From Guillardia theta CCMP2712 (lineage: Eukaryota; Protista; Cryptophyta), in contig NW_005434651.1 in assembly GCF_000315625.1 (NCBI RefSeq), positions 354,045 to 418,044 on the forward strand: 64,000 bases of DNA, in the 5' to 3' direction. This document shows, one piece after another, positions 1 to 64,000 of this stretch (within the stretch, counting starts at the first letter, position 1; each line of letters starts with the position of its first letter). The notes under the pieces are model-generated. The model was not told the origin of the DNA. It did no database searches and saw only the letters and a program-made list of their open reading frames with translations. The position numbers and the translations under genes are program-made.

Positions 1-202
1 TCCATCTCGCTCTCGGCTTGATTTGCAGTCACCTCGTCGTCATAGGAGCCTCCGCTCGCAGCTGAGACGCTCGTCACTTCCACTCTCTCCACTCGCAGTG
101 AGCAAGACGAGGAGGCGAGAGCTCCGAAGGACGATGAGACCATTCCATCCTCGCATGCTCGACAGATTCTCTACATCTCCATGAGATTCTAGTCCTCCTC
201 CC

Positions 203-296
<94 letters not shown>

Positions 297-672
297 TCCA
301 TCATCTCCATCATCATCATGAGCAACAGCAGTGCATCTGATATTTTGTACCTCAGCGAGCTCGCTTGGACTCTCCCAGTCGTCGCTCACTTCTATCAGTC
401 AGTCAGTAGAGAAGGAGGAGGAGGAGGACAGAACGACCGTCCGCCGGAGTCTCGCGGGGCAGGAGGAGGCGGTTTGGAGGTAGGACGAGGACGTTGGCTT
501 CGTAGCGAAGGAGAGGAAGAGGAGGAGGAGAGAGAAGGAGAGCTCGTAACAACACAAGACTCTCTGCTGGAGCTCCCGAGGATGAGGTGAGGGCGAGCTG
601 AAAGAGCTGAGAAACCTTCTCTTCTCTGAGCACCTGCTCACACTCTTAAGATCAACTACGCCAGAGGACTGA

Positions 673-712
<40 letters not shown>

Positions 713-3582
713 AGACTGTTGATCACCTCTGAGGAGGAGAGGAGGAAGATGACGCGAAGACAAGCCGGAGGAAGTCCGAGTTGACATCCGCGAAAAATTC
801 GATCGAGCGAATGAGGGGAGGGAGAGGCTAAGAGGGTGAGGGGCTGTGCTTCCAGCTGGAGTTGTGCTGGGTTTCCCTTCATGTCGCTGCTCATCCAAGC
901 AGCGCTGACGGCGATAAGCTCCTTGATCTCCTCCTCCTTCCTTGCCAGCTGCCGGCACACACGCGTGAGCGAGGGCAGAGGAGAAAACTCCCACCTGATC
1001 CTTAAGCTGCTGCTGCTGCTGCTCGGCCATCAACAGCTTATGCTCCAGCTCGCGAGCCTGAAGAGCATAAAACAACAACAAAGAAGAAATCAATAGACAT
1101 TGAGGTAAAAAGGTAAGGTAAGGTGTAAGGTAAGGTAAGGTAAGGTAAGGGAGATCAAGGTGAGGTAAGGTAAGGTAAGGGAGATCAAGGTAAGGTAAGG
1201 TAAGGTAAGGTAGATCAAGGTAAGGTAAGGGAGATCAGTTTGAGTCCTGACCTGAGCCTCTATCATCGTCCCTCGCATATTCGCCGAGCTCAACTTGCTT
1301 CGCTCCTCCTGCAGCAGCTGCAGACTCTCGTCCCTGGTGCGATCTTGCACCGGAGCCTGACCAGCATCAGCCGACAAGAGAAGAAGAAGCAGAAGAGAGC
1401 GAGAGGAATAGCAGGGCCACGAGAGGGGGAGAGAGAAGGGGAGGACACATACCTGCGAGTGAAGTTTGATCTTCTCCATCATTCGATTGTTATATCCCTC
1501 GAGCTCCTGTGTTGCTTATCACTAGAACACAAGGAAAGAATCCAATGTCCTCATCTCTTATCCTCTTCATCCCCTTCTTCTCTTTCCTCCTCCTCCTCCT
1601 CCTTCACTCTCCCCACCCCCCTCCCTGCAATGCCTCGACTGCTTGCTTGCCTTCATCGCTCGCACAGCTTGCTCGCCAGCCTGATCTCTAGAGTCAGAGA
1701 GCTCCCCGCCACCCCAGCAGGACCTCGACAGCCTTGCGCTTCTCCTCCTCCAGCTGAAGCTCGCGCCTGCTGCTGCTCAGCCTCATGGAGCAGATGAAGT
1801 CAAAGACCTTCTGCTCTTCTCCAGCAGACCCTCCAGCTCCGCCAGCTGCTGCAGTTGTGAGCGAAGAGAAGGAGTGAGGGGGTGCGAGACGAGGGGAAGC
1901 AGGAGGAGAGCGAGAGAGTCCTGGGAAGGCAGAAGGGGAAGAGGGAGGAGGACAAGGAGGAGATGTGGAGGGAGCAGAATGCAGAAGAGGTGAAGCAGGG
2001 GAGTTTGTGAGGAAGATGATAGAAGAGGACGAGGATTCGACTTGTTGATTCAGCTTGTGGTTGGTGCTTGTCAACACGCTCTTCTGCTCTTGGAAGAGGC
2101 TGCTACTCGTCAGCGTCGCTGCTGCTGCTGCTGCTGCTGGTGTACCTCTCGCCCCCTGCTCGTACTCGAAGCTCCTCCTGCCCGTGAAGTTTCAGAAGAA
2201 GTGAGAGAGGAGGAGGAAGGGAGCGAATGACCTGCAGCCTTGCAAGCGCCTGCTCCAGCTGTTGCTTCTCTTGCAGGAGAATCTCCTGTGAAACACGTAG
2301 GGGTTAAGGAGAGGGAGGGAGGGGAGGGAGGGAGGGGAGGGGAGGGGAGATCATCGATTCTCGTGCAAAGCCGAGCAGGGCGACAAAAGCGTCTGACAGC
2401 GTGAGGAAAGGAAAGAAAGGACGCAGAGAAAGAGAACGACTCCAGGGGCAGCAGTAGCAGGAGGAGCAGGAGGAGCAGGAGGAGCAGGAGGAGCAGGAGG
2501 AGCAGGAGGATACATAGGCTTGTCGTCGCCCTTGACTGTCTGCTTGAATGTTTGCCGTGCTGGCTGTCAGCTCCTGCCTCACGTCTTACTTGCATCCTCT
2601 CAAGCTGAATGACACACATGGTTGAGCCTCCTCAGATGCTCCTTCTCCGCCCGCAACTCCTCCTGCTCCCCATCATCATCATCTCAATCATCATCTCAAT
2701 CATCCATTAATCATGCCTGGGCTCCCATCAAATCGCGCAGCTCCTTCCTGAGCTCAAAAGCCTGACACAAGTAATCAAGTCAAGCACAAGCTGTTGCTGC
2801 AGCGCCAGGACGAAAAGAAGCATGCTATACAAGCATGCTATACAAGCATGGAAGCTAAAGAAGCATGTGGTGTGATGGCAGGAGTGAGAGGATGGGCTCT
2901 ACCTCGTTCTGACTCGCTTCATGCGAGCGCATCAGCGTTGAGAGCCGATGGTTCTCCTGGGAGAAGAGAGAGTGAGGAGAGGAGAGGAGAGGAGAGGAGA
3001 GGAGAGGAGAGGAGAGGAGAGGAGAGGAGAGGAGAGGAGAGGAGAGGAGAGGAGAGGAGAGGAGAGGAGAGGAGGCACACGGCTTCGAGTCAAGGAGACG
3101 AAGGAGATCGAGAGAGAGAATAAGAAAGAGGAAATTGAAGAGCGAGGGCGATGGCGAGGGCTTCTGTGACCTTTTTCAGCTGCTCCACCTCCTGGTGGAT
3201 CAGTTAGACTCGTGTGTCCCCTTCCTCCTCCTCTGCTCGTCTTTGTCTTCTCCTCTTCCTCCTCTCACCGCCGTCAGAGCTTGCTGCATGCTCTCCAGCT
3301 TCGCTTCAGCTTCTCGAAGTCTCTCGCTCGTCCTCCTCGCCGAGTTGATGGCGGAGTCTCGCTGAGCAGAAAGTTCCACCACCCGCGACACTGACGCCAC
3401 CTCCTGCTGCTGTGCCTGATCGGAGCGTCACTCTCCTCTCACAAGACTCCATCACTATCATCATTATCATCATCTGCATCATCATCTTCATCTCATCATC
3501 TCCATCTCAATCATCTCAATCATCATTATTTCATCATCTCATTCGTCATCATTATCACCATCTCCATCTCCATCATCTCAAT

Positions 3583-3628
<46 letters not shown>

Positions 3629-3632
3629 TCAT

Positions 3633-3668
<36 letters not shown>

Positions 3669-5750
3669 TCATCATCATCATCGTCATCTTAAGCATCATC
3701 ATCGTCTCAATCATGATCATCATCTCAATCATCATCACATTCGTCGTCGTTGTCATCATCATCATCATCATCATCTTAATCATCATCCTCTTAATCGTCA
3801 TCCTCATCATCATCTCAATCATCATCATCATCATCATCATCTCCATCATCTCCATCATCATCATATTTCAATCATCATCGCTATCATCCTCATCATCATC
3901 ATCATAAACATCTCAATAATCATCTCAATCATCATCTCCTCCTCCTCTTCCTCCTCTTTCCGGACCCTCATCTCTTCCTCTATCTGCTTCAACCGCTCAG
4001 ACAGGAGGGTCACGTCACCTGTAGCTCTGCCTGACTGACCACCTCCTGCAGCTGGGCTCGTAGCTGGCTCACCTCCTCACTCCTACTCCTCACCTGCCCA
4101 GCTCGTCACTCCCTCCCTCCTCCTGCACCTCAGACCTCGTGGTCGAGGAACGTGAGCTCCTGCTGCAGCCGCTTGCTGGTGTAGTCCAGCTCCTGAGAAA
4201 GCTCGTCGGTGAAGGCGCAAGGGAACAAGCTAGACGCGGAGAAGACCAGAGGCGGGGAAGAGGAACAGCAGCAGAAGAGACATCAGCAGGAGGAGGAGCA
4301 CCTGCTTCTCCGCTTGTAGCTCGGTCACCTGGCTCGCAAGAAATCTTTTCTCTTCCTGAAAGATTTTTAACTTGCAGGAGACGAGGAGAAGGAAGAGGAG
4401 GAAGAAGAGGAGAAGCAGTGTGCCTGGAGCTGCGAGAGCTCGCGCTCCTGCTGCGCTGCTTGTCTGCTGAGGAGCTGATGCAAGTCGTGAGTACAAGCAA
4501 GACAGAAAAGCGAGTGAAGTACAAGGGAGAGAGATGGGTGAATGGATGGAGGAAAAGGGAGGGAGAAGCAGAGAAGTGAGGGGGAGGAAAAGGGAGGGAG
4601 AAGCAGAGAAGTGAGGGACGTCAGACCTGATTGTTGTTGAGGAGGTTGAGCAGCTCAGCTTCAGCGCTCTATGAGCTCACGAGTCAGGAGAAAGTCAACA
4701 AGAAAGAGAAAGGAAGGAGAAAAGAGAGGAGCCGGTAGGACAAGAAGAGCGGAGGAGGGAAGAGGAAAAGAGAGAGCTACGGAAAGGAGGGGAGCAGCAA
4801 AGGCAGGAGATCATGGCGACCTGACTGCGGCTCTCATACTTCCCCCTCACACTCTGCTGGTCTGCACGGAGCATCTCGACCTGGCAAGAAGTCATCCCTT
4901 CATCCCTCCTGCTACTGTCCTCCGCCTCTGCTGTCTCGCTCTCTCCGTCCTCTCGCCTCCTCTAGCTCTGCTCTCATCACTCGCTACTCCCTCCACTCTT
5001 TCAGCTCATGCCTCGTCACCTCAGCAGTCAAGAGCATCTTCCCTTGCGCAAGGTCGGCGTTGGTCATTCTCATCGCATCACATTCTGCATGGAACTGAGC
5101 GGCAGGAGGAGCAGGAGGAGCAGGAGGAGCAGGAGGAGCAGGAGGAGCAGGAGGAGCAGGAGGAGCAGGAGGTTGAGAGCTTCGCACCAGATCTCAGTTG
5201 AGTCACTTGTACTTGCAGCTTGCTCAGCTCCGCGAGGGTCTGCGAGGGCCTTCAGCTCAACCCCCGCCGGTTTCAAACTCTCACGCTCTCGTCTGCCCTC
5301 CTCCTCGAGAGCTCCAGCTGGTCCTGCAGGTTCCTCACCATGGCCTCTAGCTGAGCATTCTGAGACTCGAGGATGCGAGCCTTGGCTGCCGACATCTCCC
5401 GGGGGTCTCCTCCTCTCCTCTCCTCTCCTCTCCTCTCCTCCTCCCTCGCCTCTCCGTCTCGTCTGTCTCCTTCAAAAGGTCACCGAGACCAGTAATAAGA
5501 GCAAACTTACTCTGGCCGTCTCCTCCTCGCACCTCCCATCCCTCCCACCTCAAATCTCCCACCGAACGCCCTGAAGTGTTTCCCTGCTCAGTCGAAGTGA
5601 ACCTTCCGACCTGCAGCAGCGTTACCGACGTGACGCCAAGCCTCGCAGTCCTCCCCCTCATTTCTCTTCTCCTCCTTGACCCCTCTCCCTACTCCTCTCC
5701 TCTCCGCCTCCTGCACATTCATCTCATCTACTCATCTTCTCTCACATCTT
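1..5750 (-). CDS. Multi-exon coiled-coil protein of unknown function; runs off the window start, 5' end approximate
   Basis: Successive minus-strand exons give heptad-like E/Q/K/L-rich peptides (LKIFQEEKRFLASQVTELQAEKQ; AMRMTNADLAQGKMLLTAEVTRHELKEWRE; LARKEEEIKELIAVSAAW; LREEKVSQLFQLAL). They are separated by GT-AG introns, many filled with microsatellites. Confidence 0.6.
203..320. repeat. (CAT/GAT)n microsatellite inside an intron of the minus-strand gene
   Basis: Direct trinucleotide run lying between a donor near 350 and an acceptor near 190 on the minus strand. Confidence 0.9.
1112..1236. repeat. (GTAAG)n pentamer array with GGAGATCAAG interruptions, intronic
   Basis: Seen directly in the sequence. 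Confidence 0.9.
2974..3074. repeat. (GAGGA)n-type purine microsatellite, intronic
   Basis: Seen directly; it produces spurious EERRG ORFs. Confidence 0.9.
3450..3935. repeat. Degenerate (CAT/CGT)n low-complexity tract, intronic
   Basis: Seen directly; it produces spurious poly-H, poly-M and poly-I ORFs. Confidence 0.9.
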
Positions 5751-6436
5751 CCATCCTGTAGGCAGAGTTGTTTCCTTCATTTCTCCTCGCGTACTCGCCA
5801 ATTCCAGCTGTCATGTTGCCAGCATGCTAGCAAGAAGTTGAGACACAAGGCAAGGTGGTCGCCCTTACTACGTTGGCTGCCTTCCAGGTGGAACCAGCCT
5901 GGTGACGAGAATCAAGCAAGAACGGGGAGATCGAGGAGAAGACAAGAGAGCAGTACAGCGTGTTGCAGGTTCCTGGTGGAAGAAGGGAGAAGAAGCTCGG
6001 ACGACTGCTAGCGGTCAATCCTATGAAGAGGAAGAAACGAGACGAACAGGATGAGAGGTGAAAGCGAATGATGTGTAAGTCGGAGGAAGGAAGCCTGCCA
6101 ACGACACTGATGACTGATCAGAGAACAGCATCAACAAAAGCTTCACCGTCTGTGTTGTCACCAGCAGGAAGAGCTTTGCTTGGCCTCGTGCCTCGAACTG
6201 AAGAGATGTTTCGGCTGATCGCCATGTGGGAGAGAGCAGGCGGCTAAGACACCTGAAGACTTGATGAGATGCGACAGGTGGATGAGGTGGCGACAGAAGT
6301 GAGGAGCGAGAGAGAGGAGGAGGCAGAAGAAACGATGGAAGAGATCACAAGGGAAGGTAAGAGGGATGTAAGGATGGAGGTAATTTGGACACATTATGAA
6401 GGATGGGAGTACTGCAAGTGACGAGATGATCACGAG

Positions 6437-6550
6437 CGAGATGAGGTGTATATGTGCGTATGTGATGTGAAGAGCAACGAGATGAGGTGTATATGTTGGT
6501 ATGTGATGTGAAGAGCAACGAGATGAGGTGTATATGTTGGTATGTGATGT
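6437..6550. repeat. 41-bp tandem repeat, about 2.8 copies (CGAGATGAGGTGTATATGTTGGTATGTGATGTGAAGAGCAA)
   Basis: Copies start at about 6437, 6478 and 6519. Confidence 0.85.
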
Positions 6551-6777
6551 AGTAGTATTGGTATGTGATGTATATGAAGAGCGTTGGTATGTGTGTATCT
6601 TCCTCTCAAGCGACAGCGGGAATTTTGACTAGGCAACGGTCAAACGAGTGAGACAAGCGCGCCTCAGCATCCTCAGCTCTTGCTGTCCTTCTAGAGAGTC
6701 TTAAGATGCTCTGAGGCAGGCTTGTTGATAGCTACCAGTATCCCACTGAGACCGTCATGGCAGGGCTCCGGTGAAGC

Positions 6778-9700
6778 TTGGAAGCGGGCGAGGGCGCGAT
6801 GGGGAGGAGAGAGGAGGAGGAGGAGGAGGAGGAAGCGGCACGACCTGACCTCACTGCTGAGGAAGAGCAGTCTCTGAGCCCAGCGACTGGCAGAGACGAG
6901 CCGGGAGGTCAAGCGACGCTTGTGGTGAAGGTGCTGGAGGGGAAGGAGTTGATGGCAGCGGATAGATCCGGGACGTCGGATCCGTACGCCATCGTTGAGT
7001 ATGGACGTGCGAAGAAACAAACACGAACTGTGAAGAAGGATTTGAATCCTGAGTGGAACGAAACTTTCTACCTGGACTTCAACGCAAAAGCAGAGAAAGT
7101 CTCGATAGAAGTGTACGACTATGACTTGATTGGGAGCCACGACTTTCTGGGGCGAGTGGAGATAAGCATGAGTGAGATGAAGATGGAGGCAGTGGTTCAA
7201 GACTGGTTCGACCTCAAGGTGACGTGCCTTCACTCACTCGCTGGATTTGACCCTACGCAGCCTCGTCCCTCGAAGAACGAGATCGTTTCTGGGAGCCTTC
7301 ACCTGTACCTCGCCATAATCCCCAAAGACAGAGAAGCCGATCTGAATCTGGGATTGGATGCTCATTCATGGCTTGATCTTGACTCCTTTCGAGCTAAGGG
7401 ACATGAAAGAAAGTATCACACCATCCGGATGTACTTTGCATCGACCTTTGCTGATTTTCAAGTTGAGTTTGAATCTCTGTATACGAGTGTATTTCCAAAG
7501 CTCTCTACTCTATGTCAGTTGCATGGGTACGAGTTCATTCCTGGTAGAAGCTTGTGAGGCAGATCAAGAGCTGACTTGGACTGCAGTGGTCATGCGGTAC
7601 GGCATGGATGAACGGATGGATAAGATGTATGCTCTCGATCCTCGGGTAGCTAGACTCTGCTTCCATGAGATCGCAGAGTGCAGGAGGTACTGCTGGCAGT
7701 TTCACTCGTTCTGTCTTGAAGCCTCCTCTCTCTCCCAGGATATCCCCCCGAGCAAACTTCTGCGCTTTGATTGGAGATAGATACGGGTCGTCACCGCTTC
7801 CCCCGTCCTTGGACAAGAACGAGTACATGGCCATCTTATCTCACGTGGAGGAGCAGAAGGAGGAAGAGCTCTACCAGCTCCTGGAGAGATGGCACGAAAT
7901 GTTCATGCCTCTCGCTCGCCCTCTGAACCTCTGCAGGTATAAGTTGGACGAGAATCAGTCCCCCAACCGGGTGCTCCTTCAGAGCGCGGACGGCAAGATC
8001 TCACCTTCCGCCGGCCCTGGAACTTCTGAGCACAAAGAGTGGGAGAGCATCGAGAGAAAACTGTTCGAAGGTCTTTACAAGAGCTCAAAACAAGTGCTGT
8101 TGGTGACAATCCTAGAGCGAATGTGATTGTGTTGATCAGGTACTTGCTTCCTTCCGAGTCGAAAAGTATGAGATTTCTTTGTTTGAACAAGTATAGGATA
8201 TTGTTATGATTGTGTTTTGATTGGATATCAATGGTTGTGATAGGAACTGTCACTTGGAATCCTACTACCAGAGGATTCAGCAGAGCACACACTATGCGTG
8301 ATTCGATCGGTTTCAAACATGCGAATAGTCAATACGAATGCAGCAAAATACATCGATGTCGCCAAGAGACGCGGAGACAGCATCGTCAATGAGTTGAAGG
8401 AGGTAGAATTGCTTCGTGCGCTGACATGGCACTGAAAGTGTTCAGATTCGACCTGAGATGGTAGACGAGTCTCGTAGAAATCAAATGATCAGATTGAAAG
8501 AACGGATTGCAAGAAAGATTGGAAACAGGCATGTTCTCAATCATCTTCTCAATCATATTCTCAATCATATTCTCAATCAACTTCTCAATCAACTTCTCAA
8601 TCAATTTCTCAATCATCTTCTCACAGTCTATCTGCTTTTTCATGTGCCCGCAGTCTGACAGCCTTCAAGGTGTCTGCCTCTCGTGGGTCAATGGCAGGGA
8701 TGGACCATAGGCAGCGAGCACATCCAAGAATTGTGCGAGTCAGTCTACGAAGGTCTGCGCCCAGTGCTGGTGCAGGTGGTCGCGAGCTCAGGGCGGGAGG
8801 GTCTGCCTGACGGCGAGCAGGAGATGAGAAGATACCCGAGGTACAGCCTGCGGCGAGAGGAGGTGTGGGAGCACAAGCAGCAGCTCAAGCTCTGCCTCGA
8901 TGAGATGGTGAAGGCACCCAGACATGCGCCGGCGCTGAGCTGAAGACGCAGGAGCGACGAGAAGGGAAGGTGATGGAGAGAACCTTGGATTCGCTCCTTC
9001 GATACCTGAGAAGGAAGAGCGACGGCAACCTTGCGCCTTGCTTGCTCTACGGCTGCGAAGGAAGCGGTCACTCATCAGGTGATAGCAGATGCTGTTGCTG
9101 ACAGCGCGGACAGGAATGTCTTCCATGCTCGCCAACGTGGCGAAGTGGGCGAAAGAAGAGCTGTCGATAGGATTAGTTCAAGTCTACAGAGACGTGGGGA
9201 GGACGCCGGACTCTCTCAACGGGTGAGCGCAGGAATGAAAGGATGGTCGGTGAAGGCGAGGCAGGTTGAAGCTGCTGCACTCGCTGATGGAGGAGATGAA
9301 GCTTGCGTATCAAGCCTCCTCTGACTCCTCCCTCAACGTCTCTCTCCACGTGCTGGAGGGCAAAGACCTTCCCGCTGCTGATCGCGGGGGGACGTCGGAC
9401 CCCTACCTGGAGGTGAAGATAGGGGACAAGACCGTGACTACCCAGATCCAGATGAAAACTTTGAATCCCGTCTGGGATCAGAAGTTCTACTGGGAGAACG
9501 TGAGGCTCACTGATGTCATTCAGGTGAGCGTGTGGGATTATGACAGGTTCTCCAAGAACGATATGATCGGAACTTGCGAGATCAGCCTCTCCTCTTTCGA
9601 GCTCAACATCGTCAAGGACAGATGGTACTCCGTAGATATGAATAAGCAGGAAGAAAAGAAGAGGCAGTACGAGTACGACATCAATGTCAAAGTCATCGAA

Positions 9701-12700
9701 GCTCAGAATATCATTCCAAGAGCAAATCGAATGGATGTCGATCCGTACATCAAGTTGACGCTGGGAGATCTTGAGGGAAACACTGAGCATAAGAATGACA
9801 GTCAGGACCCTGTTTTTGACGAAGAGTTCAGCTTCAAGGTGAGTGCTGAAGAAGACCTGACGATAGAGTTGTGGGACAAGGGTCTCCAAGACTCTCAAGA
9901 CGTTCTCATGGGGTCTGTGGTGGTGCATACCACTGAGGTCGCTACTGATGCTCCCTATGAAGACTGGCTCGAATTTCTAGACCGAAATGCACGTGCGATC
10001 GGAAAATTGCACGTGGTGATCAACAAGAAGCAAGAAGAGATGGAGGAGGAGGAGGAGGACGTCGATAGTGGACCTCGCGTTCGATTCGTCGTCACTGTCT
10101 CCTCCAACACTGACAACTTGGAGGCGATGCTGGACGGCGGACCTGTGGAGGTGCCTTGTACCTACCTGGAGATGTGCGAGGCGTTCAAGCAGACGATCAG
10201 CAAGGCAACAGCCTCCAAGCCCCTCCTCCTCATGCTCGACGGCCTCGACCGTCTCAGCGAGAAAGACTCCGTGACCTCCATGCGCTGGATGCCTCCTGTC
10301 TTGCCGAGGTACGTCCATGCCGTCTTCACGCTCAACAAGACGGCAGTCGACAATCATGCGCCCGTGTATAAAGTGCTGAAGGATGCAGAGGCAGAGGTCA
10401 TCGAGATGGAATTGTTCAATGCTGAACATGTTCGGACATCGTTGAGCAAACTCTTGACAAAGCAGTCTCCCGTCCGAACTCTCACCAACTCGCAACGAAA
10501 CGCGCTTCTGAACGCGGTAGCTCTCAAGTCTTCTCCCGTGAGGATGCAGCAGCTGGGGAAGTTGGCGAGCATGCTTCCCAGCTATGCAGAGGCAGTGATT
10601 CTGAAAGGAGAAGACTCTATCTTCTTTCAGCTCATCCAGAGCTCCAAGGAGTTCGTCTGCAACGGCCGAGTCGATGAGTTTCGCTTGTGGCGGCTCCTGG
10701 ACTTGTTGTCGCGGTTGCCCTTCGGTTTCAGTGAGACGGAGATCAAGAAGATGCTCGGCGGGGGGATCCATGGGCTCCTGCCGGGCCTCTGCTACGCCGA
10801 AACTATGCTCGCGCTCTCTCCTGTGCTTGCAGAGCGACAGGCAGACGGTCGGCTGGTGTACGCACTGGGCATGAAGACGTTTGCGAAGTTTGTCATCCAG
10901 CACAGAGGGGAGGTAAGCGTTTCCAAAGACCTCCTGCTGTTCTTCCGCGGGCTGCCGAGAATCACGGATGGCAGGCAGCCTGACAGCAGGAGGCTGAGGG
11001 TGCTTGCCGCTCTCACGCGCCGCTTTGAAACAGCAGAGGAGTGGGAGCACTTCCTGACTGACCTCCAGCTCGTCGAGCTCAGGCTGGCGAGCGGTCACTG
11101 GTTCGACCTCGCCAAGGAGCTGAACCAGCATGGCCCCGGGAGGGATGGGGGAGCAGCAGACATCCTGGCGTTCTTGGAAGAGAACGCTCAGACGCTGCAG
11201 GAAGAGCCTCTAAGCATGCTCCAGATGGCTCTCAACATGCCGGATCACACGAGGATCTATGAGAAGGCGATGAAGCTGGAGAGGCAGCGGCGGAAGAAGT
11301 TCTTCGCTGACGAGGCTTGGAGGAAGCTGAAGCATCTCGAGCTGCTTGAGAGGAAGGACAAGACCTTCTCCTTCGCTGAGCTCCAGTCCTTGAGCTCCAT
11401 CCCACTCGAGCTCGCCTGGGACTCGCCTAAGCCCTCGATGCGCTGGGTCAACAAGCCGCAGACTCGCGGACTCTGCAAGCGAACCCTCCACGGGCACCTC
11501 GCCGGCACCTTCGGGGCGGTGTGGGCGCGAGGAGGACGGGGGGTGATATCGTGTTCGGAAGACCGGACCCTCAAGGCCTGGTCAGCCATCACAGGCGAGT
11601 TCCTGCGAGACCTGGGCGAGCACGAGAAAGCAATTCACGTCCTCGCATCCTCTCCGTGGGGTGAGACGTTTGCAAGCGGCAGCGAGGATGGAGTGGTCAA
11701 GGTCTGGTCAGTGAAGGGAGACTCTAACGAGGAGGAGGAGGAGGAGGAGAGCAGCTTCCCCCAAGAGATCCTACGAGTTCAAGCAGCTTCCAGGAGGATC
11801 ACGGGTATCGCCTTTGTGTCACCAACCTCCCTGGCAATCTCGTCGGAGGAGCCTGAAGTGAAGATCATTGAGATCTCGTCGGCGTCTGAGATCGCAACGG
11901 TGGTTCCCTTCAGGCTGGGTGTCTCTTCTATCGACGTCGCTTTCTACAACAACTCGATGCTCCTCGCGACTGCTGGTGGCGATGCTGTCAAGCTCTGGCG
12001 TTTACCCACGCTTGACAAGCGAGGCGGGCTATACGGGCACAAGAAGCGAGTGAGTGCGGTCAGGTTCTGCCCGTCAGCTCCAGTAGCAGCGACCGGCTCG
12101 TGGGACAGCAGCGTCATGGTGTGGGCTCAGAGCTCCCCGCTCGTGTGGCTCAACGTCCAGGTCCTCTCCGGTCACAGCGACATGGTCCGCTCCCTTGCCT
12201 GGTCTCCTCAAGGCAGCACCCTCGTGTCCGCCTCCTCCGACAAGACCGTCAAGATCTGGAAGGGCTCGGAGGCGCCCGAGGTGTCGGAGTGGAGGCTGGC
12301 GGCGACGATCGATGGACATACGGACGCGGTGACGGATGTGAAGTTTCATCCGCAAGGTCAGACAGTCTTGACGTGCAGCCGCGACAGCAAAGTCAAGCTC
12401 TTCGATACCAACGTTCCCTTCGAGACCTCCCCCGTCGTCTCCCACTCGCTGCCGGTGCTGCTGGCTGCTGTGTGTGGCAAGAAGCAAGTGGCAGTCACGG
12501 TGTCGGAGGATCAGGAGGTGAAGGTGTGGGAGTACACGACAGGCACGTTCCTTGTGTCGCAGAGCTCGAGCCACAGCTCCGGTATCAGTGCGATAGCCCT
12601 GTCGAGCGATGGGAGGTTCGTGCTGACGGGGGGAAGAGATGGGGCGATAAGGAGGCGCGAGATTCAAGGGCTCGCGCCTGCTGGTGTGCAGCAAGAGGTG

Positions 12701-13357
12701 AAGAGAGCGCACCAGGGAGGAGTGGCGGTGCTGGAGCACCACAGGGAAGAGAGCTTCCTGCTGTCAGCTGGAAGGAGCGACGGGAGGATCGTAGTCTGGG
12801 AATCGGAGGCTCTTCTCGACCTCGCGGTGCTGGTGGTCGGGGAAGGGTCAGTCATCTATCGGGCCCTCTTCTCCTCGGACTCGAAGTTCGTGATCTCAGC
12901 AGACGACAAGCGAGGGATGCGGCTGTGGAACATCGAGACAGGGCGAGAGGTGTTCGCTCAGACCCTCGGGTCCTCGGAGAAGCTTGCCAAGGTCGACTTC
13001 TCAAGCGACGGGAGGTTCATCGCCACTGTCAAGACGAGCAGCGAGCAAATCGAGGTGTGGGACGCGAGCGGGGGGGGGCTGAAGGGCTCGCTGAAGAAGC
13101 ACCAGGGGAAGGTCGTCGACACGTCCTTCTCCACTGACGGAAAGTTTCTGAGCTCCATCGCCACAGACAAGAACTTGATCGTCTGGCGTCTGAGCTCCCT
13201 GCGGCCCTTGTGCTCCTTTTCCCTCGCTCAGTCGCCTTGTTGCTTGTGCGCCTACCAGGCGTGGCCCTGCCTGGTCGTGGGCGATCAAATCGGCAGCGTC
13301 TTCTTCCTCACCTTCGTCGAGCCACAGCCTCCCGAAGAAAGCGACGAGGAGGACTGA
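6778..13357 (+). CDS. NWD1/NWD2/TEP1-like STAND protein: C2 - DUF4062-like - NACHT (split by two C2 domains) - helical region - WD40 propellers; multi-exon, true start may be upstream
   Basis: C2A: VKVLEGKELMAADRSGTSDPY..YDYDLIGSHDFLG. DUF4062-like region: IRMYFASTFADF..VFPKL..LCFHEIAEC..LIGDRYG..PLP. P-loop LYGCEGSG[M/H]S at 9045-9123 and Walker B LLLMLDGLD at 10223-10249. Many GH..WD repeats follow 11490. Confidence 0.88.
8534..8622. repeat. 12-bp tandem repeat (TTCTCAATCAHH, last three bases vary), about 7 copies, intronic
   Basis: Seen directly, just after a probable GC donor (AG|gcatgt) at 8529. Confidence 0.8.
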
Positions 13358-13370
13358 GACCCCAAGAGCA

Positions 13371-13510
13371 GCTTCACTCCTTGTCTTGTAGCTTCACTCC
13401 TTGTCTTGTAGCTTCACTCCTTGTCTTGTAGCTTCACTCCTTGTCTTGTAGCTTCACTCCTTGTCTTGTAGCTTCACTCCTTGTCTTGTAGCTTCACTCC
13501 TTGTCTTGTA
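13371..13510. repeat. Perfect 20-bp tandem repeat, 7 copies (GCTTCACTCCTTGTCTTGTA)
   Basis: Seven identical units with no spacers, between convergent stop codons at 13357 and 13537. Confidence 0.97.
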
Positions 13511-13536
13511 GCTTTATTCTCTGACTTGAAGGAGAT

Positions 13537-15733
13537 TCACTCTCTCTCTTGACGGAACTTGGCTACTTGGACGGAGAGGAGCTCGATCATGCTGTCAGCA
13601 ACTCGCCCATCGTGCTCGAGGCTGCTGACTTGCTCCTTGAGCTTCCTTTCACATCTCCTCGCATCTTCCACCTCTTGCATCAGGCTTGCGATTCGATCCT
13701 GCCAAGCTGATCAGCAAGTCACGATGAACATGTCTGCCAGACTTTGAGCGAAGTCACTGAAGTGCTCAAGATGCTGTTTTCTGCCTCTAGCGCCAGGAAC
13801 GGGTCGGTCTGACAGAGCTTGTCGTTCCCCCTGGTCTGCACTCGTATCTGCAACTCTTGCGAGGCTTCGAGACGGAGGGCCAACGTCTTGAGGGCCATGT
13901 CGCGTTGAGAGACCTGGTGGCAAGTTGGAGTTAAAGGAAAACGACAAGTCAAACCCGGAACTACTTCTTGCTTCAGCTTCTCAACATCTGCTTGTAAAGC
14001 CTGCAACTGCTCCGACGACTCTCTCAGTCTCTCAGCTGCCAAGGATCCCTTGTGGCTCAAATCACGAACAAGATCAGCCAGCTGATCTCTTTCTCTATAC
14101 TTCGTTGTCAGCAAACAAATCCAAGCAAGAAGGTTCATGTACCTTTCAGCCCTGGCTTGAGCTTTCAAGGCGAGGTGCTGTGACTCAACGTAAGTCGACA
14201 TGCTTGACCTCAGCTCGTCGATGAGCTTCTGGCTCGAGTCCTTGTCTTGTAGAGATTTGTTCTTCTGGGAGGAAATCTGCCATCAGAGCATGCAGTTTGC
14301 TGTCAACGAGTGATCGCACCATGTGTTGGAGCTGATCGGTTGACTCGAGCTGCTTGTCATGGAGCTCCTGGTTGCAACAAGCTCACAAGTGCAGCAGGGA
14401 TGGAAAGGTGGCACACTCGTTCTAGGGCTGCTGCTGTTTCAAGAGCCTTGTGGCAAATCTCACTCTCCTTGCTCAGCTCGCCTCGCAGTCTCGCACATTC
14501 CTTCTCGAGCAAACAACGCTTGTCTGCTTCCATCGCCATGTTCCGAAAGATGTGGACCTTGCGCTGCAGGGAGACTGAGAGCAGCCTGAGGGGGCCTCAA
14601 CTTCGCAAGGGAGTCACGTGAACTCACTTGTGGACCTTCTTTAGCCTTGCAAGGCTCGTCACGATCAACTTAAACTCGCCAGTGACGTTCTACAACACTC
14701 GGAGGTTTACACATCAACACGGAGATATGATTCCAAGAAACCTCGATCAATTCTGAAAATGTAAGATTGAAGTCTAGCTTCAACTCGTCCATCCTTTGCA
14801 CAAGCCTCTCAAGAGACTTTGGTAATTTAGCCTCAAGCATCGCGACCCGTTTCACTTCCTTGTTGAAATTTGCTGTTTTCATCGACCATGTTTCCTGTTG
14901 CAGAAGAACTCAGGATCGACTTCCAGCAGTGATACTCTAGCTCAAACCTGTTCTAGCTTCAGTGTATGTACCTCATCCTCCAGCTTCAGCCTCGCTTCCA
15001 TCAGAGTAGCGACCTGTGCTCTCAGTTCCATCTCTGGAAGCCTGTCAGCGAGTGCACGGGGAAGGAGCAAGTCACCGAGGGAGTGAGATCTGCTTGCTGT
15101 TTCCAAGCACTTTGATTCCAGCTTAGCTGCCTGTCACATCACTGAGATCACGATGATGGTAGGATTTACAGACAGACGCACTTTCTCTTGCAGGCTCCCG
15201 ACCATGGCGTGTAGTCTCGATGTTTCCTTGCGATTATGAATCAGCTCCTCATTTCGTTCCTCGTCAAGTCTTTGCATGGCTCGAAGTTGTTCTTGGAGTT
15301 TTGCTCTCTCGCTCCTGAACTGTTTGAGCTGATCTTCATGCTCACTCTCAAGCAGCGCGCAATGCTGCCTGCAATTTTCGTAGTCTTGCCGCAGTTTCGC
15401 GATTTCTGAGCGCTGAATTTGAACTTGTTGTGTGACAACAATGGTCTCCTTCATCTGAGCCTTGAGAGGGTCAACCTCTTGCAAGTAAGCTTTCCTCATC
15501 GAGTCTTCTTTGGCCGCCTTGTTCACGTTGATGTCGGTAACCAGCTGCGGCGCAAGGAACATTCGATCCAACTGAGCTATCCTCATGTTCATTGACCCCT
15601 CTAACGCCATGCGCGGTTTACCGATCATAGGTCTCCGGCTCTCACCATTGACGCTCTCCTCCTCCTCCTCCTCCTCCTCCTCCTCCTCCTCCTCCTCCTC
15701 TACCATTTCCGTGCCTTCATCGCTGCTGGCCAT
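13537..15733 (-). CDS. Multi-exon coiled-coil protein of unknown function
   Basis: ATG at 15733 (MASSDEG, poly-E). Heptad-rich exons correspond to ORFs 15134-15733, 14670-14882, 14357-14539 and 13719-14201. The last exon ends ..VAKFRQERE* at 13537. Confidence 0.7.
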
Positions 15734-16101
15734 CTGACTGGAGTAGGAGCAGTCAAATTTGTTGTTGAAAACTATGAAAATTGATTTAGCTCAAGACGAT
15801 ATTTTACTAGTTTCCGGTGGCAAGAATCGTTCCATTCATGGGGGGTAGGGGATAGAGGATGGGGGGTAAGGGGTATCGAGTAAGGGGTAGGGGCTGAAAA
15901 GGGAGAGGGTCTGTGAAGGGTATTTGCTTCGAGAAGTTCACTGCTTATACTAGGTGGGGTATGTCAAGTATGGGGTAGGTAGATGGGGACTATTAGAAGC
16001 GTGGGGGTCCTTGACGAACCACCAGGTGGGGTAGCAAATAATTCCTTGGGGGTCCGCAAAAGCCGGAAATAGGCCATGGGCGGAGAGTGCGGAGAGTGGG
16101 A

Positions 16102-19075
16102 ATGGCATCGGCTGCGAGCAGGTAACGCAAAGAGATGGAGGAGAGGAGCAGAGGAGCAGAGGAGCAGAGGAGCAGAGGAGCAGAGGAGCAGAGGGGTAGA
16201 GGAGCAGAGGAGGAGCATAGAAAAAAAGAAAAGGAACAGGAGAAGAAGAGAAAGCGGAGCCGGCAAGTGATGTTGGTTCAGCATTAGAGGTAACGCGAAA
16301 TCGTGGTTTAGCATTTGGAAACGAGTAGAGAAATAGATGTTCGGGAAGAAATCCGATCTTACATGATTTGCAGAGGACCAAGCACACAGGACGAAGAAGC
16401 AAGGTGAGAGGCGTGTGAGCACAAAGGGCCTACGTGACTCACTATCTTCGTTAGCTGTCCTGCGATACTCGGTGCTCTTCATTGCAGCGGCAGCAGCTAT
16501 CTGTGGGTTTCTTCTCCTCACATCGTCAAGCGGAACGTCAGCTGATGGGTGAGCTACTGCAGTACCTCAGAGGGTTGTAAGAGTCGCTTGCAGCTCTGTC
16601 CATGGAGCGCAGCTCCTGTCTTCGCGTGTCCCTTGCCAGGGGAGCTCCTGCAAGCAGATGTCTCTGTCACGGGCTAAGCTCCACAAGCTCCCTCGCTCGG
16701 CTCGTACGGTGGTCAAAGGTACCTCATTCGCTGCCCCTTCCATCTCGAGCCCTGGATCAGACGCGTACACGCAGGGAAAAGCATGCTGTCGAGCGTACGA
16801 GAGGACGAGAAGGTGAAGGTGAGGCTCTACATGGAAAGTCAGGTACGCAGCAGTCGATGCCATGCTGCATGTCAGCTGACCTGTTGTAGTGTCCTGCTTG
16901 CAAGAAGTATTCCACTACTTACATTAAGCAACTTCTCGAAACTCCGGGGGTGAGGTGCTATGAGGTTGGGTATGTTTGCTCATCTAGTCTACCTGCAGGT
17001 GAAGGACATTGTGGATTTCAAGTTTGTTCCGTGGGGAAATGGAAAGATTCTCAACAATCAACAAGTCAGTCAGGTTGTGAAGAAAGGTGGGACTGACAAC
17101 AAAGCAGGTTCTCAACACAACTCAGCTGCTCTCGAGCACTTTGAATCATCTGGAGCTCGCGGTGCAATCGCAGAACTCAATTGTGGATTCACTGGTCCAC
17201 GACTTCAACAACATGTGGAGATCTTTGAGCTTCGAGATTACTCACTTAAAGCAAAATCGTACTTCTACTAGCTTTCAGTCTTCTCTCTGTAACTCGTTGG
17301 AGCAGCCATCGTCAAGAAGTATACCTCACTCGCACACTTTTCGACTCGTGAGAAGGCTGTGAAGCAATCTCTCTTCTCTGAGGAGGAATGGCTCGCCAAT
17401 CAAACTCAGTTCAACATGGAGGATTGGATCTCTGATCACACTCTGCCCGGTATCGATGAGTGGCTGGCAAACCAGACGTCTTTCGACTTCGAGGCTTGGC
17501 TTTCTTCCCAGCCCACGTATGATATCGAAAGCTGGCTGAGTGGAGGATCAGGAGCTGCAGGTGACTTTGAGTTGGAGCTGGCGAGGTGACAATGGGACTG
17601 AATCTCACTAGGTAACGCCAGCAACTCGACGGACTCGCGATCCGACATTCAGAAGTGGCTGGACGACCAGCCCGACTTCGATTTTGAGGTTCTTTGTCCT
17701 GGGCATGTGCTGGGTATGACGATTCGTTTAGGCGTGGCTAGCGGCTCAGCCGGTCTTCGACTTTGACGGCTGGTTGTCGAACGTTTCTAAGGCCCAGCAG
17801 GTGGAGGCGGAAGACGCAAAAGCTTTTGTTGAGTTCAGTTGACTGCTGTCACAGGACACTTCCTCCAATTCGTCTGGCTCGGGGCTCTTGAGCGAAGGGT
17901 CCATCGTTTCCCTCCAAGCAAAGCTGGACAAGTTGACGAGCAAGCTGATGCTTTTGAAGAAGGCATGCGTCGTTCAATTCCTCTTGTTGACTCTGACCTG
18001 CTTCCTTGCAGTTGGGCTCCCGCATCCGAGCTCTAAGGTAAGCAGAGATGGAGGGAAAGCGAAGGTTGTCGATCTGAAGGTGTAGGGTCAGGACATCCGC
18101 CTTGCATAAGAGGCAGGCGTTGGCCGAGGAGTCTTCGCACTCGATCAACCTCAACCTCGTGTTCCTCTGCCAGCATGGAAGTCAAGAGTGTGCGGGTAAC
18201 GCCTGGGAGAACTGCATTCAGGTATCTCCTTGATAGCTCGGGAAGGAGGAAGAGGTTGTGAAGAAGAATGACTCGACGAGCAGAGCATGTATCCTGATCA
18301 GCAGACTTTCTTCCCTGTCATCGATTGCGTCGAGAAACGAGGCTGTGCGGAGGGACAGAAGGCCCCCGAGGACTGCGAAGGCGAACCGCAAGGTGAAGGT
18401 GTGAGAGAGAGGGGCTGACGGGCTGACGGGCTGATAGCTGTGGCGGGAGGATGCGTTCACGAGTTCGGTCACGGAGTGATGGATATCAACGCGCTGCAAG
18501 CTTGTGTGTATGGATCTCAAGGACGAGGACTCCAGATCCCGGTCTCTTGTACTCTCTCGTCACCCTCCTTTACAGTCCTCTGCTTCCCTATGACTTCCGA
18601 AGCCTCCTGCTGCTCTTTTCTTCCGGCCCCTCACCTCCTTTCAGGAGTCGACAATCTTGCTGCTCCAAGCAGCGAAGGAGACGAGCGAGGCAACGGGCAG
18701 GCAGTGGGTAAGAGCACAAGCTTCTGTCACCCTGCATGATATGCACCTAGGTGCCCTGGCTGACCATCGACGGCGTTTCTCCCGCGACCAGTCAAGATGA
18801 CTTTGGGCAGATCTTCCTGGTCTCTTGTTCTGCTCCCCTCGTGCACGAAGCATTCTCTCCGACTTGCTCCTCCTTGTCTTCATCGCTCCTCCCTCCCCCT
18901 TGCCTCTTGCACTCTCCTCGTTCCTCCGACTGACCCTCGAGGTCGTCAGGTCGGCATGCATGTATGCAACGCCTACGCCAAGAAGACTGGCAAGACCCCT
19001 CCCTCGCAGTGCAGCTCCTTCATCACTCAAGTTCCCGCGGATCCCTGGGCTGCTTTCAACGGGACGAGCTTGTGA
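16102..19075 (+). CDS. GILT-family (gamma-interferon-inducible lysosomal thiol reductase-like) protein with an N-terminal signal anchor and a large internal insertion
   Basis: The spliced reading gives KVKVRLYMESQ|CPAC (16890-16901), DIVDFKFVPWGN, the GILT signature CQHGSQECAGNAWENC (18168-18215), VPWLTIDG and VCNAY..P..C. Hydrophobic segment: VLFIAAAAAICGFLLL. Confidence 0.88.
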
Positions 19076-19239
19076 GGAAAGAAGCCGCCTCCTCCTCCTC
19101 CTAACGGCTCTCGGAGCTTCGACCCTCGTCTACCGCGTGATTAAATCTCTTTCTTCTTCTCCCTCCTCTCCTTCTCCTGCTTGCTCCTGTTTCGATCGCG
19201 GCTCCGTGCAGCCTCGATCACATCATGGGCTCTGTCGAT

Positions 19240-19985
19240 CCACAAGAAGATCTGCGAACGAGGTCATGCAGGAGGGGGCGAGTGTGGCGGACCTCCTCTG
19301 GAGGAGTGTCGAGCCAGTAGGTGCCCTGATAGTCGGGGGGAGGAAGAGGAACGTCCATGGCTCGCCATCTGCAACGCGGTGAGCTAGGGAGGAGCTCTAG
19401 CTTGAGCTTCCAACCTCTCGCTCCTCCTCCTCTCCTGCCTCAGCAGCAACGCCAAGGAATGATGCATGCTCTCGAGCAACTGCACAGTGAATGGGTCAGG
19501 GAGGATGAGGAGAAGGACAGGGAGAGGAACGCGTCGGGAGGAGAGTGAAACCTGTCTGTCTTGGAGCTCACCAACGTTTGCCTTCCGATGAGGTCAAGGA
19601 GAAGAGAAGGAGCAAGTGACGCACATGCACTAAGGGACGAGGGAGAAACGTGTAGTCCTCGTTAACCGCGAGTATCTGTACTGGCTTGCCCTGCCAGTCA
19701 GCCAGGGATGTTGACTCATTGAAGAATTTCCTGCTGGCATGTGATGAGGAGGGAGGAGGGAGAAACGAGACCGGAAGGTCGGAGGGACAGCATAAGACTC
19801 CCGCGCAGCTGACAAGTTCCGTTCCTGCGACATCAGGACGATGCTCCTCTCTTGCCTGGGACTCGAAGGCACTGAACAAGAATGAGAGTGAACGAAGGAA
19901 AGAGGTGAGGAGGAGCAGGAGAAGGAGAAGGAGAAGGAGAAGGAGAAGGAGCAGAAGCAGGAGCAGGAGCAGAAGCAGAAGTAGA

Positions 19986-20050
<65 letters not shown>

Positions 20051-21937
20051 AAGCAGAAGCAGGAGCAGGATCAGCAAAAAGACCATGCAAGCCCCAAAGC
20101 CGTTCCAGCCAGATATAGAACTCCCTCAAGGCTTTCTGCGTCATGGTCGTCCGTCAAGACTCTCGAAAGGCTCTGGGTCGACCGGCAGGTGCGGGTCATA
20201 ACTGACCTTGTTCGCCCTTGTTCGCTCCTCCTCCACCATGTCCCTCGTGTACACGAGCTGCAAGAGGATCAAGGAAGCAGCGGGTCACAGAGCGACTCAC
20301 TCGCTCCCTCGAATGAGCGATCTTCATCTTCATCCACCAGTCGTCTGTCGTAAGGTGCGCGTCTGTCCGTCTGCGAGTCTGACGATGCGAGTGAGCAGCG
20401 AGGCTAAAAGATGCTTCGAGGGTTTGAGCGATCGAAAAGATTATGGAGGAGGCCAAGAGGTTGTCGCACCTCCAAGTCTTCTTCACTCACTAGTTGAGAA
20501 TCCTTCTCCAGGTTGTCGATGACGTCACCATGCTTATGAAACTCCTCAAAAAGGAATAAAACAGTTCAAGGTCGCGGTAACTCACGCATTCCTCCACGTG
20601 GTCAGCGAACAGCTTCTTTACGATGAAGGTGTTCTGGTAGAGTGTGAGCACGGCTTGCTATCGTCATCCTCACACACTAATGTAGGAGCTTGTCGCATCT
20701 CATCGCAGCTGCCGTTGGCATTAACGTCGGAGTTGGAATCAGAAGCGTCCTCCAGCATCTCTCGCATACACAAGCCCCAGTCCTTGTTGTAATCCTCCAT
20801 GTCAACGATGTGCTTTGCGAGACCGGAGGACCTTGAAGACCAGGTCACTTGTCTCGTCTCACACAGCCTGACGTACTGTGTCGATGACTCGTAGGACTCA
20901 GTCTCGACCGTGTCCGTCGCATCCTCATCTGCGCACGCCTCCTCTGCTTCCATGGCTTTGCCTGTGCACGCCTGCTCTACGGCTAGCGATACCTCTCGCC
21001 CTCCCTTCGCTCTATCCAATCTCAGGGCTGTGAGAGCTTGATGCAGGAGCTGAAAAGAAACTGTTGGACTGAGCACAAGCAGCTCGCTCTGTACCTCAAC
21101 ATGATCGTAGAACGTTTGCACCAGGTCTCTTAACCCGACATCTGTTGCAACGTGAGACACACCATCCAACCATCCCATCACAGATCGACCTGCCGGCAGT
21201 TCTCGCCTCCCCTCTTTATGCCACTTCTCGAGCATGGGCGGCAAGAGGGAGGCGACGCCCCTCGCCTTCTCCTCCCGCACGCTCGAGAGCCACACGACCA
21301 TCTCCTCCATCCCGACCATCAACGCCCTCGCGCACACTGCAAGTCGGTGGATCCTGGCGCTCTAGCAAGCTCAAGTCACTGTTACAGCCTGACTCTTACA
21401 TGCACTACAAGTGACTCGCAGTTCTCGGTGGATTGAGGAAAGAAAACCTGAAGAGATCCGCATCAGCAACACCCTTTGCAAGCTTCTCTTGAGCACCCAT
21501 CGTATCGCAACCGCATCTTGAGCTTCAACCTCAGCCTGTATCGCATACTTCAATCGAGCAAACAGGATATTCCTTGCTCGGTGAAAGCACTGGAGAGAGT
21601 GCTGGCGCCATGCGAGGAACAAAGCTTCTTCCCGCGAACAAGATCCTGTATCTAGGAGCCCTCCCCTGGTCCTCGCGTCGACCTCTTGCGAGATAACGTG
21701 CAGTGTCTCGTTCATGCGGAGGAGGAGTGGGAGAACTTGACCCTCTGCGGCACCAATCTGATGAACATGCTGGCCATCTGTCGTGCCGTTGCACTGTTGG
21801 CTTGACACGCGAAAGACTCTCTGCCGAGGCAAGCGCCATGGCTTGCAATGAAGGTGCTTCACGAGACTGAACTCGCTGTATGAGACACTGCAGCATCGGC
21901 TACATCCAAAAAGCAACAAGATCCAGACTCTGATCAT
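19240..21937 (-). CDS. Multi-exon hypothetical protein with a signal-peptide-like N-terminus; could be two genes
   Basis: Starts MIRVWILLLFGCSRCCS at 21937. Coding-like exons at 21371-21937, 20618-21337, 19650-19870 and 19240-19380 have splice-like borders. Confidence 0.5.
19911..20070. repeat. (GAGCAG/GAGAAG)n hexamer microsatellite, probably intronic
   Basis: Seen directly; it produces spurious RS, poly-L and AP ORFs. Confidence 0.9.
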
Positions 21938-22234
21938 GCACTTGCACTTCGACTACCAGTGGGGCTAACGACTACGAGAACCTCTCGACTTCCGACCGCT
22001 CGTACCCCTTGGGTCCTCCGACTGTCATGGGTGGCGAGGGTTGATTGGATCAATCCTCCATCCTTCACCCGGATGTGTACTCGGCCTCAAGCAACATCCT
22101 GCTGTGCATGTGCTTGTCACCTTGTAGCCACCTCGACCTCAAGTCTCTGACGCCCTGCTCGCCCTCCTTGCTGCTTGCATTCGCTCCTGGAACCTGCTCA
22201 CAGTATATCATTGCAGTCAAGCCCAACACGGCAT

Positions 22235-22307
22235 GCCCGGTTAGCTCAGTCGGCAGAGCGCAAGGCTCTTAACCTTGTGGTCGTGGGTTCGAGCCCCACA
22301 TCGGGCG
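22235..22307 (+). tRNA. trnK-CUU: tRNA-Lys(CTT), intronless
   Basis: Acceptor stem GCCCGGT/ATCGGGC, D-arm TAGCTCAGTCGGCAGAGC, anticodon arm CAAGG-CTCTTAA-CCTTG and T-arm GTGGGTTCGAGCCCCAC. A T5 Pol III terminator follows at 22324-22328. Confidence 0.97.
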
Positions 22308-22478
22308 AAGCTCCGACTGAAACTTTTTGACTGGACTCTAGAGTCTTTTTTTCTTTTACAACATTCTTTTTGACTCCGAGCGCTGCAGTGAGCACACGGG
22401 GCTGGTAGGGTGGTAGTGCTGATTGGTGCAGGGGTGGGGTGAGGGGTGGTGGGGTGGTCAAGTTTGTCTCTTCCGGGC

Positions 22479-25135
22479 ATGGCACTAACGCTGCCAGCGC
22501 TTGAAGCAGCTTCAAGGATGCAGGACCCTCTGTCTCTAGCGAGCGAGGGCAGGCAGGATTACAGAGAGCTCAGCAGAGCCAGCGGTGCCGTCTCTGTGTT
22601 CAACTCCATCCCAGCGTCCATCACATCGAGGATCAGCAGTGGACTTGACAAGGACAGCGTGTTGATCGATCCGCTGGTTCCTCAGCAAGTAGCCGGGGAC
22701 ACATTCAACTACTCCTCCAGGGCTAGCCAGCCGTCGCTGTCTGAGCAGCTGCCTGAGAACATCGGGTCTTTGATTCAAGGGGAACGACGAGCGGAGGTCA
22801 TCCGGGAGGAGATGAGGGCTTCGAGACGTTGGAGCGACTCCATCGCTGACCGAGCCTCCACGCTCAACAACCCGCCTGTCATCTACGTGCCCGAACCCCA
22901 ACAGGTTCAGACAGATCCGCTCACCACCACGTATACGTCATCTGCCCGTTCCATCTCAACCAGGGAAAGGATTGTGTTCCCCATTCCGCAGTCGGTAATC
23001 CAGCAAGGGAGACCTCTGCCGCAGCTAGTGGAGCATTCGAATGCCACCAACGATGCAGACAAGGCCAAGTCCTTCTTCGACAAGTATTCGTGGGTGCGCA
23101 TGGAACAAGGTATGCAATGGATGTTGAATGCGCTACAGCTAACACGTGCTGTAGACCTTCAGTCGTCTCAGGACCCCACCTTCAACAAGTATATGAGCAA
23201 GCAGGAGACAGAGAGGATTGAATCTATCATCCCCGAGAAGTCCTGGAAGCAGGAAGGCATGAATGAAAAAATTGGGAAGATGCCAAGAGATGAAGTGTTC
23301 AAGTACTTGAAGGAATGTGAAGATGACTACAAGGAAAAACAATTCCGAGCGAAACATATCGACGATGGTGGACTTGCAGAGTACAATCTGAGAGAATCGG
23401 AGGTACGGCTGATGGAAGCAAGAAGCATGGCACGTGAAGAGCTCACAAAGATCTCGAAACAGACCAGGTAGCTGACAACTTTAACTTCACCACTCTGAAT
23501 GGTTGCAGGGGGAGCAGCTCCAATGAGAACTTTGTGCCAAAGAAGTGAGTGTTGCTCTTGTTGCGATAGAATACAAGCTCACACTTGACGCAAGTCCTCC
23601 TTCTGTTTCTCGCATAGACAACTTCGAAGGTCAAGGAGCTTACAAACAGGACAACAAGGTCAATCTCTCATCGCTCTCTCATCTGTTTCACTTTGCTCTC
23701 GTCTGTTTATGCCTCTTTTGCTTCTCCTCCTCTTCGCTGATTCAGTCTACTTCTCCTGCAGTCCTTTTCCAGGGTTAAAGGTATTCAGAGCATTTTGTCT
23801 GTTCACGTTCGCGAGGCTGTCGGCTTAGCTGTTCTGCTGCAAAATCAAGCAGGTGCGTGAGCAAAGCTGAGGAAGATGTGAAGGTGACGAGGCTCTGACA
23901 GTCGGCGTGCACTCTCCATGGGTCTACGTCTCAATGTCTCTAAGGAGAGCAAATCCTTCCTCACAGCAGAAGCAAGAGATCACCAGGTGACAGCAAGCGA
24001 ACAAAGGGGAGGGTGACGACACGAAAGGCTTTCTCGTTGCCTTCCCTACGACTTCGGACATGCCTCGTCTTCCTATCTCGTGCAAGGGCCTGACGGGAGG
24101 AGCATCGAGGAAATCGATCTGGTACGAGCACCTCCTCTCCCATACCCCTCGTGATGCACCCACAGGTCGAGACCTACAGGGATGAGCGAGAAGACGCGAG
24201 AGGAGTGGGAGGGGTAGCGCAAGCAGGCGAGTCTCGTAGTTGATGACACGTGCAGATGGTCAGATGGAACGAGACTTTTCAGCTGCGCCTCGAACAAGAA
24301 GAGTACATAGACTCCGAGCTGATCCTCACTGTGTGTCCTCCTGTGCCTCCCCAGCTCTGCTGAGTGACTTTCAAGGTTCACGAAGTCAAGAAGGAGGGCA
24401 TCCATGATCCCACGGGGAGAATGATCGGACAGACTAACGCCATCTCACTCCGAGACCTCTACTCATACGGCAGGATGGAGGCTTGGCTTCAGCTTGCCCC
24501 CACGACATCCTTCGGTGAGCAGCAAGGCCTTGTTGGAAGAAATTCATGGGATTTCCTGCAGTCCTCCCCTCCTCGACTGCCATCCCTCAAGTTCGTGTGG
24601 GTATCGAGTATCGCGAGCTCGGTGAAGCAGGAGGAGAAGTGCTTTGACCCTCCTCACGAGTCAACCAGAGAAGTCTTGGGGGCCGACAACACTCGCAACG
24701 GACTTTCCGCCTGCTCCTGACAAGAAGACATGGCCTGAGCTTGAAGGAGTGCCATGCGGCGAAGCTTGCAGGAAGATCAAACAGGAGAGACCAGATGTGG
24801 AGATCAAACTGCTCAAGTTCTCTCTGGTATTCACCTCTCACAACTCTTCCTCCTCCTCCCTGTCCTCCTAACCCCCCCCCCCCCCTCCCCCTCCTTTCTC
24901 TCCACTCCCACACCTCTCGCTTGCTGTTTCATCCTCATCCTTCCGATGCTGACCTTGCGTCTACAGGACACAGACCTTCTCATGGGGTTCGATCTCGCTG
25001 CCGACAATGAGCTTGGAGGAGGCGACGTGCTTGGAAACTTCACGGGCCTCTTCGGGTTCAAATCCGATGCCCAGAGGGTCGAGGATGTGAGCTGCTGTTC
25101 CCCCTTTCTGCTGCTCCTCTCCTCCTTGCACCTGC

Positions 25136-25221
<86 letters not shown>

Positions 25222-25327
25222 GCAGGTGGAGAGATATCTTGCTCGCCAGCGGTTTCAAGTGCTTGTGTTCTACCAGGACGACGGGCTCGTCCGAGGCTGC
25301 CCGAGGCTCCGACGTGTGCCCGAGTGA
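22479..25327 (+). CDS. Multi-exon protein: long unique first exon, C2-like region and C-terminal potato inhibitor I (I13)-like domain
   Basis: The ORF 22479-23468 can be spliced in frame to LSVHVREAVGL..PWVYVSM..GRMIGQT..ISLRDL..EAWLQL (C2-like). It then continues to KKTWPELEGVPCGEACRKIKQERPDVEIKLL..QVLVFYQDDGLVRGCPRL (I13-like). Linkage of all parts is inferred. Confidence 0.6.
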
Positions 25328-25337
25328 CGAAGAGAGC

Positions 25338-27566
25338 TCAGGGCGGCAGCTGCTGGCTGGGCGGGACAGAAGAGTCAAGGGAGAGGAAGGAGAGAGAGTC
25401 GCCGGTCTTGCTCGTCCTCATCCCTATGCACGTCAATGGTCTTGTCAAGTAGACCCGCGACAAACTCGCCATTGTCTCAGCAGCGGATGAACCCTTCGAG
25501 GCTGCCACCGGGTAGCCGCTCGACGCCATCCTCCTCTTCCCTTCCACAGACATGGTCAGGCTGCTGGAGCTCAGCTCTGACATGCTGGACAATCGCTGCT
25601 TGAACTGTCTTTGTCGCTTGTCCATGCGCCTTCTCGCCTCCTCCATCCTCGCCTCCTCCTTTTTCTCCTTGACGAGCTCCTCCCTCAGCCTTGTAGCCAC
25701 CTTCTCCTCCTCTCTCAGCATTTCCTGCCATCTTCGCTGCAGTTGCTTCTGCTTATGCGCCATCTTCTCCTCCTTCGCTCGCCTCTTCTTCTCTACTTCT
25801 TTCATCGCCGTCTTCACTCCCTCTTCGTAGCTTCTCCGGAAGGACTCTATGGCCTCCATCACGAACGCTCGTCGCTCTTCTGCGCTTTTCTTGGCCTCGA
25901 CAATCTTCATACGGTGCCGTGCTGCCTCCTCCTCCCTCTGCTCCCTTGCTCGCGAGCTGGTTGCCTCTGACCAGTCAGAATCCGACGCTGAAGGCTCTAT
26001 CCTCTCCCTGCTAGCCATCTGCTGGTATCCCAGGATGCTCCTGCCGTATGCCCGGAGCTCCTCCAGCGTCAGCTCGCCGTCGCCGTCCTTGTCGATGAAC
26101 TTGACGAGGTTTTCAATCTCAGCTCGGCTCAACTGCTTGTCCAGCCGCTCCATGTGATCGATGAGCTCCTTCTTCTCCACCGTACCCGACGCGTCCTTGT
26201 CTACAGAGAGGAACACGAGCCGCAGACGGTCGTCCAAGTTCGACCGGTTGGTCTCCCGGTCAAACAGCCACTCGGCAAAGGCTCGATGAATCCGTCGGGG
26301 AACTTGAGAGGAGTCGGGGGCAGCGAAGTAGGCGCTGAGAGAAGTTTGAAGAGACTCCAAGGTGTCGTTGCTGTCCATGGTCTTGGAGAGCGACGTGCCG
26401 GCCTCATGCAGCACTTCTTCGTACAGCTTCATCATCTGCACCCTCTTCTTGCTCCTCCTCCTCTTCTTCTCCTCGAAGCTCTTGGCGTTGTTTCTGTGAG
26501 CATTGGTCAGCGGCCTGAAGTCAGGTGCATGCTCTCACTCGATCGTCTGCTTGAGGTGCTTCTCCTCTCGCTCTTGCTGTCGCAGGCTGCAAGCATCAGG
26601 TCACTCCCATGCATCATCACCCGACCAACTTACCGACTGCGGACGAGGGCGACGTGCCATCGCGTAGCCTTGTCCTTGTCCTCTCTCATTTGCTCCTCCA
26701 TTCGCTTCCCGCTAGAGACTTGCAGGCGCCTCAGCTCGTCCCTGCGCGTCCGTTGGAGGCGCTGCTCCTCCTGGGCCTCCTCCTCCTTCTGCTTCATCTC
26801 CAGCAGGAAGTCCTTCATGTACTTCTTGTTCAGCGCGCCTTCGATCTTACGACGCAAGACTCGCTCCCGGGATTCCACCAGCCGCTGCGATCTGATGTGC
26901 TCCATCTCCTCCAACCTCTGCCTTCTCTGGCTCTTGCTCGCAGCTCCGCAGCCTTCACCGGGCTGATCGGACGGGGGAAGGAGGGAAGAGAGGGGCTGAA
27001 CGGGAAGGGGAGCAGGAGACCTCCGGGGATGAGGGAGGGAAGAAAGACATCTGCGAGACTTGATAGACCTGATGTAGCTCTCGGTGTCTGCCATGTCCCT
27101 TACGTCGCACTCTCTCAGCTTCTTGTACCCGCGGTTGTCCTCCAGCTCCTTCAAGATCTTTCTCTGCTCAGACTGACTCTCCCTGCTCGCGTGTTGCTGC
27201 ATTGCTCCCTCAATCACCTCAAAGATGATGTCTTGCACCATCTTCCTGCAGGCAAAGTCCATGATTCTGCTTCTCATGGTGGCACTTTTCCATTCGTCCT
27301 CCAGCATGTCGATTTCGTTGACATCTGAGGGTGTGAAGGCATGTGGAGGAGAGTCTGCAATGGCGACATGCTCTGTGATGACTCGACCTTCGATCTCGAT
27401 GTCGTCCCATGTTACTTTGGTGACGTTCAACCAGACCGGCTGTCTCCGAACACCATCCTCTTCGTCTTCTTGCGCCTCGTCTTCGAAGTCAGGCTCATAC
27501 ATCTTCTCTTCTCTTCGCTTCAACGGATTTTCTTCATCGTAGGAGACGTCGGACGCGCAGGACCCT
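25338..27566 (-). CDS. EF-hand pair plus coiled-coil protein; multi-exon, start approximate
   Basis: Canonical EF loops DKDASGTVEKKE and DKDGDGELTLEE in ORF 25338-26441, and a charged coiled-coil region in ORF 26630-27523. Confidence 0.8.
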
Positions 27567-27734
27567 ATGGGAAGTTTTCAGGTCATAGCAGATAACATAT
27601 CCGGCACTTGTAGTGATAGACAGTTATCTCAATAATTACATTTCATCTTCTCATAAACTGTGCCCATCACATTTCTTATTCTCCTACTACTGTTCTTTCA
27701 TCCTGAATCTCTCCTCTTCTGCATGTTCATTCAG

Positions 27735-28235
27735 TCTTCCCTCCTCCTGCTTCTCTCTTCCAATTCTTCACCTATCCCTCTCCTCTTCTCTTCTTCTTCT
27801 CTTCTACTCTTCCCTTCTGCCCTCCTTCTGCTCTTCCCTTCTGCTCTCCTTCTGCTCTTCTTCTCTTCTCTTCCTGCTCTTCTTCTTCTCTTCTTCTTCT
27901 CTTCTTCTCTTCTTCTTCTCTTCTTCTTCTCTTCTTCTTCTCTTCTTCTTCTCTTCTTCTTCTCTTCTTCTTCTCTTCTTCTTCTCTTCTTCTTCTCTTC
28001 TTCTTCTCTTCTTCTTCTCTTCTTCTGCTCTTCTTCTTCTCTTCTTCTTCTCTTCTTCACTCCTCTTCTCTTCTTCTCTTCTACTCTTCCCTTCTGCTGT
28101 TCTTCTGCTCTTCTTCTTCTCTTCTCCTCTCCTCTCCTTCTGCTCTTCTTCTCTTCTTCACTCTTCTTCTCTTCTTCTTCTCTTCTACTCTTCCCTTCTT
28201 CTCTTCTTCTTCGCTTCTTCTCCAACTGCCTTCTC
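27735..28235. repeat. About 500-bp pyrimidine-rich (CTT/CTCTT) low-complexity tract
   Basis: Seen directly; intergenic. Confidence 0.9.
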
Positions 28236-29121
28236 ATGATCCTCCCTGCCTCCCTCCATTGAGCCGTTAGTAACTGGGCCTGAGTGGGGCTGAGGGCTGC
28301 TTGGCAAAATTGGGACCGAGGTACGCCAACCGTCCAGTCAAGTTACTCAAAGTTAAGTTAAAATTGAGTACGAGGACAACCAGGAGATAGCCTACTGAGA
28401 GGAGCCTGTTACCCTGACACTGCAGGCGCCCCTTGAGTACACGGTGTTAGGTCCTCTCCGACATGAACCGTGAACAGTGCCGCCGAGTCTCCGAAGTTGT
28501 TCTCGGGCCCTCAGGCGGACTCCGGAGTCGGTGACGTTAGCGGGACAGCAGTGGGCCTCAACTCTCATTCGTCTCCGGGCCCTTGGTGACCCGGCGACGA
28601 TACTCAGGCTGATGCGGCCCGGGTTGCGCGGCCCCGGGCCTCACAGAGTCACTCGGTGTGCAAGCGGCTTGGCGGCACGATTTTATCGATTAAAATTGCA
28701 GGTTTGATTCGATAAAATTCCAACTAGGAGATAGCGAAGGTGATGATGATCCCGATGATGATGTGGAGGGAGTCGAGTATGCGATGTTGCTGCAGGAGGA
28801 GGAGGAGGAGGAGGAGGAGGAGGAGGAGGAGGAGGAGGAGGGTGAAGAGTGAGTGAGTGAGGGAGGGAGGGAGCAAGTAAGAAGAAGGCCAAGGTAGGAG
28901 AGAATTGTAAGGAACAAGGAGAAGAAGCTGGATGGGGTTGGACTGGACTCCCATGGAATATGAGACGGAGGAATATCCGAGATAGGCGATGATCGTACTT
29001 GAATCATGGAGAGAGGGGAAGGGCACACGACTTTCAAGCTCCGTCTCTTGACTGAGAAGTGCAGAACGATGCTATGAAGCAAGGCATCTCGCTGAACGGC
29101 GAATAACAAGGAGTACGAAGC

Positions 29122-29939
29122 ATGAGGGTTTCAGGATTTATCCTCCTCCATTTGATCGTCATCTTCTTCGTTGCGAGCTCACTTGCCGAGGAATCACTCA
29201 GTCCTAGGCATCTCACAACGGTAAGAATGCAAGGATGACTATGGTGCCTCTATCATTCACATCGTGGTTTGGATTCGCTTGTTACCCAGGATACCTTTGA
29301 GTCAAACACCACGGAGCACACGCTTGTAAAATTTTTCGCGCCATGGTGTGGGCACTGCACTATGATGGCACCAGGTGAATCGTGTTGGCAAGGTGGTGGC
29401 AACTAACTTCTTCTCAACACTTTGATAGCTTTCCAATCGCTCGCTCGAAGGGTATATCGTGAGTGGAGGTACTCTATCAATCTTCCCTGCCTCGGAGTTG
29501 TGAACATTCATGAAGCGGTGCTCATGTTGCGGAAGTGAATGGAGATGCTGAGCAAGAGCTCGTTCGTCGATTCAACATAGCGGGGTAAAACTTGCAATCG
29601 TGTTGGTTCAAACTCAAACCTGAACGTTATGATCCGTAAGTTATCCAACGTTGGTCCTGGTCCACAATGGAAAGATAGTCACACACTACCATGGACCCAA
29701 GTATCATGACAGATTTGATTGCGATAATCCTTGATGGCGCTTCACAGGGAGGAGCAATCAATGTTCGAATTCATGAAGCAGCGAATTCCCACGATGAAGA
29801 TGCGACCGGTGAGGAAAGTAGAAAGCCAGACTGAATCTCATCTTGCGCACAGAACGTTGTTACCCCACATGATCGCTGCTTGAACGTTGCAAGAAAGAAG
29901 AATGGTTCGAACTCTTGTAGCCCCTGGCCGTCTTCTTGA
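29122..29939 (+). CDS. Secreted/ER thioredoxin-domain (PDI-like) protein, absent from the ORF track; 3' end uncertain
   Basis: Spliced reading: MRVSGFILLHLIVIFFVASSLAEESLSPRHLTT|DTFESNTTEHTLVKFFAPWCGHCTMMAP|AFQSLAR..HVAEVNGDAEQELVRRFNIAG|YPTLVLVHNGKIVTHYHGPK|EEQSMFEFMK. WCGHC lies at 29344-29358. Confidence 0.9.
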
Positions 29940-30709
29940 AGCTGGGCCGCAGGGGCGCATGCTGAATGCGACGGTCAAAAGCGAGGGTTCGGTCCTGGGA
30001 AGGCAATCGACGGGGTATGCTGTCGTTAGGGAAGGAAGGAGATCTCACCCGATGATTAGGTGATCAAAGGTTACTACGGAACCCACGGCGAGCTGTCGTA
30101 CAGCGGATGGTCATGGGGTGGTATGACGATGCGATGAAGAATTTCTGGGGGTGACGCGATGGCAGGCGATTTGTCACATGCGATGTTCCTCGTTGCATTC
30201 GACAAAATTTATGAGATCACTGTGACTCTGACGTGTTGGAGGGGAGATGTTTCAATGACCGCCTGATAGAGGATCAAGATTTTTTCCGGGGTTGGCTTTG
30301 TGGACTTGAAGATCACAGCATTTCGAATCCTGTCAGATGAGGCTCAGCGAATGTTTGTCCTTGTTGACAAGAGGTTACAGATATTGTGATCGGAAAGGTG
30401 GAGCCTACTTTAACGGCTATGAGGCAGCCACGTGTGTTGAGTGCCTGGTGAGCTCTGCTCTGATGAAGCTGCAGGTGCTGGAAGCCGATCCCCAATGTGA
30501 CTGTGGCGAATGATTACAACTCAGACGGGGAGCAGGTGATAGATTCAGGTACTGCCTGCTATGAAGCTGATGGTATATTCCAAAAGTTGTACAAATTGTC
30601 AAAGGAAGCTAAGGCGACCGTTGAGGTTCGTTGACATCCTTGCGGGATCGTCGGAGGCCCCTTGCTCCAAATCTCGTGACTTTCTTGAAAGGTGAAGCGA
30701 GGAGTCAGC

Positions 30710-31694
30710 ATGGTCGAACTCTCCTGCCCTCCCTTGAAAGCGTCTGGTGTCAGCGTGACGGTGGGAGATGAGTCTGTTGACAAGCGCAGGGGTGAAGTTT
30801 TGGCTTGCAGGTGCTGGGAACAGACTCTGCTAACAATGACGGAGTCCTGTCGGAGATCGAGGTTTACACTGAGCCTCTCTGCTCCTGGTTCGATGGATGC
30901 TCGCGGCATGAGGTCATCCATCCTGGACTTGTCTGCAAGCATGACTTGTTCCATCAGCGATTCCTGATAGATGAAGCGGAGAGGATCAAGCAGGAAGAGA
31001 TCCGAAACCTCACCAAGCAGATCAAGGTGAGAGATGGAATGTTCCAACCCCCCTGAGCTCTTGAGTCAAGGCGGAGAGAGCAGCGGAGAACGCAAAAGTG
31101 GCTATAGTGGAGGAGGCCAAGGCCAATCTCACTCGAGCAGGTCTGCCGTCACATCGTTGGATCTCTCGTGGTTCCCTGGGTTGACGTTGGAGAGCAGCGG
31201 AAGAAATGCTAGAGCAGGCGGAGATTCAGTTCAAAGTCAGCAACCTCAAGGGAGAGGCAAGCGTGCTCGTCTCGCTCTCGCTGTCTAGTGACTCTTGTCC
31301 CAGTATGGTGCATACGGCCTCCTCCAAAGAGCGAAAGATAAGTTCGAGGAGGCCGGCCTGCTGCAAGCAAGGTGAAGTCTTCATCACCTGCCCTCCTCCT
31401 GGCTGCCGTAGCTGGCTGTCATGTCACATCAGACGCAGGACGAAGAGCCTGGAAGAGCTCGAGGCCAAGTATCGGTCAGTCCGCCAGCCTCATCTCATCC
31501 CGCTGACTTTGAGCGATTCAGCCAAGCAATCGAGTCGGAGGAGGCCCGCAGGAAAGCTGAAGAAGCCGCCAAGGTGTCCCGTTCCCGTCCTACGAGAAAT
31601 GCGTCACACCCTGTGGCAGGCCAAGGCAAAGGCAGACGCTGAAGCTGAGAGGGCGAAAGCAGTAAGACATTCATGCTTTGTGATGGTTTTGTGA
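30710..31694 (+). CDS. Probable small multi-exon coiled-coil protein; may be continuous with upstream exons
   Basis: Short charged helical exons with GT donors: DEAERIKQEEIRNLTKQIK; MLEQAEIQFKVSNLK; KSLEELEAKY; AKAKADAEAERAK. Confidence 0.4.
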
Positions 31695-32314
31695 TGGAAT
31701 GTAAAGAAGGCTTCCGAAGGAAAGAAGAAGAAGAAGAAGAACAAGAAGCCTAAGGTGCCCTTCAACTCATATTCTTGTTTCAATCTAGTTGCCGCTTTCT
31801 TCATTTCCCTCATTGTCAACCAACCTCCATGCCATCACGGAACACTTCCTTTTCTTCCTCCTCTGATGTTCTTTCTTTCTTTCTTTCTTTCTTTCTTTCA
31901 TAACCTTCATCTTCACCATCTCTTCTTCTTCCTCTCTCTTCATTCCCGTCCTCTGCTCCTCCTCTGCACCTCCTTCTCTCCTCCTGCTCTCTTCTCATTC
32001 TTCTCTCCTCTTCCTCCACCAAGGACTCCGACCAGTCGCATTCCTTCATGGACGAAGAGGTCCTGCTGTGAGTATGGGAACTTTTTGCGCGTCGTCAGGA
32101 ACTTTTCGTAGTACTTCTATTAAAGCATCAAGAACTTTTCGAATATTTGGAATTGTGGGGTTCTAGATTGGGGTACCCACCCCCTGACCTCTTCACATCG
32201 ACAAAGTGGGGAGGGGTGGGAGGACCAGTCGGTCAGCAATGTTGAGCTCGTTTGGCGCCATACCGGCAGGTGCGCGCCACCAATGCTGCTTCCTGTCTCT
32301 TCTTCCCCCATGCA

Positions 32315-32358
<44 letters not shown>

Positions 32359-32524
32359 TGTCGTTGACCTCGTTCGTTCCTGATTTACCGTGTTTAAATA
32401 TGTTTGCCTTTGTGATCCCAACATGGATAATTGGCCTCTCTGCTCTTCTTTGTCTGACATCCGAGCAAAAGTTTCGTAAGGATCCTCGTGGAGCTTGCAA
32501 CTCACCTGGCATCGTTTCGCTACC

Positions 32525-35500
32525 ATGGGATCCACATCGAAGCAGATATTGGCAAGTATCGGCTTCAATGACGCAGTTGTTCTGCTCCTGGGATTCTTCT
32601 CTTTGTTTGCATTCTCAAGATATAATGTGCATTGGTCATGGACGGTTCTTGCAACTCTCATGATTCTTCCTGGAATCATGGGAGTTCTGCCGAAACTGCG
32701 AGTCATTGCCATTCTCAACAAACGAAGACAAGAAAGAAGAGCGAAGGAGCAAGCAGAGAAGGTGATCACAACGATTTCCAACATTCATGACCCGCTCCTC
32801 AGATCAGCGCTGGGATCAAATCTCCGCCCAACGACACTTTCCGCAGGCTGAACGCCGTCGTAGTTCCGCCGATCAACATTCCTCACTTGAACCTGGGCCC
32901 TTTCTCTGCAAGGATCTCGAGATGGACTTCAGGGCTGAGGAGACCACGTGAGACTTGCATGCTGCCGTCTGCAAGCTGATCAACATGGCGAGCAGACCCC
33001 ATCTCAGAACCCTCCTCCCCCTCTGCGCTGAGCCCTGTAAGCGCGCACGACTTTGAGAGGAGGCTGTGGGAGAGGCTTCATTTCTCCGGCAACAAGTACG
33101 AGTTCTTCTCTTCCACTAAGGTGCGTGCCGATCAAACATCTCTCTCGTTCACCTCCTGGTCAGTTTGCTGGTTGTCTCCGCGAAGATGAGTGCGACGAGC
33201 TGTTCAACCTGTGTACGTGGAGCTCGGTTGAAGCTGGAGAGCTTCTGTTTGCAGTGGGCGACAGGCGAGGCATCTTTCGTCACCCGCAGCCTCTGACGTG
33301 TTTGCATGTAGTACGGAGAGCGGACTTGTCATGGTTGTTGACGGATATCTTGGAGTCTACCACAAGGAGGATGAGACCGGTAAGGCTGATCGCGACCATT
33401 ATGCTTTCATAACACGAATTGTTGCAGAAGAAGAGTTTCTCAACTACAAGTTGTCTCAGGGAGAAAGCATCGGAGATCTTGAGCTCATGTGAGGTAAGGT
33501 TTCAGACATTCCGGACCCTCACTCCTCAGCTCCGCAGCTACATGTCGGACGTTCGGACATGTTCCGTTCGAGCGCTAACCAGTGCAACGATCTTGAGGAT
33601 TTCACAAAACGACTTCAAGACGTTCTGCACCAAGGTGAAGCTGTGCGATTTCTCAACTTCTTTTCACTGTCAACATGTCAGCATCCGGATGCTCTCCTCC
33701 TGTTTCTCAGGCTCGCACTTGGGCGCCTACATCGCGTGTCCTTCTTCGTGATGGCTGAGTTCCTGGAGATGTCCTCCCTCAACTCCAACGTCGATGCTGT
33801 AACGCTCGAAGACGAAGAGTCCAACATGGTGCCCTTGCTTCTTCCTTCCTGTTGCTGGTAGCTTGTCATACATGTGTGCAGTTGCAGAGCGCCTTCAGCT
33901 CGACGTATCAAGAGCTTGTGCTTGAGGTGTCTGAGGGTTCGCAGCTCTTTGAAAGAGGACAAGCGTGTTCCAAGCTCTTCGTCCTCCTCGATGGTTCCGT
34001 CGAGATCACAACAGAGGTGAAGGTTGCTTCCTTCCAAGCTCCATGCATCATCGGAGCACGGAACTTCTGGACAGCCGAGAGGCATCAGGAGACTGCGACC
34101 GCTATATCTCGTTGCCGGATCGCGAGTTTGACGATGGAGGAGCTGATGAGGATGGTGAGACAAGTGAGCGACATGTCGACTCTGATCCTTTCGGCTCGCA
34201 GGCTTCTATCGACGGCAAGACGTTTGTCGAGTTTGTGCTCGTGGCTGCCGGGGCCATCTTCCCAGTCATCCGCGACTTTCTCAGCATGGGCTTGAGCAGG
34301 CACTGGGTCAACGTGGGAGACTTCATCTTCAGGGAGGGAGACCAGGTGATCGACGGGCTCTACATCCTCATCACTGGACGAGTCAAGCTCAAGAGCAGGA
34401 GTTCGGAGGCCGTGATCGAGCTTGGGCGAGGTGACATGCTGGGCGAGGAGGCATTCCTAGACTCTCAGGACAACTTGAGAAGCATGAGCGCGGTGTGCAT
34501 GCGAGATTGTGAGCTCGTGAAGATCTCCCCCAAGAACTTCGAGCTGATCTGCAAGCGCGTTCCTAGTGTGGCCGTCCGGCTGCTGCGTTCCATTGCCAAG
34601 CGCCACATTCTAGGGAGAGGGAGTCATGCAAGCGGAAGGGCGCAGCAGGAGCAGCGCATTGCGGGCCAGAGTTTGACTGCGAATCTCGCCACGATAGCGC
34701 TGCTGGCAGCCAACAGGGAGAGTGCGGAGCATCTTGACAAGGTGGTATCGTCGTTGGAGGAGCAGCTCTCTCGGTATGGATCTGTGCTAGTTCTGGACGT
34801 GGACAAGATTGAGACGATACTCGGGGTAGACACAATCAGTCGCCTCCACCTCGCCTTCTATCGCACCCGTGTTTCTTCTTGGATCGTGCAGCAGGAGGAG
34901 GACCACAGGTTCGTGATTCTCAAGGGCAGCCTCAGCAACCCCGCATGGGATCAGGTTTGCGTGAGCCAGGCAGACTGCGTCCTCCTCGTCGCCCTCCATA
35001 GCTCACTTCCCACGATTCTCGAGCACGAGCGAGTCTGCGTGTGGAATGGCGAGAATGGATGCGTCAGGTCGTATGACGAGACTATTCTGGATGTGAGAAG
35101 GGAACTTGTGCTGCTCCATGAGAACCTGGCAGGCAAGACACTTCCTCCTAAGATCACGAGGATGTGGTTGGAGGGCAGGCCCGGCTTGACGCTCCATCAT
35201 CACATTCGGCTTGACGTGCAGGCAGACATGGAAAGGCTGGGGAGATATCTTGCTGGTCGAGCAGTTGGCCTTGTGCTGGGAGGTGGAGGAGCGAGGGGTC
35301 TCGCGCATCTTGGAGTCCTCCGGGCCATGGAGGAGCTGAAAGTTCCTGTTGACTTCATAGGGGGAACGAGCCAAGGCGCCTTCATGGCAGCTCTCTATGC
35401 GCAGCATCAGGACACTGCCAAGATGGATGAGCCTATCACCACGCTCTCGCAAGGGATCGGGAGTGTGACAAGTCTGATGAGAGACCTCACGCTCCCCCTG

Positions 35501-36379
35501 CTCTCCATCTTCTCGGGCAAAAGTTTCTCCAAGACGATACGCGAGGGACTGGGGGAAGGAGACATCAGGGACACTTGGATCAACTTCTTCTGCATCTCGA
35601 CCTGCATCAATGCAGACGACCCACTAGGTTACATGCGGGTCCATAAGAAGGGGAAGCTATGGCGATACGTGCGAGCGAGCATGACGCTAATCGGCTTTCT
35701 TCCTCCCGTGTGGGACCGCGGAGACCTCCTCGTGGATGGGGGGTATGTGAACAACCTGCCGGCAGACATCATGACGCAGTACGGAGTTGACACGATCATC
35801 GGAGTGGACGTGGAGGACAAGGAGAACATCCTGAGAGGTGAAGTGCTGACGCCCCTGGACGACCATGTCAGCGGGTGGTACGTGCTGTGGAGGTACGTGC
35901 TCGAGATGCTGGGCGTCGGAGGGAGTCGACACATCTGTCGGCATCGGGACATCACGACAGCTCTTTGCTACATCACGCATATGACGCAGTTCCCTCGAGC
36001 AAAGGCGATCCTGGACCTCAAGCTCGAGCCGCCCTGTGCAGACATCGGGTTGCTCGACTATCACAAGAAGGACGAGATCGTGGAGCGAGCCTACAAGTAC
36101 GCATACGAGGAGCTGAAGAAGTTCGTCCAGCGAGGAGACGCGTCATGCCGCAGAGACTCTCTCGGTCTCGCCAAGTCGACGACGATGCCGATGATGGGCA
36201 TCGATCGAGTGCCGTCGATCCCTTGGAAGGAGGCAGCCACATCGGGCCCCAGCGACAAGTCAGTTGCCGGCCCGATGGAGGATGGGGCGAAGGCCTCGGT
36301 GGAGCTGTTGAGCGAAGCCTTCTCGCGCACTCCCGTGCTGAGGAAGCGACGAGAGGGAGACTGGAAAGAGGAAGATTGA
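32525..36379 (+). CDS. NTE1: Neuropathy-target-esterase/NTE1-like lysophospholipase (PNPLA6/7 family): N-terminal TM, cNMP-binding domains and patatin domain
   Basis: N-terminal hydrophobic helices and cNMP-type motifs (GDFIFREGD..LYILITGRV..GDMLGE..RS.SAVC.RD.EL). Patatin motifs GGGGARG, GTSQG and DGGYVNNLP, plus WRYVRASM. Confidence 0.92.
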
Positions 36380-36629
36380 CAAACTCACTCCACATGCCGT
36401 TTTCGATTTTTCTTGTTCAGTTTTTGGCTTCTCTTTCAGTTTTGTCTTTCCTTCTGCGCGTATGAGAGAATGAAGTAAATGATTGCACTGCTATGACAAG
36501 GTTAGAATTTCATTATTGATACAGGAAGATAGATAGCTTTCATCTGCTCAAGAATGAACATGGGTGCTTGAACGAAGTACGCAAGTCTTCTGAAGTCGAG
36601 AAGGGGGGAAAGAAATCGAAGAGACAAAG

Positions 36630-36631
<2 letters not shown>

Positions 36632-36680
<49 letters not shown>

Positions 36681-37306
36681 GACAGCAGGAGCAGCAGCAG
36701 CAGCCGAGGCAGGGGCAGCAGGAGCAGGAGGAGGAAGCGGAGGCGGAGGTACAAGGTGGGAGTATTAGGATCAAGTACCCCTTGTTTCCTCTACCAAAAT
36801 GTGGGTAGGGTGTTCAAGCCCTTCAAATTTTCAAATGTTTGGCGGGAATAGAGGGGTGGGGGTAGTCTAGGAGGGGTTCAATTTGTATTGATTTGAGGGG
36901 TAGGGTTCCTGAGGAGGGGTGGACAATCCCACCAAGTTCGAAGTTTGGGGGGTGGGAACAGCGAGGAGGAGGCGGCATGGAGGCGCCGACAACTCCCAAG
37001 TTTCTGCTGCAAATCATGCGGCTGCTGAGGAGAAAAGAGACGCTGATAGAGCAGGTAAAGGAGGGGAGAGAGAGGGGAGAGAGAGGGGAGAGAGAGAAGG
37101 GAGAGAGAGAAGGGAGAGAGAGAAGGGAGAGAGTGAGGAGAGAGAGAGAGAAGATAGAAGGGAGACGGGAGAGAGGGAAGAGAAAAGGGAATGGGAGAAA
37201 AAACGAGAGGTAGGAGGGAGGAGAAGGAAGACAGAGAGAATGCGGACGAGATGAATTGTGATGTGATGTGATGTGATGTGATGTGATGTGATGTGATGTG
37301 ATGTGA
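36632..37306. repeat. Cluster of simple repeats, (CAG)n, GA-rich and (GTGAT)n, in intergenic DNA
   Basis: Seen directly. Confidence 0.85.
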
Positions 37307-37524
37307 CTAGGGTACAGACGGAGCGGGAGGGGCGTGAGAGGAGAGAAGAGGAGAGGGGATTTGAGAGGAGAGAAGAGTGCGAGGAAACAGGAGAGCGAGG
37401 ATTCAGGGTAAGAGAATAGGGAGAAGAAAATTAAGGCGTGTGAGATCGACTTGAAGCGGAGTGTTGATGGGAAAAGCCGTGCACTTTGAACACACACACG
37501 ATCACACGATTTCATCTCACAGGC

Positions 37525-38404
37525 CAGGGCTCATAATGACTCGATGCAAGCATTGCGCGATGGTGATACCGACATGGATGGCGAAAAGCAAGCTCGTAAA
37601 AACGAGAAAGCACATGAAATTCAAAAGGAGTATGCTTGGTGTATTGTGCAGGTGTTGTATACATCTTGATTGGAAGTGTGTCATCCGTGACGCTAACTTA
37701 GGTTGATCGGACCAACTTTCAACTGAGGAATGCGCTGTGGGGCGTAGCACTTGGCCTGTTGTTCTAGTAGCCTTCCTTTCTCTTGGTGAGCTGCTGCAGG
37801 TATGAGGGAAGCGAGAAGAACAATCTGACAGCCCCCCTGCTCCCTCCCGCTGCGGATTCAAACCATGTGGGAGACAAGAGACACGGAGCCAACGGCACGT
37901 TGCAGGTCAGCCCTAGTGACGCGCGAGACGTGGCTGAGTATGGTATGACGGGCAGCAATGCGAGCAGACAGCGAGCGCCTTGTTCCGAGGGGTCGTGATG
38001 AGCTCGGAATCACTGGACCAAGAGAATGAGTTGAGCCACGGCACTCAAGCCGCTCAGGTTCTCGCGCTCTCCCCTCAGGGCCTCCTGACCGCTGCAGCAG
38101 CCTTTGATCGAGAGCTGCCTGGCTATCCTACTGCTGTTGAGGAAGTACGAGGAGTATACAGCAGCCATGGCGGCAGGAACCAAGAGCGGAGACCTTCAGA
38201 GCAAGGAGCAATGGGATGCAAGCTTTAACGCTCTGCTCAATGAGATCCGACCGCAATCGACATGCAATGACGCTCTCTTCCAGGTGAAGACATGCCGGCC
38301 AACCTTGACTTGCTTCGACTTGCTTCCATTCTTGTCCTCACACCTTGTTGTAGGACATTGTACAGAACATCGAAACTCTGAAAGAATCCATAAACAACGA
38401 GTAG
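37525..38404 (+). CDS. Small multi-exon hypothetical protein; start uncertain
   Basis: Exons ..IESCLAILLLLRKYEEY..WDASFNALLNEIRPQSTCNDALFQ|DIVQNIETLKESINNE* have canonical splice sites. Confidence 0.45.
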
Positions 38405-38468
38405 TCTCAGTGACGATCGTGTCGTGTGTCTTTATCTACAGTAGAATATTATTTACATCTGTCAAATG

Positions 38469-41400
38469 CTAGTCTGAGCTGTGAAAAACCCTCGTGTCCC
38501 GCATCCCATCCCTCCGAGGAGCTCGAGTATTCTCATCGTCCTCCTCTTCCATTCCACTCGATTTGAGCCGCTGAACTTGTTTATCGGGCATCTTGTCTAA
38601 CTTGTTCTTCCCCAGCGTCAGAGTCTTGAGGCTGCTGAGGCTGAGGATGGCGGAAGGCGGCTCGGAGATCTGGTTGTCCCTCAGAGTCAGAACCTCGAGG
38701 TGAATCAGCCGAGAGACGGAGGAGGGGAGAGAGGAGAGCAGGTTGCCATGCAGCTTGAGGGACCTGAGCAATGTTAAGGCACCGATGCTCTCCGGGAGAG
38801 AAAGGATGCGGTTGCGCTGGAGTTCCAGAGAATGCAACGAAAGCAGACACCCCACAGTCGAGGGGACTGTTGACAGCTTGTTGTTTCCGATGTAGAGCTC
38901 CTCTAGCCGGACCATGTCGCCTATCGTCATCTTGATGTTTGCAATGAGGTTGTCATTCAGGTTCAGTTGCACCATGTTGGTGAGGTTGTAGACTTCCGGG
39001 AAGAAACAGATCTTGTTCATGCTCAAGTTCAAGATCTCCAGGCTCGTCAGCCCAGAGATCGCAGCCGGGACGAGAGTGATGGTGTTTCCTCCAGCAGAGA
39101 GGCAGCGGAGAGAGATGCAGTAACCGATGGCGTCAGGGATCTGGTTGAGGTTGCAGTCATCGAGGAAGAGCATGCTGAGCAGTCGGAGGTTGACGACTGA
39201 GCCAGGCAAGATGAAGATCTTGTCGTTCTGACTCACATTCAGCTCGCAAAGCCCCGACAGCTCGCACACGGCTTCAGGGAACTTCATGAGAGCGTTGCTG
39301 CGCAGGTACAGCTGTTGAAGGTGCTCCATGCCCTGCAGGTCGTCGGGCAAGAGCGAGACTTCATTCATCTCCATGTTGAGGTACCTCAGCTCGTTCAGCT
39401 TGTTCATCCATCTCGGGAACTCGCCGATCGAGTTCTGATCCAGCCACAGGTTCTGGAGCTTGTGCAGGGTCTTGACGCACAGGGGAAACTCAGTGAGCCT
39501 GTTCTCACCGAGGTCAAGGGACTGCAGGTTGACGAGAGTGCCGAGCTCGTTCGGAATGGCTTTGAGCTTGTTCGTTCGCAGGTTCAAGTCTTGAAGACCC
39601 ACAAGGACGCCGAGCCACGTGCCAACCTGACGGCATTGATTGCGACTGAAGTTGAACCTGGTCAGATTTGAGCACTTGGCAATGACAGCAGGAATTTGCT
39701 GCAGATCTTGTCCTTGGAGATTGAGAAAGTTTGTCAGGGTGCTGGACTGCAACCTTGAAAGGAATTGGAGAATTTCAGGGACTGTGAACTTGTCTATCAC
39801 CTCCTGCATCGTGTCTTTGAAATCGTTGTCGTCAAGAGCAAGTTCAACAAGCTGAGTCATCGCACACATCTCGAACGGAAGTTCCTTCAAACGATTCATG
39901 CTCAGCTTCAAAGATTGTATCGATGTCGAGCCAGATAGGGTAGCATTGAGGTTTTGCAGGCGATTATTCGTGCAGTCAAGATGTGTCAACCTGTAGTTCT
40001 TGTGGATTGACCCTGGGAGATGTTCAAGTTTGTTCGCCTCCACTACCAAGATTTCAAGATTTCGCAATAGGAAGATGTCTTCAGGCAGAGATTTGATACG
40101 ATTCCGTGTGAGATTGAGCTCCTTGATTGCAGTCAGGGTCAAAACATTCTCATTCAAAATCTCAATCTTGTTGTTCATCACGTTGTAGGAGATCAAGTTG
40201 CGATAGGGAGCGAACGGGCAGCTTGAGAGGCCGTATCCGATCATCTCCAGCCTTCTTGTCGACTTTGACTTGTTGACGTCTTCGATCCACCTGAGCATTT
40301 GTTTGATCCCTCGTTCGCAGACAACCGCGGGAATGTCTCGTCGCTCGTCGTCTTGGACGTGAATGTGCCTCAGGCTTGTCATCGTTGTGAACCACAAGGG
40401 GAGATGTCCGCTGTCGCTCAGGGTCAGCGCCTCACTCACCCACAGCTCCTTCAGCTTCCGCAGGCTTGTCAGGGTGTTGGGCACCTCGTGAAACACGTTG
40501 TTCCCTATGGAGAACTTGATAAGCTTCTTGAGGGACGAGATCGCATCGGGCAAGGCACGCAAGTAGTTGTGAGAGACGTACAGTTCTGCTAGCCTCTGAT
40601 ATGAGCTGACAGCTCCTGACAGATAGATGAGCTTGTTATGATTGAGGGCTAGTTGCTGCAAGTTTGTAAGATCAAAGAACTCTGAAGGTAACTCCTCGAT
40701 CTGATTGTGAGACACGTCGAGGCATGTCAGAGAAGTGAGCGCCCCGATGGCAGCATGCAGGAAGGTCAGCCGGTTGAAGTCAAGCTTCAGTGTCGTGAGA
40801 TGCACCAACTTTCCTATCTGAGCAGGGATTTCATCTATCTTGTTGAAGGAGAGGACCATCTCTTTCATCCCAAGCAGATTCCCGATGTACGGCACGAGCT
40901 TTTCCATGTCGTTCCTTGAAAAGTCAAGTGAATACAGATTGCCAACCTTGCAAACTGACTTGGGAAAGACAGAGACTGCGTTGCCGCTCATGTTCAAAGT
41001 CTCCAGTTGCATCAACCAAGATATTGAAGATGGGAAATAGATTATTTCGTTCTTTTGCAAGATTAATGACTTCATTGCAGTCATCATCCCGATTTGAGAT
41101 GGTATTGTGACAATGTTGTTGAATCCGATACCAAGCAAGGTCAGCGAGGTCAGGCAAGAGAACTCTCTTGGAATCTCTTTGATCAAGTTGTTGTCTGCAA
41201 CGATTTCAAGCAGCGCCGTGCAAGATCCCATTTCACTTGGCAGAGAGACGAGCGCATTGAAACTCAACTTGCAGACTTCAAGCTGCGCGAGTCGTCCAAC
41301 AGCAGCAGGGAGCAGGCGAAGTTTGTTTTGAGACAGGATGAGTGTGCGCAACATAGGCGGGAAGTCAAAACCTTCTGGAAATGTTCTGATCTGATTCGAG

Positions 41401-44400
41401 GAGAGATCCAACTCCAGCAGGGCCTGGAGTCTGATCCATGAAGTCAAGATGTCTCGAATATTGTTCTTTGAGCATGAGAACTTGACGAGGGAATCAAAGT
41501 TCTCTATGCTCTTGTCGATCTTCTCTAGCTGATTGTTGTCCAAACACACAGTCTTCAACGGCTGCCGTGAAGGTGAATCAGGCGATTTATCTTCCTGCCA
41601 GATGTCTTCGGGGATACGGTTGAGTTCAAGATCACGAAGCATCATCTCTCCAGTCTTGCGCCCGTTCAGAAGCTTCACGACATATTCCACCTGCAAGTTG
41701 ACTTCTCTACTCGCTGTATTTTGAAAGAAATCTCCGAGAAACGTTTCACTGACATTGAACACGTCGAGCTGTGTGAGGTCTGTCATGGCCGCAGGAACAT
41801 CTGCAAGAGGATTGTTGCTCACGTTGAGGTAGTTGAGCTTCTTGAGAGTAGCCAAGGCTTCGGGCAGTGATGACAATTTGTTGAAACTGCCGTCAAAAAG
41901 CTGAAGATTGACTAGCTGAGAAATTGCGTCAGGGAGCTCTGCGATCTCATTCCGTGACACGTCGATCCCCGTGCAGATGTCAACGAAGTTGACACACCAG
42001 GGAGACGGGAAGTAGTCGAGATATTTCCATCCGAACTTGACCTCATGCATGTCAAGTTTCTTGGTCCGAACAAGCCTCTCCTCTCTCATGAGATAATCTT
42101 GAATCGATTTCAGCCCGAGGTCTACCACATGTGGAGGCGGATCTTCAAGGGGATTGTACTGAACATTGAGAACTTCAAGATCTGTGAGCAAAGCAATGGA
42201 GTAATGTAAGCTGGTCAACGAATTGCTTTGTAGGTATAGTTCAGCTAAACCTTCAAACTTTCCCATGTGTGGAAGGATTTCAAGCACGTTTCTTGAAAGA
42301 TCGAGGGTTTCTAGATCAATGAATGCGGTGATGATTTGAGGGATCTCTCGCAGTTTGTTGTTTGCCAGACTGAGATGCAACAGGTCTGTCATCGTTGTGA
42401 TTTCTTTAGGGAAAAACTTCAGCCCGAGGTTGGAGAGGTCTAAACGTTTCGTTCTGTCGGAGTTGATGATCTTCTTGTAATATTGCACTAGCGTCTCATT
42501 GCTCCTCATGATCACTTCCTTGGGCGGTGTCATGGTCATTCTCATGTTCTGAGCATTCAGTTTCTTCAGGACCGTGAGGTGCGAGACTTCAACCTTGAAC
42601 GTCTCACACAATTTCAACTTCTTCAGCTTGTCTGGTAATGTCTTGACAGGGTTAGCGTGTAGCAGCAACGTGTTGAGCTGTGTCAGACCGACGATGGAGT
42701 TTGGAACGTCGGTAATGCGGTTGTTGGATAGGTCGAGGTATGTGAGGGACTGGCACCCTCCTGAAAACTCACTCGTCAACGCAATAAAAAAATTGCTATC
42801 AGTTCCTCCAATAGATTTCGGAATGGTCGAAATTTTGTTCTGTCCCAGGTCCAAAAATCTCAAATCACTCAATCGTGTAAAACTATCTGGTAACGTCTCA
42901 ATGTTGTTGAATCTCAAGTTCAGAGTTTGCAAGCAATACATGTTTCCAATATTAGCCGGGAGCAATGCAAGACGATTTTTAGAAATTGACAGCTCTGTTA
43001 TCCTGGTTTGTTGACAAATTGCAGCTGGAAGGCTTGGTAGTTGATTGTTATCGAGTCGAAAAACCTCCATCAGCCCTATCTGTGACACATGGTCTTCCAT
43101 ATGCATGATCTTGTTGAAACTTAAATCCAGAACTTTCAATGTTTGTATGCTTGTGAGGTGTAGCGGTAAAGAAACAATCTGAAAATCACTCAGATGAAAT
43201 ATTTTCTTCTGAAGTCCTTCTCTGATTCTGTCGAGGTAGCTGACGGCAACCTTGGTGCCTTGAGTGGAGATGTCCTTGGGAGGTAGGATCAAATCATTCC
43301 AATCAAACTCCAGCACCCGGATCCTCCAGAACTCTTTCAAATTGAGCGGGAGAGTTTTCAGAGGGTTGCCTCTTATCTTCAACTCTGTCACAGATGTCCA
43401 GGAAGCAAACACTTGCGGGATTGTCTCAAGCAGATTGTTCTCCATGTGCAGGACCTTCAAAGACTGCATCCGGGCAAACACTTGAGGGATGTTTGAGATT
43501 TGGTTGTTGCACAGAGAGACATGAGTCAAAGAGTTGTTGGAGGAGATTGGTTGAGGTATCGTCTTGAACTTGTTGCTATCCGCACTGAAAAGCTGAAGCG
43601 ATGCACATTTGCGAATCGACTGTGGAAATGAATTCAATCGATTTCTGTTCGCGGAGAAATACTTGAGAGCTTTGAAGTTACCAAACCTGAGAGGAATCGA
43701 AGATATCCTGTTATCGTCAAGGTACAAGGCTTCAAGTTTTAGCAAGGAACAAACCTCATCAGGCAGCACAGAGATATCATTTTCTGACAGATCGAGAGCG
43801 ATCAGGTTAGTCAGTGCATGTATTGAAGCCGGGACACTTGCGAGATTGTTTCTTGTTAGGGAGATGGATTTGAGTTCTCCAGACAAGTTTCCGAGCTCAT
43901 GGGTAGTGATCTCTGGAGGCAGGTAGTGCAGGTGATAATCTTCGAGCTCAATGGACATGGTTGACTTGGCTTCTTCGTATCGCTTCAAGTAGTCCAGCAG
44001 GTAAGAAATCCCCTTCTTTGAGATGAATTTTGAAACCTCAAAAGGAGGAGACGCAATCTTCTCTTCCCAGTCCGCATTGAACGTCGTCAGATTCCTCAGT
44101 CTGCAGAATGAGAACGGAATGCCTTCAATCTCGTTCTCAACGATGGAAAGAAAAGTCAGCGATGTACATTGGCCGAGTTGAGCCGGGAGGCTTGAGAGGC
44201 GATTTCTATCGAGGATTAAGGACTGGAGCTGAGACAGGTGCATTATCGACTCGGGTATGGAAACCAGGCTGTTGTCACAAATAGAAAGACTTTTCAACAA
44301 GACCAGAGCTCCAAAGTCAGGCACAATCTTCTCGATAGTTTGCTTCATGATATTCTGAACCTCTCGAGCCATCTCAGAGGTTTCGTTGTTGACGCGATAG

Positions 44401-47400
44401 CTGTCAGGTGGCAAATGTGTCAGCAGATTCTTGTCCAGCCTGAGGCTTTCAAGGACGGAGATGGTACAGATCTCCTCAGGCAGCTCTGACAGCTTGCCCT
44501 CGGTCAAATCCAACTCGCCGGTGTCAAGAGAGCTCAGGAGCTTCTTACAGTAGTCTCTCATCGAGGCGAGGCCTTCCCTCGTGATCGACCTGGGAGGGCT
44601 CTGCACGCAGTTCTCCTCGAAGACGAAACTCTCAAGTTGGTCGAAATGTGCAAACTCAACAGGAAAGTGAGTGAAGCGACTCTCTTCACATGATAGTCTA
44701 CGTAACTGTTTCATCTGACAAAGCGCCGCCGGGAATCTTTGAACGAAAGGGTTCTTGCTGACATCGAGGTCTTCCATTGTCGTAAGCGCCCCAAGATAAT
44801 CTGGAATACAGGCCAGGTAATTCTGATCAAGGTGTAAAAGTTTAAGCTGTGCAAGGTTTGTAATCGAGGAACTGATTTCCTTGATTTTGTTGTCTTTCAG
44901 GATGAGAACAATGAGTTTGACAAGTGTTGATACGCAATCAGGAATCTGTTGTAGTCGATTAGATGTAACAACCAATTTGACGATCAAGCTACATTGTCCC
45001 AATGATTCTGGAAGACTTTTCAAAGAGTTCTGTTCGACGACAAGCTCTTTCAAGGCTGTTATGGATCCTACGGTATTGGGAAGAAAATGCAAAGAGTTCT
45101 GACTTATGTTGAGCACTGCGAGGTCATGCATTTCGCAGACATCAGGAGGAAGTTCGCTCAGAGAGAACTGCTCTAAGTAGAGCTCGTGCTTGATTTCTCC
45201 TTCCATCAGTTTTGCAAAGAAGCTTCTGATGTCCCTGATGGAGTTGGTAGCAAGAACTTGCGGAGGTGATATCAGCGCACAGTTCTTCACGCTCAAATCC
45301 ACCAGAGGTTGAATGTTGACCAGCGACTTGGGAAGCCTTCTCAGGCGGAAGTTGTCATCCAGGTTGAGTGAGGTCAAGGACTGCATCAGATCAAAGTAGC
45401 TCGCAATCTCCAGAAACCGATTGCCCTGCAAGGAGAGCTTGGTCAGGGACGAGCAGCTCTTGCAGACTGACTCAGGCATCTCATCGATGTAGTTGTGGCT
45501 CAGATTCAACTCTCTCAGGTCCCGCAGATCTCGAATCTCCAGCGGCACATGCAGCAGGCCATAAGAGCTGAAGTCCAGCACGTGCGTCACCGCAGCTCTA
45601 GACAGGGTTCGCAGGTGCTCCATGACGCAAGGGATTCCCTTTCGAACGATCTCGTTGCAGGGGACTCTCAGTGAATCGCATTCCAGCGACAGGATCTTGA
45701 GGTGGGTGATAGCCCCGAGGTACAGGGGCAACTCTTCGAGGCCATAGTTCTTGGAGAGATCAAGCGAGGTCATGCTTGACATTTCTCCGATTTCAAATGG
45801 GATTGTTTGTATCATGTTGTTTGAGAAGTCAGCTTTCTCAACTCCTGTCATACCGCAAGCAAACAAGGGAAAGCGTCTGAACTTGTTCTGTTGCATCAGT
45901 AGAAGCTTGACATGCTTCATGTTTGCGAATGAAGGAGGAACAGTGTCGAGTTCGTTGTCGTGAAGGCGGAGATCTGTGATCGAAGACATCTCCCCGAAAC
46001 GATTGGGCAGCCGCTTCAGATTGTTGTTGTCAGCATAGAAATGCACAACTTTTGTGAGGTTTCCTATTGTATCAGGCAAAAACTCTAGATTGTTGTGCCG
46101 AATCGAAAAATATTTCAAGTTGTGGAGATGTCCGAGTTCATCTGGAAGGTACTTGAGATGATTGTTTTCAACATTTAGATCCACGATCTTGCTCAGATGT
46201 GAGATTGAATCTGACATGAGAAACATTTGATTGTTGCTGACTTGTAAGCTCGTCAGGTTCACCAGTTGACTCAGTTCCGAGTGCATGTATCTGATCTCAT
46301 TGTTTCCAAGATCAAGAGAAGTCAACGTTGTCACGTAGCAAAGCTCAAGAGGCAGGTGGTCCAACTCTCTTGCGTTGAGATCGCCATAACAAGACTCTCG
46401 CATCTGGCACAAACTCTGAAGCCATCGGAGCACATTCTCTGAACCGAGGCTGCAAACTGAAGGCGCAGGAATCTTCAACCTCTCTAAGTCAATGTCAAAT
46501 TCAGACAGACTTGTCAGATATCCCATGTCCGTTGGGACCGTCTGCCAGAAGTGTTGAGAAAGTGCACAAGGCGAAAGCAAGGGAATACCTCGATGGGGTT
46601 GCTGGAAAGCCTGAGCTTCTTCAAACAGGTTAGGTTACCCATCTCGGGGTGTAAGACGCGGATGTCATTGTCTCTGAGATCCAACACTGTCAGGCTTGAG
46701 AATCGCTTCATCATGTCGAGAGGAATCTCTGTCAGACGGTGACCAGTGAGCTCTAGCACCCGCAAGTCTGCGATGATGCTGATGCACTTGGGATACTCTC
46801 GGATCGGAATGTCGAACAGATCCTTCGACAGCTTCAGAATTTTGAATGTGTTTGCACTGTTGCAACATGTCAGAAACAACAAGTGACAGTCTGCCCATTA
46901 CTTGTCCAATCGACGCAGGTACGTTCTGATCTTCTTCCATTTCTCTGCTTTGGGCGTCCCACTCACCACTGCAGAGATGTCTTCGTCGTCTTCAGATGGA
47001 ATCTTGTTCTCATCGTAGGAAAAGGCTGTCAATGAAGTCAGCCGCCCGAATTCCCATGGCAGGCAGGTGAGCTGGTTTTTCTCCAAGGACATGTGCTCCA
47101 GTCTATGAAGCATCCCGATGGTCCTCGGCAAGAACTCGATGCGGTTGTCATGAGCCCAGAAGCGCTGGAGGGAAGCGCACAAGCCGATCTCTTCAGGAAG
47201 AGATCGGAGCCTGTTTCCATTCACCTTGATCACCTGAACATTAGTGAATGTCCCGATGAGGGGGTCGACGTATTCCAGCAGGTTGTTGTTGATCCAGAGC
47301 AAGGAGATGCTTGTCAAATCCCAGAGACCGGAAGGAATCTCCTTGATAGGCAAGTTGATGATCTCGCATTCTCCTGTCTTTCTAGCAATTTCAATCCTCG

Positions 47401-47461
47401 CTTCTAACTTCTTGCTTAGTTCAACACCAATCCCTTCTTTCTGCTGATTCTTCTTGTTCAT
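38469..47461 (-). CDS. Giant (~3000 aa) leucine-rich-repeat-only protein; 3 exons, the last about 8.1 kb
   Basis: ORFs 46898-47461, 46514-46882 and 38469-46580 consist of LxxLxLxxNxLxxLP repeats throughout, punctuated by PPxE(V/I)xxxG...YL caps. Confidence 0.92.
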
Positions 47462-47894
47462 GGTTCATGCTGGTCAAGTAACCGCTCGCATCAGTGCTCT
47501 ATCTCTCAGCATGGCATTCTCAGTTGACATACTTTACATCTGTTCTTCGCCTGCAGCATCCGCCTGCCTTTCAAGTTTCCATCTGCTCGTCCTTGGCGCC
47601 GTTGCTATCGCTACCTCATGGCGTTCACGGTTCCTTCCGTTACAAACCGTTGGAAGTAAACCGGTGGACGGGATGCGACTAAACGCGATCGAGAATGGCG
47701 TGGATTTGAGGAGGCGAGGAAAAAAGCGAAGAAGAATGTGCGGATGAGAGAGATAGAAGGAATGAAAGAGGCATGGAGACGATCATGGGCGAACAAGCAT
47801 GCGATTGAGTTATGAAAGACTCATCAGTCAAAATTATGATTGATATTGAAGCAGAGAAGCAGGGGGGTGTATGATGCTTTGATAGAGAGAAGTT

Positions 47895-49542
47895 ATGAAA
47901 AGCCAACAGACTGCAGCGCTCTGGCTTGTGCTTTCCGGTGTGTTGTGTGTCTGCAATGGTGAGCATTGGTGGCCAAATCGGGCAACGGGGAGCAGAAGAT
48001 TGTTGAATCGCCTTCGAGGAGGATTCTCGGACAGCGAGGAAAGCTTGGCAGAGGCAAACAAGCAGATTACAGCAGCGGTATTAGAGGAAATGAGGCAGTT
48101 GAACCGAAGCTCATGTGGAATTCCTATGGTATAAGTTCATCTGTCTTACTAAGATTTGAAAAATCGTGCCTGGGTACAGTTACGACCTGAGCCGAAACCG
48201 TTGGAAGGCGATATCAGGATCCCTGGAGATTTCAACGACATAGTCGAGGCTCTTGTTACTTGCAAGGTGAGCTGAAGGGAGCTCGGTATTCTTGCTGCTT
48301 AACATTCGGCAGAACGGGTCGAGTTTCTTCCTTGGAGAAGGGAAATACCACTGGGATGAATTGACTACGCCGAATGGAACGAGGCGGATAGGGCACGGTC
48401 TCATCTCCTCCTTCTCTTGGCCTTTGCGTCACACTGCTCAGACTTCAAGAACAAGAACGATGCTGCCGGTGGAACCATCTTCATCGCACACACTCTCCGA
48501 CTCCGTGGACATCCGAAGGCTGAGCTCTGGTGAGAAAGGACAATCGTTTGCAAGGGGTTGGGATGACGTGATGTCTCAGGGGACATCTTGTCTTCGTCTC
48601 TGGGTCTTCAGGCATCTGCAAGTACGTCACGTTGGCAGCAGACTGCCGACAGTCGGACGCAGGACATCCCTCGGTTTTCATCTACGGCAGGTCAATTGAT
48701 TCTTGTTGTCCTGCGCGTCAGTGTTTCTACAGGGCATGGCAGTTTCACGAGTGCGAAGTTCGTTCTGCTGGAGGTGCAGCCGTTGCACTGGCTGGAACAG
48801 GAGGGGCCCACATGGTTCGTCATTGTCTGCCAGGAAAAACCATGACGCACGTCTGCAGTACGAATGTGGCATAGGAGGAGTTGAATCATTTCCTACGACT
48901 CGGGCTCAGGTCGGCGTGTGGGTGCTTGAGAACTCAAGCTGCTGGCTCCACTCGTGCGCTGTGAGATCGAACCATCGCTCTGGGTAAGTCGCCACGTTCC
49001 TCGTCGACGATTTGACAATTTGCAGGGTCATTGCAGCGGGTCAAGCAATGCTGAAAGCGTATCAGTGCAGCTTTGCTTTCAATATGCAACACCTTCATCT
49101 GATTCAAGCGTGCAAAGTCGTTGGGCTGCTTCTTTATAGCCCTTGACAAGTCAGCAGGTCAAGCTTTATCGCTGCGAGCTGCACGATAGCCTGGATACAA
49201 GCTTCAAGATCGACCAAGACGAGGTGTCGACTCTCGACTACCCATGACCTGTCCTCACTTGCTGCAGGGTGTTCTGCTCCATCTATATTTCAATCTCATC
49301 CAGGGGAAGCTGTGGAACTCGAACTCGAGGTCGCGAGTAAATCCGTGCTCCAGAAGTTCCATTGAGCCTGTACCGCAGACCAGCAGGGCTGAAGGAGGTT
49401 CAGAACAAGTGCTTTCAAGGTAAGACGCGGGTGCTAACGCTGATCATGGGTAATCTTGCCCCCAGGGAGCTGGAGGGAGGACTTGTCTGTGCTCAACACC
49501 CATAGAAAGTTGCTAGGTGAGGGCGAAAACACATCGATATAG
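47895..49542 (+). CDS. Signal-peptide protein with a predicted right-handed beta-helix (pectin-lyase-like) fold; multi-exon
   Basis: Starts MKSQQTAALWLVLSGVLCVCNG..RLRGG. Exons include IRIPGDFNDIVEAL, FFLGEGKYHW, VFVSGSSG, PSVFIYG|GAWQFHECEVRSAGG and LWNSNSR|PAGLKE. The fold is inferred. Confidence 0.6.
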
Positions 49543-49640
49543 TACGATGATGCAGCACTGCAGACACAGTGATGGACGTCAGTGCAAGAAGCCACGAGCG
49601 TTCGAGTTTGTAAGTTTATATGAGAAGCCAGCAACTCGCA

Positions 49641-52090
49641 TCAGATTTTCTCGAGCGGAGTGATGCCCAACAGACTCATTCCCTTCTTCATCACTGCTGC
49701 CACAACCTCACAGATCACCAAACGCTGTGACTGTAGGGGATCTCCGATGACGTGGCAGTCGCGGTAGAAGTCGTTGAACTTCTCTGCAGTGTCATAGAGG
49801 AACTCGCAGATGAGATGAGGCAGCAACGTGTCAGCAACGCGCTCCACGACCTCTGGGAACTTGAGGATGTGGAGGACGAGCTGATACTCCTTGGGATGCT
49901 GCACGCTAGGAAGGACGTTGGCAAGGTCCTGCAGCTTGACGCCAGCTCTAGCCTTGATGGACGTGATCCTTGCATACGAGTACATCAAGTAGACGGCTGT
50001 GTTGCCCTTGAGGTCCAACATCTTGTCATACGAGAACTGGTAGTCAGAGATCCGATGCTGCCTCAAGTCCGCGTACTTGACGCAACCGTAGCCGATCCTC
50101 CTGGACGCTTCCTCCAGGTCGCCCTCTGCCATCTGCGTGGTGGATCCTTCCGTGTTCATCCTCTCGCGCAGGTGGGTCAGGGATCTCGTCACGGCTTCGT
50201 CGAGCAGGTCCACGAGCTTCGTGACCTCCCCTGACCTCGTCTTGAACTTCTTCTTGTCATCGCCTGCCAGCATCTGTCAGAGACCCTGTGGAGTTGGAGA
50301 CGGCAGATACCGAGGACAAGACCAAAGGGAACGTGGTCAAGGCGAGCTCCTCCTTCACACCATCCAGCCCTCTTGGCAGCATGGAAGATCATCTCGAAGT
50401 GCTCGCTCTGCCCCGCATCTGTCACGTAGATCACACGATCCTGCAACAAACTCTGTCATGTCAAGTGGATTAATCACTGCATACTCTTACCGCCTTCATT
50501 TCCTGCAACCGGTACTTGACCGCCGTCAAATCGGTACTATCGTAGCCGTACCTGCTCATTTCTTTTCAGCCCTTGTTTTCATTTCTCTCCTCTCGCTCAC
50601 CCGCCATCAGACTTGACAGCCATCAGAGGAAACTGCTTCCCACACTGAATGATCTTCGCTCCATCACTTTCTTCCACCATCCCTTTCGCCGTGAGCTCCT
50701 TCACAACGTCGGGGATGCGCGAGTTGTAGAAACTCTCGCCCTGCCTACCGTCAACCGACTACAGTGGATCCGCCAAGGTCAACCTGCTCGACGAGTCCCG
50801 CACACTCAAGGCGGTCATAGACCATCTGGAACTGAATGCGCGAGACATCGCACAAGGCCTTCCAGCACTGAAGGGAGTACGGGTCCCCCGCCTGCCAGCT
50901 CTTCCGTTACCAACGTCAACTAAGACGCCGCGTCCACCTGAAGGGTGACAACCGACGTACGCGAAGCTTCTTTGAACTCTGCGTCTTCGTCGAATCGTTT
51001 CTTCGCCTCCTTATAGAACCTGAGCATCGGCAACTTTCAGTGGTCGCCAGTCACGTCGGGCGTTTCATCACGTGGTCAGATCACTGATGTTTGGCGGCTG
51101 CTCGTGGAAGTTGGGGTAGGCAGTCTGTCAGCCAGCATGAGCGCAAGTAGTTCACAACATGGAAGCATCAGTCTTGCGTCATACCCTGAGATGGTTGATC
51201 AGCATCCCGAACTGTGTACCCCAGTCTCCGACATGGTTGATGCGGTGGACCTGACGTCAGCCCTCTCAGCTCACCCCCACGTCCATCGCTCCTCTCACCC
51301 TGTGTCCGCAAAACTCCAGCACTCTGCAGATCGACTCCCCGATGATGGTTGATCGCAGATGTCCCTACTCCTCGTCATCCGCCGGCCACAAACGGGGACA
51401 GAGCTCTTACCACGTGCATTTCCTTGGCGATGTTGGGAGAGGAGAAGTCCACCACAACCTCTTGCGGCTGGCTGGCTGGAGGCTGCGGTCCTGTTTAACA
51501 TAGTCTTAGCAGATGGTGCGAGCCTGTCAGGGGTGCCACCATTCTTGAGGATCTTGGCAAAAGACTCAGCGATGAAGGCGGGGTCCAAGAAGATGTTGAT
51601 GAAGCCTTGAAGCCGAACTCAGAGGCAGCGCATGCAGTGAATGCTCACCTGGTCCTGCGATCTCAGTCTTCAGAAGCACTTTGTTCTTCGGTATGCATTC
51701 CACGATTCGCGCCGACACATCCCGGGGAGCCTTTGGCGCGTCAGCCACACCCTGCGTGGGGATAAGCGAAACCATTCGCACGGCCAAGGCATGAGAGACA
51801 ACCTTGTCCTTGAGGATCTTGTGAATTGCCATGGCTGAGTTGCACTGATAGTCACCATGCTTGGCGTCGGAAGTGGCCTGAACTACAAGCCAGCGACTCT
51901 TTTCAAGGGACTCTGGTACGATGGGAAATGCTTGAGCGATGGCCTTTTCAAAGAGGAGGGTGACAGCGGAGATGAGTGTCGTCTCTTCTCCTGCTGCTGC
52001 CTGCACCTGTCGCTTGAGTGCCTGAAGCGCCTCCTCCACCTCCTCCAGCGCCTTCACGTTCCCCGTCAGACGCTTTCCCAAGTCCTCCAT
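49641..52090 (-). CDS. RARS: Arginyl-tRNA synthetase; multi-exon
   Basis: [15 protein letters not shown]|[16 protein letters not shown]|GHLRSTIIG (HIGH motif), [33 protein letters not shown] and [14 protein letters not shown]. Confidence 0.96.
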
Positions 52091-52421
52091 GCTCTCGTGT
52101 GCGGCTAAACCCCCACCCCACCTCTTCTTTCCCCACAATCGCAGCGCAATGGAGGGGTGTCATTATGGTCTCCCATCATCCGAGGATATCATGATGACTC
52201 ATCGCCCGAGTCCGACAGAAGTTCCCGGAGGCTGCGGCCCGACCGGGTCACTGAGAGTTAAGTGATAATTACTGGTACCATCACGTGACTCGGACTCCCC
52301 GGTACATTGTCCGACAATCACTGAGGCAGACTTGGTATCATATTTGAGTAATAGTTTTCATTTTCAACGGCCTGCGATGGGCAAGTGGAGGACAAGGGAC
52401 TGAAAGAGGTGAAGCTCGAGC

Positions 52422-55400
52422 ATGGCAGAGAACGAGATGGAGGTCGCACAAACCCCAGAGCTTGATACCAGCAATGAAGTTGCAGCTGATGCAAACGAAG
52501 GAGATCACGGCGGGAGGAGGAGGAGGAGGTAAATCCGCTCCGATGTTATTCAAACGCTGAAAAAACGTCACTTGGTTGTCAGGCAAGCGGCATCAGATGC
52601 TCTGCCGCCCGTGAACGATCCTGCCGTTGAGAGCAGAAGGAGGCGCGGAGTCTTGAAAGCAAACAAGTAATGTTTGTTGGGTTGTCAAGCAAAAGCTGAG
52701 ATTTCGCTACAGGGTTTTGCCAGAGGAAGAGGGGGCAGACAAGTCGAGGAGAAAGAGGAAAGTGAAGCTTGAAAGCAAGCAGACGCCTTCAGACACCAAC
52801 GTTAATCCTCCTGTTGAAGAGGGAGAGCCTCAAAAGCCGGCCAATGGTAACGACATTTTGAAAGGAGTTGATGAGCATCAGGCCGAGGAAAAATGCCAGC
52901 AGGGAGATCCGCCGCAAGCATCGAACGAGTTCTGGGACTTGTGCATGGTGATCGATGTTGCAGCTCATGTCTCGACATTCGGCGGAGAACACACAGTCCA
53001 AGAAAAAATGGCTGAGGCCGAGAGAGAGATCAGTGGCTTCCTCCAGCTGCTACGCGAGGTCGGGGTCCAGCACACGGAGTATGAAGTGATCGACGAGCAT
53101 CAAGGAGTGTGCGGACCTGTGATGATCCTTTGCACTGCCAGTCAGAGTGAATTCGAGGAAGAAGCAGAGATCATGACGCTGAGCAAGCCTCTCATCCTCA
53201 TCCCGGAGGCTCAGGGTAAGTTTGGGAAGAGCGCGACGTACGGGAGGATTTGCGCCCGTTCAGCGTCGCGAGGAAGACAGCGTTCCACGAGTCGCCTTAC
53301 CTGCGAGGAGATGACGTGGTCCCGAATGACTCGATGGAAGAGGTGAAGAGAGGAGGAGGAGGAGGAGGAGGAGGTGGTGGTGGTGGTGGAGAAAAGGTAA
53401 TGAGAGAGGTGGAGAAAAGGTAATGAGAAGGGAAGGAGGGTGGGAAAGAGGGAGGGAAGGAGAGAGAGGAGGTAGTTCGGACATAGTGAAGTGAAGAGGA
53501 TGAGAAGAAAGGAGAAGGGATGAAAGAATAGTATGCAATCACTGATTCTCTTGTCAGTCGGCTTACTCGCACAAGTACTTCAGTGCTTGCGAGCGGCAGT
53601 ACCTCCTCGAGCACATGATCGAGTCCAAAATTCGTCTGGCCCTCCACGAGAAGATTCTTGCCCCTAAAACCGTCATCGACTTCTTCCCGCTGCATGAAGA
53701 CGACGGGGAGAACAAGAACTATCGTGACTTGTCGTGGCTGCGTCAGAACTGGGCGATTCCCCTGCGAACCCAACGCTTGCTCGCTCCTCTCAAGGTGACC
53801 AGTTGCCTCCCGTTCTCCTCCAGCTGACGGGGAGCTCAAGATCTTGTCAAATCCGCACATCGGCATGGAAGAGCCGATCGAGGAGGTTCGAGACTATTTC
53901 GGCGATCAGATCGCCATGTACTTTGCCTTCCTCAGTTTCTACACGCGATGGCTTAGCTATCCTGCCATCGTGGGCCTTGCATTCCAGGTTGAAAAGCAGA
54001 GGGTAGAGAGGAACGCAGGGGGGAAGGGGGAAGGACTGGGAAGGGAGGGAGAGGAGGAGGAGGGCGGAGAGGGTACGGGCATGTCTGAGAGTGAACTAGA
54101 TCTGGATCTCAGTATCGGGAACAGACAACTGGGCGCTTGTTGCCTACTGCGTGTTCATCACGTTCTGGGGATGTCTCATGATTAAGTACTGGGAGCGAAA
54201 GCAGGTTTGTCTGCTCGCTGCTCCTCTCCTCCGGCCTCTTTCCTTATCTCCGCCCTTCTTCGAAATTTAGTTTTTCCCCCCCCCCCCCCCTCTTCCTCCC
54301 TCCTCTCTCTTCTTCATAGTCTGTATTCTCAATGTACCCTGCTGATCTCTCACCAAGAGCTCCTATGCCTACTACTGGTCAACGAGTGACCTCGCCAACA
54401 GACCAAAGGTGATCGAAGCATATCCTTGTCACCATCAAATCCCTCCCCCCCCCCCCCTCCCCCGCACCCCCAGTGTTCCTTTGTTGTTCTCCCTTTCCTT
54501 ACCTCCTTATCAGGTCCGGCGAGAATTCTTTGCGGCAATCGACAAGCTGCAAGGGCCCTCCGAAGAGAATCAAATCTTCTCCTCCAACCTCTCCCCACTC
54601 GAGGCGAGGGAGACTAGAGTTCTTCGGAGGAATAAGAAGACAGGACAGGTCCGCTCCTCCCTTCTCCTTTCCTCCTCTCCTTTCTCCTCTTCCCCTACAT
54701 GACCTTCATGGTTCAGATGGAGTACAAGTATCCCAAGTGTCTGCGCCTGCAAGTGTACTTCCTTTCCTTCGGCTTTTCAATGACGGTATCATCTATGCTT
54801 CAGTCCATCATGAGCGAAGGGGAGGGCGAGGGTGAGGGTGGAAGAGGTGGAAGAGGGTGCGGAGAGGGAGGATGGAGGGAGGAAAGGGAAGGGGAAGAAG
54901 GCAGACGTTGAGGAGGAGAAGGAAGACTGAGATTCTTGGCAGCTGCTGGGTTGTGTGTGTATCTTCTTCATCTACTTCTACCTCATCAACGTCATTGCAA
55001 GCTACTGGGATTGTCAGAAAGGAGCTATCATCGGCGCCATCGTTCATTCATCTTTGATCATCATCACAAGCACCATCTATCGTAAAGTTGCCATCATCAT
55101 CAACGACTGGGAAGTTCACCGCACCGACATCAAGTACGAGAACAGTCTGATCCTGAAGGTGCGTCTCCCCTCCCCTCCCCCTCCCCTCCCCTCCCCACCC
55201 GTATACTCATCTCTTCGCCTGCCTTCTTGTCTTCCCTTGTCTCCGCCCCCCACCCCCCTTTCCTCTCCTCTCACCTTCCTCAGCCCTTCCTCGAAAGTCT
55301 TCCTGCATCATCCCGATTTCTCTCATCCCGGGGCCTCCAGTCCGCTAACGCCATCACAGATCTTCCTGTTTGAGTTCTGCAACAACTTCCTCTCTATGAT

Positions 55401-56543
55401 ATGGATTGCTTTCTTCTCCCTCTACTTCTGTCAAGACATCCCGGCCATGCAGCAAACCCTCACAGGCATTAGCCCCGAAAACCAGTGCATCGACACTTCC
55501 ACCATCAAGGTCCTCCTCTTCTTCTTCCTCCTTCTCCTCCTCCTCCTCCTTCTCCTTCGCCTCTTCCTCCAGCTCTTCCTCATCCTTCTTTTCCTCACTC
55601 TCTTAGCAGACATGCGGGAATGAGACGCGCAAGTCTCTTTTCAATCAGCTTCAGATCAAGCTCGGAACTCTCTTTATCACCAGAATGATCGTCGGCAACA
55701 TTAGCGAGGTCGCTCGTCCTACCATCGCCTCCTCCTCCTCCCTCCCTCCCTCCCTCCCTCCCTCCCTCTGCCTCCTCACTCCATCAGCGTATCTCCTTGT
55801 CTCAGCTGACTCTGGTCTCAGTTGCTCCCGCACAGCTCCTTCTTCAAGCGCTGTATGTCTCTGTTTGACTGCAAGCGAGGCAAACGAAAGGAGGAGGAGG
55901 AGGCAGGCGCCAACCTTGAGGTTCGAGTGGACGCGCCTGGAAACAATGAGGTGGGGGGACTCTAAAACTTCGTCTCTTTCTCTCTTCCTCCTCCTCCATT
56001 TATTCTCCTCCTCCCTCTCTTCTCTTCTTTCATTTACAAATCTCCTTCAGCCGCTCACCAAGTCTCGAGCATGGTGGAGGAAGAAGAGTCTTGAAGAGAT
56101 GGTTCTGTCCTCGGACCCTCTCCTCTCCTCTCTCATCTTGTCCTCACAGAATTTGGGTCTGTATGGTGATGGAGGTGACGCTTGCACGGTAGACGATTAT
56201 TTGGAGATTGTTATCCAGTAAGATCCCCCCCCTTCCCCTCCTCCTCTCCTTCCTCCCGCTCTTCTCCTCTCCTTCCCCTCCCTCCTCCCCCTCCTCCCCC
56301 CCCCCTTCTTCTCCTTTTATCGGCCGGCGCNNNNNNNNNNNNNNNNNNNNNNNNNNNNNNNNNNNNNNNNNNNNNNNNNNNNNNNNNNNNNNNNNNNNNN
56401 NNNNNNNNNNNNNNNNNNNNNNNNNNNNNNTTGAGAGCTTCATCGACAGCTACAAACTCTGCCATCTGCAGCGTCGGCCGCTGGCTCAGAGGGGTGAGAG
56501 GCGCGCTCCACTTCTTCTCCCTTCCCTGCCCTCCTTCTCCCTC

Positions 56544-56625
<82 letters not shown>

Positions 56626-57832
56626 TTCTTCTCCCCTCCCTTCTACATTCTCCCTCCTCTCCCTCCTTCCTCTTCCTCCCCATCCTTGCTCTTCCCGCCT
56701 CTTCCTCTTCCTCTGGCTCTACTGCTGCCCAGCCGCTCTACCTTGACCTGCCGACAGTCTCCTCCATACCCACCACATGGATGCACGTGCTCAAGGCCAC
56801 AGCCCTCGCGAGTGTGGTGAGAGAGGAAGGAGGTGAAGGAAGAGGACGGGACGTGAAAGCAGAGACCAGCGAAGAACGTGGAGCCAGAAACACGGGAGAG
56901 TTGGGAGGAAGAGGGGTTAGGTAGAGGAGGAGGAGGAGGAGGATAGGTAGAAGCGGAGGTGGCTATGAAGAGGACTAGGGGATGGTAGAGGAGGAGGAGG
57001 AGGAGGAGGCAGGCGTGCGGGCGTGCGGGCGTGCGGGCGTGCGGCTGATTTCTCATCAGATCACCAACATTGTCGTAGTGTTTGAGACTGCTTCGAGTGT
57101 GCTGGGAGCCTTCAATGTGAGCAGTGGAGGAGAAGAGGAGGGGGAATGAGGGGTGGGTGGGTGAGGCTTCGATGGTGAGACGGAGGGGTGGTGTGTGTGT
57201 GTGTGTGTGTGTGGCGCTAGGTAGCAGAGGGAGCTTGAGGGGAGGAGGACGAGGCTGACGTGATCTGGAAGCTCTCGGTGAACTCGGAGAGCAAGTGGAT
57301 AGTCGCGTTTGTCTTCGAGCATATCATCGTCTTCGTCATTATCATCATATTCGGCTCCATCCCGGGCGAGAGCAAAGGCATCACCAAGTGAGACCTCAAG
57401 GCTGCCCGCCACCCCTCCCCTCCCCTGCTAACAAACCCTATCTCCATCCCTTCTCCCGCTTTCTGACGCGTCTTCCCTCCCCTGCTGACGTGGCGCAAGG
57501 CTCAAGGCTCTCTCCAACAACATCAAAGATTTTGTCCTCACTCAGATGGGACGGGAGACAAGAATGCAGCACACCTCCATGACCCCCAACGCGGTGACAT
57601 GCCTGCCTTCCTCTCCCTCCCCATCACCCCTCCCTTCCCTCGCCTCCTCCGTCCCTCCACCTCCCCTCCGTCCGTCCGTTCCTCCACTCACCTCCCTCCC
57701 TCCCCCACCCTCCTCCCTCCATCCCTGGTTGCTTGCCTGCCCCTCCTCCCTGTCCTCTGTCTCTTTCGTTCTCACTCTGGCTGACAGATCGCGAAGATGA
57801 GGTTGCAACTTATCACAAGAACCTCTGGCTAG
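52422..57832 (+). CDS. Anoctamin/TMEM16 Ca2+-activated channel or scramblase; multi-exon, contains an assembly gap
   Basis: FPLHE, EPIEEVRDYFGDQIAMYFAFLSFYTRWL, YWERKQ, EVHRTDIKYENSLILK|IFLFEFCNNF, DDYLEIVIQ, IDSYKLCHLQRRP and FVFEH. Confidence 0.9.
56331..56430. other. Assembly gap (100 N)
   Basis: Run of N. It probably hides at least one anoctamin exon (the FGY..LF..AFP region). Confidence 0.99.
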
Positions 57833-57933
57833 GAGTGGCCGAAACCTGCTGAAGTTTGTTGAATGTTTAAAAAGTCAGTCTGAAATTTCTCTTAAAGTAT
57901 GAATAGTTTGTTTCAAAGTGTGAATGATTCGTT

Positions 57934-57963
57934 TTAAAATGCTGAATAACCCCATCCCCTACC

Positions 57964-58014
<51 letters not shown>

Positions 58015-60149
58015 ACTATCCTTCCTCCCGCTCCACACCTTCCGCTTGACGTCGTCGTCGTCGTCGTACGCATCGTACAGGAAGATTCCTCTCCTCTTGT
58101 CGCTCCTCTCCCCAGGCAAGGCGAACCGACAGCTTTGGTTGACGCTGTCGTAGAGGATCTTTGGGGAGAAGGCCTCGGACTCTGAGTTCTCCAGGAAGAG
58201 AGTCGGGGAGGAGAGGTTCATGAGAACGTCAGGGGGAAAACCCAGAGGGTTTCTGCTCCCCGTGCAGTTGTAGGGGTCGAGCTCGTCCCTGCTAGAGGCG
58301 AGGACCTCGTAGTCTCTGAGCCATGGCGCGTACACGGACCGCTCCTTCCACTCCTCCTCCAGGTCAAGGGAGGAAAACGACGCTCGTTCCAATACCAAGT
58401 AGGACTCGGAGGAAGCAGAAGAGTCCTCCCCTTCCTGCCTTTCCTTGTCCTTGTCCTTGTCCTTGTCCTTGTGAACTCCCTCCCCTCCCTCCTCCTCCTC
58501 CTCCTCCGCCACCTCCTCCTCTTCCTCCTCAAAGTTCAGCCCCGGGAATGGCCGGTAGTAACGAAGGTGCTCGTTGAAATCTCGCATGACCACCTCCTCC
58601 ACTGGGACATCGCGGAACATAGGCGATTCCTCCTGCTTCGTAGCCTTCACGAGCTCCATTGTGATCGGAGAGTTGGGGGACTTGCGGGTCACAAACTGAT
58701 AATCGTCGTTGTACAGCTCCTCCTCAGAATCAACCTCCACCTTGTTGGTAACCTCGGAGTTGTTCTCGAGCCTTTGTTTGAGGACGACGAATGTCCGCTG
58801 GAACTTCCTCCTCTTCATCCACTCCACAGGCCGGTTCATCTCCTCTTGCAGCACTCTCCTTTGCTCCGCTCGGATCAGCGCTCCCTTGGCTACCTGGTCT
58901 GCAGTCGGCTCCTGCATTTTGAAGGCCCTTTCGCTCCTCAGGCTCTTCATGTACACCCCCGATCGCATCCACTCGCTCGCGTTCGCTCGACGCTCATTGA
59001 GCACCCACTGGCTCTGCTCAAAGGAGCATGCGGAGAGCAACAGCCTCTTCGGCCTTCTCTCCGATCCCCACGTCTCCGTCTGACAACTGTAGCAATCAGA
59101 CAGCACTAGCTGTGTGCTCTTGGACGAGGCGGGGACTACCAGTGCGCCGATGCGGATCCTCCGAAGGCAGAGCTCAGAACCTCTGATAATGGCATCGCCC
59201 TCCAGCGACATGCCGTACCCTCCATACTGCAACGAACATCGTGACAGATCGGCTAAACTTGACCCTGAGCATCGCAGCACCGCTCCGACCGAGTCCTGCA
59301 GGACGCTCATGTTCACCGATATCATCGCCGACTCCTCCATGCTGACACAGAAGGCAGCACGGAGCTCGTTGCTGTCCAGGCCTTCAAGCACGCACCCTTC
59401 ACACATCGCTCCTCCTTGGCCCACCATGTGGACGATGATACCTCTCCCGCACTGAAGGCGAGAGTTCATCAAACTCCACGGCCGTCCGAGGACGAGGAGC
59501 AAGGAGGGGATCTCAGCGTCCAGCGTGTGAGGATAGGGGATGTACGAGTGGATGTGATTGATTGCTCCGCTACTTCCTGCATTGAATGTCCATCTGCTCA
59601 TGACGATGCTGTCGCGGCCATCCAGACCAAACAAACAGACTGGGCAGTCCTGGTCGGCGGCCTGGTCGTGCAATCTGAGATGAGAGCAGCCTTGCCTCGA
59701 CTTGGACTTCTCTCTCTCCGTCTCCAAGGCAAGCCTTCCGTGTAGTTGCAAGCATGCTTCCGATGAGACGTTGATGTGCTGTATCAAGGTTACCTTGAGG
59801 AACATCCTCCTCCTCCACTACCTTCATGTCGTAGTATCCTTCTCTCAACGTCAGGATAGTCTTCCCTGCATCATCTCACGCTGTCAATCACAGCATCATC
59901 CTCAATTTGCGATCAACCTGGTTGCGAGCTCCCGCCTCCCTCCTCGATCCCCGTCCGCACCTCTCCTGCATCGCATGACGTGCTCAATCTCAGGTACCGC
60001 GAAGCACCGGGAGCATCGAGGACAGCTGAGAAGCTCCTCTTCCCCAGGGCTGACGGCGCAGGAACGTCTGATGGGGTAGCTGACGAGAGGAGGAGGAGGA
60101 GGAGGAGGAGGAGGGGGAGAGGGGGAGGGGGCATGCATGGAACGAGCAT
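57934..60149 (-). CDS. Signal-peptide beta-helix-like protein with a long acidic C-terminal tail; paralogue of 47895-49542
   Basis: N-terminus MLVPCMPPPPLPLLLLLLLLLSSA. The 623-aa ORF contains WTFNAGSSG, PSLLLVLGRPWSL, GGAMCEGCVLEG and WGSERRPKRL. Confidence 0.7.
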
Positions 60150-60245
60150 CAGATTTCATTGCGCCCCCCCACTTGCCATTGGGACCCTCTAGGGTGGGGG
60201 TCTTTTTGCTACGAAGAGGGGGTGGGGTTCGAGGGCTAGCAGGAG

Positions 60246-61926
<1,681 letters not shown>

Positions 61927-61949
61927 TTTACAAGATAGTTTACAAGTAC

Positions 61950-63251
61950 ACCTCCTCCTCAGAATGGTGGTCTTCGTGGAAAACTTTAGCAATCTGCGAT
62001 CGAATGTGATCAATCAAGTGCATCTCAAACATTTCTGGGTTACCTTGAGGGCAGCAGCCTTCTTAATTGCCGAAGCTTCGTTCATGTCCTTGGTGTCTAT
62101 TAGATTCTTCCACTCGCACTCCTCAACTCACCAGGAGCGCTGCATTTCGATGTGCGGTCTCCCTCTCACGAAGGCGTTGGATCCTCTTTGCCAGTTCACT
62201 GGCGATCACCTGCTCCTTGTTGGGTCCTTGTACCTGTGAGGTTTCAACCATGGATTGAGGCAGGCAGGAGGGAGGAAGAGATCAAGACCTGCAAGGAGCG
62301 TTGCTGTGCCTGCTTGGCTTGAGACTTGGGTCTCGAAGTAGCGCTTGAGATCCCTTCATTGCTGCTAGTCTCGGAGAGCGAAGGTGTTGATTCAAACAAA
62401 TCGATTTTGTGTAGAATTCCATGGAAGACGCTCTCTAGCGCGTTTCGCACCTCTGGATTTACCTGGAGCTGATCTGTAAGCCTAAAAGCAAAATTGCAAG
62501 ACAGAAGAACGGACATTGCGCCGAACATGTCCGCTCTCGCTTGCCTGTCTGGACGCCACCGCACCTGTCGGGGGGTCAAAATACCGTGTACATGTTCATT
62601 CTCGTTGAGACTGACCCTTCTTCGCAAAGCTTCCATGTTCGTCATTGTGTCTGTACATGATGTCATGACCGCACACCACAAGCTCCACGGCATTCTTCAC
62701 CTGGCATTGCCGGCCTTGGACTGCAGGTTCTCATGCGCAACTCGTCGTTTGTCGAGGTGTAAATATTGAGCGAGCTGGCGCATCTTCATGTCCTGATTCA
62801 CTCCTGCAAGAAATCCTCGTTCATCACGTGTCTGCTCAGATGCCTCGGATTGAGTTCGCTGGGCTGCTGCCACAATCGCAGCCTGAAGGAACCTTATGAG
62901 GTCAACATACGTGGACGAATTTGCTACCTTGGTGGCTGCAAGCTCCGCCGCCGCAATAATGCTACTCGAGCTTGCATCAGGTCTGGCAGCTAGGAGTGAC
63001 ATCTCTTGGTGTATCGTTTCCCCGAGCTGTTTCGCCGCTTCCTCCTCGCTCGTGGCGTCTTGCCGCATCCGTCCAACATCGCCATTTGACAAGAACCCTC
63101 TTGTGAGAGCTGCTGTTGACGCGGAAGCAAGACGAGTGACGAGGAGAGATGACGGTGACTGGAGACTCGACAGCATGACACACAGGACGAGAGCTCCTGC
63201 TGCCATCCCTGCCGCTCCTTCCCGCCACCTCCGCTCTCCCCCTCCTGCCAT
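61950..63251 (-). CDS. Multi-exon coiled-coil protein with an N-terminal hydrophobic segment
   Basis: Starts MAGGGERRWREGAAGMAAGALVLCVMLSSL; helical exons continue through 62244-62693. The 3' end is approximate. Confidence 0.55.
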
Positions 63252-63386
63252 ATTTGCCGGAATTAGGCAGGCAGAGCCGAGCCGCCGTTAAACCGTTACA
63301 AGACAAGAGCATGCCGTTACAGACCGTTGAGTCAGATGACTGATGATTGAAAGGTACAGACTTGTTTTTTTACTAATTTAACCAAA

Positions 63387-64000
63387 ATGGCGGCGTTAAA
63401 CGCGGCAATGCCGGTGCGGAGGGTGCTGGTGATGAGGAGGCGGGAAGAAGGTGAGGGAGGGGAGGGCGAGGGCGAGGGCGAGGGCGAGGGCGAGGAGAAG
63501 TTCTCCTTGGAGGGAAGCAGACGGAAACGTAAGACGGAAGCTCTGCGAGCTGTCCAGGAAGCTTATCAGCGAGCGCTCTTGCGGAGAGCGAAGGACCATG
63601 GGGCAACGATAGTGGACGAGGCAAGTGCCGCCGAACAGGAGCAAGGACAAGAGGAAGAGAAGAAGCGAGAGGAAAGGTTTGCTGTAGGGCAGAGCAAAAG
63701 CTCCAAGCAGCTCAGGCAGCAGATCCATGACCTTGTCAAGAAGAAGCAAGAGTTGGAGCATGCCGACCCGCCAGCCGCGGCCCTGGCAAATTCACTCAAG
63801 GTGAAGTAGACTGAAGGACACCTCTCCTGTCTCTTGCATTCATGGTGTGATGCTGATGATTCGCGCAGCCCTCGATGCCAAACAAGTCGATGCTCGCGCT
63901 CTCTCGTCGCCACAACTTCTCGTCTCCAAGGACAAGAGTACGAGCTTTCTCCTTCCTCCCTCTCCTCACAACTCGACTTTCGCAGGCTGCCATAGAGCAA
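63387..64000 (+). CDS. Hypothetical charged/coiled-coil protein; runs off the window end
   Basis: ATG at 63387 in an AAAATGG context; the 140-aa ORF ends near a GT donor (LK|gtgaag). Confidence 0.55.

Follow-up and report, generated by a model that had tools for sequence, protein, structure and literature searches.

A STAND-family protein of a cryptophyte-type alga with two C2 domains inside a lysine-less NACHT-like core

In immunity and cell death, STAND/NLR proteins universally serve as machines that 'sense, switch, oligomerise', and the switch has, to our knowledge, always been described as nucleotide-driven. A locus of Guillardia theta CCMP2712, located in a 64,000-nucleotide stretch of contig NW_005434651.1 (hereafter the window, with positions counted from its first letter), raises the question of whether a switch domain of this kind could be placed under the control of Ca2+ and membranes. 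The initial annotation had proposed that the locus encodes a STAND/NACHT NTPase split by two C2 domains inserted between Walker A and Walker B, and had viewed it as a candidate Ca2+-gated switch.

The coding region spans positions 6799..13357 of the forward strand, the strand of all features described here, and comprises 13 exons and 12 introns. A 5,953-nt spliced contig (runs X1 and X2) joins all exons, and its translation is open over 1,971 amino acids. Exons 1–7 occupy 6799-7216, 7259-7542, 7586-7684, 7737-7890, 7936-8093, 8140-8190 and 8244-8400, and exons 8–13 occupy 8444-8526, 8668-8771, 8817-8906, 8951-9065, 9113-9221 and 9264-13357; these junctions are given as reported and may shift by 1–4 nt for GT-AG or GC-AG boundaries. 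The ATG at 6799 is the presumed start, because the contig begins near 6804. Run X5 yielded matching fragments and loose ends of the spliced transcript, and each of the three runs comes from a different study. Because one spliced contig joins them, the N-terminal exons and the large exon lie on one transcript, as the initial annotation required, and not on two. Expression was very low in the single raw-read RNA run sampled, with 2 reads in ~6% of the run.

The encoded protein is ordered as a C2 domain, a DUF4062-like domain, a NACHT-like core, a helical domain and WD40 propellers. The N-terminal C2 (residues 39–161; 6913..7323), broken by a 42-nt intron at 7217-7258, was detected in exon 1 by Pfam C2 with an E-value of 2e-28, in agreement with the third C2 that the initial annotation had placed before the DUF4062-like domain. 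The latter, a TIR-like 'NIR' domain (residues ~192–330; 7414..8093), is encoded by exons 2–5. The N-terminal half of the core (residues 541–628; 8973..9325) contains strand 1, the P-loop GCEGSGMSS, helix 1, strand 2 and helix 2 (LKLLHSLMEEMK), and is interrupted by introns at 9067-9113 and 9223-9264, the first of which breaks the P-loop (9051-9124). The C-terminal half, together with the downstream helical domains (residues 893–1229; 10118..11125), provides helix 3, Walker B (LLLMLDGLDRL, 10223-10255), strand 4 (RYVHAVFTL), a winged helix and an APAF-1-type helical domain, for which Pfam APAF1_C scored 28.3 bits against a cut-off of 22.8. The propellers (residues ~1347–1971; 11480..13354) matched Pfam WD40 in seven stretches with an E-value of 5.2e-61, as well as several other propeller families.

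The split of the core is evident from a profile built from 98 canonical relatives. Its positions 19–102 matched residues 541–628 with 41.6 bits, its positions 93–443 matched residues 893–1229 with 112.7 bits, and deletion of the intervening sequence merged the two collinear matches into a single one of 154.1 bits. The insert consists of ~265 residues with two Pfam-confirmed C2 domains. It occupies the short loop that joins helices 2 and 3 of the core, a site between Walker A and Walker B. The central claim of the initial annotation is thus borne out: the flanks align with the canonical family on both sides, and the match becomes continuous once the insert is removed. A second profile, built from 65 canonical relatives that are themselves recognised by Pfam DUF4062, aligned collinearly with residues 192–575 (384 residues) with 216.8 bits. 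The general Pfam models perform less well: NACHT reached 13.2 bits on the post-insert core (NACHT positions 79–164), below its cut-off of 26.7, and DUF4062 reached 15.4 and 17.3 bits in the contiguous relatives L001 and L002, below its cut-off of 24.7. When the post-insert and DUF4062 parts were compared by sequence with solved structures, only chance matches, to RPB2, were returned. We found no published description of a C2 pair inside a NACHT-like core. The locus amounts to a single expressed gene of a cryptophyte-type alga and encodes a member of the DUF4062-NACHT-WD40 (NWD1/TEP1-like) STAND family.

The same split was found in uninterrupted ORFs of related metagenome contigs (L002, 3425-5278; L004, 3494-4825; and L008), and the closest database relatives (P0085, P0086, P0091 and P0095) all have a C2 immediately before the Walker B half. 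One member of the cluster is labelled Teleaulax amphioxeia, a cryptophyte. The family was recovered by an exhaustive HMMER search, three word-indexed searches having been swamped by C2 or WD40 words. At least four or five lineages, diverged from one another, keep the split arrangement. Gene callers do break these relatives into separate ORFs on metagenome contigs, which could suggest that two adjacent genes, or an assembly chimera, have been mistaken for one protein. However, all 12 junctions are spanned by the spliced contig, with runs from independent studies; in relatives, a single unbroken ORF holds Walker A, the two C2 domains and Walker B; and collinear profile matches flank the insert on both sides. 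The artefact explanation was tested and rejected, and we regard it as extremely improbable.

An AlphaFold model of relative L002 (pLDDT 84.9, pTM only 0.50; 36–39% identical in the aligned region) packs both core halves as one P-loop domain, the point that the initial annotation had proposed to check by structure prediction. The model superposed on Cdc6/Orc1 (2qby_B) over 183 residues at 3.4 Å (model range 1..489, Z 15.6) and on Avs3 (8dgc_A) over 198 residues (model range 1..506, Z 12.8). Matches of this length need both halves, because the C-terminal half alone has 149 residues. The packing of the halves is a property of the model only, because the alignment supplied to AlphaFold had almost no rows covering both. 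Of the MAFFT alignments, A1 and A2 misplaced the canonical N-terminal halves and were discarded; A3 was used for folding.

The two inserted C2 domains differ in their predicted Ca2+ sites. Pfam C2 matched the large exon twice (E 3.4e-43), placing the first inserted C2, strands 1–7, at residues 631–731 (9332..9634) and the second, a complete eight-strand fold, at residues 745–863 (9674..10030), in line with the extent of ~9332-10025 first estimated for the pair. Structural matches of the C2 domains reached Z 17–20. An alignment of the C2 copies revealed all five Ca2+-ligand Asp residues in the N-terminal C2, here and in relatives, and a complete synaptotagmin-type site, again with five of five Asp, in the first inserted C2 of the window protein and its relatives. 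The second inserted C2 keeps three of five ligands here and two or three in relatives; ligands 1 and 4 are replaced (N/A and G) here and in every relative. The proposal of five Ca2+-binding Asp in both inserted domains therefore holds for the first and fails for the second. The two motif strings quoted as C2A versus C2B to show a resemblance of the inserted pair are in fact those of the N-terminal C2 and of the first inserted one, and their common motif is generic to synaptotagmin-type C2 domains. Nor do the identities support the suggested internal duplication: the N-terminal and first inserted C2 are 38% identical to each other, and each is nearer its counterpart in other species (44–50%).

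Downstream of the second C2, an acidic linker read from the translation (QEEMEEEEEDVDS; 10031..10069), acidic in all relatives, leads to the strand GPRVRFVVTVSS (10070..10105), conserved as GPR followed by alternating hydrophobics. Both AlphaFold models, of L002 and of the window sequence, fold this segment as a strand with pLDDT ~84. In the L002 model, the single-C2 chains 3w56_A, 4y1s_A and 7pag_A align over 87/90..357/368; among the matches listed in the structure search with the window model, only the second inserted C2 was found, with Munc13-1 C2B at Z 19.8 (rmsd 1.3, 115 residues). The models suggest that GPRVRFVVTVSS is probably the eighth strand of the first inserted C2, in which case the second C2 would be nested inside the first. 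MAFFT had paired this strand, GPRVRFVVTV, with RFIGxTP, as if it were a duplicate of core strand 2; the duplicate reading was dropped because both models fold the strand with the C2 sheets and because its pattern fits the last strand of other C2 domains.

The nucleotide site of the core has degenerated at a critical position. Residue 573, at the position of the phosphate-binding Walker A lysine, is Met (ATG codon, 9116..9118), a loss of the lysine that the initial annotation had recorded separately. Among 123 aligned relatives, this column contains K in 117, M in 3, and V, Q and L in one each; lysine is present in 117 of the 119 sequences outside the insert clade, and all M and V belong to insert-clade sequences (Met in L002 and L004; Val in L001). 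L008, recovered later, has Met as well. Met or Val is found in every insert-bearing sequence with a recovered P-loop, namely the window and five distinct contig sequences. Replacement of this lysine by Met or Ala is the classical, textbook inactivating change in P-loop NTPases. Since the lysine is lost, the core is probably not a working NTPase, and the insert-bearing core may bind or hydrolyse no nucleotide at all. Of the original assignment as a STAND/NACHT NTPase, the STAND/NACHT-like core is retained, and a working NTPase probably is not.

The core could still be a nucleotide switch that is independent of the lysine or uses another basic residue, with the C2 domains serving as passive tethers in a tolerant loop and exerting no gating. 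The glycines and Ser/Thr of the P-loop (GxxGSG[MV][ST]) are strictly kept, as is the first Asp of Walker B, which suggests continued constraint on the site, and C2 also occurs as an N-terminal domain in basidiomycete NLR candidates (PMC4986451). The window sequence itself retains both Walker B Asp (family consensus LDALDQL). However, the second acidic column, D in 139 of 147 sequences, is replaced in insert-clade members (Q in L001, H in P0095, T in P0090), the canonical ST after strand 4 is replaced too, and these replacements form a pattern of relaxed catalytic constraint. Together with the loss of the lysine, they make a surviving nucleotide switch unlikely.

The DUF4062-like domain has diverged as well: its three conserved Glu are kept, and the profile residues R23, D49, W52, R74 and W94 are replaced. 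The DUF4062 family includes NADases (bioRxiv 10.64898/2026.05.01.722283 and 10.64898/2026.09.04.749371), and human NWD1, NWD2 and NPHP3 had no NADase activity in vitro (bioRxiv 10.64898/2026.05.01.722283). An output activity of this domain is doubtful, because near-invariant residues are replaced and these human proteins are without NADase activity. This divergence, the degeneration seen at Walker A, at Walker B and at the sensor positions, and the low expression in the raw-read run would all fit a core that lost its function first and became a structural spacer, the insert being a neutral accretion in a membrane-attached WD40 scaffold with C2 domains and core uncoupled. Against such a course of events, lineages that are only 30–40% identical overall show good conservation of both halves of the core, of the helices at the junctions and of the orphan strand GPR...; the reading frame of 1,971 residues is unbroken throughout, and the C2 domain at each position has its orthologue in the other species. 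These features argue for selection on the complete arrangement. We consider an uncoupled spacer rather doubtful.

The reading that we prefer, with a probability of about one half, is that of a pseudo-NTPase core in a protein recruited to, and possibly controlled at, membranes via Ca2+-bound C2 domains. The core would still be one P-loop domain, because the AlphaFold model re-forms it, and would act as a pseudo-NTPase scaffold in which nucleotide-driven switching has been lost. Ca2+ would bind the N-terminal and first inserted C2 domains and recruit the protein to acidic phospholipid membranes, where its conformation may be controlled; the chain ends of the first inserted C2, at its junction with the core, would lie on the Ca2+-loop face, as in the standard type-I C2 topology. 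The second inserted C2, predicted to need no Ca2+, may serve as a spacer or make contact with protein or lipid. The expected role of the WD40 propellers would be to bind a ligand or partner, and the DUF4062 domain, if active, would be the output. As a hypothesis, Ca2+/lipid control of the protein is plausible, and the idea of a Ca2+-gated NTPase switch would need two amendments: the core is without its Walker A lysine, and of the inserted pair only the first C2 offers a full set of Ca2+ ligands. A more elaborate, and in our estimate improbable, version would be a STAND/NLR-type switch of this cryptophyte clade that has traded nucleotide for Ca2+/phospholipid control, in which a nested C2-in-C2 gates a nucleotide-free core as Ca2+ rises at the membrane and so oligomerises a WD40-sensor/TIR-like-NADase machine.

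Comparison with known systems places the protein closest to the NWD1/NWD2/TEP1/NPHP3-type STAND proteins, which have the same order of DUF4062 'NIR', NACHT, APAF-1-like helical domain and WD40 or TPR (for the human proteins, bioRxiv 10.64898/2026.05.01.722283). It shares with this family the collinear stretches from the DUF4062-like domain to the P-loop and from Walker B to the helical domain, and differs in the two-C2 insert in the core, the extra N-terminal C2, the Walker A Met and the Pfam NACHT and DUF4062 scores below threshold. KAP proteins and YobI (Tmn) likewise place an element that contacts the membrane within a P-loop domain related to STAND, as stated for KAP in the title of Aravind et al. 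2004 (Genome Biol 5:R30, via PMC13001434) and described for YobI (PMC13001434). Their insert consists of two or four membrane-spanning helices and their NTPase is active (Tmn turns over ATP), whereas the window insert is a soluble, peripheral, Ca2+-type C2 pair in a degenerate P-loop domain. Pfam KAP_NTPase gave no significant sequence relationship (E 0.15; 11.8 bits, below the cut-off of 20), and the likeness is an analogy only.

Among C2 proteins, the first inserted C2 aligns with synaptotagmin-1 C2A, the inserted pair matches E-Syt2 C2A-C2B by Foldseek (E 4.7e-17), and the second resembles Munc13-1 C2B. Unlike in synaptotagmins, extended synaptotagmins, ferlins and Munc13, the pair is inserted in another domain and is not a terminal tandem; the second C2 apparently sits nested ahead of the final strand of the first, and the protein lacks any transmembrane, SMP or MUN part. 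Fungal NLR candidates also combine a C2 lipid-binding domain with a NACHT-type STAND domain (Dyrka et al. 2014, PMC4986451), but their C2 is N-terminal, and no insertion within the nucleotide-binding core is described there. A conserved lineage that combines a lysine-less switch domain with a central Ca2+/lipid module would offer a natural test of an alternative way to drive the STAND fold, and would tie signalling by Ca2+ and membranes to the DUF4062/NIR NADases, a family of recent recognition.

Transcript evidence indicates that the exons on either side of the split are joined in a single messenger. Window 6200–12150 was compared with Logan contigs from three sequencing runs (X1, X2 and X5, which we guess to be RNA runs) and with raw reads from a fourth. 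A 5,953-nt contig, identical in X1 (2014) and X2 (2018), spans approximately 6804–13399 and is missing 12 segments, ten of which have GT-AG borders, while 7891–7935 and 8527–8667 are bordered by GC-AG after a permitted shift. Because it lacks 12 canonical introns, the only possible source of this contig is cDNA. X5 (2019) contains fragmentary contigs and loose ends with matching junctions, 9222/9265 among them. Introns in this eukaryotic region are very short, 11 of 12 measuring 42–53 nt; the sole long one (8527–8667, 141 nt, GC-AG) carries about eight tandem copies of the 12-nt unit TTCTCAATCAnn. The spliced exons form an open frame of 1,971 residues, from a presumed start ATG at 6799 (the contig begins near 6804) to the stop at 13357. 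The initial annotation had envisaged that the exons might lie on separate transcripts; one contig, recovered from independent runs, connects all of them across the 12 introns in an uninterrupted frame. The fourth run, true raw-read RNA, yielded two reads in ~6% of its data, which indicates low expression in that run. The G+C content of 53%, the tiny introns and the Teleaulax relative described below all fit a cryptophyte. An upstream ORF of low complexity (5008–5574), which includes an (SRR)n run, is probably non-coding.

The protein contains three C2 domains, two of which interrupt a NACHT-like core. Pfam C2 matched the large exon twice (E 3.4e-43) and exon 1 once (E 2e-28), and the WD40 propellers are strong. 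The small exon preceding the C2 pair matches positions 6–39 of the AAA_16 profile, its Walker A part. The portion following the pair matches APAF1_C above threshold (28.3 bits; cut-off 22.8) and, weakly, NACHT (profile 79–164, the Walker B half), AAA_16 (114–148) and KAP_NTPase. A core profile was built from 98 canonical relatives, that is, ordinary NWD1/TEP1-like proteins without C2, and extends 40 residues upstream and 420 residues downstream of Walker A. Against the window protein it gave two collinear matches, of profile 19–102 to residues 541–628 (41.6 bits) and of profile 93–443 to residues 893–1229 (112.7 bits). When residues 622–903 were deleted, the flanks aligned as a single match of 154.1 bits; a failure of the flanks to align after removal of the insert, which the initial annotation had named as refuting its reading, was thus not observed. 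Another profile, covering the 351 N-terminal positions of the relatives, matched residues 192–575 end to end (216.8 bits), which also validates exons 2–11. The insertion point is a ~10-residue loop leading from helix LLxSLxxQI (here LKLLHSLMEEMK) to the helix ahead of the Walker B strand.

The two inserted C2 domains differ in their Ca2+ ligands. Aligned to synaptotagmin-1 C2A, the first has five of five Ca2+-ligand Asp residues, in LPAADRGGTSDPY and VWDYDRFSKND, and the N-terminal C2 is equally complete (5/5). In the second, ligands 1 and 4 are missing, both in the window protein and in all relatives, so that the earlier assignment of all five Asp to both inserted domains held for the first only. 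In the predicted structure, the second is nonetheless a complete C2 fold, matching Munc13-1 C2B over 115 residues (Z 19.8, rmsd 1.3 Å). It is followed by a linker (10031–10069) that is acidic in all relatives; Glu/Asp runs also occur at the N-terminus (6808–6831), in a WD40 loop (~12080) and at the C-terminus (13330–13354). Beyond the linker lies a conserved strand, GPRVRFVVTVSS, which shares its pattern with the closing strands of the two remaining C2 domains (GSLHLYLAIIP, GKLHVVINKK) and comes out as a strand, with pLDDT ~84, even in a model whose core folds poorly. Separately, a stretch of ~100 nt in the first inserted C2, from strand 1 to Ca2+ loop 1 (9318–9418), is at least 95% shared with another contig in X1, X2 and X5, whose flanks (loose ends) are unrelated to the window; this points to a paralogue carrying an almost identical part of the C2 domain, and possibly to gene conversion.

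Whether the core halves re-form a domain was addressed by AlphaFold with a contiguous relative from a JGI metagenome (L002:3758–5275, alignment A3) in place of the window protein. The model has a mean pLDDT of 84.9 and a pTM of 0.50. Three single-C2 structures align over residues 87/90 to 357/368, 3w56_A, for example, superposing at 1.7 Å over 107 of 108 residues. Together with its pattern, this suggests that GPRVRFVVTVSS may supply strand eight of the first inserted C2, in which case the second C2 would be nested inside the first and the first inside the core. Besides the C2 matches, AAA+/STAND cores align over both halves: Cdc6/Orc1 2qby_B (Z 15.6, 183 residues, 3.4 Å, model range 1..489), Cdc6 1fnn_B (197 residues) and Avs3 8dgc_A (Z 12.8, 198 residues, model range 1..506). 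As the C-terminal half comprises only ~149 residues, these alignments require both halves, which in this relative’s model are predicted to form one P-loop domain; few rows of the sequence alignment behind the model span the two.

The nucleotide-binding motifs of this core are degenerate. A 47-nt phase-1 intron (9067–9113) interrupts the P-loop between GSG and a Met that replaces the lysine, and the spliced motif reads GCEGSGMSS. A splicing artefact was ruled out, since relatives L002, L004 and L008 lack this intron and also read Met (GPSGSGMT, GPPGSGMT and GPAGSGMT, respectively); a further relative, L001, reads GGHGSGVST. Among relatives with an aligned P-loop, the Walker A lysine column holds K in 117, M in 3 and V, Q and L in one each. 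Every M and V belongs to the relatives with the C2 insert (the insert clade), and the later-found L008 also has Met; the Q and the L occur in two relatives without the insert. At the second acidic position of Walker B, 139 of 147 sequences have D, and three lineages of the insert clade carry Q, H or T; the family’s ST after strand 4 is substituted. In P-loop NTPases, such a pattern foretells lost hydrolysis and probably lost tight nucleotide binding, and the motifs predict the same here. The core still has its P-loop glycines, its Ser/Thr and the first Asp of Walker B, and a rival reading is that the nucleotide switch still functions, with the C2 domains serving as passive tethers. The description as a STAND/NACHT NTPase split by two C2 domains survives as regards the split: the protein belongs to the NWD1/TEP1-like family but lacks the Walker A lysine that defines an NTPase.

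An exhaustive HMMER search of 1.84 billion representative proteins with the post-insert part (10058–11425) returned 274 relatives. Distant ones (P0093, P0096, P0102) have the ordinary DUF4062-NACHT/AAA_16/nSTAND1-HTH_NWD1-WD40 order without C2, and across the whole set the C2-split core was seen in the small insert clade only. The closest database relatives, P0085, P0086, P0091 and P0095 (34–41% identity to the query), all four have a C2 immediately upstream of the Walker B half, and the gene layout on their contigs matches that of the window. The P0085 cluster includes a transcript of the cryptophyte Teleaulax amphioxeia from EukProt. L002 carries Walker A, both inserted C2 domains and Walker B in a single unbroken ORF (3425–5278), and in L004 and L008 Walker A is contiguous with the first C2. 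A metagenome scan added L008 and two P0095-like loci (L012, L013). Each of the three C2 domains is 44–50% identical to its counterparts in other species, versus 18–38% to the other C2 domains of its own protein, which indicates that the arrangement is older than the divergence of these lineages. A second rival reading treats the C2 insert as a neutral addition to a core that no longer functions.

Substitutions also affect the DUF4062-like domain. Two 2026 preprints establish DUF4062 (‘NIR’) as a family of TIR-like NADases whose catalytic residue is a Glu; activity is reported for bacterial defence systems and for human TEP1, and none was detectable for NWD1, NWD2 and NPHP3 (bioRxiv 10.64898/2026.05.01.722283, 10.64898/2026.09.04.749371). 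The domain in the window (7414–8093, residues 192–330) keeps three Glu conserved in canonical relatives, one of them (residue 296) in LDKNEY, where the TIR-type catalytic Glu is expected. Near-invariant residues are exchanged in all insert-clade members (R23->F, D49->V, W52->Y, R74->E and W94->S, profile numbering). At the N-terminus, relatives begin MG[RK]GSA (L002 1445–2440; L004 2235–3023), which may be an N-myristoylation signal. The window protein, whose 5' end lies outside the contig, begins MGRREEEEEEEE, a poor fit to such a signal.

Type-I C2 domains have both chain ends on the Ca2+-loop face, so the junction with the core should lie beside the surface through which the first inserted C2 would bind membranes; coupling between C2 and core is geometrically plausible, a plausibility that is not itself evidence. 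The membrane-contacting inserts described for STAND-related P-loop domains of KAP and YobI/Tmn are transmembrane helices (PMC13001434), and in fungal NLR candidates C2 is an N-terminal domain (PMC4986451). Full-text literature pairing NACHT with C2 domains, with cryptophytes or with Guillardia contained no account of C2 domains inserted into a NACHT core. The NWD1/TEP1-like family is already known; what is new is the C2 pair inside its NACHT-like core, a split that is real and conserved. As to function, we infer a membrane-recruited pseudo-NTPase scaffold from the single transcript, the split core, the probable nesting of the C2 domains, the Ca2+ sites of the inserted pair (complete in the first, incomplete in the second), the lost lysine and the conservation. 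The core would act as a pseudo-NTPase STAND scaffold that Ca2+ would recruit to acidic membranes, where Ca2+ would perhaps control its conformation.
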